Shown: in pieces, positions 1 through 64,000 of the stretch | How positions within the stretch are numbered: position 1 is the stretch's first letter | Layout: every line of letters begins with the position of its first letter | From: Mustelus asterias | Taxonomy: Eukaryota | Direction of reading: 5' to 3' | Assembly (NCBI RefSeq): GCF_964213995.1 | Contig: NW_027590144.1 | Coordinates: 1,178,001 to 1,242,000 of the forward strand | DNA length: 64,000 nucleotides | Translations under genes and position numbers: made by a program | The notes under the pieces: generated by a model | Seen by the model: the letters and a program-made list of their open reading frames with translations, nothing else | Database searches by the model: none | What the model was told of the DNA's origin: nothing

Positions 1-229
1 CATTCCTGAGCGGAGACTGTCAACCGACTGCTGGCCGAGAAGTTCCCGTTCACGTCACAGGCGGGAGAGGTGACAATTCCTGAATCTACGGGTTTCCCAT
101 TCTTCAGCCACTTCACCGTCATTGACTTTGGCTGGAAATCGATGATTGAACAGACGATGGTTGCAAATTTCCTGCTTCTGATTTCTTCACTGGAACTCAC
201 GGTGAGGATAACGGTTGGGGGAATGTCGC
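1..229 (-). CDS. IGHM: IgM heavy-chain constant exon Cmu2 (5' part; runs off the window edge)
   Basis: Acceptor ...gtttgttgaag| ending at 230, phase 1. Open frame (C)[76 protein letters not shown]: C1-set Cys/FxP/Trp pattern typical of shark Cmu2. Confidence 0.93.
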
Positions 230-309
230 CTTCAACAAACACATGTTAGACGTTACTTGCCTAATCAATTGATAACAATTAAAATTAGTTGTAATATTTT
301 CGAAGGGTA

Positions 310-1070
310 GCTGTCGACTTGAGAATGATATCCGTGGTTTGGTTAAATGGGCAGGGAAGTGGCGAATCGAATTCAACAGTCAGAAGTGTCACGCAATGCA
401 TTTGGGGAGGGCAAACAAAGCAAGGGGATAGTCAATAAACTGGAAGGTTGAGAGGGATTGAGGAAATGCGAGACCTTGGAATGCATTTCCACAGGACTTG
501 TAGATGGTAGGGCAGCTAAAAGTTGATCAAGAAATCATATGGGGTTAGTTCCTCTATTATGTGCGGTATTGAGTACCAAAACAGTAATGTAATGATGGAG
601 CTGTATAAAATGCCAGTTAGGCCACGTTTGGAGTTTGCTGTACAGTTCTGGTCACCACGTTGCAGGAATGACGTAATGACTCTGGCGAGAGATGAGGTTT
701 ACAAGAATGTTGCCAGGGCCTGAAAATTGCAGCCATGAAGCGAGATTGGATAGGCAGGGGTTGATCTCCTTAGAAAATGAGGAGGCTGAGGCGTGACGTA
801 ATTGTGGTTCACAAAATTATAAGGAAGGTAGACAGAAATAATTCATTCCCCAAGTGGAGGGTTGAATTACCACGGAGCATGGTCATTTAAAAGGTATCTG
901 GGTCTGTATCTCAAGTGCTTTACCCTGCTAGGCTACGGCACAAGGGCTCGAAAATGGGCTAAAATGTCTGGCTAGTTTATTTGTTCTCCCTTTTGGCCAG
1001 CACAGACATGATGGGCTAAATGGCCTCATTCTGCACAGTAACGTTTCTGTTGTTTGTTTGGTTCTGAGCA
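310..1070 (+). mobile_element. Decayed CR1-type LINE 3' fragment in the Cmu1-Cmu2 intron
   Basis: Remnant ORF 523-723 LYKMPVRPRLEFAVQFWSP matches the CR1 ORF2 C-terminal motif LYxxLVRPHLEYCVQFWSP seen in intact copies in this window. Confidence 0.8.
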
Positions 1071-1205
1071 ACGTTTCAGTCAGTAGACACTTACCTGGAT
1101 TTTGCTTAATTCAAATTTTTCAGAGTGCTACAAATCAGTTATAACTAAAGACTTATACAGTTCAATCACAGCGTCTCTGTCTTGCCCAGGTTCCACAACA
1201 CTTAC

Positions 1206-1505
1206 ATTGCATTTCTATGCTCTTGACTGAGCCGCTGTGTCGAACCTCACAGTCAATTTTGGGGCATTCTCCCTCTGAGTCAGTGATGGTTAACTGGCTG
1301 CTCAGTGTGTAGGTTCCCTTCGTGTTTCTCACTGACGGGTAAGTCTTAAATCCAGTGTTAACCAGCTGTCCATTTTTCTTCCAGGTGAGACTGGTGATTT
1401 CTGGAGAGTAGTCCATCGCCAAACAGCCATAGGTGACGGAGCCGTCGGTGTTTTTTTGCTGACAGGAGGAAACCAGGCTGTAGAGAGTGGGCGGAGACGG
1501 TGCCG
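1206..1505 (-). CDS. IGHM: IgM heavy-chain constant exon Cmu1
   Basis: 300-nt exon between tttttttcccag| and |gtaag, phase 1/1. Translates (A)[99 protein letters not shown](C); A-strand Cys (SSC), usually assigned to L-chain linkage, is present. Confidence 0.95.
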
Positions 1506-2040
1506 CTGGGAAAAAAATAGCCGAATGAAAACGTTAGACTCTTACTTGTGTTTATCAATTAATCAAACATGTTTAGACAAATATATGTTTCTATCAGATG
1601 TCGCGCTTGGGGCTAAAGGGGGGGGGGGTCAAGGGATGGGGAGTAGGCGGGAACAGGATATTGATGAGCCATGATCAAAATAAATGGCGGAACAGGCTCA
1701 AAGGGCCGAATGGCATCCTCCTGCTTCTATTTTCTATGTTTCTACATCACGATTTTTTAGAATTATGAACTTATCCTCATATTTCCCGATTAAAACCTGC
1801 ATCCACCTTTGAGATTCTGTTACTTCTATCATTTAGGAATCGTCATCTCTGTAGAACATCCCTGTCTCCACCTCCATCAGACTGGAAAGAAAAAAAAACA
1901 TTCTGTGCGATCGAAATGACATACCATTGCTTGGTATAATATAGAAGAGCACGATTTTCTCCATTATTTCAGCAACTATTTGTTTCTCAAACAACAGCAC
2001 TTTGTGATGAAGAAGTTGCCTCTTCATTCATATCATCCAC

Positions 2041-2077
2041 TCACCTGATGAAGGAGCAGCGCTTCGAAAGCTCGTGA
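2041..2077 (+). ncRNA. Minimal type-I hammerhead ribozyme motif in a Penelope-like terminus (antisense to IgH)
   Basis: TCAC-CTGATGA-aGGAGC agc GCTTC-GAAA-gcTC-GTGA: stem I, CUGANGA core, stem II, GAAA, palindromic short stem III. Confidence 0.75.
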
Positions 2078-2319
2078 TTCCAAATAAACCTGACGAGTGA
2101 CTTTGCTTCAAAAATACCTCCGGAATGAATACTTACAGAATGACCAGGAAACTCTAAATGTGATTACCAATTCAAATAATTGCAACATTGACTCTTGGAG
2201 GATCATGCATTAATATCAGGAGATGGCCATTCGGGCCCTGAATTCTTTTCCATCATTCAATCAGATTATGGTTGAGCTGATTATGGTGCAAGCTCCATAT
2301 TCCATTTCCCGCCGATAAC

Positions 2320-2862
2320 CCACTCTCTGCCCCTTTTCCCCGGCTCTCTGCCCTTTTCTGTGGCACTTTCACCCTTTCCCCCGGCACTCTGCACTGCCCC
2401 CCCCTCCCCCCAGCTCTCCGCCCTCTCCCCCGGCTCTCTGCTCTCTGTCCCAGCTCCCTACCCACTTCCCCAGCTCTTCGCCCTTTCCCCCGGGTCATTA
2501 CCCTTTCCCCGGGCTCTTTGCCCTTTCCCCCAGCTCTCTGCCATCTGTCCCGGCTCTCTACCATTTCCGCCAGCTGTCTACCCTTTCCCGGGCTCTTTGC
2601 CATTTCTGCTAGCTCTCTGCACCTCCCCCCGGCTCTCTGCCCTCTGTCCTGGCTCTCTGCCCTTTTCCCAGTCTCTCTGCTCTTTCCCCAGACTTTCTGC
2701 CCTTTCCCCTGGCTCTCTGCTCTTTTTCCAGCCTCTCTGCTCTTTCCGCCACCTTTCTGCCCTTTCGCACGCATACTGTTCTCCCCCCGGCTCTTTGCCA
2801 TTTTCCCTGGCACCGTGCCCCCAGCGATTCCCTCCAGCTCTCTGCACTCCCAGGGCAGCTCC
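2320..2862. repeat. Degenerate ~19-20 bp minisatellite, G/purine-rich on the IgH sense strand
   Basis: Units like ctctctgccctttcccc(c)ggct / cagct repeat throughout; the overlapping low-complexity ORFs are artefacts of it. Confidence 0.9.
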
Positions 2863-2927
2863 CACATTTGAACAACAAGTATAGCTTCAGTTCTGTCTGC
2901 TCTCTCGTTGCAATCATACTCACACTG

Positions 2928-3952
2928 AATTAGTGAGCGTGAGTGAGAGAATGTGAGTGCGTCAGGGTGAGTGACTGAATGAGCGAGAGTGGATCAGTGA
3001 TGGAAGGTGGGTAAGTGAAAATGAGTGAGTGAGTCTCTTTGAGTGAGGATGAGTGATTGAGGGTAAGTGAGTAAATAAGGGTGCATGAGAGAGGGTGTGT
3101 GAGCGAAGGTGGCTGAATGTGTGAATGAGGCCGTGTAAGTGAATGTGTGTGAGTGAAGGTGGGTGAGTGAGATTATGTGAGTGGTGGTGGGTGTGTGAGT
3201 GAGTGTGAGAGTTAGGGAGGGTGGGTGAGTGTGGGAGAGTGAGTGAAGATGTTTGAGTGAGGATGAGGGATTGAGGGTGAGTGAGTGAGTGAGTGAGTGA
3301 GGGTGGGTAAGTGGGTGTGAGTGAGAAAGGGTGAATATGAGGGTTGGTGCGTGACTGAGGCAGTGAGTGAGTGAGTGAGGGTGAGAGAGTGAGGGTGAGT
3401 GAATGTGAGTGAGCAGGTGAGGGGGAGTGAGTTAGGGTGTGTGGTTGAGGGTAAGAGAGTGAGTTAGAGTGAGAGTGTGTGAGTTAGAGTGAGTGTGTGC
3501 GAGTGAATGAGTGAGGATGGGTGAGGGTGAGTGAGTGAATATGAGTGAGTGAGGGTGTGAGGGTGAGGGAGTCAGGGCGAATGAGGATGGGTGAGTGAGG
3601 GTGAGTTAGGCTGAGGATGAATTTGTGAGGGTGAGTGATTGATGGTGAATGAGTGAGGGTGAGTGTGTGTGTTTGAGTGAGTTAGGGCGAGTGGGTGAGG
3701 GAGGATGAGTGAGGGTGAGTGAGAGTGGGTGAGTGAGTAAATGAGAGAGAGTGGATGAATGAAGATGGATGAGTGAGGGTCGGTGAATGAGTACGGGCGA
3801 GGATGAGCATTGGAGAGCGTGAGGGTGGGTGAATGAGGGAGTGGGTGAGCGAGGGTGAGTGAGGGTGAGTGGGTGAGAGTGAGTGAGCGGGATTGGGTGA
3901 GAGTAAGTGAATGAGGGTGTGTGAGTGTGTGAGGGTGAGCGAGTGTGGGTGA
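2928..3952. repeat. Degenerate (GAGT/GGGTGAGT)n simple repeat
   Basis: Directly visible tandem gagtgagt/gagggtgagt arrays. Confidence 0.95.
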
Positions 3953-3974
3953 ACATTTTCCTGATCTTTTCCTG

Positions 3975-4530
3975 TAGGCACGATAGTTATACAGTTTGTC
4001 CGGTTCAGTTTCTTGTCAATGGTAACCCCGGGATGTTGACAGTGGGGGATTGATTGATGGTATTGTCATTGAATGTCATGGTGTGACAGTTAGATCATTT
4101 CTTACTGGAGATGGTGATTGTCTTCATTCGTGTGGTGCAAATGTTACTTGCCACTTGTCAGCCCAAGCCTGGATGCAGTCCAAAACTTGTTTCATTGGAC
4201 ATGGACTATTTCATTATCTGTGGAGTCCCATTTGGTGCTGAGCATTGTGCAATCATCAGTGAACATCCCTACTTCTGACCTTGTGTTGGAAGGAGTGTCA
4301 GTAATGAAGCAGGAGAAGATTGTTTGTCCCAGAACACTCCCCTGCCGAACTCCTGCACTAACATCTGAACTGAGATGTTTGACCTCCAACAACCAATACA
4401 ATCTTGCTTTGTGCTAAGTATGACTCCAAACAGAGTAGAATTTCCCCCTGATTCCCATTCACTCCAGTTTTACTCGGGCTCCTCGAGCTCATACTCGTTC
4501 ACAAGCTGCCTGGATGACAAGGACAGTCAC
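3975..4530 (-). mobile_element. Decayed LINE RT fragment (CR1/L2-like)
   Basis: ORF 4192-4401 AGVRQGSVLGQTIFSCFITD...MFTDDCT resembles RT motifs GVPQGSVLGP and FADD. Confidence 0.75.
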
Positions 4531-4537
4531 TTGAGCA

Positions 4538-6279
4538 CGTGTGTGAGATGGAGAATGTTTGTGAGAGAGAGTTTGGGTGTATATCTGAGTGTGAGTGCGA
4601 CTGTGTGTGTGTGTGTGTGTGTGCGTGAGAGAGAGAGAGAGTTTCTGTGTGTAAGAGAGTGTTTTTGTGAAAGACAGTGTATTTGTGTGAAAGAGAAATA
4701 GTCTGTGGGTGTGTGTGTGAGAGAGAGAGGGTGAATGTGTGTGTGAGAGAGAGTGTTTGATCGAGTGTGTGTTTTTGTGAAAGGGGGGAGTGTGTGTGTG
4801 ACAAAGTACGTCTTTCTGTGATGGAGTGTGTGCTTATGTGAAAGGGAGTGTGTCTGCGTGAGATACAGTTGTCTGTGAAAAAGAGCGTGTTCGTGAGGGA
4901 GAGGGTATGTGTGTGGGAGAGAGTGTTGTATTCATGTGAAAGATAGTGTTTGTGAGAAGGAGGGAAAGGTGTGCTGTTGGAAAGCAAAATATGTTCAGGA
5001 GTGTGTGAAAATGTGTGTGTGATTGCGTGTGTGTGAGAGATTGTGCGCAATGTGTGTGAGGTCGGAGCAATGTGTTTGTGTGTGTGTGAGAGAGAGAGGG
5101 AGAGAGAGAGTTTTTATGTGTGCTATGTGTGTGAGAGAGAGATTTCCTGTGGTGTGTGTGTGAGACACGTGTGAGTTTGCACGTGTGTGAAGCAGTAGTA
5201 TGTGCGTGCATGAGGAGAGAGTGTGTGTGAGAGAAAGGGTGTGTGTGAGAGAGAGAAGGTGTGTTTGAAGAGTTATTCTTCATGTGTGTGAGAATGTGTC
5301 TCTGTTCGAGAAAGCGTGTGTGTGCGTGTATGTGTGTGTGGAGGGGCGGGGAGAGTGTGGTTGAGTGACAAAATGAGTGCAATTTAGACACAGTGGATCA
5401 GTGAGTGTGTGTGAGATAACTGCTGAGAGAATGTGTGTCTGTGAAAGGCGGAGTGTTTAAGAGTGATGCATTGTGCAGACATGTGTGTGCATGTGTGAGA
5501 GACTGTGTGCGAGATTGCGTGGGTGTCAGAGAGAGAGTGTTTGTGAGCGAGTGCTTGAAAGCAAGAATGTGCATGTGTGAGATAATGTGTAATGGAGTGA
5601 GCGTGTGAAAGAGAGAGAGACAGGGAATATGTGCCTGTGTGAGACAATGCAAGTGCAAGTATGGGTATCAGAGAGACAGAGCATGTGAATGAGTGTGAGA
5701 CAGTGAGAGTGCAGGAAGAGGCAATGTGAGAGAGATAGTGCATGTATGTGTGTGTGAGAGAGAGAGAATGTGTGCGCGAGAGTGTGAGATTGTGCTTATG
5801 TGAGATACTGTGTCTATGTGTAAGAGTGTGTGTTAGAGTGTGTGCATGAGAGAGTGTTTGTGACAGAGCAAGAATGTGAATGTGTGAGATAGTGTGTGAA
5901 ACAGAGAATGAAATATGTGCGTGTGCGTGAGAGGGATGCGTGTGCAAGAGGAATTGTGAGAGAGCGTGTGTGAATAAGTGTGAGACAGCTTGAGCGTGTG
6001 TGACCAAGTATGTGTGAGACAGAGAATGCATGTGAGTGTGCGTGTAAGAGAGTGTGAGACTGTACTGATGTGAGAGTGTGTGTCTGTGTGTAAGAGAGAA
6101 AGTCCGTGGGGGTGTGCGTGTGTGAGTGCTTTTGTGTATAGGGGTATCAGACATTGATTGGGAGAGCGAAAGTATGTATGTAATTGTGTTTGAGAGAGTG
6201 TGTGTGTACGTGAGAGAGAGATGATATGTGTGGGTGCGTTAAAGAGTTCGTTTGAGAGAGAAAGTGTGAGTATGTATCT

Positions 6280-6324
<45 letters not shown>

Positions 6325-6390
6325 CATGTGTGCGAGAATATAAGAATGTGCATTTGTGTATTTATACGTGTGAGAGTGTCGATGTGTGTA
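4538..6390. repeat. Long degenerate (GT)n/(GA)n low-complexity tract, with pure (GT)n near 6284-6320
   Basis: Directly visible; source of the His/Thr-rich spurious ORFs. Confidence 0.95.
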
Positions 6391-6449
6391 AGTCTCTATC
6401 TGGCTGACTCAGCTTCGAATATCACTCCACACATACCCTCATCCACTCT

Positions 6450-6477
6450 CACAGTGAGTGACAAGTGAACACAATAC
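6450..6477 (+). other. Orphan/cryptic 12-bp-spacer RSS in the J-C intron
   Basis: CACAGTG (6450-6456) + 12 nt agtgacaagtga + acacaatac (6/9 match to ACAAAAACC). Confidence 0.4.
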
Positions 6478-7082
6478 GGACCGCGGGGCAAGGATTGGAA
6501 AAACATTTAAATCTTCCTCAAATCAGTCTTAATTGAATAATTTTCACTTGCTTCAATCAGGGGAACTTGTAAAAAACTCAAGAAATTCGACAGAATCCAG
6601 GACAAAGCGACCCACAAGATTACCTGCCTTAATTTACCGCATTCACTCTCTCCATCACCAACAAGCAGTGACAGCACTATGCATCACATAGAAGATGTAC
6701 TGCAGCAACTCAGCAAGACTCCACTGAAAGCATTGTCTAAACCCGCTGCCTTTACATCCGAGCAGGGCAAGGAGAGCAGCACATAGGAACACTACCACCT
6801 ACAAGCTCCCCTCCAAGTCAACCATCCTGACTACCACCTACAAGCTCCCCTCCAAGTCAAACATCCTGACTTGAAACAATATCTCATTTCCTTCACAGTC
6901 GCTGGGTCAAAATCCTGCGTAACAGCACGGCGAATGCCAACACCATGTGCACCACAATTATTCAAGGATACTTTATATCAATTCTTTTCCAAGGAACAAT
7001 TTTAAAATTCTGGCTTTCCAAGCGACTCTAAATTGCCTTCAGAAATTAAAAATAAGATGCAAACGAATGTGTAACTGGTGTA

Positions 7083-7993
7083 ATCAGCAAGTTTGCGGAT
7101 GACACGAAGATGGCTGGACTTGCGGATAGCGAACAGCATTGTCGGGCAATACAGCAAGATATAGATAGGCTGGAAAATTGGGCGGAGAGGTGGCAGATCG
7201 AGCTTAATCCGGATAAATGCGAAATGATGCATTTTGGAAGAAATAATGTAGGGAGGAGTTATACAATAAATGGCAGAGTCATCAGGAGTATAGAAACACA
7301 GAGGGACCTAGGGGTGCAAGTCCACAAATCCTTGAAGGTGGCAACATAGGTGGAGAAGGTGGTGAAGAAGGCATATGGTATGCTTGCCTTTATAGGACGG
7401 GGTATAGAGTATAAAAGCTGGAGTCTGATGATGCAGCTGTATAGAACGCTGGTTAGGCCACATTTGGAGTACTGCGTCCAGTTCTGGTCGCCGCACTACC
7501 AGAAGGACGTGGAGGCGTTAGAGAGAGTGCAGAGAAGGTTTACCAGGATGTTGCCTGGTATGGAGGGTCTTAGCTATGAGGAGAGATTGGGTAAACTGGG
7601 GTTGTTCTCCCTGGAAAGACGGAGAATGAGGGGAGATCTAATAGAGATGTACAAGATTATGAAGGGTATAGATAGGGTGAACAGTGGGAAGCTTTTTCCC
7701 AGGTCGGAGGTGACGATCACGAGGGGTCACGGGCTCAAGGTGAGAGGGGCGAAGTATAACTCAGATATCAGAGGGATGTTTTTTACACAGAGGGTGGTGG
7801 GGGCCTGGAATGCGCTGTCGGGTAGGGTGGTGGAGGCAGGCACGCTGACATCGTTTAAGACTTACCTGGATAGTCACATGAGCAGCCTGGGAGTGGAGGG
7901 ATACAAACGATTGGTCTAGTTGGACCAAGGAGCGGCACAGGCTTGGAGGGCCGAAGGGCCTGTTTCCTGTGCTGTACTGTTCTTTGTTCTTTG
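7083..7993 (+). mobile_element. Young 5'-truncated CR1-type LINE (RT C-terminus, 3' UTR, gttcttt tail)
   Basis: KFADD at ~7089; ORFs 7110-7349 and 7350-7919 separated by one stop; LVRPHLEYCVQFWSP motif. Confidence 0.92.
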
Positions 7994-10819
7994 AATTTGA
8001 CCGTCTAACTGTCCAACTAAACTGGTCAGGGACTGTTATAGTACGGAGCACAATATAGTAAATCTCCCTTTGCTTTTGCTCATCGAAAGTTCCCAAGGCC
8101 GGTACATCACTGGTTAAAAATCAACCAAATCTCCTTCTATAATCTGACGGTTCTGCTCTCTCTAACGGTCACAATGTGCTTGAGGGATCTCATTTCTGAG
8201 ACGCCGAGTCAAACATCAGATCAACCTGTCACGTTTCTCACAGATACAAGTTTATTGAAGAAATAAATCAATTTTTACTCCCTGAAATACAGGGGAAGGA
8301 ACCAAAAGTTTTACAGCCAGTCAGCCAGACCCTTGATGCCAACACAGTGACCACGCGCACAGAAACAGAACAGACACAAATGGTGCAACAATCGAGTTCC
8401 CAGCAGATTGATCTGTTCAATTTCATTCAAACTGTTTGATTCTAATTGATCAATGATCAACTTACAACAACAACAAAAATCAATAAACTCTTTTAAATTA
8501 AACTGATATTCATTCCAAAATTCCGTTCGACTTTTAATTATTTCTGTCTGTCTCAATTCTCGAAAACAATGTAAAAATGTAATTTCACTGAAAATGAGCA
8601 CTCAAAAATAACAGATTCAGAATTGTTCAATGTCCCTAACAGAGATGCAGTGAAACAGCAACAATTAAACAAACCAAGAAACATTTACATTGAAAACCAT
8701 TACCTGCTTTGATCAAATTTCTTAATTAAATGTAATCAACAAAATATTCGAGGCAAAACACTTTATCGAGCTGAGTACAGCAGAGTAAAGAAATGTTTTG
8801 CTTCTGAATTCATTTCCGATAGAATTAAATATTTTCTGAAACGGATATTTTGCACGCCAGTGCACTATCAAGGTCCTTTGTTTTGCATTAATCAGCACCA
8901 ATATGATATTTTAAGTTATTGTTATTTGCCAGTCGGGTCTCCTGATAGCTGATTTGTACTCTGCAACAAAATCAGTTTTCAATCATTCCAAACTTGCTTT
9001 GTTCTGGAACATTGTTAAAGAACTAGGTTCCAATTCAGTCTTGAACAATCTTAAACAATAAATTTCAAATTACTGAATGGAAAGATTCAGGAATCTGTAA
9101 TTCATTTGCTTAAATCTAATCACATTGTAATATTTTACTTTTTCACTTTTACTCCAAATGTCTTATTATAACCTACAAACGTGTTAAAATGCATACTTCC
9201 GAATTCCTTTATACTGTAACGGCCTGGCACTTTGAAATCAATAAAACTGTTTCCTCGGTTTAATAATTTAGACTATCCATCTAATTTAATTACTGAACAT
9301 ATTGTTTAATTGAAGAAGATCTGAATTAAGCAGTGCAAGACATAATGAGGACAATTGATTCCAATCCTCTGCAATATCGAAACATGATGCAGAATATAAG
9401 TCCAGACATTTTCTTAAGTATAATATTTAATTAGAATTAAACATGAGGTTCAGAGAGAATTAACTTTTCTATTCTGTCATTGATTCATCCTATAATTCTA
9501 TCCTGTGTTCACCAGTAATGGGAGACAGGATGTTATTATTAAGTGCAGAGCAAATATTATTTTTATAACATTTGAAATATCATTGCAATATTTTTATATA
9601 AATTAATCTTTTTGAATTTCAAGCATTAACTTGTCAATCTCGAGCCAGTTTCTGTTGACAATTTACTACAATTCAAATATAATTATATGAACAATTATTT
9701 GAAGTTAGCAAATTCACCTGTCAGAAAACATGTGTTCACTGTCACATGAATTCAAACTGTTTGATTTTAATTTATCAATGGTCAAATTGCAACAACAAAA
9801 TAAGCAATAACTTATTTTAAAATAAACTGATGTTCATTTCAAAACTCCCTTCGACTTTTAACTATCTCTCCCTGTCTGTCGCAAATCTCGAAAACTGGGC
9901 AAATAATGTAATTTTTCTGAAAATGAGCACATCAAATTCAGGGTAATGTAATATCCCTAACAGAGATACAGTGACACAGTAGGAATTGTAATTCATGATT
10001 TACTTCAATATGTAAGCAACAGTTGACATGAATAAAATGATTTAGCCTATATTCATTTTTTTTCCGAAACAAGTTTGTTTTACCCCTACAAGAATTTTCA
10101 AACGCAGTTTGTTTATTCATTTAGCCAAAAAACGTGTACCCGCTCAATATTACTGAGCTCAATCAATTCAGAAACGATTAAGAAATACCAAACCATTTCA
10201 CAATTTTAAAATGAGATTAGTGATTAATTATCTCGCTATCCAATTCTAAATTACTTGGAAGGAATATGTGGTTGCACCTGCACAGATAGAATCTAATTAT
10301 CGGATACATAAATTGCGAAATAGCAATGTCTTATTCTCCAAAACTCATATTTAAGTGAATGCGAACTTAATCAGGGAGATACCGATTAATGCAAAGTATC
10401 TTGTTATACTGAGCGCTGCTATTGAAACAGCTTGTTATCATTGAAATAGTTTCTGGAATTATCTCAAAACATTTCCAGCCTAGAAACTTTTCTGGTCATG
10501 TTAATTGTGTGCAAAGCACAGCAGAACTATTAAAGCCGATTAATGCGAAATACTAATGTAAAACAACCTTCAGTGAATATGGAGTTATGTTACCGATTAA
10601 TAATAGTTTGATTTATATTAATTTTACTATCAAACTTGATAATGAGAAGTTTATGATTGCAGCAACGACTTAGTGTCCGATTGAGCGTTGTAAGACATGA
10701 TTTATTTTAATTTCCAAGCGTTAGATAAAATTTATTAAAATGCTGTGATATCTTTATTTTATTTCTTCCACAACCTGCTTGTTTTCTTCCTGCAAGGATT
10801 CTCAAACTCATAGATTGCT

Positions 10820-11910
10820 TGCATTCAACCAGAAAACGTGTAACCGCTCAATGCCACCGGGTTTAAACAATGCAGAAACAATGCCGAAACACCAAACCAT
10901 TTCACACATTTTCAACATTCAGAATGACCCAACCACAGAACCTACTCAACAGAAACACGCCAAAACACATCAATGAGGGAATGAATCCGTTTCACGGAGA
11001 CGCAGCTCAATTATCCATTCAACAAAATCAGAAATATCATTGCAAGAAAATCTCAATATCGAATCCAGCAAACCAGCTCGTCACCAAATGTTTGAATGAC
11101 TAAACAAGCCAGAAATCTGGAATAAGAGCAATAGCATTGCGAGGAGGTGGAATACGTCCAATAAATTAATATTGAAACTTTACCACATTCTATTCATATT
11201 CGGTCATATTTCAAACAGATTTCAAATATATTGAAACATTTGGATGATAAAAGCTGCAGCCATCAGATGCCACCAACGTTGCATATATCCCAAATTGTGA
11301 ATGCAGTGGCAAACTATGTTCTGGACGAGGGGCATAAACCGTGGTTTAGTTTAAACTGCAATTATCACTTACGATTCTAAAAATACAAATACAATAAAGC
11401 CTGCCTGATTTCTGTCTGCAGGCACACACGTCAAGCAGTTTAAAACCCGCAGACTTTGTGTTCAATCACAAAGCGTGTAACAGCTCAGTGTCACCGAGTG
11501 TGAACAATGCAGAATCGCCAAACCATTTCACAAATTATACTTATTCAAAGTCACCCAGACAGACAACCTCCTCACCAGAAAAACGCATCACTGAGGGACT
11601 GAACTCCGGTTCATGCAGAAGCAGCTCAATTCCACAAACATTTGCAACAGAATCAAATTTCACATTGGCAGAAAATCTCAATTAAAAATCCAGCCAATCC
11701 GCCCATCACCAAAGTAACTAATGATTAAAATGAGCACAAAAATGACATAACAAAACCAGCATTGTGATTAAGTGGAACATGTTCATAACATTAATGCAGG
11801 AACTTTAACACATGTTGTTAATATTGGGTTAGATTTCAAACACTTGTGTAGTATGTGGTACAACTCGCAGCCACTGGATGTCACCGAGATTAAACATTGC
11901 AGAAACGCCG
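10820..11910. repeat. Diverged direct repeats 3' of JH (10820-11290 vs 11455-11910; partial further units near 10125 and 11860-12130)
   Basis: Shared blocks aacgtgtaac(c/a)gctca..., ccaaaccatttcaca, gcagctcaatt, gaaaatctcaat, agatttcaaa..gcagcca in the same order. Confidence 0.75.
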
Positions 11911-12203
11911 AACTGTTTAACGGAAGGTTGGCATATGAAGTAACCCAGCCACACAATGTCCTCAGCTGATAAACACCAAATCACAACAACCAGAGACTGA
12001 ATCATTCAGCATCACCTTTTGTGAATTAACAGTAGAATTCTATAACCCCGATTTTAAGCAGAATCACATGAAACATTGTAAAGATTTTCAGCACAGAATC
12101 CAACAAACCACATTTCAGTGAACAAGTGAATTAATAAAGTCGAGAAAAAAGATAAAACAAAAACTCAAGTAAAACACTTACTAAATAAATGCATGGTTCT
12201 TAC

Positions 12204-12251
12204 CTGCAGTCACCGTCACCATGGTCCCTTGTCCCCAGTAGCCCATGCCGT
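12204..12251 (-). CDS. IGHJ: IgH JH segment
   Basis: ac ggc atg ggc tac tgg gga caa ggg acc atg gtg acg gtg act gca g|gtaag = GMGYWGQGTMVTVTA; WGXG motif; phase-1 donor compatible with Cmu1. Confidence 0.97.
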
Positions 12252-12290
12252 CACAGTGTCACATTCTCTAGGCTGGGTCATACAATAAAC
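12252..12290 (+). other. JH 23-RSS
   Basis: CACAGTG 12252-12258, 23-nt spacer, ACAATAAAC 12282-12290. Confidence 0.95.
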
Positions 12291-12615
12291 ATCCAAGCAA
12301 AAACTAGACAGAAATCAACCATTAATTTTAAAATTCACAAGTCAGAGGGAAAGTAAATCACTGCATTTCATGAAAATATTATTGTATTGGTGGATACCGT
12401 TCGCTCTACATAAATAACGCTAATGTTTTATATTTCACAGAGGATCACATGAACATGTTATTGAAAACACAAACTGATAATCAAATAGTTCCCATAAATG
12501 TTCCATATTAATTTCCGCTATATGTGTAGTACTGTACATAAATAATACAGTGCTGTAAATAATGTTGGATTGTAAAACAGAGCACTAATCCAGCCTCGGT
12601 CAATTAGTGTGGAGG

Positions 12616-12643
12616 GATTTTTGTATTGACAGTAACTGCTGTG
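12616..12643 (-). other. J-facing 12-RSS of the D segment
   Basis: Minus strand CACAGCA (12643-12637), 12-nt spacer, ACAAAAATC (12624-12616). Confidence 0.92.
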
Positions 12644-12660
12644 CCACCCCAGCCCAGGTA
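12644..12660 (-). CDS. IGHD: IgH D segment (D2-type, 12/12 RSS), 17 nt
   Basis: TACCTGGGCTGGGGTGG between two heptamers; all three frames open (YLGWG / TWAGV / PGLGW). Confidence 0.93.
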
Positions 12661-12688
12661 CACAGTGAGACACAGCATGACAAATACT
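12661..12688 (+). other. V-facing 12-RSS of the D segment
   Basis: CACAGTG 12661-12667, 12-nt spacer agacacagcatg, ACAAATACT 12680-12688. Confidence 0.92.
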
Positions 12689-12999
12689 GCGGCAGACTGC
12701 TACTGTAAAATACAAAGATTTAATTTCACTGCTCTTTCAAAAATCTGATTCTGCCGCTACTACGAGCGAATGAGTGAGATATTTCAGCTTGACCTGGTCA
12801 TTATATTTATAAAGGGGATCGGAATGCTTTTAAACCTCTGTGCAGATTTAGCATATCAGTCAACACAGATTTTCCGGGAAGATTTTCATACCTTTTCACA
12901 AACTAATATTACTTCTACACATTATTTAATTGAAGCCTCGTTTACTTTGAAAATCGTGCTGTGGTACTGATTACCAATTTGAACAATCACTTTCCATGA

Positions 13000-13037
13000 G
13001 GTTTTTGAATGAGGATGTCGCTGTGCTCAGCACTGTG
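13000..13037 (-). other. 22-bp-spacer RSS after the V(D) exon (D1-type 3' RSS)
   Basis: Minus strand CACAGTG (13037-13031), 22-nt spacer ctgagcacagcgacatcctcat, TCAAAAACC (13008-13000). Confidence 0.93.
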
Positions 13038-13049
13038 AACCCACCGTAG
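13038..13049 (-). other. D1-like sequence fused to the VH 3' end (germline VD join)
   Basis: CTACGGTGGGTT lies between TGT GCA AAA GA and the heptamer: 20 nt after the Cys codon rather than the usual ~8. Confidence 0.75.
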
Positions 13050-13353
13050 TCTTTTGCACAGTAATAGATGGCGGTGTCATCAATCTTCAGCCTCGTCATT
13101 TCCAAAGAGAAGATATTGTTTGAAGTGTCTTTGGACGCAGTAAATCGATCCTTAATTGCTGGGGCGTAGTTGTTGCTTGATGAACTATAGTACCTCAGCA
13201 GCCACTCCAGCTCCTGTCCGGGAACCTGTCGGCTCCAGTGCATGAAGTAGCTGCCAAGATCGAAGCCACTTATTTTACAGGTCAGTATCAGGGAGCCTCC
13301 GAGACGCCCGGTCTCTGTCTTTGGCTGAGTCAACACAACCTCCGACTGGACAC
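13038..13353 (-). CDS. IGHV: IgM VH exon (L-part2 + V, with fused D1)
   Basis: Acceptor tttttacag|; open frame (G)[104 protein letters not shown] with both Cys, the FR2 Trp and DTAIYYC. Confidence 0.97.
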
Positions 13354-13470
13354 CTGTAAAAATTGATCAAAAACCGCGAGGATTAATCTTAATGAAATGA
13401 TTGCTGACTCTGCAACAAAGACTGAGACAGTCACAGTGAGAGACTTGGACAATAAAAAAAAACTACTCAC

Positions 13471-13516
13471 CGGATAAGAAAGTCAGCAACAAACTGAGAG
13501 AAATCGCCGACCTCAT
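13471..13516 (-). CDS. IGHV: VH leader exon
   Basis: 46 nt ATG...TCC G|gtgagt = MRSAISLSLLLTFLS(G); 117-nt phase-1 intron to the V exon. Confidence 0.95.
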
Positions 13517-13606
13517 CTTTTTGGTAAACTGGGGGAAATGGTTGTGTCAGGAACTCAGTGAACAAACCAACTCCCGGACTGTTGGATTCCGGTCCCAGTG
13601 AGCGGC

Positions 13607-13633
13607 ATTTAAATACCCGGCAGAAGGGGGCGG
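13607..13633 (-). promoter_or_regulatory. VH core promoter: TATA-like box plus GC box
   Basis: TATTTAAAT (13615-13607) ~90 nt upstream of the ATG; GGGGGCGG at 13626-13633; no ATGCAAAT octamer seen nearby. Confidence 0.7.
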
Positions 13634-14234
13634 CTTTCCAGGCGCCGCCTGTTGATTCCCTGCTGGAGGCGGCGACTGGATCCAGGTCCCACCTTCCACA
13701 CCCCAACAGAATGGACTTCCAGATTTACAATAGGTTCATATTAAAATGGACATTTTGTCTGTGTCGGGATGTTTGTTTGGCTGAATATGTTCATTGTATT
13801 GTCTCCATTATTTCTGATGGTGATATTGCAGTTCATCATTTCTTTATTTAAAAAAAAACTAATTCCATTCTAAATATGGTGATTTTATTACCACGCCCCT
13901 AACAAGAAGACAAATTTAAAAATGATTAAATAACATTTTCGGAAAATAAGGAGACCGTCAGTCTATTTTGTAACAATTCCGGGTCTCTGTCACATTACAA
14001 TAATGAAACATCATTTATCAGAAGAATTGTTATCGATTTCTGTAACTAAATGCGGGGGATGAACAAAGTGATTCTATTTACAGTGTGGATGGCTATCACT
14101 GTACAATTTGGGTTTGGAGATGAGAAGAAACTCTCACACAATACAATGTTTCTCCTTACATTTGTCAAACTGCCCCAATCTCGAAGACAGCACTTTGAAA
14201 ATACTAAGAATCCCGCCCTCCTGATAATTAAATA

Positions 14235-15227
14235 CAAAGAACAAAGAACAGTACAGCACAGGAAACAGGCCCTTCGGCCCTCCAAGCCTGTGCCGCTCCT
14301 TGGTCCAACTAGAACAATCGTTTGTATCCCTCCATTCCCAGGCTGCTCATGTGACTATCCAGGTAAGTCTTAAACGATGTCAGCGTGCCTTCCTCCACCA
14401 CCCTACTTGGCGGCACGGTAGCACAGTGGTTAGCACTGCAGTTTCACAGCTCCAGGGTCCTGGGTTCGATTCCCGGCTTGGGTCACTGTCTGTGTGGAGT
14501 TTGCACATTCTCCTCGTGTCTGCGTGGGTTTCCTCCGGGTGCTCCGGTTTCCTCCCACAGTCCAAAGATGTGCGGGTTAGGTTGATTGGCCATGCTAAAA
14601 ATTCCCCTTAATGTCCTGAGATGCGTAGTTTAGAGGGATTAGCAGGTAAATATGTAGCGATAAGGGAGTAGGGCCTGGGTGGGATTGTGGTCGGTGCAGA
14701 CTCGATGGGCCAAATGGCCTCTTTCTGCACTGTAGGGTTTCTATGATTTCTATGATTTCCAGGCCCCCACCACCCTCTGTGTAAAAAACCTCCCTCTGAT
14801 ATCTGAGTTATACTTCGCCCCTCTCAGCGTGAGCCCGTGACCCCTCGTGATCGTCACCTCCGACCTTGGAAAAAGCTTCCCACTGTTCACCCTATCTATA
14901 CCCTTCATAATCTTGTACACCTCTATTAGATCTCCCCTCATTCTCCGTCTTTCCAAGGAGAACAACCCCAGTCTACCCAATCTCTCCTCATAGCTAAGAC
15001 CTTCCATACTAGGCAACATCCTGGTAAACCTTCTCTGCACTCTCTCTAATGCCTCCACGTCCTTCTGGTAGTGCGGCGACCAGAACTGGATGCAGTACTC
15101 CAAATGTGGCCTAACCAGCGTTCTATACAGCTGCATCATCAGACTCCAGCTTTTATACTCTATACCCCGTCCTATAAAGGCAAGCATACCATATGCCTTC
15201 TTCACCACCTTCTCCACCTGTGTTGCC
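14235..15227 (-). mobile_element. Young CR1-type 3' fragment, same subfamily as 7083-7993, interrupted by a SINE
   Basis: ORF 14750-15262 is nearly identical to ORF 7350-7919; tail caaagaacaaagaac at 14235; short aata direct repeats at 14231-14234 and 15228-15231. Confidence 0.92.
14409..14758 (+). mobile_element. tRNA-derived SINE (HE1 / V-SINE type), full length
   Basis: A box gcacagtggttagc, B box gggttcgattccc, central ctgcgtgggtttcctccgggtgctccggtttcctcccaca, LINE-like tail with (tttctatga) repeats. Confidence 0.9.
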
Positions 15228-18200
15228 AATAGTGAATTGACAGAGAAACATAAAATGAACATTGACTTTTGACAGAGAAGTTAATGAATGGAACGGCCAC
15301 GGAGATCATTTAAGTTCTCCTTCAGCATCCAAATCGTTGCAGCTCACTCTATTGGCCACTGGCTGTCTAACATTCACTGTTATTGGGATCACAGCATATC
15401 AGGACTCTGCGGCATATTGCACAATATCACAAGAATAAATGTTTTGTCTTCCATTGAATCAGGTTATGAACTGATCATTTCTCCACTCATTGGCAGCTAT
15501 GAGAGGAACTCTTCAGTAAAGGAAATCAGATTATACTGTACAATAGAACACGGTGCAAATCAGGTACAAGAAACGCTGCTGTTTAAATGAGGTGCAGAAC
15601 TTTCAGAATATTCCAGGTATCCCCGCTGCTCATGTCAGTTTTATGATGTTCTTTTAATATTATTTCGATGCATTTTTGGCCATTGCTCTGATCTCAGTTG
15701 ACTGGGGAATTGGAACCATCAACATCTCTCTCCCATTTCAGGAAGTGGTTAATAAACAGACTTTAATTATTCGAATGGCATTTACTTGGAAGTTATACAA
15801 ATGAAACAGTATCTGGTCACTTTATTGTTTTGCGATACTATTTACTCACATAATGAACAGGACACTGAATGAAAATATTTGTTAGAATGATTACGATTTA
15901 AAATGTGTCTTCTTTGTGGGAATGAAACATTGATTGTTTAAATGGTTGAATCCCATTTTGTCTATTCAGGTTCACGCTAATCTCTCTCACACAGTATTTG
16001 GCAGCAATCCAGGCTGCTGTCAAATGCTCAAAGTTATTGACAGGAAGCATCTGGGGTTGTTTGTGCAGTAGATCTGTTTCCTCAGTGCTGACCGCTTGGC
16101 TGCAAGCCAACCTCAAACCCTTCACATTGTCAATGAGGCCTATTTATAAACAAATCTACCCAGTAACAGTACTTCAGGCACTTTGATGTATTAAAGTTGT
16201 AAATCCATATGCATTTTTCCCATTTCTCAATAAAGGAAAGTTATGCAGCTTCTCTGGCACACTGTCAGCAACAATTATGATTTTTCCAACACATCAGGAT
16301 ATTGTGATGGACGGACAGAAAGAATCACAGGCAGACTGAAAAATGACTCAGAGAGACGATACATGAATATGTATGTTTGTACTTTCTTTCCCTTCATCTT
16401 TCCATGGGATGTTTGGTTGGAAACACCAGCACTTTTTGCCTGTCCCAAATTGCCTTGAACTGACTGGTTTTCATTTCTGAAGGCATTAAAGAGTCAGCTA
16501 TTTTGCTGTCCGCCTGGAGTCACATCCTTGTGAACCAGGTAGCGATGGCAGATTTCCTTCATTGGGGAATCAGAGAGGTTCCGATGATCGTCATTGGTAT
16601 CTATTCCAGATGTATTAATTGAATTCAAATTCCAGCAGCTGCAATGCTCTGATTTAAATCCCTGTCCCCACATCATTGTCCTGGGCCTCTGGATCACTGG
16701 ATCAATTAAATTAATATCACGTCACAATCTATGCAAACAATAAATGTATTACTGTGTTGGTGCAGGAATGAGTGACATTTGAATGAATGATGGTTGGATG
16801 AATGACAGTTTGATGCCTGAATATTTTGACTGAGGAATCAGTGAATGCATTGATGGGTGCATTGATATATGGCATTGAAAGATGCTGTTCTAAATTCCCG
16901 TATTTGTACTTGATTATTTCATAAATTGAATGAGCTCCTTTTTTCCATTTGTGTCAGTCTAATACCTCCAATTCTTCCAGAGTGTCTGGGTGATATCCAT
17001 CCCGAGTTTATCGGGAGTTAGCAAGCTGATCCTCACAAAGAGAAGGACGAGATATTCCTGCGGCTCGGATGGTTCATTTCTCTGCTGATGCTGAATCTTC
17101 ATATCCAAGATAAAAAGAGTGAACATGATTAGTTTGAGGAGGGAGGGTGTAATATTTGAAACATGCGGTTCTTTCACGTGCAACAAATCACTCAACATGC
17201 CCTCACCCAAATTAGTGAAGGTAACAGGGTGAAAAATAAATAAGGTAGCATCAGAAATATTGTGAGACTCACTGAACAACTACAAGTGTTACATTACTTC
17301 CCAAAACAGTGTAATAATGAATCGGGATTTAAAGATTCAGTAACTTCACATGAAGTACAGGTAGTTTCATTTATATCATCACTTTGAAAATCATCACACA
17401 CTCCAGCAATGTATCAGGACTTTCTGGGTGATGATGAGGTAATTACTTGTCAATGGAGCGCAGAGGCTGCTGGGTAGCTGTTCATTATCCTCGGTCTGAA
17501 TTAATTCCATTCCCCACTGAATTCTGGGACAGATTTTATTCCTTGGTGACAAAAAGGCCAATAGAATGTCAATAAATGTTAATATCAATAAATCAAACGA
17601 AGCAAATTACAATTGTATGTTGTATAGAATGAAATACTGAAAACAAACAGAAAATGCTGGAAAATCTCAGCAGGTCTGACAGCATCTATGAAGACAAAAT
17701 AGAGCCAACGTTTCGAGTCCGGATGACGCCTCGGCAGAGTGTTCCTGATGCGTTGGATAGGTCATCATTGTTTCTAACAAGGCGTCAGAGAAGCTGCATA
17801 ACTTTTCTGTGAAATGGGAATAGTTTAAATAGTTACTGGTTAATTATATATACTATTTCGAGCCACACACAAGTTACATCAATTCACAGACCGATCCCAA
17901 ATATCATAATCAACTTCTCCATCCTAACTAACCTAATCAACGCCTCAATCACTAACTACATCCTAAAAAAAAGTCCTAATCCCTATCCACCCTCGCCATT
18001 TCCCAATTCCATCATCCTCTTCAATTTCCTCCAAATAAAAAAGGGTCATCCTGAATCAAAACTTTGGCTCGATTCTCTCTCCACAGATGCTGTTGAGATT
18101 TTTCAGAATTTATTGTTTTTGTTTCAGTTTTCAGAATCCTCAGTATTTTGTTTTCATCAAAAATGCTGAATATAATTGGTGAAATAATGTTTATCTGTAT

Positions 18201-18619
18201 GAATTGATGATAATTCGTGAATTGGAACAACCCCACATGGAGTTTCCCTCCAAGACTCTCATCAACCTGACTTGGACATATATTACCGTTCCTATACTGT
18301 CGCTGGGTCGGAATCCATGAGCACCCTCCCTAACAGCACTATGGGATTCCCTACACAGCACGTTTTGCAGCGGTTCAAGAAGGCGTCTCGCCATCAACTT
18401 ACCGAATGCAATTAGCAATGGAGAATAAATGCTGGCCTAGACAGTGTCGCCCACCTTCCATAAAGTAATGTTAAATATATTAATATTTATGATTGAATGA
18501 GAACTGGTGAATGCATTTATTCAATTGTGAATGGACGGTCATTAGTGAAAATAATTACTATTTTTCTGAACATTTATGACATTCTCCTTATCTGCTGGAA
18601 GATTTAAGGTTTGACGTTT

Positions 18620-18910
18620 ATTTATTAATGTCACAAGTCGGTTTATATTAACACTGCAATGAAGTTCCTGTGAAAATGCCCAAGTGGCCACATTGCGGCG
18701 TCTGTTCGGGTACACGGAGGGAGAATTTAGCCAGTTCACCTTACCTGCATGTCTTTTCGTACTGTTGGAGGAAACTGGAGCACCCAGAGGAAATCCACGC
18801 ATACGCGGTGAATGTGCAGACTCCGCACAGACACTGACCCAAGCCTGACCAAACCTGTGGCCCTGGCGCTGTGAGGCAACAGAACGAACCACTGCGCCAC
18901 CCTGGCACCC
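18620..18910 (-). mobile_element. HE1/V-SINE-type SINE
   Basis: Reverse complement of the central V-domain (ggaggaaactggagcacccagaggaaatccacgc). Confidence 0.8.
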
Positions 18911-19329
18911 ACCATTCCACAAGGGATGTATGAGTCAAATTCATCACAACTTTTGCAAAGTAAGCCAATGGAAGAGACTGCTCCAGCTACAGACATATCT
19001 CAGTCATAGCATCACGGGAACGATCTTTGCTGGGGTCACACTTGAAATACATCATCTGCTTGCAGACCAGGTATATCACAAAGAACAAAGAACAGTACAG
19101 CACATGAACAGGCCCTTCTGCCCACCAAGTCTGTTCCAACACACATGATTGAATGTTCTCTACTTGCCTAACTTGTGCCACTCAAAAAGTTCAATGCCAT
19201 TCTGGAAAAAGTATCTGTCTCGATGAACACCCCACCCACCAGATTCCCAAAGCTTGCCACCACATTCTCAAAGGAAATTATGGTTTGGCAACAAAAGTTG
19301 ATTGATCAGTGACGTCAAAATCCCATGAA

Positions 19330-21330
19330 GTAATGTTAAACATATCATATCTCTGTTTATATTCAACTCGCCTCTGACTCTGTGTTGCACTCGGCTCTGC
19401 CCGGATCACATTCCAGGAGGTCCTATCTAAGTTTTTTTCTTGCACTCGGCTCAATATCAGCCCTTCATGTTCGAGGCACAGACCCTGTTAAAATTATAAT
19501 TTCTAAGTTATGGCTGGACTTAGCCATGTCTCTGCTAATCTGAAAAGAGGTCGTGTCTTAATTCTTACTGCCTCAGAACATTTACCACTGTATACTAAAC
19601 TGGAAATAATGTCTTCATGCATTACACATGGTTCTGTCACCGTTATTTTGCTAATAGTTCATTAGATTTTAATGATCTAGGTCCTTTTTAAGTTAATTTT
19701 GCACCAGTCCATGTATTTGATTATTTAAGACTATGTCATGTCTCAGTTGTATTGTACTTTGCAATAACTCCAAATTGCTGCATTATCCGAATCTCAATGT
19801 GTATCAGTCGAGGTCCTGTATCAACAATTACTACGAATAAAGTGGGCTCTGTCTCAGCTTATAACACAGTAAGAAGTTTAACAACACCAGGTTAAGGTCC
19901 AACAGGTTTATTTGGTAGCAAAAGCCACACAAGCTTTCGGAGCTCCAAGCCCCTTCTTCAGGTGAGTGGGAATTCTGGCTCCTATATCTAAGCTCCTATA
20001 TCTAAATAAACCTGTTGGACTTTAACCTGGTGTTGTTAAACTTCTTGCTGTGTTTACCCTACTCCAACGCCGGCATCTCCACATCAGTTTATATCAGTCA
20101 AGGTACTGTATCAGTAATTATCACTAACACAATGGACTCTGTCTCAGTTTAAACCTGTCTCAATCCTGTATCAGTAATTATTACTAATGCACTTGGCTCC
20201 ATTTCAGTTCATATAAATCTCGGTCCAGTATCATTAATTACTCGGCGCTGTCTCTGTTCATGTCGCACAAGCTCCTATGTCAGTAAAACTGCGCGAGACA
20301 CTGTCTCAGTTTTCCTTTCCTTGACAATGTCATTTTTAAAAATGTTTCTTTCATGGGATGTGGGTGTCATTGGAATTTGGCATTTGACTACCCCCACATG
20401 GCACCAGGCACTAACTCATTTCTATTTTGTTGAATGAGGCCCCGGTATATATTAAAATACAGTCTGGCTCTGTTAATACTGTGCTTGATCAGAACTCAGT
20501 TTATATTGCACTAGACATTCTCACTGGACAGGTAATATTTGACACTGACCCTGTATATATTTCACTAGACTGTATCAGTGTTACTCCTGTACTTAACTAC
20601 ACCTCTGTTTGAATTATGACTGTATTACTGCACGGTTCTGCGAGAAGAAGAGATAATATGTTGGGATAAAAACATTGCTATCAGGCAGGATCGAGAAACG
20701 GGCAGTATTGGATCGACAGTATTTGGTTGGTGCAGTCTTGGAGGGCCGAAGGGCCTTTTCCTGTGCTGTAATTGTCTTTGTTTTTTGTTCATTGTTGACA
20801 GTGCATGCTACACAGGGCTTGGTATCCATTTTCAATACAGTCAGCAGAAGTAGATTTCAGATATCGCTTCTTCTTTTCCAGTGCCCAAAACCTCATAGAG
20901 TTTTCACTTTCAGAAGGATGCAGAGAATTGTGTTCTCCCAACCACTTTCGTCATTACTGGCATTGACCAGTGCAGTAAAAACTGAGACCATGTCCAGTGC
21001 AATATAAACGTGGACACGGTCAATTGCCTAAATAAGAGTGCATCCAGTTTGATACAAACAGAGACAGATCTAAATTAATATAAACAGAGACAACCTCTAG
21101 CTGAATATAAACAGAAACATGGTGACGTATCATATAAACAGAGACAGCATCAAATTTAGCATAAACAGATAAAACATCTAGTTTAATATGAGTAGAGACA
21201 GGCAATATAAAATTCTACGTGCAATATAAAAAGAGTTAGGGTCCAGTGAAAAATAAACAAAGGCATGGCCTCATAATATAAGCTGACACAGGTTAAATCT
21301 ACTGTAATATAGAGACAGATTCAATCCCCA
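19330..21330. repeat. Degenerate ~30-bp satellite arrays in inverted arrangement around a unique core (~20620-20965)
   Basis: tctgtctcagtt(t)atat.. units on the left, reverse-complement atataaacagagacag.. units on the right; same layout at 37440-39940. Confidence 0.65.
19866..20052. mobile_element. Penelope-like inverted terminal remnant with hammerhead motif (19928-19964, minus)
   Basis: ~45-bp inverted repeat aagaagtttaacaacaccaggttaa(g/a)gtccaacaggtttattt; minus strand CAC CTGAAGA aGGGGC ttgga GCTCC GAAA gcTT GTG. Confidence 0.75.
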
Positions 21331-22301
21331 TGAAATTTGTGGAGAAAAACTTACAGGGCAGGAATAACATGGGGTTAGCTGCAGAATGCAAACTTCCCTC
21401 TGCATTGCCAAATTAAACACTCCCAAGGCAGGAATAGCATGAGTTACATACAAAGTGAATCTCCTTCTACACGATCCAAATCAAACGTTCCCAGAACAGT
21501 ATACGGTCCAGAAACAGAATGAATCTCCCTCTACAAATTCTGCTAAAAAAAAATGAAAGCAGAAAGAGCATGAACTCTCTTCTACGTAAAACCTCTTCTG
21601 CACTCTTCCTTTAGAGATTGGGGAGGCAGGTTTAAATTATCGCTAGGTACAGGGGAAAGACCTTCTGCACAGTTCCATAAAACACACCCAGGTCAGGTAC
21701 AGCAGAGATTAGGTACTGATTAAATCTTCCATGCTGATGACACCAAGATTGGTGGAGTAGTGGATGAGGTGGAGGGCTGTTGTACGTTGCAAAGAGACAT
21801 AGATAGGATGCAAAGCTGGGCTGAAAAATGGCAAATGGAGTTTAACCCTGATAAATATGAGGTGATTCATTTTGGTAGGACTAATTTAAATGTGGATTAC
21901 AGGGTCAAAGGTAGGGTTCTGAAGATTGTGGAGGAACAGAGAGATCTTGGGGTCCATATCCACAGATCTCTAAAGGTTGCCATTCAAGTGGATAGAGCTG
22001 TGAAGAAGGCCTATAGTGTGTTAGCTTTTATTAACAGGGGGTTGGAGTTTAAGAGCCGTGGGGTTATGCTGCAACTGTACAGGACCTTGGTGAGACCACA
22101 TTTGGAATATTGTGTGCAGTTCTGGTCACCTCACTATAAGAAGGATGTGGAAGCGCTGGAAAGAGTGCAGAGGAGATTTACCAGGATGCTGCCTGGTTTG
22201 GAGGGTAGGTCTCATAGAACATAGAACATTACAGCACAGTACAGGCCCTTCGGCCCTCGATGTTGCGCCGACCAGTGGTACCAATCTAAAGCCCCTCTAA
22301 T

Positions 22302-25115
22302 CTACACTATTCCAATATCATCCATATGTTTATCCAATAACCACTTGAACGCTCTCAACGTTGACGAGTCCACCACTGCTGCAGGCAGGGCATTCCACAC
22401 CCTTACTACTCTCTGAGTAAAGAACCTACCTCTAACATCTGTCCTATACATCTCACCCCTCAATTTAAAGCTATGTCCCCTCGTGCTAGCCAACACCATC
22501 CGAGGAAAAAGGCTCTCACTATCCACCCTATCTAATCCTCTGATCATCTTGTATGCCTCTATTAAGTCCCCTCTTAACCTTCTTCTCTCTAACGAAAACA
22601 ACCTCAAGCCCCTCAGCCTTTCCTCATACGATTTTCCCACCATACCAGGCAACATCCTTGTAAATCTCATCTGCACCCTTTCTATCACTTCCATATCTTT
22701 CCTATAATACGGCGACCAGAACTGTACACAATACTCCAAATGCGGCCGCACCAGAGTTTTGTACAGTTGCAGCATGACCTCCTGGCTCCGAAACTCAATC
22801 CCTCTACCAATAAAAGCTAACACACCGTATGCCTTTTTAACAACCCTATCAACCTGGCTGCCAACTTTCAGGGATCTATGCACATGGACACCCAGATTCC
22901 TCTGTTCATCCTCACTACCAAGTATCTTACCATTAGCCAAGTACTCTGTATTCCTGTTACTCCTTCCAAAGTGAATCGCCTCACACTTTTCCTCATTGAA
23001 CTCCATTTGCCACCTCTCAGCCCAGCTCTGCAGCTTATCTATGTCCCTCTGTAACCTGCCACTTCCCTCCACACTGTCTACAACTCCACCGACTTTAGTG
23101 TCATCCGCAAATTTACTAATCCATCCTTCCACGCCCTCATCCAAGTCATTGATAAAAATGACAAACAGCAGTGGCCCCAAAACAGATCCTTGCGGTACAC
23201 CACTAGTAACTGAACTCCAGAATGAATATTTCCCATCAACCACCACCCTTTGTTTTCTTACAGCGAGCCAATTCCTGATCCAAACTGCTAAATGACCCTC
23301 AATCCCATGTGTCCGTATTTTCTGCAAAAGCTTACCATGGGGAACCTTATCAAACGCTTTGCTGAAATCCATATACACCACATCAACTGCTTTACCCTCA
23401 TCCACCTTTTTGGTCACCTTCTCAAAGAACTCAATAAGGTTTGTGAGGCACGACCTACCCTTCACAAAAGCGTGCTGACTATCCCTAATCAAATTATTCC
23501 TTTCTAGGTGATTATAAATCCTATCTCTTATAATCCTTTCCAATACTTTGCCCACAACAGAAGTAAGGCTCAACGGTCTATAATTACCAGGGTTGTCCCT
23601 CCTCCCCTTCTTGAACAAGGGGACAACATTTGCTGTCCTCCAGTCTTCTGGCACTCTTCCTGTCGACAATGACGACACAAAGATCAAAGCCAAAGGCGCT
23701 GCAATCTCCTCCTCCCAGAGAATCCTAGGATAAATCCCATCCGGCCCAGGGAACTTATCTATTTTTACCCTTTCCAGAATTGCTAACACCTCCTCCTTAG
23801 GAACATCAATCCCATCCAGTCCAACAGCCTGCATCTCAGTACTCCCCTCGACAACACTGTCCCTCTCCAGTGTGAATACCGACGAAAAATATTCATTTTG
23901 TGCCTCTCCTATCTCTTCAGACTCCATGCACAACTTCCCACTCCTGTCCTTGACTGGCCCTAATCTTACCCTCGTCATTCTTTTACTCCTGACATACCTA
24001 TAGAAAGCTTTAGGGTTTTCCTTGATCCTACCCGCCAAAGAGTTCTCATGTCCCCTCCTGGCTCTTCTTAACTCTTTCTTTAGGCCCTTCCTGGCTAACT
24101 TGAAACTCTCAAGCGCCCTAACTGAGCCTTCACGTCTCATCTTAACATAAGTCTCCTTCTTCCTCTTCACAAGAGATTCAACCTCCTGAGTAAACCACGG
24201 TTCCCTCACACGTCTGCTTCCTCCCTGCCAGACAGGTACATATTTATCAAGGACGTGTAGTAGCTGTTCCTTGAACAAGTTCCACATTACAATTGTGCCC
24301 ATCCCCTGCAGTTTCCTTTCCCAACCTATGCCAGCTAAATCTCGCCTAATCGCATCATAATTTCCTTTCCCCCAGCTATAACTCTTGCCCTTTGTTATAT
24401 ATCTATCCTTTTCTATTACTAAAGTAAACGTAATCGAATTGTGGTCACTGTCACCAAAGTGCTCACCTACCTCCAAATCTAACACCTGGCCTGGTTCATT
24501 ACCCAGTACCAAATCCAATGTGGCCTCGCCTCTTGTTGGTCTATCTACATACTGCGTCAGGAAGCCTTCCTGCACACACTGGACAAAAACCGATCCCTCT
24601 AAAGTACTCGAACTATAGCTTTTCCAGTCAATATTTGTAAAGTTAAAGTCCCCCAGTACAACTACCCTGTTACTTTCGCTCCTATCCAGAATCATCTTTG
24701 CAATCTTTTCTTCTACATCTCTGGAACTTTTCGGAGGTCTATAAAAAACTCCCAACAGGGTGACCTCTCGTTTCCTGTTTCTAACCTCAGCCCAAACTAC
24801 CTCAGTAGACGAGTCCTCATCAAATGTCCTTTCTGCCACCGTAATACTGTCCTTAACTAACAATGCCACACCTCCCCCTCTTTTACCACCTTCCCTGCAC
24901 TTACTGAAACATCTAAACCCCGGAACCTGCAACAACCATTGCTGTCCCTGCTCTATACATGTCTCCGAGATGGCCACAACATCGAAATCCCAGGTACCAA
25001 CCCATGCTGCAAGCTCACCCACCTTATTCCGGATGCTCCTGGCGTTGAAGTATACACACTTCAAACCGCCTTCCTGCCTCCCAGTACACTCCTGCGACTC
25101 TGAAACCTCATCCAT
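22302..25115 (-). CDS. LINE ORF2: apurinic-type endonuclease + reverse transcriptase, 937 aa
   Basis: APE motifs YFNARS, ISET, GDFN, LDLVL, SDHN; RT motifs YRPLSL, DFSKAFDKV, GVPQGSVLGP, KFADD; no stops. Confidence 0.95.
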   Translation of the reverse strand: MDEVSESQECTGRQEGGLKCVYFNARSIRNKVGELAAWVGTWDFDVVAISETCIEQGQQWLLQVPGFRCFSKCREGGKRGGGVALLVKDSITVAERTFDEDSSTEVVWAEVRNRKREVTLLGVFYRPPKSSRDVEEKIAKMILDRSESNRVVVLGDFNFTNIDWKSYSSSTLEGSVFVQCVQEGFLTQYVDRPTRGEATLDLVLGNEPGQVLDLEVGEHFGDSDHNSITFTLVIEKDRYITKGKSYSWGKGNYDAIRRDLAGIGWERKLQGMGTIVMWNLFKEQLLHVLDKYVPVWQGGSRRVREPWFTQEVESLVKRKKETYVKMRREGSVRALESFKLARKGLKKELRRARRGHENSLAGRIKENPKAFYRYVRSKRMTRVRLGPVKDRSGKLCMESEEIGEAQNEYFSSVFTLERDSVVEGSTEMQAVGLDGIDVPKEEVLAILERVKIDKFPGPDGIYPRILWEEEIAAPLALIFVSSLSTGRVPEDWRTANVVPLFKKGRRDNPGNYRPLSLTSVVGKVLERIIRDRIYNHLERNNLIRDSQHAFVKGRSCLTNLIEFFEKVTKKVDEGKAVDVVYMDFSKAFDKVPHGKLLQKIRTHGIEGHLAVWIRNWLAVRKQRVVVDGKYSFWSSVTSGVPQGSVLGPLLFVIFINDLDEGVEGWISKFADDTKVGGVVDSVEGSGRLQRDIDKLQSWAERWQMEFNEEKCEAIHFGRSNRNTEYLANGKILGSEDEQRNLGVHVHRSLKVGSQVDRVVKKAYGVLAFIGRGIEFRSQEVMLQLYKTLVRPHLEYCVQFWSPYYRKDMEVIERVQMRFTRMLPGMVGKSYEERLRGLRLFSLERRRLRGDLIEAYKMIRGLDRVDSESLFPRMVLASTRGHSFKLRGEMYRTDVRGRFFTQRVVRVWNALPAAVVDSSTLRAFKWLLDKHMDDIGIV

Positions 25116-25150
25116 GACCTCACTACCCTCAACCCCCTGTTCACCGGAGC

Positions 25151-25210
25151 TGCAATTCAGCTCAATTCAGCTCAATTCAGCTCAGTTCAGCTCAATTCAG
25201 CTCAATTCAA
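25151..25210. repeat. Six tandem 10-bp units (ctcaattcag) at the 5' junction of the nested LINE
   Basis: Directly visible. Confidence 0.95.
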
Positions 25211-26737
25211 TTATGAGGAAAGGTTGAGGGAGCTAGGGCTGTTCTCTCTGGAGCGGAGGAGGCTGAGGGGAGACTTAATAGAGGTTTATAAAATGATGAA
25301 GGGGATACATAGAGTGAACATTCAAAGACTATTTCCTCGGGTGGATGGAGCTATTACAAGGGGGCATAACTATAGGGTTCGTGGTGGGAGATATAGGAAG
25401 GATATCAGAGGTAGGTTCTTTATGCAGAGTGGTTGGGGTGTGGAATGGACTGCCTGCAGTGATAGTGGAGTCAGACACTTTAGGAACATTTAAGCGGTTA
25501 TTGGATAGGCACATGGAGCACACCAGGATGATAGGGAGTGGGATAGCTTGATTTTGGTTTCAGATAAAGCTCGGCACAACATCGTGGGCCGAAGGGCCTG
25601 TTCTGTGCTGTACTGTTCTATGTATTTTCCTTGACAAAGTCATATCAAACATTCAAAAGGCAGGTACAGTGTGTTTAGATGCAGAGTAAATTCCCTCGAC
25701 ACTGTCCAGTCAAATACTCCAAGGACAGGGACAGCACCGACTAAATATAGGGAAAGATCCTTCGGTACTGCCACATCGAATCCTTATCACTCGGTACAGC
25801 CGAGGTTAGATACAGAAGAAAATGTATCAAGCATTTCAAGATCATAGAATGCTCACGAGACCTTTTCGAGTAAATTTCACTCACGGATTCCAATTCATTT
25901 AATTACATTCTTTGAGAAACCTATAACTCTGGCTGAGAGAATACATTGGGCTATGTGCTGTGGAGTGAAGACGATGAACCATCGTGGAGAGACAAGGCCA
26001 CAGAACCAGAAATGAGAAAGACAGAGAAAGAGATGAAACGCAGGAAATTTCCACAAACACATTCTCCGTGTCATTATATTTCGGGATCAGAGGGAATATT
26101 TCCTAATTCTGAACATAGATATCATCATGGTGTTTTCCTCATATAACCGATGAATAAATAATGTTGAAAAACAATCATTACTGGAATCCGTTGATTGATT
26201 TGCATGGTTTCTATGGTTTGCATGGTCTCTATTTCTGTGCTGTGTTCGTGGGGAAATATTTGTTGTGTTTTTGTCAGTCAACAATCTAATTTGGAATTTC
26301 TATTTTTATATTTATTTACATAAACACCTCACTGGTTACAACGAAATGTTCATGACAGCAAAACCAGATAAACCGTCACTTATTGATCAGTTTCAACTCA
26401 AAATAGCAGTTTATTTTAAGAATATTACCAGTTGGTTCAAAATGAATAGAAACTTTTTCAACATTCATTACACCAGTTGTATTTAATTAAAATAAAATGA
26501 TACGTTCCATTTCAGAATTAGTTCTGAAAGTTCTGATGTCACAATTAATAAAGCATCTGTGAACAGGCAGATATTCCACTGAATGTTAATTTGATTGAGG
26601 ATTTAATCTGTTTAAACTAGACAAGTTAAATAAAAAAAACAGATCTGATGTCTGACGTATTCCTGTCAGAAATAGTGATCACACTCACACGAGGGAAGAA
26701 TAAAAAATCCAGTGCTGTTATCACTGAAAGATACAAT

Positions 26738-27220
26738 TAGCTTTACTGCCTCACAGGCGACAGGGAAGCGGGTTCGATTCCAGCCTTGGGTGACTGTGTA
26801 TGGGTTTCACATTCTACCCATATCCATGTGAGTTTCCTCCGAGTGCTCCAGTTTCCTTCCACGGTCCAAGGATATGCAGGTTAGGTGGATTGGCTATGAT
26901 AAATTGCCCGTTAGCGTCCAATGATGTGCAATGTAGAATCATAGAAACCCTACAGTGCAGAAGGAGACCATTCGGTTCATCAAGTCTGCACCAGCTATCC
27001 AGCAGAGCATCCTTCCCAGGTCCAAGGTGGATTGTCTATGCTAAATTTCCTGTTAGTGTCCAAAGATGTATAGGTTCAGGGGATTAGCCTGTGAATATGT
27101 GTCATTGTCGGGATAGGGTGAAGGCTGGGCCCAGGTAGGATGCTCTGCTGGAGAGCCGCTGCAGACTTGTTGGACCGAATGGCGTCCTTTTGAACTGTGG
27201 GGATTCTATGATTTTATGCT
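26738..27220 (+). mobile_element. HE1-type SINE carrying an inverted copy of a SINE 3' tail (~26934-27025)
   Basis: B box gggttcgattcc and V-domain; 26934-27025 is approximately the reverse complement of 27128-27216. Confidence 0.7.
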
Positions 27221-27910
27221 GCTATGATCAGGCAGAGGAGTCTCTATATTCGCATTAATCTCAGCGCTTCCAAAGAATTACAACTTTCATTTTGGTGGAA
27301 CTTGCATTTATAGAACACTTTACCCGACCTCATGTCGTCCCAAAGTTCTTAAACGTCACTGATGGGCATTTGCTGAATTTAGTCACTGCTGTAATGGTGG
27401 AAATACAGCAGGTAATTTGCGTACAACAAAATCCCACAAACCGAGATGTGATAAATGGCCAGTAAATTTGCGATTTTATTTGAAGAATGAGGATTTGGGT
27501 AGGATATTGAGCAGAACAGCCTTGCTCTTTATAATTATATCAAGAGATTTTGCATCCTGGCATCGATCTTAAATGTGAATCAGGTTCTCTCTCTGCTGAT
27601 GTCCATTGAGCTGCTGAGTAGCACTTCTGTTGTTTTAGTTTTAGATTTCCGGAATCTGCAGCACTTTACTCTGTTTTTATTGATCCTCTGGATGTGAGCA
27701 TCACTGTTAAAGCCAACATTAATGATCCCTGCTGAAAAGGCGATTGTGAACCACCTTGTTGAAAGCTGCCCTCTGGACCATTTTATTGTTTGACTTTCCA
27801 TAGCAGCTTTGATACAACTCGATTGCTTGCTTGGCAATTTCTGTGGTGGCTCAGAGTCATTTCCATCACAGTGGAAATGGAGCCTATGTAGGACAGACAG
27901 GGTAAAGTTA

Positions 27911-28432
27911 AGAATCTTCGGTTTTCAGTTATTTCGAAAGAGACGAAGTTGTTTGAAGTATAGAAGCAAATTACTGTGAATTCTGGAATTGAAATCAAAA
28001 GAGAAAATGCTGAAAATTCTCAGCCGGCCTGGTAACATCTGTAAGGAGAGAAAAGAGCAGACGTTTCGAGTCCAGATGATCTTTCGACAAAGCTTTGACA
28101 AAGGATCATCTTAACTCGAAAAGTCAGCTCTTTTCTCTCGTTACAGCTGCTGCCGGACTGGCTGAGATTTTCCAGCATTTTCTCTTTAGTTGTTTTAAGT
28201 GTCTTTGGGCGGAGTAAATTGATTCTGTATCCCTGGGGCGGAGGAATTGTAGGTTGATCCAAGACTATCGTACTGAAGAAGACACTATGAACGTTGTCCA
28301 GGGACCTGTGGGACCCGAACCATCCAGTTGCTGCCAATATTCACGCGTTGGCTTTACTGCTCAGTCTCAGGGAGCCTCAGGGACCTCCGGTTTCTGCTTC
28401 TGGCCGAGTCAACATAACCTCCAATTCGATAT
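27911..28432 (-). pseudogene. Decayed, 3'-truncated VH pseudogene interrupted by a 228-bp insertion
   Basis: EVMLTRPEAETGGP*GSLRLSSKAN/fs/VNIGSNWMVRVPQVPGQRS*CLLQYDSLGSTYNSSAPGIQNQFTPPKDT*NN [insert] NNFVSFEIT/fs/LKTEDS. Acceptor AG>AA, first Cys and FR2 Trp lost, no YYC or RSS. Leader-intron homology at ~28782-28877; leader and TATA appear deleted. Confidence 0.9.
27960..28187. mobile_element. Short palindromic Penelope-terminus-like insertion with 13-bp TSD
   Basis: TSD agttgtttgaagt (27947-27959) / agttgttttaagt (28188-28200); ~27998-28187 is a long imperfect palindrome containing gactcgaaacgt; related copies near 17640, 18040 and 62835. Confidence 0.75.
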
Positions 28433-28449
28433 TTGTAAAAATATTTAAA

Positions 28450-28785
28450 ACACAATGAAAATAAAACGCCACACACCCGAACATACTCTCTCACCTTTTC
28501 ACATCGGGAACAAGGTACAAAAGTATGAGGACACGTACCAACCGACTTAAAACCGACTTCTTTCCTGCTGCAATCAGACTTTTGAATGGACCTACATCGC
28601 ATTAAGTTAATTTTTCTCGACACCCTCGCTATGACTGCAACAGTGCATTCTGCACTCTCTCGTTTCCTTCTCTATGTACGGTATGCTCTCTCTGCATAGT
28701 GCGCAAGAAAGAATAATTTTCACTCTGTACTAATATGCATGACAATAATAAATCAAATGAAACCAAATCAAATCAAATCAAATAA
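28450..28785 (+). mobile_element. Rex/L2-type LINE 3' end with (aaatc)n tail, inside the pseudogene intron
   Basis: Reverse-complement homology to 60942-61130; tail aaatcaaatcaaatcaaa. Confidence 0.7.
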
Positions 28786-29504
28786 ATCAAAAACCCCGAG
28801 GATTATTCCCGATGAATTGATTGCTGACACTGTAACATTCCAGAGGTAGACCAACACTGAGGCATTAACAGTGAGATCCATTCTCATGTCTCTGCTAGTC
28901 CAAGAGATGAAATTGTATTTCAGTCTCTGTTATAAAAAAAACAATTTCTTTGTAAATTAAGTCTCTTCATTTATGCACCTCTCCACAAGGGATTAGACAT
29001 AAACAAGATGACATTACCTTATCAGGGTAAATACGTCAATCTGATTTGCAATAATTCTGTGTCTCTAACACAGTGCAGCAAAAATATAATCCATTTCAGG
29101 AATTATTATCGATTTATTGCATTTCGGGTGTTGGTAGCTATTACTGTAACTTGGGACTGGATATAAGAAGAAGGGAAGCAAAGGCCTAGTGTATTTATCG
29201 CGAGACAATTAATCCACAAACTCAACTAATGTTCTCAGGATCCGGCTTCGAATCCCGCTGCGGCAGATGGAGGAATTTGAATTCAGTAAAAACATCTGGA
29301 ATTAAGAATCTACTTATGACCATGATATCATTGCCGATTGTGTAAAATCCAATCTGGTTCACAAATGTTTTTGAGGGAAGGGAATCTGCTGTCCTTACTC
29401 GGTCTGGCCGACATGTGATTCCAGGGCCACAGCAATGTGGTTGGCTCTCAACTGCCCTCGGAAAAGGGGTGGACAATAAATGCTGATCATCCAGTGGCAC
29501 CCAT

Positions 29505-29820
29505 GTCCATAGAATCCCTGCAGAGCAGAAGGTGGCCATTTGGCCTATCGGGCCCGCACCGACACCATTCCCATCCAGGCCCTATACCTATCTCCCACGT
29601 ATATTGCTTGCTAATTCCCTTGACACTATGGGACAATTTATCATCGCCAATCAGCATAAGCAGCACATCCTTGGACCGTATGAGTAAATAGGCAGACAAT
29701 TGGAGAGTGTGCAGACGCCACAGAGACAGTGACTCCACACAGACTCAAACCGGTAATTGAACCCGGGTCCTTGGCGCTGTGAGGCAGAAATGCTGACAAC
29801 TATGCCCATGTGCCACCCAG
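29505..29820 (-). mobile_element. HE1/V-SINE-type SINE, diverged
   Basis: Reverse tRNA head (ttgaacccgggtccttggcgctgtgaggcag) and catagaatccc tail. Confidence 0.75.
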
Positions 29821-32800
29821 GAATGAATTGAAAAAACTTCATCTGATACAATGTTACACTTTATATTCCTCCAACAGCTCCTTAACCCTGTGAAAATTAA
29901 CGGTGAAATAAACCTGGTTGGCTTATAATTAATTGAGTTGACAAAGAAACATAAAATTGAAATCGACATTTGACAGAGAACTTAACGAATCAGAATGGAC
30001 ACAGCGATCAGGAAAGTTCTCCGTCAGCATCCAAATCATGGCAGCTCATTTTATTGGCCACCGGCTGTCTAACATTCACTGGTAGTGGGAGCACAGGGCA
30101 TCAGGACTTTGCGGCATATTGCACAATATCACAAGAATAAATGTTTTATCTTCCAAGGAACCAGGCTATGAACTGGTCATTTCTTCACAGATTGGCAGCT
30201 CTGAGAGGCACTGTTCAATAATCGAGATCAGATTATGCTGCACAACAGAACATGGTACCACTCAGGTAGAAGAGACGGTGTCTTTTTAATGAGGGGCAGA
30301 ACACTGAGAATATTCCAGGAATCCGCGCTGTTCGAGGCAGTCATATGACTTTCATTTGCTTTTAATTATTTTCATTTTTGGGCCATTACACAGATCTCAT
30401 TGGACTGAGGGATTGGGGACATCAAAATTTATTTCGTGCACTTCATGAAATTGCTCACAAAGTGGCTTTAATTGTTGGAAGGACATTTATTTGGAAGTTA
30501 TACAAATGGAATAGCACCTAGCCAAATTACTACTTTCCGATACTGTTTAATCACATAATTAACAGTGCATTCACTTTAAATATTTGCTTGGAATGAATAC
30601 CATTTAAGACGTGTCTTTCTTGTGGGAATCAAGCATTTATTACATAACTGGCTGTCCCATTTTATCCTTACATATTCACGCTGATCTGTCCCACGCAGTA
30701 ATTGGCAGCAGTCCAACCTGCTGCCAAATACCCGAAGATATTTACAGGAAGCATCTGAGGGTGTTTGTTCAGAAACTCAAAGATCTGTTTCCTCAGTACT
30801 GAGCGCTTGGCTGCAAGCCAACTTCAAACTCTTAGCATTGTCAATGGGGCCTATTTATAAACAAATCTGCCCAGCAACAGTACTGGAAGCAACTTAATTA
30901 TTTTTAAAGTTGTAAACCTATATGAATGCTTCCCATTTCCCAGGAACAGAAAGCTATCCAGCTTCTCTGGCACCTTGTTAGCAACAATGATGATCGCTCC
31001 AACACAACAAAACACTGTGATCGATGGATAGAAATAAATACAGGCAGATTGTGAGAGTTGATTCAGAGAGTTGATATATTTTATACGACATAAACATGTA
31101 TGCTTGTGTTTTATTTCACTTTATTCTTCCATGGGACGTGGGAGTCTCTGGAAAGACCAACATTTGTTTCATGTGCCTAATTTGTTTTGAACTGAGTGAT
31201 GTGCTAGGGCATCTCAGAAGGCATTGCCCAGTTACGCATATTGCTGTCAGTCTGGAGTCACACCCTGGTGAGACAAATGGGATGGCAGATTTCCTTGACT
31301 GGAGAATCAGAGAGGTTTACCTGGTTGCTGTCAGTATAGATCCAGATTTATTGATTGAATTCAAATTCCACCAGCCGCCATGGTCGGATTTAATCTCGTG
31401 TTCCCACATGACTGACCTGGGCTTCTGGATTACTGGTCCACTGGCATTAATATTGCGCCACCATCTACAGAAAATAATAAAGAACTGCTTGTGTTGAGGC
31501 AGGGATGAACGATACTTGGATGCCTGAATACTATATGGATTTAGCGATCAGACCAAAACTGGTCCTGAAATTTATTGTTCTACATTCGCATAATTGTGTT
31601 TTACTACTTCAAAAATCGAAGCAGGTCCTTTATTACAATTGTGTCAGTCTATAACCTTTAGTCCTTCCAGATTTTCCGGGTGAATTCCATCCCCGTCATA
31701 TCGGGAACAAATGAATTGAAGCTCAGTAGGAGTAGTCTGATTTATTTCCCCTGCTGATGGTGAATCTTCAAATCCAAGATGGAATGAGGGAACATGATTA
31801 GCTTGGTGAGGGAGGATTGTAATATTTGGAACATGTGGCCTTTCTCGTGCAACAAATCACTCAACAGATCATCACCCAAATTGGTGAAGATAACAGGCTA
31901 AAACATAAATAATGTGGCAACTAAAATATTGTGAAATTCATTGGACAGCCTCAAGTTTTAAATTAGTTTCCAGAACTGTGTAATAATGAATCTTGATTTT
32001 AAGCTTTTATAACTTCACATTAGATACAGATATTTTCAGTTATACAGTCATTTTAAAAATGGTCACACACTCCAGTTACATATCAGGAGTTTCTGTGTGA
32101 TGATGAGGTGATTACTTGTCAATAAAGCGTAGAGGCTGCTGGGTAGCTGCTCCTCATCCACGTCTGATTTAATTCAATTTCCCGCTGAATTCTGGGGCAG
32201 ATTTGATTCTTTGGTGACAGAAAGGCCAAATCGAACTCAATACATTTGAATCTCGATATATTATATTAAATAAACTGCAAATATATTTGTATCATATAAA
32301 ATGCTGAAAATAATTGGTGAAATATCAATTTATTTTTGTGAATTGAAGATTAGTCATAATATTCATTCTCGGCGATGACCATCTCCAAATAGGGAGAATC
32401 TGCCCATTGTCCCTTGTCACTTGATGATATTACGATAGTGAATCACCCACTATAAACATCGTCGAGTTTACCATTGGCTAATTAACTAGGTATATAAATG
32501 CTCCGGCTGGAATATCAAGTCAGCCTGCTGTGAGTAACCCACCTCCTGACTCCCCAACCCTGTCCACCACCTACAAGGCACGAATCAGGAGTGTAATAGA
32601 GTTCTCTCCACTTTCTTGAATGAGTGCAGCTCAAACAACATTTAAGAAGCTTTATACCATTAAGGACAAAGCAGCCGGCTTGACTGGCACAGAATTTGGA
32701 AATGCTACTCCATCCACCATTGACAAACAACAGCAACATTATGTACCATGTACAAGTTTCACTTCAGGAACTCACCAAGACTCCTGAGGCAGCACTCCCA

Positions 32801-34059
32801 ACCACATGACAGTTACCACCTCGAAGGACAGGAGTGACAGTTATAGGTTATCACCTATGAATTCCCCTCCAAGTCATTCATATACCTGACTTGGAAGTAT
32901 ATCGCCCTTCCTTCAGTGTCGCTGGGTCAAAATCATGGAACTCCCTCTGTAACAGCTCTGTCTGTATACCTACACCACAAGTTGTGCAGCAATTCAAGAA
33001 TGCTGCTCACCACCAGCTTACGAAGGGCAATTAGGGATAGGCAACAAATGTTGACCTCGCCAGCAACGCCCACATCCCTTAAATTAAAATTTAAATATAT
33101 TAATGTTTATGAATGGATGATAACTTGAGAACAAAATTGTGCAACTTTGTGAATGGCAATTATTGAAAATAAATACCACTTTTCTGAACATTTACGAGCT
33201 TCTCTTTCTCTGTTGGAAGATGGGATGCGTTCCACAGGAGATGCATGATTCAAAAACATCACACTATCTGAAAACAAAGCCGACAAGGGGACACTGCAAC
33301 AACTACAGATATATCTGCATCATGGCATTAAGGGAAAGGCATTTGTCAGTGTCACACTTTAAAACTTTCACCTGCTTGAAGACCTGGATTACCCTGAACC
33401 TCAGTGTTGTATTTGTAATGGAAGACTGATTCCGGAAAACATCAGCTCCATTTGCCCTATGTACTTACCTTTACTTTCGTTAATTTCATCAAGACATTCT
33501 ATACCGGTGGCAGAACAGGGACTACAATATTTGGGGGAAATTCGCTCTCCATCAGAACTCCTTGGTCTCATTCATGACACAGAAAGCGACAACGTACAAC
33601 CACAATTGATAGCTTCATGTGCAACATTTGTAGCAAAATCAGCCACTCAAAAATTGTCCTCAACAAAGGTGACATGTGAAAAAGAAGCCATTCTGAAATT
33701 GATATGTTTATTATTTGTCTAAACTTCGATTGTAAATGGAAGGTTGCCTGTTATGATTGTGAAATTGATTTGTAAACAATATGCCGTTTTTCAGACAACG
33801 CACACAGACACAAACACGCACGCATATATTCGCTCTTGTTCTCATTCTGTCACACACACACACACACACAGACACACACATTATCCTTCAACTTTAGACT
33901 CCGTCTTGGCTTCCTGGGAGGCTTCAGAGACAATGATCCCAACTATCTTTCAGATGGAATGATGAACAAATAAACTTTCCTCAACGCTATGTTTGCTGAG
34001 CTGGACGTTGAAGGTCCCATGGTCTCCAGCAGCGCCCTGGTCAACATCCCTCCTTCAAA

Positions 34060-34860
34060 ACAAAATGAGCTCCTCGAACTCGCCCCGCCATTCAATACGA
34101 TCATAGCTGATCTGTGGCCGAATCCATGCACCTGCCCTCGGCCCATATCCCTTGATACCACTGTGCAATAAAAAATCGATCTCAGACTTAAATCGAACAA
34201 TTGAACCAACACCCACCGGCGTTTGGGGAAGAGAGTTCCAAACATCCACCTCTCTCTGCGTGTAGAAATACTTTCTACCAACTCTCCTGAACGTCTTGGC
34301 CCTATTTTTTAAACTATGGCTCTTGATTCTCAAGCCTTCAACTGATGGAAACATTTTATCTTTATCCACCCCGTCCTTCCCTGTAATTATTTCATAGATT
34401 TCGATCTGAGCACGCCTCAACCTTCTGAATTCGAGAGAAAAAGTCCTAATTTGTCTGATCTCTCCTCGCAAGTTGCGTTGAACTCCCTCCAGAGCCAACA
34501 TCTTTCCAAAGGTGTGTTGCCCATACCTGCTCACAGTGCTCTAATTGGGGTCTAACAAGGATTTTACACAATTGCAGTACAACATCTGCATCCCTATACT
34601 CCAGTCCTTTGGATAAGAAGGCCAGCATTCCGTTCACCTTAATGATTATTTTCTGCATCAGATCGTGACATTTTTAGAAACTATGCGCCTCACCCCAAAT
34701 CGTGTTTGGTATCCACTAAATTCAACTTTGTGCCTTCTAAAAAATATATACCTTGATCTATCATTTGGACATTTGGCTTTTTGTGCTATTATCTAAGCCC
34801 TTAATGAATATTGTAAATAATTGAGGCTCCAGACAGATTCCTGCGGGACACCACTGAACC
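34060..34860 (-). mobile_element. Decayed CR1-type LINE 3' fragment
   Basis: ORFs 34446-34658 (LVRPQLEHCEQVW) and 34055-34534 (FSLEFRRLR...WNSLP). Confidence 0.8.
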
Positions 34861-35249
34861 TGCATGATTCAGCAACGTACGTGTACAATTCTTTGCACCT
34901 TAAATTTTGGCACCTCGCAGAAGGGGATGTGGTATTACATTAATGGATGTGAATTCTTGCTACATTAATATCACAGATCATACCTGACAGCGATATTTTC
35001 ACAGTAACTGTAATTACAAAGTGTTGCCAGCAGATGGAAATGAAATCTTGATGGGTTATATTACATGAAGCATGGACTGCCGCAATATATGCTACACTAA
35101 TCCCTGTATCTGTTCATTTTGAATTGGCCTCCATATGTATATATGTTAGAATGGGGCCTGTCTATGATTATAATATATTGTATCATGTGGCACCCTGTTT
35201 AAACTGATATTGCACCAGTTCATGTCAATGTATACATCACACAATCACT

Positions 35250-37045
35250 CTGATCCGAATTTTTACAGGTCGGATCCAACTTTGCAGTTCTGCCGCATGC
35301 AGTCCTGAATGGTGGTGGACATTTAAGCAATTAACCGCAGCAGGAGCCTCAAATAAAACCCCATTCTTAATGATGGAGGAGCTCAGCAAACGGTCAAGAA
35401 ACAAAACTGAAACAATTGCTACCATCTTTAGCCAGAAGTGTCGAGAGGATGTTCCATCTCGGCTTCCTCATGAGGTCCCCAGCATCACAGATGCCAGTTC
35501 CAAGCCGTTCAATCCATTTCACAGGATAATATCGGAACAAGTGTAGGCCATTCAGGCACGGGAGCCCGCTCCACCATACAATATGATCATGATTGAATTG
35601 TGGCCTAATCCTGTGCTGGAGGCATTGGACACCGCAAAAGGTATTGGTCATGACAATATTTCAGCAGTAATAATGGCAATTTGTGCTCTGGAGCTAGCTG
35701 CGCCCAGGCCAAACTATTCAAGTATAGCTACATCACGGTCACATAAACAACAGTGTGGAAAATGGAAGACATGTCCTGTCACAAAAGGCAGGGCAAATCC
35801 AACCCGACCAATTACCGCCCAATGCGTCCTCACTCGATCAACGTAATAGAAAGTATCAAGAATCAGCAATAATAATAATCTGCTCAATGATTCTCTCTCT
35901 GGGTCCCACTCGGAGCAATCGGCTGCAGAAATCATTTAAACTTAGTCCAAATATGGTGGAAATAACTGATTTAATAAGGTAAGGTGAGAGTGCCTGCCCT
36001 CGACAACAACGCAGCCTTGACAGATTAGGGCATCAAGAAGCCCGAGCAAAGCTGCAGTCAATGGGGATCCGGGGGTAAACATTCCAATGGCTTCAGTCAG
36101 ACCGAGCACAGATTAAGATGGCTGCGGTTGTTGAAAGCCAATCATCTCAGTCAGAAGGAATTGCTGCAGGAAGTCCTCAGGATAGTGTGCTCGGCCTAAT
36201 CTTCACCCTTCATTGGAAGGTAAGAAGTGGGATGTTCACTAATGATTGCACAGTGTTCAGCACATTTGCTCAGATACTGAAGCAGTCCGTGTCCATATGC
36301 AGCAAGACTTTGAACATATTCAGGCTTGTCTGAGGAGTGGAGAGTAACATCCATGCCACACAGTGGCAGGCAATGGCACTCTTCAAGGAAGAGAGATTCC
36401 AAACATCTCTCTTTGACACTAAATGGCATGACGACCGCTGAAACTCCCACTATCATCATTCTAGGAATTACCGTTGATTAAAAACTGAATTGGGACAGCC
36501 ATGTAAATAATATTGCTACAAGAACAGGTCAGAGGCTGGGAATTGTGTGTTGAGTAACTCATCTCCTGACTTCCCAAACCCTCTCCATCATGTACAGGGC
36601 AAAAGTCAGGAGTGTGATTGAATATTCTCCACTTGTCTGGTGTGTGACCCTGAAGCAACACCCAAATATCTCGATACCACCCAGCAGAAAGCAGGTGGCT
36701 CGATGAACGCCACCACACCACTTTAAGCATTCACTCTCTGCGTCACAGATGTACAATTCCAGTAGTCTGAACTATACACAACTTGTATAGCAGCAACATA
36801 ATCCTTCGATAGCACCTTCCAAACACATTAACTCTGGCACTTAAAACGACAAGGGCAGCAGATGCACGAAAACACAATTACCTGCAAGTGCCCAACAAAC
36901 CCACACGCCATCTTGACCGTATATTTCAGTGTCAATGGATGAAAATCTTATAACTCCCTTCCTGTCAGCACTGTGCGTGTATTTACTCTGTGGAATTCAA
37001 TGGTTCGATAAGAGCGCTCACCACCACATTCTCAAAGTGAAAAAC
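35250..37045 (+). mobile_element. Decayed L2/CR1-like LINE
   Basis: Remnant RT motifs: aattaccgccc (NYRP), GSPQDSVLG, MFTNDCT. Confidence 0.7.
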
Positions 37046-37058
37046 TTAGTGGCAACAA

Positions 37059-37384
37059 TGTTTTTTTGTATTTTTCCAATTCAATCAAATCAAGTCCAAT
37101 TCAGAGTCTCAACAAGTTGAGACATTTCCGATCCAGGCTGGCAAGACAGGGCAAGCGACCAAATTACCCTGCCCTGGGCCTGATCTACATGAGCCAAGCT
37201 GATTGGAGGAGGGGGAGGTTTCCTCCTCCAAGGCTTGATCTCATTTGCATCTTAGCCAAAAGGCCGAGATGCCGCTTTTAAAAATTGCTTCATATGAAAC
37301 ATATGAAGCCTAAATGTGACCCAATGACCTCAACCAAGCGCAGCATTCTCTTCATACTACACTTGATCTTAGCCAAAAGGCCGA
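37059..37384 (-). mobile_element. U2 snRNA-headed short retroposon with A-rich tail and 11-bp TSD
   Basis: Minus strand starts TCGGCCTTTTGGCTAAGATCAAGTGTAGTAT (U2 5' region), has a second TCTCGGCCTTTTGGCTAAGAT internally and ends ggaaaaatacaaaaaaaca. TSD agtggcaacaa at 37048-37058 and 37385-37395; empty site in copy A at ~19286. Confidence 0.85.
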
Positions 37385-37644
37385 AGTGGCAACAAATGCT
37401 ACTTTACCAGCGATACCAAAATCTCATAAAATAACTTCGAACATGTCATATCTCTGCTTATATTCAACTAGCCCCCATATCTGTTTGTATTGCAATCGGC
37501 CATGTCTCGATCACATTACAACATGTCCTATCTCCGTTATTTCTCTACTCGGATCATTATCAGTTGTTCCTACATGAGGCCAAGACGCTAGTTCGACGAT
37601 ACTTTCTGAGTTATAACTGTGCTGAACTATGTTTCAGTTAATAT

Positions 37645-37945
37645 GGGCGGCACGACGGCACAATAGTTATCACTGCTGTCCGATAGCACCAGGGACCTGG
37701 CTTCAATTCCCAGCTATGGTGACGTTCTGTGTGGCGTCTGCATGTTCTCCCTGTGTCTGGGTGGTTTCATCCGTGTCCTCCGGTTTCCTCCCACAGTCCG
37801 AAGGACGTGCTGTTTAGGTGAAATTTGGCCATGCTAAATTCTCCCCTAAATTCTACCCGAACAGGTGACTAGGGGATTTTCACAGTAACGTAATTGCAGT
37901 GTGAATGTAAGCCTACTTGTGACACTAATAAATAAGCTTTAAAAC
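37645..37945 (+). mobile_element. HE1/V-SINE-type SINE
   Basis: gggcggcacg head; V-domain ctccggtttcctcccacagtcc. Confidence 0.8.
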
Positions 37946-38104
37946 TTTAATCTGTCTGTGTCTCAATTCCTGCTGCATCAGAACATTTATCTGTGTATAC
38001 TAAACTGAAACAACATTCTTGCATTACAAGTGTTTCGGTCACAGTATTTGCTTGAATAGTTCATGAGATCAAATGAACTCGATCTTGTTTTAGTTAGAAC
38101 TTGC

Positions 38105-38550
38105 CTCTGAGGAACAGTTGAGGACTCTGGGTCTGTACTCGTTGGAGTTTAGAAGGATGAAGGGGGGTCTTACTGAAACTTGCAGGATACTGCGAGGCCT
38201 GGATAGAGTGGACATGGAGAGGATGTTTCCTCTCGGAGGAAAAGCTGGAACCAGAGGGCACAGCCTCACGCTAAAGGGGCGACCCTTTAAAACAGATATG
38301 AGGAGGAATTCCTCCAGCCAGAGAATGGTGAATCTGTGGAACTCTTTGCCGCAGAAGGCTGTGGAGGCCAGGTCATTGAGTGTCTTTGAGACAGAGATAG
38401 AAAGGTTCTTGATTAATAAAGGGATCAGGGGTCATGAGCAAAAGGCAGGAGAATGAGGATGAGAAAAATATCAGCCATGATTGAATGGGTGGAGCAGTCT
38501 CAAAGGGCCGAGTAGCTAATTTTGCTACTCTGTCTTATGGTATGGTCTTA
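38105..38550 (+). mobile_element. CR1-type LINE 3' end
   Basis: ORF 38118-38456 LGLYSLEFRRMKG...WNSLPQKAVEA; gtcttatg tail. Confidence 0.85.
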
Positions 38551-39082
38551 ATGCTGCATCAGTCCATGTATGTGTTTATTTGATCCTGAATCTGCCTATA
38601 TTTCATGCGACCAGGTCACTGTTATTAATGCACTGGATTATGCCTCTGTTTGAACTATGGCCGCATTACTCTACACTTCTGTGAGGAGGAGAGATAATAC
38701 AATACATAAATATACTGGGCTAAAAAACAACTGTACTCAGCAGGATCCTGAAACAGAAAGTATTGGATCGACAGTGCATCCAGCGCAGGGTTTGATATCT
38801 ACTTGCAATGCAGTCAGCAGAATTGGATTTCAGATATCACTTCTTCCAGTGCCCAAGACCAGTCTCCATCCGACAGAGTTGTGTCTGTCGGAGGATGCAG
38901 AGAAATGTGTTCCCCCAGCCACTTTTCACATTAATGCGCCTTATCAAGTGCAGTAATAACTGAGTCCTTGCCCAATATAAAATAAACATTTACATAGTCA
39001 AGTGCAGAACTCAGACCGCATCCAGTTTAGTACAGAGACAGGTCTACATTAATAGAAGCAGGGTCACTGTCGAGCTTAATAT

Positions 39083-39733
39083 AGTAAGAAGTCTCACAAC
39101 ACCAGGTTAAAGTCCAACAGGTTTATTTGGTAGCAAATACCATAAGCTTTCGGAGCACAGCTCCTTCGTCAGATGGATTGGATATCTGTTCTCAAACAGT
39201 GCAAACAGACACAGAAATCAAATTACAGAATACTGATTAGAATGCAAATCTCTACAGCCAGCCAGGTATTAAATGTACAGACAATGTGGGTGGAGGGAGC
39301 ATTCAACACAGGTTAAAGAGATGTGTATTGTCTCCAGACAGAACAGCTAGTGAAATTCTGCAAGTCCAGGAGGCAAGCTGTGGGGGTAAGTGATAATGTG
39401 ACATAAATCCAACATCCCGGTTTAGGCCGTCCTCATGTGTGTGGAACTTGGCTATCAGTTTCTGCTCAGCGACTCTGAGCTGTCGTGTGTCGTGAAGGCC
39501 GCCTTGGAGAACGCTTACCTGAAGATCCAAGGCTGAATGCCCGTGACTGCTGAAGTGTTCCCCAACAGGAAGAGAACAGTCTTGCCTGGTGATTGTCGAG
39601 CGGTGTTCATTCATCCGTTGTCGTAGCGTCTGCATGGTTTCCCCAATGTACCATGCTTCAGGACATCCTTTCTTGCAGCGTATCAGGTAGACAACGTTAG
39701 CCGAGTTGCAAGAGTAGGTACTGTGTACCTGGT
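39083..39733 (-). mobile_element. Penelope-like element 3' part: GIY-YIG endonuclease plus terminal hammerhead (39140-39176)
   Basis: Minus frame YSCNSANVVYLIRCKKGCPEAWYIGETMQTLRQRMNEH...VGEHF...EQKLI...GLN; CCAT CTGACGA aGGAGC tgt GCTCC GAAA gcTT ATGG. Confidence 0.9.
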
Positions 39734-40647
39734 CGATATATAGAGCTTAATGTAAACAGAGGTATGGTGATGTGTAATATAAAGAGAGACAGCATCTAGT
39801 TTAGTAGAATCAGAGAGCACATCTAGTGTAATATGAACAGAGACAGAACGTTCTTTAATACAAACTGACAGCGATTAGTTAATTTAACATCAGCAGAGTA
39901 GGGTCACAGACGAGTGCAATATAGAGACAGGGCCTAGTGTCCCATCAAACATTCCAAGGACAGGTGCAGCATGTGTTTAGGTACCGAATGTTAAGTTCCC
40001 TCCACATTGCAACATTAAACATTCCCAAGGCAGTTGTAGCACGGGATAGATACGAAGTGAATCTCCATCTCCACTGTCCCAATCAAACATTCCCAGAAAA
40101 TGTAGGTTGTTTAGAAACAGTAAAACTCTCTCCACACTGTCCATTCAAACAATTGGGTGGCTGGGACAGGGCGAGTTAGATCCAGGGAATGACCATTATA
40201 CATTTTGGAGAAAAGCTCTCTCGATATATTGCAATTAATTGAATTAGATCCATTTAGTTAGAAGCCTATTAATATGACTGAGAGAATATATTAGCTGGAG
40301 TTTGACTTGATGTTGTTGACAATGACCTATCGTGGAGAGACAAGACAAGACACCGAATCAGGAGAAAAACACAGAGAGATAAAGCACAGGAAATCTATAC
40401 AAATATATTTGCCGCGGCCCTTTATTTCGAGATTAGAGGGAATCTTTCCTACTTTTGAACACAGAGATGATCATAGCCTTTTTTGCGCATATAACAGATG
40501 AAGAAAAATTTCCAAAAAACAATCACGACTGGAATCCGTTGATTTATATGCATGTTTGTCTATTTCTGTGCTATGTTGATAGGGAAATTTTTGTTGTGTT
40601 TTTCGCAATTTATTCTGGGATTGCAATTTCTCTGTTTATTTACACAA

Positions 40648-40930
40648 AGTAAGGAGTCTCACAACACCAGGTTAAAGTCCAACAGGTTTATTTGGCAGCA
40701 CAAGCTTTCTGAGCCTCAAGCTCCTTCTTCAGGTGAATGAGGACTTGTGTTCACAAACAGAGCATATAAAAACACAAACTCACTTGACAAGATAATGGTT
40801 GGAACGCGAGTCTTTACAGGTAATTAAGTCTTAAAGGTACAGACAATGTGAGTGGAGAGAGGGTTAAGCACAGGTTAAAGAGATGTGTATTGTCTCTACC
40901 CAGGACAGTTAGTGAGATTTTGCAAGCCCA
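40648..40930 (-). mobile_element. Penelope-like terminal fragment with hammerhead motif (40699-40735)
   Basis: Homologous to 39083-39365; CTGAAGA...GAAA core. Confidence 0.8.
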
Positions 40931-41342
40931 TATTTACACAAACACCTCACTGGTTAGAATGGAGTATCACGGCAGCAAAACCAGATAAACAGTCACTCAT
41001 TGAATCGTTTCAACTCAAAATAACGGTTTAATTTAAGTATATTGACAGTTGCTTCAAATGATTAGAAGCTTCGTGAAAACCCATGAGAGCAGATGCTATT
41101 TAATTTAAAAAAAGATACATTCTGATCAAAAATTTGTTCAGAGTATTCTGATGTCAGATAAAACATATTTGAATATTGGTATTCCACGGATTGTCAATTT
41201 GATTGATGATTTAATCTACTTAAACTGGACAAGTTAAGACATCGGGCAGCGGAATGAATACAATCACATTAATCTCAGAGCTTTCAACATATCAAATCCT
41301 GCATTCTGTAATGTTAACATTTGGAAAGAACTTGCAATTAAT

Positions 41343-41710
41343 TCATGGAAACATAGAAACCCTACAGTGCAGAAGGAGGCCATTCAGCCCGTCGAGTCTG
41401 CACCGACAACAATCCCACCCAGGCCCTATCCCCGTAACTGAACATATTTACCCTGCTCATCCCTCTAACCTACGCATCCTGGGGCACTAAAGGACAATTT
41501 AGCATGGCCAATCAAGCCAACCCGTCCATCTTTGCTCTGTGAGCGAAACCCGGAGCACCCAGAGGAAACCCTCGCAGACATGTGGAGAATGTGCGAACTC
41601 CACACAGACAGGGACCCAAGCTGGGAATCGAACCCAGGGCTCTGGAGCTCTAAGATAGCAGTGCAAAGCACTGTGTCACCGTGCCGCCTCAGTGTGCCAC
41701 CGTGCCGCCC
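41343..41710 (-). mobile_element. HE1/V-SINE-type SINE
   Basis: Reverse head (gggaatcgaaccc ... ccgtgccgccc), V-domain and catagaaacc tail. Confidence 0.85.
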
Positions 41711-42534
41711 GCGTTTATATAATGCGTTCCTCGACCTCAGGTCGCCCCAGAGCATTTAAAACTCTCTGGCGTATTTTCGCTGAGTTTATTCACTGCTATA
41801 ATATTGGGAATGCAGCAATTGTTTTGGGGCACAGCAGGCTCCAACAAACCGAGATGTGATAAATGAACAGAAATTTTGTGATTTTAGTTGAAGAATGAAT
41901 GTCCCAGGATACTGGGCAGAACAGCCCCAGAATTAAATTATCGAGATTTCTGGACTCCGCAGTGGTTTGCATTGTTTTAATCATTCTCTGGATATGGGCA
42001 TCACTGACAAAGTCAGCATTAATTGCCCATCCTGAGAAGGTGGTTGTGAGCCACCTTTTTGAAAATAATTGCCCTCTGATCGGTTTTCTTTGTGTTTGAC
42101 TTTCTGCAGCAGCTTTTAAACACCTGAATGGCTCTTTCGGTAATTTCAGAGGAACTTAAGTGTCAACTCCATCACTGTGGAACTGGAGTCACCTGTAGGA
42201 CAGACACGGAAAACACAGTGTTTTTTATTAATTCTTGGGACTTGGGCGTCATTGGCTGGCCAGCATTCGTTGCCCATCCTTAGTTGCCCTTGAGAGTCAA
42301 CCACATTGCTGTGCCTCAGGAGTCACATGTAGGTCAGACAAGGTAAGGAAGGTAGATTGCTTTCCCTGAAGGAACATTAGCGAACCAGATGGGTTTTTAC
42401 AACAATTAGCAATGGTTTCAGTCATCAATAGTTTCTTAGTTCCAGATATCTTTTATTGAATTCAAATTCCACCATCTGCCGTGACAGGATTTGAACCCAG
42501 GCCCTCAGAACATTAGCTCAACATTAGGTAGCTA

Positions 42535-45050
42535 GTAACTAGGAGTGGGAAAACGTCATTCGAGCCTGGTCCTTGATTCATCATGATCATGGATTATTTC
42601 CTATCTCCAGGCCCCATTGTTGCATTCTGCCCACACCCCTTGAATATATTTCTTGAATATATGCAGTGATATGCATCCACAGTCATCTGTGCTAGGTTCA
42701 CTAGCCTCTGGCGTAAAGAGAACTTTCCTCATTTCTGTCCTAGATTGACTATCCTGTGGCTTGAAACTGCATCCCTGATTTGAGACTCCCTAACCAGAGA
42801 AAACATCGCTCCATCATCTACCCTGTCCAGCCCTTTGAGAATTTATTTAATTATTTATACATTTATTCATTACTGGTGTCACAGGTAGGCATATATTAAC
42901 ACTGCAATGAAGTTTCTGTGAAAATGCCCTATCGCCACACTCCAGCGCACACTGAGGGAAAATTTAGCATGGCCAATGCACCTAACCAGCAGATCGTTCA
43001 GACTGTGGGAGGAAACTGGAGCACCCGAAGGAAACTCACGCAGACACGGGGATAATGTGCAGAATCTCCACAGACAGTGGCCCAAGCTGGGAATCGAGGC
43101 AGCAGTGCTCGCCACTGTGACACCGTCCTACCCTCAGTTTATATGTTTTATATGTTTCAATCAGATCTCCTCGCATCCTTCGAAACTCAAGTGAATACAT
43201 GACGTGGAGATGCCAGCGTTGGACTGGCGTGGGCACAGAAAGAAGTCTCACAACACAAGGTTAAAGTGCAACATGCTTATTTGGAATCACGAGCTTTCGG
43301 AGCGCTGCTCCTTCATCAGGTGAGTCAAGCGAATAAAGGCCCAGTCGAATCAATTTCGCCTCATAGGACAGTCCCAACAATCTCGGTATCAACTGTGCTC
43401 TCCACAGACCCTTTGTTATTTACTGAGATCAGGACTCCATGTAGTACACCAGGTGTGGTCTTATGAAGGCCCGGCATAACCGCAGTAATACTTCCCTAAT
43501 TCCGAACTCAAATCTTCTTACAACGAAGGTCTTCCGAATTGCTTGCTGTGCATGCCTCTCCAATCTCATTGACTGGTGTACAAGGACACCCAGATCCATT
43601 TGTACATCACACTTCCTAATATATATTGCTTTCTGCTTTACACACCAGTATATAACTGCACATTTACCCACGTTGTACTGCACCTTCCACGTGTCCAACC
43701 ATTCACACAACTTGTCCAGATCACATTGAAACCCCCCTGCATCCTCTTCAGAGCTCACAATTCCGCCCAGTTACGCATCGCCAATCGTTTTGGACATTTG
43801 CATTTGATTCCCTCATCCAGATCCCACAGTGGCAAAGTGCCAGGGACCTGGGTTCAATTCCTGGCTTGGGTCACTGTCTGTCCGGAGTCTGCACGTTCTC
43901 CCCGTGTCTATATGAGTTTCTTCCGGGTGCTCCGGTTTCCTCCCACAGTCCGAAAGACGTTCTGGTTAAGTGCATTGGCCATGCTAAATTCTCCCTCAGT
44001 GTACCTGAACAGACGCTGGAATGTGGCGACTCGGGAATTTTCACAGTAACTTCATTGCAGTGTTAACGTAAGCCTACTTATGACTAATCAATAAATTAAA
44101 AAAGTTGGGACCTTGTGGTACCCCACTATTCGCTGACTGTCACACGGAAAGAGACCCATTTCTTTCCACTCTCTGTTTCTTATCTGTCAACCAATTCTAT
44201 ACCTATGCCAATACCTTACTCCCCATCGCACGTGCTTTAATTCAGCCTACGAATATTCTCAACATTCTCAAATATCTTCTGAAAGTGCAAATATACCACG
44301 TACACTGCCCCCGCCCCCCACCCCCGCCACAACGCGACCCCTTACCTATCCTATTATTTACATCCTCAAAAAACGCAATTAGGTTTGTTAAGAAAGTCAT
44401 GTCCTTCTTAAGCCCATGCTGGCTTCATCAAACTCCGTTCATGCTCTCCAAATAGTTTGCTATCATGTCTTTGATAACAGTCTCTAACATCTTTGTTGAT
44501 GCTAATGCCAGTCGGTAATTCATCATTTTTACTCTCGCATCCTTCGTATATATCGGGGTTACATTTGTCACCCTCCAATCTGTAGGAACTGCTCCAGCAT
44601 GTATATAATTCTAGAAGATGACCAGCAATGCATCCAATATTCCCACGGCCATTCTCGTTCATACTCGGGGATGTAGATTATCAGGCCCTCGTGATTTGCC
44701 AGCATTTCACCTTATGATTTTCCCCAGAACGATGTTCCTAATACGGGTTTCCTTCAGTGCCGTCTTTCAACTAGCCCATGGTTCCCTAACATTTCTGAGA
44801 GGGTATTTGTGTCCTCTTTTGTGAAGATGGAGTCAAACTTTGTGTTCTATTCCTCCAACATTTCTTTGTTCCCCATTATAATTTCCCTGGATTCTGACTG
44901 CAAGGTACTTATTTATCTTTACCAATTTTGGTCCCCTCAGATATTCATAGAAGCTTTTGCAATTAGTTCCTATGTTCTCTGCAATTGTGCTCTCATACTC
45001 TATTTCTCCCCTCGATCATTTTGTCATCCTTTGTCGAATTCCTAATCCTC
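42535..45050 (-). mobile_element. Decayed CR1-type LINE with nested SINEs (~42875-43130 minus, ~43825-44100 plus) and a Penelope terminus
   Basis: Remnant ORFs FIRPHLVY, YSLEFRRMRGDLIETYK and GVPQG-type motif near 44110. Confidence 0.75.
43287..43323 (-). ncRNA. Minimal type-I hammerhead ribozyme motif (Penelope terminus)
   Basis: TCAC CTGATGA aGGAGC agc GCTCC GAAA gcTC GTGA, stems I and II fully paired. Confidence 0.8.
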
Positions 45051-45879
45051 AGGCTTTATGTACCTTAAAATTTCCTCTCCTGAAAGACATTAGAGAAGAA
45101 GGTGATCTTTGACGAAATTTTCTTGGCTTTATGATTGTTGTTCATTACACAACGATGTTTGTTTCAGCTTACTCAATTAATTCAATTGAAATTCCCCAGC
45201 TGCCAATGTGGAATTTGAACTCCTGTCCCCAGAGCATTACTTCAAGCTCCTGGAATACTAGCTTAATAAAAATATTGCTATACTAAGTCTTAGACTGCGG
45301 TATCATCACATCTAATAATGGAATAACTGAACATTCAGCATTGGGTCACGGGTTTCATCATGAGCTCAGGTATCTGTTGTGAGAATTGAACGCATTATAA
45401 TCAAAATTGATGTTTATTCCACTGAGATAAGACTATTAACTGATCACAGTTTGTGTTTTGACATTATGACATGTAGCTCAGTGTGTCTAAAGTCTGATCT
45501 GTGTCCAGCATTACAGGGATGCATTTAATTGTCAGAAGTAAGTCTTGTCCGAGCCTTGAATCTTATTCTGACACGATGGCAATGATTAATGGGAATCCAT
45601 GTAAAAGTTCCATCAATTCCTAAAATGACATCGGGAAATATACGAGGCAGAAGGTCTTATAGATCTTTACGTTAATCATGCATGAACTGCACTATCAGAA
45701 CAGCTGAACGCTGAGTTTATTTCCCTTAGAACTGAGCAGTTTATGGGAGATTTAGTACAGAAGTTCAAAGTTATGAATGGGAATGTTTTATTCATTAGGC
45801 AGCAACTGTTATCTACTGGCAAGAGGGCTAGCATACAGAAGACACTGCTTTATTAGTTATGAATTAACTGAATCATCCC

Positions 45880-47150
45880 TCTGATTACGTTACAAAAGTT
45901 CATACTTCTATTTATGTTGTACCAGACCCAGTCTTAAATTATACGACAGTAGACACTGTCTCTCTTTATACTGCATCCAGTCGTTTCTCTTGTTATGCTA
46001 CACTAGGCCATCTCTCTATTTATACTACATTAGGTCCTCTCAATTAGTACTAGAGTTGACCAGGGATCTGATCATATTACATCGAATCCCATCTCTTTTT
46101 ATGTTACACAGGATGTGTCTCTTTACATCACATCACAGCCTGTCTCTGTTAATCCAACATGTGACTATGAATATGTTGCCAGTCGAGATATTATCAATAA
46201 CGATATAATTGGGCGTGCATGTCCGATACCAGTCATTCTTGCTTGGAAGAGTAGGTTTATTTTTTTGCTCATATCTCAAAGTAGCCATGAGAAACAAGAT
46301 ATTGCGGATGCATGAGATCTGAAAAAAGAAATGCCGGAAACACTCAGCAGATCATAAATGGAGTGGTATTAGTGTACTTGTCCAATTCTCTCTCTCTCCT
46401 TCCTCAGACAGTTCCTTCATTCTCTCGGATTCATAACATTAGATCATATATCGTTATCACTGAATTAGGCTATGATTCCGTGGAAGCTACGATTGATCTT
46501 TTTTTTCCACAGAAGGATCATGTATATGCGTATATTTCACTAAACATTGAGTTCAGATTTATCACGCTGTACCTCCTTCAGTTATTACTGTATTTCATCA
46601 TGTAATATTTTTTTCTTGCACAGGAGTTGTCTCAGTTATGACTGAACGAGACCATGTCTCATTTTATCTTTCTTTCAGCAATGTATCTGTGTATATAATG
46701 CAATCTGAAGCATGATTTATTAATGCACTGGACCTTGCTTCTATAACGGCTACAATTAACCCTGTCTCAGTTATTTGACAATGTTCACTGCAATAATACA
46801 TTTGGTGCAGTCTTGTACATTAATGCACTAGGCCATGCCTCTTTATATACTGCATTTGACTCATTTGAATCATTATTGCAATAGACCTTGTATCTGTTTA
46901 CACTGCATTATATGCCGCTTCATTAATTAATACATGAAGACATGCCATGATCAATGCTACAAATCATCATTTCTGAGCTGTTTTGCTTAGTCAAGAGTCC
47001 ACTTACGTTACATTAGGCTCCATCTCAGATATTTTTGTGCGAGGCTCTATGTCATGCACTATTGAACGCATCCGTGAGTCATTTTGTATTACATTGCGTC
47101 CTCATAATAAAGCAGACACTATCTCAGAAATACTTTTCTATAAAATGCGT
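45880..47150. repeat. Degenerate ~30-bp satellite array (forward); reverse-orientation array at ~51020-52070
   Basis: tgtctc(a/t)gttat(a)..tgcactagac units; reverse-complement aataactgagacag units downstream. Confidence 0.65.
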
Positions 47151-47389
47151 CTGATACATGGAACGAAAGAAAGAGCCAGTGAGAAGTATAGGTGGATATT
47201 AACTTAAAAATGCAATATAATTATGTGGATGAAAGGGGTTCGTCTTGTTAATAACTATTAGGTGTTGCGTATAATTGCTCTCGTATTGTGTGCGATATTT
47301 TGTTGAAAGCTTGGGACGAATCTTGTAACATCCTCTTGTTCAAAGGAGATTGAGGAACAGAATAAATATATGCCACGTTGCACTGCAAA

Positions 47390-47585
47390 TGGACACTGAG
47401 GGGCAATTCAACATGGCCACTCCAACTGACGTGTACATCTTTGGACTGTAGGAGGAAAGCGGTAAACCTGGAGGAAACCCACGCACGCATGGGGTGAATG
47501 TGCAAACTCCACACAGATAGTTACCCAAGGCCGAAATGGAACCTGTGTCCGAACGTCTGTGAGGTACCACTGCTAACCACTGTGT
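47390..47585 (-). mobile_element. HE1/V-SINE-type SINE fragment
   Basis: Reverse V-domain ggaggaaacccacgca and head cactgctaaccactgtg. Confidence 0.75.
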
Positions 47586-49138
47586 AAATAATTGCTATTA
47601 CGTTTAATCATGTTATGGTAACTTATTCAGTATTTACTTGCACATTCTATGCCTCAGTCAATACCTAAAGTTAATAAATTGCTCTGGACGCTTTTGAATG
47701 TGATGCACAGCTGGCCATTCCGCTGCCAAGGCAATGCATCTTTCAAATGACGAACTGAACTTCTCTCCTTTCTTTCTCTGTTGCAGATTGTACTTAAATC
47801 AGATAACTTCCCTTCACTCTGCCAGTCTCTACTCACTCACTTACACAGGTACCCAGGAGCCGGATCTGGCTACGAGTTGAAAATAAAATGTTCATTTTTT
47901 GCTTAAGGCACCTTGTGACTGAAAAGATGAAGCACATAAATTTCATCAGCGGAAAATTCAGTGCTGGAAACAGGTCAGTTCACTCAATTAATCTCTCTCC
48001 CCGATTTCTCTCACACAACATTTAAAACACTTACAGTTTCTATTTTAGAACATCTCTGGGGAAAAAAATGTTGCTTTAATATTCCCTCTTTTCTCTTAGT
48101 GATAATCTTCAGTCTATCTTCCCTTCAATTAATCTATGTAAGCCGCAAATGTGATCATTTTCTTGAATCATTCAAATGGCAATGGAAGTGAATGTAATGC
48201 TGAGACCGGCAGCAACCTGTGTGAATGTTCTTGATGCTTTCAGAGTGCGTTCACCCTCACAGGCAGGAAGACTGTTCACGGTGATAACATCAAACTGGTC
48301 CCGGTTGTTTCTTTCTCAGGTAACACAACTTCCTGTTTCTCTGCTGCCGGTTCCAAACCGCACATCTCACTTCTGAGCAGAAAATAAATCCAGAGACCAC
48401 AATCTGGTGGGGACATCTGTCAATGCGGCCTATATCTGTCAACAAAATCAGGGCAGAGTCACACAGATCACATTGCGGTGACATTTAAAAATGTGATCTG
48501 TTCAGAGTTTCCATTCGGGGACACAACTGGATGGTCAGTGGATCAGTCACTGAGCCCTCCCGGGTTCCGTGAAGGAAGAAAATGATAGCTGTAATCTTTC
48601 ACTGTTTGATCATTTTCGCTCCATCTGCTATTTATTTTTTGTTCTTCATCTTTTATCTGCCAGCACCCCGTTTTTCTTTCTCCTAACTCTCCCGGTGTCT
48701 CTCGCTATCTCCTTGCCAGTTTTTTGAACACTTTTATTAGTGTTCATAATCATAAAGTTGTGAGTGGGTTAATTAAAGAGAGAATGTTTCAACTGGGAGG
48801 ACGGTCAGCAACCAGTGGGCACAGATTTGTTTTATTGAGCAGAGAGACAGAAATATAATTGTTTACTTTTACACAAGTGTTATTATGAACTGGAATGAAC
48901 AGCTTGAAAGGGTGATTGAATCAGATTTCACAGCAACTTTGGAAAATAAATTCGATATATCCTTCATAGGATTAAAATTTGAAGGATTTTTGAGAATGGG
49001 AGCATTTTAATGGTTCATCTATATCATTGACTTGGCATCCTTTTTTGTGTCTCTCCCTGTCCTTCATTAAGACTGAATAAAATGCAATATGTATACAGCT
49101 GTCATCTTGCGTTAATCTTATCTTTTGACAGCACTTGG

Positions 49139-49142
<4 letters not shown>

Positions 49143-49179
<37 letters not shown>
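49143..49179. repeat. (GT)n microsatellite
   Basis: Directly visible. Confidence 0.95.
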
Positions 49180-49181
<2 letters not shown>

Positions 49182-52100
49182 TAATTGCCAAGAACCATTC
49201 CGAAATTCAATTCTATTTACTAGCTATCACTTTGAACAAATTAGCATTGGATCGAACTTCTTTAGGAAAAGCACAATCACCCTTAATATTTATTGCACTG
49301 TTCTATTTTCCTCCGATGAAGTTTTCATATTTAGACTTTTTAGTCATCATATGTCCTAATTCTGTCTGTAATTGTGGAACTGCTTTTAAGAATGAGAAGG
49401 AACAGATTGTTTTCTGTTCCTCTGACAGATTCGACATTGTTACCTCAGATAACAGAAATTCATGGAGTCCGCCATGATTGTCCCCCCTTGGGAATAATAG
49501 CTCTTAGCCAGGTGGAGTCAGTCACTCCTGCGGTTGTCATAGGTTTTCCAATCCGTGTTTGCCACACAAATCCCTGCGTCACTCGTCATGACAAAGAAAC
49601 CTGCGCTAAGACCTGAGAAATCATTGCTTCTATACATCAGGTCTAAGTCTGACTCCGGACCCAGCTATCTCTGTTAGTGATACACTGGAGCCGGTCATTC
49701 AAATTATAATGTTCTAATCCTCTGTGATTATTTTTTGGAAAACGTTACCCAATCAGTTGTGAATTAGTACCTCTATCTGATTTTGTTTCATTGGACACCT
49801 GCCGGTTATTATTGGACAAATTACTTTTACTAGAATTATGACACGCACAAAAAATGTTTATTTAAATGTTATAACATGTTCTGTCTCTCTTATTTTATAT
49901 ATCCCATACATTGGTTTACATGATTCTCCCGGCCAGTTTATGTCATCATTGCGCTAGCATATCTGTCTATGTTAGATTAGATTCCGTCTCTGATGTTAAA
50001 GCATAATTTTTAATCATTTATGGGATGTGGGCAGCACTGGCATCTGTTGCCCTTCTCTAAGTGCCCCTGACAAAGTGGTGATAAGCTGCCATCTCGAACC
50101 GCTGTAGTCCATCTTCACCAGGCAATATCATTGTTTATATCACATAAAGTCTGGCCACCCTTATGACGCACCTGATCCTGATTCATCGTTTTACCGAATT
50201 TGTACAACCTATCGACAGCAGAAAATATTTAGGATGGTTACCATAGAATTGGTGAAGGTAACGGTTAAACAGAAATTTTGCTCTTTCTCTGGAGATTAGC
50301 AGATGTTTCAATCATTTGCATCAATAGGAATGTGAAGTCTGAGAATTACAGGTGTAATTATCTCTTGGCTATATATCCAGGTTCATTTTCGCCATCATTT
50401 TCACAAATCAGCACAACGTTGAGTCTTATATCAGGAACTTCAGTGAGACACTGAGAAGATCAATTTCCAGTAATCTCCTCGTCATTCGAGATGTGATTTA
50501 TGCATTTTCCAAAAGATCTCTAAAGAGAGATAAGTCAATGCTGAGAACAAAATTGTGAGACTGAAATCATTTTGTACACAAGAGCACACAACAGAATGGT
50601 TGTCAATAAATAGTTACATATTAAATGTTATTCAGTTGAAATGCATGAACTGCGTGGTGTTTCCATACACTCATGAAAGGCACAGATGGATTGAAGGTAA
50701 TCACTGGGAAAACTGAAGGGAATTTGCTCATTTCTCCAAAGGGGGTTATTAGAAAACAGAATACTTAAAATAAATAAACACGCAAATGTCTAAGCAAGGA
50801 ACTGATATGGTATTTCTTCGACATAGAACCATAGAATTCCTACAGTTTAGAAAAACGTCCATCTGACCCACCGAGTCTGCATCGCACCCAGGCCCTCCCA
50901 TCTGCCCTATCACCGTTCGCCCCACACATTTACCATGTCGAATCCACATACCCTAAGGACAATAACGGGCAATTTTGCATGGCCAATCCATCTGATACGA
51001 TCGGTTGCAGTAGAAACAAGGGACAGATTTTGTGCAGTAATGCAGAGCCAGGGCCGAATGCACCAATTATTGATACAGCACCTGTACTAATATGAATGCA
51101 GACTGGGCCGAGTTCAGTCATTACTGAGAGAGGGTTGTTATAGTGTGTTACCAACCACCGTGGTGTTTTCTCATATAAACAGAGACATGCAGTACGCAGT
51201 TTTAGCAAAGACAAGGTCTATTCTCATATAAGCAGAGACAAGGTGTGCTGTAATTTAAGCTGAGCCAGGTTCTAGTGTAACGTGAACTCACATCGGTGCT
51301 ATCAGAACATAGGGACATGATCTAGTGTGATATAAACAGCGATGTGGCCTTGTGGAATAAACAGTGAGGCAATGCAGAGTAAAGCAATAATTGAGAGAGG
51401 ATAATGTGTAAAATGAACAGCGGCATGGTTTTACGCATTAATAAAGGAGAGAGCATCTAACGCAACAAAACAGTCACTGGGCCTGGTGTAATTTTGTCTG
51501 ATTCTGGGAATCGTATAATATAAACTGAGGCAAAGCCGATGCAGTAACTTCAAACCAAGGCTTTAGATTAATATACGTTTTCACAGGGGCAATTGCAGCA
51601 ATAAATGAAACATGAAATAGAACAATAATTAGAGACAGGATATTATTCGGTATAAACAGGGAGGTGGACTTGTGCAGCAGTAACTGAGATATTGTCGATG
51701 TTTCTTTATACGTTGCAGGTTCCAGCAATGTAATAACTGAGACAGAGCCTCGTGTAATACAGACAGTAACATGCTCGGGTGCAGTATCAGTCGAGAGGGT
51801 CTAGTGAAGTAACAACAGAGATATGGAGTATCATGAAATTAGACGAGAATTAGTTCCGTGCTGTCATAACTGCCCGAATGTACGGTGTAATATCGAATGA
51901 GGCTTGGTGCAGTATAGTGACAACTGGGATTTTGCTGAGTACAGGATCAACTGAGAATTAATGTCATATAATCAGAAATGTGATTTCGTGTCATATAAAC
52001 TGGGTCTAGTTTATGATGGACAAAGACTGATTCGATTGCAGCAATAACTGAGACGATCTCTGTTTCATGTCGTACCAAACATCACGGTTAAACTGCCATC

Positions 52101-52529
52101 TGCTGGACCACCTTTGCTATTGCAGATGTTGTGAAATGCTGATTTTAATTGCTGTTTCTTATTCTTTCATGGGCTGTATACCCAGCTGGTAAGACCAGCA
52201 TATATTGGCAATCGCTAATGCTCTGAATTTATTGGTTTTCTAGACCATCACAGAAGGCACGTAATCACCAAACACGTGTGGCCCTGGAGTCACCTATGGG
52301 CCAAACTGGGAAATGATGGAAGGTTTCCTTTTCTGCAGGGCGTTAGAGAATCTGATATATTTCTTGTCATAGCCGCAATTATGGAAACGAGCTTTAAATT
52401 CAAAATTGTGATTGCATTTTAAAACCCTGCTGTAGTTGGATTTGAATATATATCTTGAAGAAATTGCCTACCCTCGGAATTACCCTCCCAGAGATATTTC
52501 CAATATGCCACTGTCTCCCCCTTCCACAT

Positions 52530-53900
52530 TGATAAAGTGCTTACAGCAGAGAAGAAGGCAATTTTGAAGCGTCACGTATGTGTTGGCCCTCTAAAGGAGC
52601 AATTCATCCAATGGCATTCTGTACGCCACAGTCCAGCATTTTGTTCATTTTCAGACAACAATCCAATCCCTTTTTGAAACAATCAGTTGGCGCTGCCTGC
52701 ACCATACTCTCAAACAACACATTCCAGATCTGGATCACTCTCTGTCTGAAAGTGTTTTTCGTGATGTCTCCGTGCTTCTTTCACCAATTAACTTCAACTC
52801 GCGCCCTTTGTTACAAGATCCTTCTCCCATTGAACAATTCCTCTCTATCTCCTCTGTCAAGACCCCTCAGGATTTTGAAGGCCTCAATAAGATCACATCA
52901 GCAACTTCCTGTCAGGGGAATCAGTCTGAACTTCTTCAATATATTTTCGTGTCTGAGGTTTCTGATGTCTGGAACTATTCTCGTGTTTTCCCCCTGCATC
53001 CATCCTGTGAGCTTCGCATTCCTCCTCACGTTTCGAGGCCAAAATTGGACGCAATTTTTCAGTTGACTATTTTCCAGTGGTTTCTACAAATTTAGCACAA
53101 CTTCCTTGCTTCTGTATTCTTTCCCCAATAGACAAAAACTATTAACTGTTTTTATTTACCGCTGTTTCAACCTGTCTTGCACCATCAATGATTTATGCAC
53201 ATATTCACTCAGGTCCCTCGGCGTCGATATTCACTTTCATAGCGTTTTCATCATCTCCATTTGTCTCTTCACATTCTGCTTAACAAAACCAATCATGTAA
53301 CTTTTCTATGCAATAAATTAAATATCCAAATTACACGTCTATTCCACCAATTAGTTATTTTTGCGTTCTGCATGATCTATTGATGGTTGGCAATGTTTCC
53401 AAGTCTTGGATCATTCACAGATTTTGAAAGTCTGACCTCCGTATCAAGCTCTCGGTCATTACTATGACATGAAGAACAAGGGTCATATAACCTATTCCTG
53501 GCAACTTCACTACAAGCTTTGTTCCAGTCCGAAAAACAGCTACGAGTTGTTTCCTGGCACTCAACCAATTTCCTATCCATGTTGCTCCTGTCCATTTTGT
53601 TCTGTGATCTCCATATTTACTCACAAGGCTGTGGTGCAGCACCGTACCACGTGACTTTTGGACGCCCATTAAGAGAAATACCCTCACAAACAATCTCTGT
53701 CACACAGCAAAAACTCAAACAAGTTAATTAAACTCGATTTGACCTAAACAAATGCATTCTGGCTGAATTTGTCAAGAAACATATAAGTGGGATGATTTCT
53801 GCAGTGATGAAGAGAGTGAAGATATACATGCTGACGACACAAAGGTAGATCGCAAAAGTGAGCATTGGCGAGGGCATTGGGCATGTCTCGAATATTGTGT
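52530..53900 (-). mobile_element. Highly decayed CR1-type LINE
   Basis: Reverse-strand remnants of RP.LE/FW and WIGNWL motifs. Confidence 0.6.
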
Positions 53901-53914
53901 ACATTACTTGTCTC

Positions 53915-55757
53915 CATAAGACCATAAGACATAGGAGCGGAAGTAAGGCCATTCGGCCCATCGAGTCCACTCCACCATTCAATCATGGTTGATTTCAACT
54001 CCATTTACCCGCTCTCTCCCCATAGCCCTTAATTCCTCGAGAAATCAAGAATTTATCAATTTCTGTCTTGAAGACGCTCAACGTCTCGGCCTCCACAGCC
54101 CTCTGTGGCAATGAATTCCACAGACCCACCACTCTCTGGCTGAAGAAATTTCTCCTCATCTCTGTTCTAAAGTGACTCCCTTTTATTCTAAGGCTGTGCC
54201 CCCGCGTCCTAGTCTCCCCTGTTAATGGAAACAACTTCCCTACGTCCATCCTATCTAAGCCGTTCATTATCTTGTAAGTTTCTATCAGATCTCCCCTCAA
54301 CCTCCTAAACTCCAATGAATATAATCCCACGATCCTCAGACGTTCATCGTATGTCAGGCCTACCATTCCTGGGATCATCCGTGTGAATCTCCGCTGGACC
54401 CGCTCCAGTGCCAGTATGTCCTTCCTGAGGTGTGGGGCCCAAAATTGCTCACAGTACTCCAAATGGGGCCTAACCAGTGCTTTATAAAGCCTCAGAAGTA
54501 CATCCCTGCTTTTGTATTCCAAGCCTCTTGAGATAAATGACAACATTACATTTGCTTTCTTAATTACGGACTCAACCTGCAAGTTTACCTTTAGAGAATC
54601 CTGGACTAGGACTCCCAAGTCCCTTTGCACTTTAGCATTATGAATTTTGTCACCGTTTAGAAAATAGTCCATGCCTCTATTCTTTTTTCCAAAGTGTACA
54701 ACCTCGCACTTGCCCACGTTGAATTTCATCAGCCACTTCTTGGACCACTCTCCTAAACTGTCTAAATCTTTCTGCAGCCTCCCCACCTCCTCAATACTAC
54801 CTGCCCCTCCACCTATCTTTGTATCATCGGCAAACTTGGCCAGAATGCTCCCAGTCCCGTCATCTAGATCGTTAATATATAAAGAGAACAGCTGTGGCCC
54901 CAACACTGAACCCTGCGGGACACCACTTGTCACCGGTTGCCATTCTGAGAAAGAACCTTTTATCCCAACTCTCTGCCTTCTGTCTGACAGCCAATCGTCA
55001 ATCCATGTTAGTACCTTGCCTCGAATACCATGGGCCCTTATTTTACTCAGCAGTCTCCCGTGAGGCACCTTGTCAAAGGCCTTTTGGAAGTCAAGATAGA
55101 TAACATCCATTGGCTCTCCTTGGTCTAACCTATTTGTTATCTCTTCAAAGAACTCTAACAGGTTTGTCAGGCACGACCTCCCCTTACTAAATCCATGCTG
55201 ACTTGTCTTAATCCGACCCTGCACTTCCAAGAATTTAGAAATCTCATCCTTAACGATGGATTCTAGAATTTTGCCAACAACTGAGGTTAGGCTAATTGGC
55301 CTATAATTTTCCATCTTTTGTCTTGTTCCCTTCTTGAACAGTGGGGTTACAACAGCGATTTTCCAATCCTCTGGGACTTTCCCTGACTCCAGTGACTTTT
55401 GAAAGATCATAACTAACGCCTCCACTATTTCTTCAGCTATCTCCTTTAGAACTCTAGGATGTAGCCCATCTGGGCCCGGAGATTTATCAATTTTCAGACC
55501 TTTTAGTTTCTCTAGCACTTTCTCCTTTGTGATGGCAACCATATTCAACTCTGCCCCCTGACTTTCCTGAATTGTTGGGATATTACTCATGTCTTCTACT
55601 GTGAAGACTGACGCAAAGTACTTATTAAGTTCCTCAGCTATTTCCTTGTCTCCCATCACTAGATTACCAGCGTCATTTTGGAGCGGCCCAATGTCTACTT
55701 TTGCCTCCCGTTTGTTTTTAATGTATTTAAAGAAACTTTTACTATCATTCCTAATGA
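53915..55757 (-). mobile_element. Young 5'-truncated CR1-type LINE with open 554-aa RT ORF (53995-55659)
   Basis: NYRPISLTS, DFQKAFDKV, GVPQGSVLGP, KFADD; (gtcttatg) tail; possible gtctcc TSD near 53910 and 55760. Confidence 0.93.
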
Positions 55758-56244
55758 CAGTCTCCTTATCTTAAGAAATATGTAAATGCATTCGGAAAAA
55801 TTCAGAGGAGTTTTACTAAACTATTGCCAGCTATGAGCCGGTTATCTTATGAGGAAAGAATGGTACCGTCAGGTTTGTACCCACGGGAGTTTAGAAGAGT
55901 AAGAGGCAAATTGACTGCAACCTTCCAAACCCTAAGGGGTGCGAACAGTGTGGATGTTGAGCAGATGTTTCCTCTTGTCCATTGTTGTAGCTGTACTGGA
56001 TGTGTCTCTGGGTGCAGATACCTCGGGTCATGGTTCTGCGTCTGTTTGCAATGCTGTACTGTCCACGGGAGGGCGCTCTCTGATCACTTAACGAAAATCA
56101 TGGCCTCCATTTGCAGAAAGTGACTATTTGCCGATACGAAAATGGGCGGAGAAAATAAATCCCATCCAATCACATTGCACTTTCCCGGTTCTTTTGATTC
56201 AACCTTTAACTTCAATACATTTATTTAACACCAATGTCCTCATT

Positions 56245-56470
56245 CTGAATTGAATATCTCTGAAATAGACAACATTGAATTGCAAACATGACTGACCAAC
56301 AAAAGAAAGCGAGTCACTGGGAAATACACATCCCATGGTACTTTTTTGAAATTGACCACAGTCAGCTTTCAAACAAAAGCAAATATCTTTCAAGGGAAGA
56401 GACTTAAGAATGATCTGTTAGTTATATCTGATCCTTCTTTATTCTGTGTGTGAAACATTCTGGCACTTAA
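56245..56470. repeat. Diverged ~230-bp direct repeat (second copy ~57678-57905)
   Basis: Shared tatctctgaaat..tgaattgcaaacat(g/a)actgaccaacaaaag..agtcagcttt..tctgttagttata..tgtgaaacattc. Confidence 0.8.
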
Positions 56471-56916
56471 ATATCTTTCATCGACCGGAGGCCCAGCAGG
56501 TCCGCACTGATTCTCGATTTCCTCATCTGCCTGAATGGTATTTCCTATTTCTTTGTGAGGAAGAACAATTTTAAAAAGAAGCTTCGAGGCAATGTGTGCC
56601 ATTTCCTCTAGTTCAGTTAGAGTTTCACTTGTGTCTATCTTTATGAGCACGCACTACTGGGAGACATGTTTCAGATGGTGATTAAATCAGTTAGTCTGCA
56701 CCTGTAAGCATATTAAATTTTGTTGCGGACTGAACGAGTTGCGAATATGTGTACAAATAAGAAAAACATTTATTTCCTGCCATTGCATCCTAAAACACAG
56801 CATTTCTGATTTTCCTAAAGGCAATTGAGTTCATGTAAGATCCGATTTTCCGAAAACCATTTGAGTTGATGTAACATCGAGATTCACATAATGTTGAGCA
56901 ATGATGGTGGCACAGT

Positions 56917-57235
56917 GGGGGCGGCACAGTGGCACATTGGTTAGCACTGCGGCCTCACAGACACCTGAGTTCGATTCACGGCTTGGGTCACTGTCTGTGT
57001 TGAGTTTGTACGTTCTCCCCGTGTCTCTGTGGGTTTCCTCCGGGTCCTCTGGTTTCCTCCCACAGTCCAAAGATGTGCGGGTGAGGCGGATTGGCCATGC
57101 TAAATTGCCGCTTAGTGTCAGGGGGACGAACTAGCGTAAATACATGGGGTAATGGGGATAGGGCCTGGGTGGGATTGTGTTCGGTGCAGTTTCGATGGGC
57201 CGAATGGTCTCCTTCTTCACGGTATGATTCTAGGA
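56917..57235 (+). mobile_element. HE1/V-SINE-type SINE
   Basis: A/B boxes, V-domain and LINE-like tail. Confidence 0.85.
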
Positions 57236-57284
57236 AGTTAAATCATGCAGGCTTCGCACGCCCTTAATAAGAAAGGTCCAAAAG

Positions 57285-57357
57285 TGCTTCTGCCGGGTTT
57301 TGATACGGGGATCTTTCGCGCGTGAGGCGAACATGATAACCATGACATTACATGAAC
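57285..57357 (-). pseudogene. tRNA-Val(CAC) pseudogene
   Basis: GTTCATGTAATGTCATGGTTATCATGTTCGCCTCACGCGCGAAAGATCCCCGTATCAAAACCCGGCAGAAGCA (73 nt) aligns with vertebrate tRNA-Val-CAC, but the T arm and acceptor stem are damaged; followed by CTTTT. Confidence 0.8.
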
Positions 57358-59420
57358 AGCTGACAGCATACTTTAGCTAATCGGCTCCGCTGCAATGTTC
57401 AACTGCGCTGCGCTGCTGCAGGTTGCAGTAGTTAGACTGAGAGCCCATGTCGCTGAATTCAAGAAGAAAACCAGTACTTTCAAACTGATTTTTCAACTTA
57501 TCTTGAACATCAAAATTTAAAACCTTTCGTCTGGCAAATATCTAAGGGAGCATTGATTTCTGCTCATTCATTAATGCATCATTCTCACCTTCGTTCGAAT
57601 AATCTCGAACAATTGTACTCAGTATTTGTTCCCTTATTCAATATTTAATATCGATTATTTAATACATGCTCTTATTATGAATTAATTATCTCTGAAATTG
57701 AATATCACTGAATTGCAAACATAACTGACCAACAAAAGGAATCGAGTCTCCGGGTAATACAGATCCCACGGTGTTCATTTGAGAATGGCCATAGTCAGCT
57801 TTTGAACAAAGTCATCTATTTTTAAATGGAAGAGATTAAAGAATTATCTGTTAGTTATACTTAGCATTTTTAAATTATGGATGTGAAACATTCAGGCGCA
57901 TAAATTCCGGCCATCTGACGACGTATCATTGTGCATTGCGTTGGCCTTGTCCCTATTTTCTCTACACTGTTCCGTGTCATACCCAGGAATTAACGTTTAT
58001 CGCAGCTTATATTAAAGTAGGTGCTATTAATTGCTACTGTACAAGACCAGATATCATTTTACCACTTTCGCTGTGCACGTCGCATTTGGTTTTGATGTTT
58101 AAGGCAAATCATTTTATTTCACATCATGTAACTCTCTTTTTCATGTCTCGAATTTAAAACGCTGTCATTCTTTTAAATTTTGACATCTGTGAGTTTAATG
58201 TACTGTACTATGTTAAGCAGACCAATCACTTTCAAGCGTTGATATGTATTTTGTATAGATTTAGTGTAACTTGCGTAACTTTGTAATGTTACAAAGCAAT
58301 TCTGAATTGTTAATGAACTCAGACCAAGCACCGATTGAAGCGGCAAAAGCATCATTTGGAAAGTAGTTGTCTGATCAAAAACGCATTGATAAGGGCCAGT
58401 TTTAATGCCTTCCTGAAGATCAGTGAGACATGCACTGACTCAATATTATGAGATATTGCTTGCTGTCTTATATCAAGTAAATGCAGACATGAAAATTACA
58501 CTCATTTACATTCTATAAATAGCAATATATTTTATACTTGTAATGTATAAATTTCTTCATTGCATTAAAGGATATGAGCAACTTTACCATTTCATTTTTT
58601 TGTTTTAAACGTAAAGAAACGTATTTCACGAAATCATAGAGAGAAGTAACATCGAAATTCAAATAACCTGACCAAAACATAGAGTCTGAAAGGGGTCTGA
58701 CGCAAATCACTTAAATGAGGATTTGAGACGATCAGCTCAAGATATCAATCATAGCGAGAAAACAGCAAATTTCTCCATCCTTAACAAAAGGGCAAGGGAA
58801 CATTCTGTTCATGAGAGGGATGGTTCCACGAGTAGTCAATACTTAGAGGGCCAGTCAGGGCACAATGATAAATTGCATTAATAGACAACCATCACCATCG
58901 AGAATCCAATTCGTAACTACCCACCCAGACCAATCACAAATTGCTAACGCACCCCGTCGGGCAATTAAGAATTAGCCTCTGCCAACTTCGGTTAATTGTG
59001 ATGCAATAAATTCATTGGTCACGCTGTGGGTTCTGCCTTGGAATGTGTTAATAAGCAGAAACTTACACTGAGCACTTTCTGCAGCAAGTGACTGCTGTCC
59101 ATAGGAAAACTACTGTTAGGAGAAGAGAGAGACTGAGTGTCAACCTGCGCCCAAGGACGAACTAGCCTTAGCACGCTAGCTAAGTCCCGCCCTGTATTTA
59201 ATAGGTATCCACAAAGTATTAAAGATTTCCAGATTTACTTAATCAAACTGTCTCGTGTGGCCCAAGTGTTTAAAATGTCAAATGAGCATAATTCGAATTT
59301 AAGTTCAAATAATATCTTGAACGTTCATGGCCACGTGCATTATTAAGTGGTGAAGAGGCAGGTGGTATATATTTGCTAACATGAATAATTGTTTTTATGT
59401 GTCTTGCGAGCATCTCCATA

Positions 59421-59780
59421 GGGTGTCATGGTGCCACAGTGGTTAACCCTGCTGCCTAACAATACCCGGGACTCGGATTCACGTCTGGCCTTGGGTGATT
59501 GGCTGTGCAGATTTTGCGCATCCTTCCCGTGCCTGCGTGGGTTTCTTCCGGGTGCTCTGGTTTTCTCCCACTGTCCAAACATGTGCAAGTCAGGTGGATT
59601 GGCCATGATAAAAAAAAGTCTCTTCGTCCCAAGATGAGTAGTTAGATGGATTAGACATGTTGAATGTGTGGGGTTACGGGGAAAGGTTGGGGGCGAGGGC
59701 CTGTGTAAGACACTCTATCAGAGAGTTGGTGGAGACTCGATGGGCCGAATGGCTCCCTTCTGAACTGGAGGGATTCTATA
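59421..59780 (+). mobile_element. HE1/V-SINE-type SINE, diverged
   Basis: cacagtggttaac head, gcgtgggtttcttccgggtgctctgg V-domain, gatgggccgaatgg tail. Confidence 0.8.
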
Positions 59781-60941
59781 ATATTTTCATATACAATATA
59801 TGGGGGGAACGTTTAAAGTAACTGTGGGCGGTAATTCAGATTCCAGCACTCTAATTGTGAGTATGATTCAGTTTGCAGACACTGTCATGTATTACAATGT
59901 AGCGAAGCAGGGTGAAAGACGGATATGATGAGCCTGTTCAATCATTGACTCAACAAGGGAATTTAAAATGCTATCGGACTAAGACTTCGCCAAAATATCA
60001 CTTTTTCGGGATGACCATGAATCTCGATATTTTCAGCTATCATATTTTTTCATAGCTATTTGTGTGCTCGCTATCTTGAGTTGGAGAAGATGTGCTGTGA
60101 GGCAGTGATAGCAGAATAAAACAGAGAAGATAGCAATTCTAGAAACACTTCACCATGACAGGAAACGAATAGGACGCAAAACATGACAATCAGCATTTGG
60201 ATTTGCAGAACAATGATTGGCCCATGCGGTCCTCGCTGATCTGAGCGGCCACAATTCTTCGTAATTCATCTGTTGCATCATGCAATTGTTTTCATTTTTT
60301 GTGTAATGAATGGGCTGTGGGTACTTTCTTCCTCTTCAGGGTGATGCAGAAAAAATGCCATTTTATGTTATCAATTTTGGCACTTGAACTTCTGAGTTGA
60401 TTTCTTGGTGTGGTCGCAATGATGGTTTGGGATACTTTGCTGAATAAAATGTATCCGTTGTCCATCTCCCTCAGCGATATGCATCTGGAAACTATATTTC
60501 AAAAGAAAGTCAACATCAAGAAACATTCATCTTTTTTTTATATATCTCTCTTCATCCCTCTTCGGTTGCTCCGCCAATATCTTCAGTTTGTTGTTCTCGT
60601 TTTGTTCCGTCCTCCCTGAGCTGTGTTATTGGAGAGATTGCGGTCTCTGTCTTTAGAACAGCTGTGCATTGGTGTGGGACATGTATTTCCACTCGGACTG
60701 AGGAGTCGAGAGCTGGAAAACAGCAATATCAGGCAGCATTATGGGAATTGCTCCGCATCGCCCCTCATCCTTATCATAATTCCTACTCAGTACCTCCTTC
60801 GGTATTGACATCCATTCTTCCACTAACTGTTGGATTCTACGTGTAACTTCTGTTGCTTAATAAGTTTTCCTCATATACGTGGCTAAATTGTCTTCTATTG
60901 CCTGAATTAAGGCCTGAAAACCAAATTAATAATGACGAAGC

Positions 60942-61600
60942 GATTTGACTTGATTTATTATTGTCACATGTATGAGCATACAGTGAAAAGTATTTTTCTT
61001 GCGTGCTATACAGACAAAGCATACCGTTCATAGAGAAGGAAATGAGAGAGTACAGAATATAGTGTTATAGCCGTAGCTAGGGTATAGAGAAACATCAACT
61101 TAATACGAGGTACGTCCATTTAGAGGTTTGATGGCAGCAAGGAAGAAACTGTTCTTGAGTCGATTGGCACGGTCATGGGAGGAGCCTTACCAAACCCTAA
61201 TACAACCAGAAAGAATGTTTTCTATGGAGTATTTGTAAACGTTTGTGAGAGTCGGATCTAACATGGCAAATTTCCTTAGCCTTCTGAGAACGTAGAGGTA
61301 TTATTTACCATAGTGTCTGCATGGGGGGACCAGGACAGTTTGTTGGTGATCTGGACATCTACTAACTTGAAGCTCTCCATTATTGCCAGTTCGTCCCCGT
61401 TTGTGTAGGCAGAGGCATGTTCTCCACTACGCTTCCTGAAGTCGATGACGATCTCCTTCGTCTTGTTGACGTGGCGGGAGACGTTATTGCCGTCGCAACA
61501 GTTTACCAGATTCTCCATCTCTTTCCTGTACTCTGTCTCATCATTGCTTGAGATCCGAACCACTACGGTGGTGTCGCCAGCAAACTTGAAAATAGCGTTG
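60942..61600 (-). mobile_element. Rex1/Babar-like LINE 3' part
   Basis: ORF 61276-61665 IFKFAGDTTVV...NKTKEIVIDFRK; (aaatc)-type tail at 60942. Confidence 0.75.
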
Positions 61601-62606
61601 GAAGGAAGAGGGGTTGGAAGGTAAATACACTCTCCACCCCCACCCGACACATTATTTTCACGCAATATTTTTGATCAAAGTATGTTGCTGGATCAGGCCC
61701 ACACAATCAGAAGATTTTACAAGCTAATGAAGGGTGTTTAAAACCAACAGAATATGTGATTTCCCTCAGTTTCCATTGTCCTTCCTGCTATCTCGCATTT
61801 CTTTGACTGTTGTTGACCATTACGAGGACAGGATTTCATTCCCACCTTCTGATCTTCAATCACAGAATTATTACTCAAGTAGGGAAATTGCATCTCAGTT
61901 CGGGATGGTGCGATTAACTAACTACCAACTCAGCACTCATCACACTAACGCAGCTGCAAATAGTGAGGGTGGCGTTAGAACGGATGTCATTAATGATGAT
62001 TCTGTTTTGTGTGGCTGCATCCGCTCGAGATTCCACCCACGTTCTAACACACAGGATTTCCCAGCTACTATCCAAAGATAGCTTTTGGACAGGGGTGAGA
62101 TTACTTTTCATCATTGTGACACTTACAAAGCACAATAATATAGAGCAGCGTCAGTGAGTTGCAGGCCCGAGATCGTTACACTGGTGAACTTAATCGCGAT
62201 CTTTAGCTAGGCATAGAAACGGTTTTTCGTAAAGTCTGCCTTATATTCATCATTGTTTGTATTCCTCCACAGCATAAACTCGCGCTATGCACCCGGGTGT
62301 TGTTGGCTCCAGTGTAATGCACAATCACTTTCAGTAGTTTCATAGTTACACGTCAATGTCACCGCGCCCCCATCTGTCTTTACCTCTGATGATAGAGGCT
62401 GAGTGACAAACTCTCCATGAGCCTGATCTGAAAAGTTATATTGGAATTAAAAACATAAAACGGGCTGCGGATTAAAATCTGGTTTAACATATGCGTGGAA
62501 AATTAGAGAAAAGGTTAAGTCTGCTTAGTCCGCAATTACCTGTAAGGAATGCGTCCCACGCAATGCATGCTAAGTAGCTGCATTCTCGTTGTATACTCTG
62601 TGAAAC

Positions 62607-62932
62607 GGGGGGGGGGGGGGGGGGGGGGGGATTGGAAATTTAGACACCCCTTTTTAACTCCACCTACAATAAACTGCCCTCTGATTTCAGTTTCTCTGCC
62701 TTTTGGCCATTCACACCTTTTATTATTTCAATGGACTGCCATTAGCAGCCTTTTCCCCGGTTTCTGTACCTATGACTTATCTTTCCTTCTCTCACCCTGC
62801 AGGATAAATATCTTCCACTTTCTATGTCTTTTAACTTTGACAGAGGGTCATCTGGACTCGAAACGTCGGCTCTTTTCTCTCCTTACAGATGGCGTCAGAC
62901 CTGCTGTGATTTTCCAGCATTTTCTCGTTTAG
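62607..62932 (+). mobile_element. Poly-G run followed by a Penelope-terminus-like fragment
   Basis: G24 at 62607-62630; gggtcatctggactcgaaacgtc...cagacctgctg..tttccagcattttct as at 28020-28187. Confidence 0.6.
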
Positions 62933-64000
62933 TCTCAAGATGCTAAAGCCTCACTTCCTCGTCATGGTGCTGTGAGACGGTGGGTGGTGAGATAGTAGAC
63001 AGGAATTAGAAACATCCTGAGCTGGATTCAGATCACTATCTCTACGGAGTGAATGGTTTCGGATTCAGACCCGGGTGAGGGAATAATTCCTCGTCTGCCG
63101 ATTGTGAAACGGAATTCAGATTGTTCAAATCGCTTTGCCAATTTTCTCTCAATAATTTCGTTAGTCTCACTATCAGGATAGTGGGAAACATGACTCAAGT
63201 ACAAGTTATCTCTCCCCGACCACCACTCCTCCCCCCCCCCTCCCCACCGCGCCCCATCCCTCCCCATGGTTCCTTTTTAAACATTTTCAAGTTTTCTCGG
63301 CGTTTCTGGCAAGGTCACAATTGTTGCTCATCCCAATTGAAGCAGGAAATGATATTGATGTGCCGACTTTTTGAATCGCTGAGTTCCATTTGCACTTCCG
63401 TAATATGGAGAAGGACCATGTGTAACATATACTGACCTTCTGGAAATATGGAGTGAATTGGGTTATAATCTAAGAGACAGAATGAACTTGCAAAAGGATA
63501 GCAGGTTGTTGAGTGACTAGGGAAGGAAGTGGTAAACAGGAACATAATTCAGAAAAATAGAAGGCATTCACATTGCCAGGTAGGATAAAGAAAAACAACG
63601 GTCTATTATGAAACATTATGGCAATTGATTTAGGAACAAATGTTCCTTTGCAGATGACATGGCAGGGTTGGATGGCCAAAGGGAACTCTGTTTCTTATTC
63701 CAATAATGAAGGAGCACAGAAACTGGAATCGATGCAGACAGGTTTTGCGAGGGAGAGAGTATGAGGAAGCTTGGGAACATAAGAAGGCAGTGGTCGGGGG
63801 AGAGACCGGTGTGTCAGAGGGGCTGGCGGGAAAAAGAGAGAAACAGGTGTAAAGGGGAAAAAGAAACGAATCATATCGAAGCAGCGTTGCAGGAAGTAAG
63901 AAAACGTAAATACCTCAACAAAGCCTAAATACCCAAAGTAGCATTGGGTATGGAAAGGGTTGAGCCTGAGTTCTACCTTAAATTCAGTGCGGGGGCAGTA

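Follow-up and report, generated by a model that had tools for sequence, protein, structure and literature searches.

Short retroposons headed by small nuclear RNA (snRNA) sequence are known from crocodilians, in which the families SINEU-1/-2/-3 were described together with the LINE Tx1-Mar (Kojima 2015, PMC4494074); two further papers, in the portions available, either speak of SINEU in crocodilians alone or name no other host (PMC4758252, PMC5381603). How such SINEs are transcribed is treated as an open question in the accessible text of the original description, given that the promoter of an snRNA gene is located upstream and is not carried along when the transcript is retrotransposed, and for the sources of SINEU-2 transcription from flanking promoters or by read-through was proposed (PMC4494074). 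According to the available sections of PMC4640811, the 3' flank of the LINE Utopia starts at U2 nt 39, a position identical for Keno, and reptile Utopia carries a 20-bp target duplication.

Here, we describe a SINEU-like non-coding retroposon with a head of U2 nt 1-38/39 from the shark Mustelus asterias. Its U2-resident copies probably use the promoter of the host U2 gene, and a Tx1/Keno-type LINE is the likely agent that copies its RNA into DNA. The tested features of the SINEU class are present, namely the U2 head, a short, non-coding, poly(A)-tailed unit with target site duplications (TSDs), a propagating family and a target preference in common with a Tx1-type LINE. Judged by the available text of PMC4494074, the likeness extends to a length below 500 bp, internal oligo-T runs, copies in tandem on either side of a TSD, snRNA pieces added at the 5' end and partner Tx1 LINEs that are also U1/U2-headed and share the targets. 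By contrast, SINEU is described there as crocodilian only and as preferring Mariner-N4_AMi, whereas the only specific target seen here is U2, and that text, as far as available, mentions no copy behind a U2 promoter and no fold-back arm. The shark family lies outside the named SINEU-1/-2/-3, from which it is set apart by host and target description rather than by body sequence, and through it the SINEU design is found in cartilaginous fish as well as in crocodilians, likely by independent origin. A literature search by title and abstract, with Repbase Reports and most subscription journals outside its coverage, found no shark U2-headed SINE.

A U2-headed insertion in the window

The window, that is, the whole stretch of 64,000 nt that was analysed, carries a 326-nt insert on the minus strand (37384-37059), flanked by identical 11-mers (37385-37395 and 37048-37058). 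Its first 31 nt equal nt 9-39 of a U2 gene of the same genome, with microhomology at the 5' junction, and a stretch near 19286 represents the empty site: once the element and a single TSD copy are taken out, the flanks line up with that stretch with no gap where the insertion lies (identity in 153 of 213 columns). The features are as follows:

37385-37395, minus strand: TSD, upstream 11-bp copy, the last 2 nt of which also match U2 nt 7-8 (repeat search)
37354-37384, minus strand: U2 snRNA head, U2 nt 9-39, 5'-truncated by 8 nt, containing stem-loop I and the branch-site-binding sequence (match to U2)
37318-37346, minus strand: fold-back arm with a predicted 25-bp pairing to the U2 head (15+5+5, G-U rich, sense strand only; folding, several shared variants preserving pairs)
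37287-37309, minus strand: perfect 10-bp hairpin (inverted repeat)
37247-37272, minus strand: internal U2 stem-loop I copy with an extended closing stem (repeat and inverted repeat)
37188-37243, minus strand: long hairpin with a perfect 10-bp inner stem at 37203-37231 (inverted repeat and folding)
37131-37184, minus strand: long predicted hairpin with a compensatory A-U/G-C pair close to the loop, 31 versus 28 of 88 copies (folding and copy alignment)
37106-37123, minus strand: last hairpin, 8-bp inverted repeat (inverted repeat)
37059-37077, minus strand: A-rich 3' tail (sequence)
37048-37058, minus strand: TSD, downstream copy (repeat search)
19252-19457, minus strand: paralogous stretch without the insertion, the empty site near 19286 (alignment)

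The first-pass annotation, made from the sequence alone, had reported a 326-bp insert headed by about 31 nt of U2, with an 11-bp TSD, an A-rich tail, a second stem-loop-I-like block, three perfect hairpins and an empty paralogous site at about 19286; all of this was recovered in our analysis, positions included. The internal stem-loop I copy is identical to the head over 19 nt (37249-37267), and the three hairpins show 10/10, 10/10 and 8/8 complementary positions with loops of 3, 9 and 2 nt. The two largest predicted helices, which involve the fold-back arm at 37318-37346 and the stem at about 37131-37184, were absent from that annotation. The motif AGATCAAG, which follows the internal U2 block, is predicted to pair within the next hairpin; its A is present in just 41 of the 88 full-length copies.

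The element has no stop-free frame of 120 amino acids. Over its length, Rfam yielded only U2 matches, below the cut-off (29.9 versus 46 bits), with no match to the ribozyme families in Rfam, and the tRNA search found none. With no tRNA, U2 alone in Rfam and internal T4/T5 runs, a classical Pol III SINE was rejected.

Family size and dispersal

Searches of the same genome with exact patterns retrieved 4,769 copies of the 3' 27-mer and 1,240 of the 24-mer spanning the U2/body junction, both counts being lower bounds, compared to zero for reversed-pattern controls. A DNA search listed 2,345 candidates, and the 40 that were scored are 94-100% identical. Full-length copies run from U2 nt 1, exit U2 at nt 38/39 and measure about 330 nt, including a body of ~285 nt; the insert in the window is a dispersed, slightly 5'-truncated copy of this multicopy family. 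The SINE family suggested in the first-pass annotation is borne out by copies numbering in the thousands, in which the U2/body junction is fixed and the TSDs differ, and the same counts dispose of the single-copy status that had been considered there.

At least 109 distinct copies reaching the 3' end were extracted, 99 of which were not selected for a U2 flank. An exact TSD of 6-21 nt was detected in 43 of these 99 by a strict script, which also missed the TSD of the window copy, and 32 of the 99 adjoin another copy or a LINE tail. When 24 copies were selected by the 3' motif alone, the start fell within U2 nt 1-15 in 16 cases and inside the body in seven, the remaining copy starting at nt 29. 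Overall, 5' ends cluster at U2 nt 1-5. The 88 near-full-length copies are 85-99% identical to the majority sequence (median, 95%), with many subfamilies among the copies. In some copies (L015, L159 and L192), extra U2 pieces have been added 5' of the element. Head-to-tail runs of two to three copies, belonging to different subfamilies and with the same TSD between them, were observed at L002, L004, L028 and other loci.

Fifteen public runs from eight organisms and eight studies, one of which may be the source of the assembly, contain at least 35% of the sampled words of the element (shares under 0.35 were not used), so the family probably occurs in more than one species. Among the 24 runs listed, no RNA run containing the element appears, which is neutral as to expression. 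No match was obtained when metagenomes were scanned with a 22-mer from the body.

The probable partner LINE

The genome also contains a U2-headed LINE of 5.65 kb. Its ORF1 combines RNA-binding domains of ZCCHC3-like type with a zinc knuckle; its ORF2, which is split in the copies listed, encodes an APE endonuclease, a reverse transcriptase (RT) and a zf-RVT domain. The nearest named relatives are shark and ray proteins (73-81%), and one match, at 44%, is named 'transposon TX1 uncharacterized 149 kDa protein'; the comparison set was devoid of named Keno sequences, and the label 'Keno-type' rests on target and domains. The 3' junction of this LINE at U2 nt 39 and its combination of APE endonuclease and RT are those of Keno and Utopia, and the copy at C24 is flanked by a 20-bp duplication of U2 nt 39-58, the length given for reptile Utopia in the available part of PMC4640811. 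The window element differs from Keno and Utopia in being non-coding and only 326 nt long, and both the element and its LINE reside mostly outside U2 genes. There are 44 full-length LINE 5' ends, and all 18 examined are U2-headed, starting at U2 nt 1-12 and extending to about nt 35.

The 282 exact LINE tails are mostly dispersed. Among the first 30, none is next to U2 nt 39 (one flagged match is an antisense short copy), and five directly abut the short element, for which the chance expectation is about 0.001 per tail. Eleven of the 30 have TSDs of 6-18 nt, a range overlapping that of the short element (6-21 nt), and A occupies position -1 in 10 of these 11. The sites of the short element likewise have A at -1 in 24 of 27 cases and T at 0 in 19 of 27, the T excess being partly an artefact of assigning A's to the tail. 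Dispersed targets do not resemble U2 more than controls do (mean of 3.07 versus 2.99 matches; 829 of 2,000 controls as high), and a general U2 likeness was rejected, with only A|T in common with U2 on average. Individually, U2-like sites do occur: the site of the window copy matches at 8 of 12 positions and those of insertions into an antisense fold-back arm (L021, L108) at 7 of 12. Short copies and LINEs inserted in the antisense of the fold-back arm of another copy, which mimics the U2 target site, were seen at L020, L021, L108, L176 and L203.

The body of the short element could not be traced to the LINE. In local alignments, its similarity to the LINE 5' and 3' untranslated regions (UTRs) did not exceed that of 100 shuffles, only the U2 head being common to both together with a loosely A/T-rich end, and neither did its similarity to U2 nt 39-191 exceed shuffles. 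A relation via a gappy antisense alignment to the whole LINE was dismissed (score of 48 versus a maximum of 46 in 15 shuffles). Accordingly, the comparison of the body with Keno 3' UTRs proposed in the first-pass annotation, when made with the Keno-type LINE of this genome, gave no similarity above shuffles; by contrast, its proposal of a U2-promoter origin and a Keno link is supported, as far as sequence goes, by copies of the element and of a Tx1/Keno-type LINE at U2 nt 38/39 behind U2 upstream DNA. As a non-autonomous rider on a site-specific LINE, the element recalls the R2 SIDEs (PMC3414825 and PMC3774820, available text). However, SIDEs are described there as internal LINE deletions with an HDV-like ribozyme in Pol I genes, whereas the present body shows no relation to the UTRs of the LINE, no ribozyme family was matched, the host gene is transcribed by Pol II and most copies are off-target; a SIDE, in the sense of an internally deleted LINE, was rejected on the basis of the UTR comparison.

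A U2-headed, internally deleted relative of the LINE is found at L221:1683-2863 (C24:41.74 Mb), just before an intact U2 gene. It consists of a piece of the 5' UTR joined to the 3' ~1 kb, 80-88% identical, and possibly represents another non-autonomous family. Matches of 86% to the 3' 29 nt of the element near the C21 cluster were attributed to a GATTG-type simple repeat and not to a LINE; these arrays (L074:200-1580 and L076:6200-8400) resemble the 3' 29 nt, and the tract preceding the tail may be microsatellite-derived.

Copies inside U2 genes

The U2 genes of this genome form an array of 1.83-kb units on C24. A second U2 class on C21 (28.05-28.07 Mb; L074-L076, L219 and L220) is divergent, intact-looking (170-175 bits) and arranged in ~450-bp tandem units whose upstream DNA is different; both the LINE and the short element have entered units of this class, orphans of which are present on C1, C8 and C14.

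Five copies of the short element, distributed over the two U2 gene classes, stand at U2 nt 38/39 with the complete U2 upstream region in front of them, at the following approximate loci:

C24:43060550
C21:28064530
C1:80334615
C8:80287728
C14:62230144

At C24:43060550 (L161/L073:5551), all 400 upstream bases compared are identical to those of the adjacent intact U2 gene. In this unit, U2 nt 1-39 lead into a variant body with an A tail; next come a 5'-truncated LINE and then a second short copy, and the remaining U2 closes the unit. The C21 copy (L158) shares 256 of 259 upstream bases, followed by head, body, A tail and U2 nt 39-191, and a full-length LINE occupies the adjoining unit in the same layout. 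In L154, L155 and L157, about 235-245 nt of U2 upstream DNA are preserved at 92-97%. Exact patterns combining U2 upstream DNA, head and body were found at 7 + 1 places, five of them with the full upstream region. Shorter traces are carried by L156 (32 nt), by L159 and L160, which are one duplicated dispersed locus with an 18-bp TSD (13 nt), and by the dispersed LINE L199 (92 nt). U2-gene-resident copies therefore served as templates at least sometimes. From the traces of 13-92 nt it follows that some templates started upstream of U2 +1, a pattern compatible with read-through in a tandem array no less than with initiation at +1.

Residence in U2 is rare: element-type tails followed by exact U2 nt 39-52 number only 9, about 0.2% of copies. 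Junctions of poly(A) with U2 nt 39 were found 29 times, and of the 20 fetched, 13 have a LINE-type tail, six that of the short element and one neither clearly. Compared with six U2-resident copies, the window copy reaches only 89-93% identity, whereas certain dispersed copies reach 97-99% with residents that belong to other subfamilies. The junction subfamily of the window copy, defined by a widened pattern with 71 exact matches (a stricter first pattern gave 2), has none of its 71 places in either U2 cluster, and U2 upstream DNA was detected in none of 30 fetched members and U2 downstream sequence in none of the 23 with a parsed 3' end. From these matches, it appears that the source of this subfamily is lost, unassembled or outside U2 genes.

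At C24:44.81-44.94 Mb (L071, L072), an 8.03-kb tandem unit combines an intact U2 gene with a full-length Keno-type LINE, with 15 poly(A)-U2 junctions. The LINE of this unit, which has the 20-bp U2 duplication and a split ORF2 in both copies read, probably spread by array amplification.

Predicted structure and its conservation

The sense strand of the window element folds at -136.8 kcal/mol (z = -8.6), a value equalled by 0 of 100 shuffles, compared to z = -4.7 for the antisense strand, and the difference is largely due to the 25-bp, G-U-rich helix formed by the U2 head with the next arm of the body. The U2 head includes the sequence with which U2 binds the branch site, and the fold-back hairpin of the sense strand is predicted to cover it. 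Folding of a LINE copy predicted a different complementary arm over its own U2 head. Taken together, the models suggest that SINE and LINE have independently solved the problem of how a parasitic RNA can bear the working end of U2.

Across the 88 copies, paired columns vary less than unpaired ones (4.6% versus 7.3%), and one pair alternates between A-U and G-C (31 versus 28 copies). The hairpin covariation that the first-pass annotation had put forward for testing received a mixed answer. In the planned test on all substitutions, pair-keeping changes accounted for 22 of 38 shared and 67 of 159 private ones, which is not significant (p = 0.10); considering transitions alone, a test picked afterwards, 21 of 24 shared versus 45 of 70 private changes keep pairs (p = 0.039), these statistics being computed on related and hence non-independent copies. 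The evidence for selection on structure is borderline and suggestive only. The paired positions of the internal stem-loop I copy lack any variant common to at least 5 of the 88 copies. The block is deleted in one U2-resident copy (L073:5551), which slightly weakens the earlier idea that the internal U2 copy is a recognition element for the LINE protein.

Proposed mechanism and alternatives

In the mechanism that we propose, Pol II starting at U2 +1 would produce an RNA composed of U2 nt 1-38, body and A tail, the first arm of the body would fold back on the head and hide the branch-site-binding sequence (the LINE 5' end having its own, different predicted arm), and the LINE ORF2 protein would prime reverse transcription at the A tail. 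Targets would mostly be loosely chosen A|T sites with 6-21-bp duplications, yielding promoter-less dead ends such as the window copy, and only rarely U2 nt 39. At a U2 gene, by analogy with R2, the copied head may anneal to the 5' part of the gene, giving a seamless junction and a new source gene. R2 is, in the accessible parts of PMC3774820 and PMC3414825, likewise a promoter-less element co-transcribed with its target gene, here the 28S rDNA, and 28S sequence kept at the 5' end of the R2 RNA was proposed to account for its uniform 5' junctions. We consider mobilization by the Keno-type ORF2 very likely. Transcription from the U2 promoter, a claim based on identity to the DNA upstream of intact U2 genes, is also likely, although held with somewhat less assurance; the 5' ends of dispersed copies lie at U2 nt 1 or shortly behind it, with no common DNA further upstream, as expected if Pol II starts at U2 +1.

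The strongest competitor, which we regard as unlikely, keeps a true family mobilized by the Keno-type LINE but has its sources transcribed from flanking promoters or by read-through, the U2-resident copies being by-products of the target preference of the enzyme. The window subfamily, with no U2-resident source, fits this scenario, as do the templates that include U2 upstream DNA and the copies abutting another copy or a LINE tail (32 of 99), which could be read through from their neighbours. However, 30 dispersed copies have no upstream sequence in common save neighbouring tails, the 5' ends pile up at U2 nt 1-5, as expected of a fixed start at U2 +1, and the head stops exactly at the insertion base. 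Alternatively, transcription may be driven by the U2 promoter, with most dispersed copies made by another L1/Tx1-type LINE and the Keno-type protein accounting only for the rare U2 insertions. The lack of a clear 3' tail in common, the dispersed targets that are not U2-like and the excess of short copies (at least 4,769) over exact LINE tails (282) speak in its favour; yet the Keno-type LINE is itself mostly dispersed, with 0 of its first 30 tails followed by U2 nt 39, agrees with the short element in TSD range and in the A at -1, and lies adjacent to it in tandem. We hold a different enzyme to be improbable.

Still less credible is an internal promoter, whether of Pol III A/B-like boxes or an snRNA-type enhancer, from which dispersed copies would spread as an ordinary SINE. 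Such a promoter could draw on an octamer, ATGCAAAT, found exactly in 78 of the 88 full-length copies, and on the existence of many subfamilies, but the T4, T5 and T4 runs at positions 15, 109 and 132 would stop Pol III, no tRNA is present and U2 is the sole Rfam match over the element, the exact octamer was not found upstream of the U2 genes of this genome, and the available text of PMC4494074 reports no internal snRNA promoter. Finally, the extra 5' U2 pieces of L015, L159 and L192 imply that template jumps to U2 occur, as would be needed for independent chimeras generated by a LINE RT switching to U2 snRNA, akin to U6-L1 chimeras, or for a one-off event. Barring a long LINE that ends in this body, this origin is refuted by the fixed junction, identical in 1,240 copies, and it sits poorly with a body arm complementary to the head, with the 17 of 24 tail-selected copies that reach the head (7 being truncated inside the body) and with a body that does not match the U2-targeting LINE; we deem it scarcely conceivable.

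Building on transcription from the U2 promoter and mobilization by the Keno-type LINE, we tentatively picture the element as a source-sink RNA parasite of the U2 locus. Only copies re-entering U2 at nt 38/39 might then be alive, with the promoter captured and the head regenerated, and the SINE and the Keno LINE may have separately evolved antisense arms that lock the branch-site-binding sequence, so that the chimeric RNA is no broken U2. If true, this would answer how snRNA-headed SINEs are transcribed. The loci named above place the element at U2 +1 behind unaltered U2 upstream DNA, with the likely LINE adjacent in the same position, and make the transcription question raised in the available text of PMC4494074 testable.

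Additional features of the window

The octamer ATGCAAAT occupies element positions 143-150 (about 37243-37250 in the window). Octamers act in snRNA enhancers, which lie at about -220; in head-to-tail pairs of the element, the octamer would be placed ~200 bp upstream of the next head, which may be due to chance. By eye, another copy (L106) seems to interrupt a similar flanking repeat at the corresponding base (window 37385-37400), a possible secondary hotspot. The minus strand of the window also contains LINE remnants, namely, a 954-aa endonuclease and RT frame (22302-25166), a 591-aa RT frame (53995-55770) and a GIY-YIG fragment (39303-39746).
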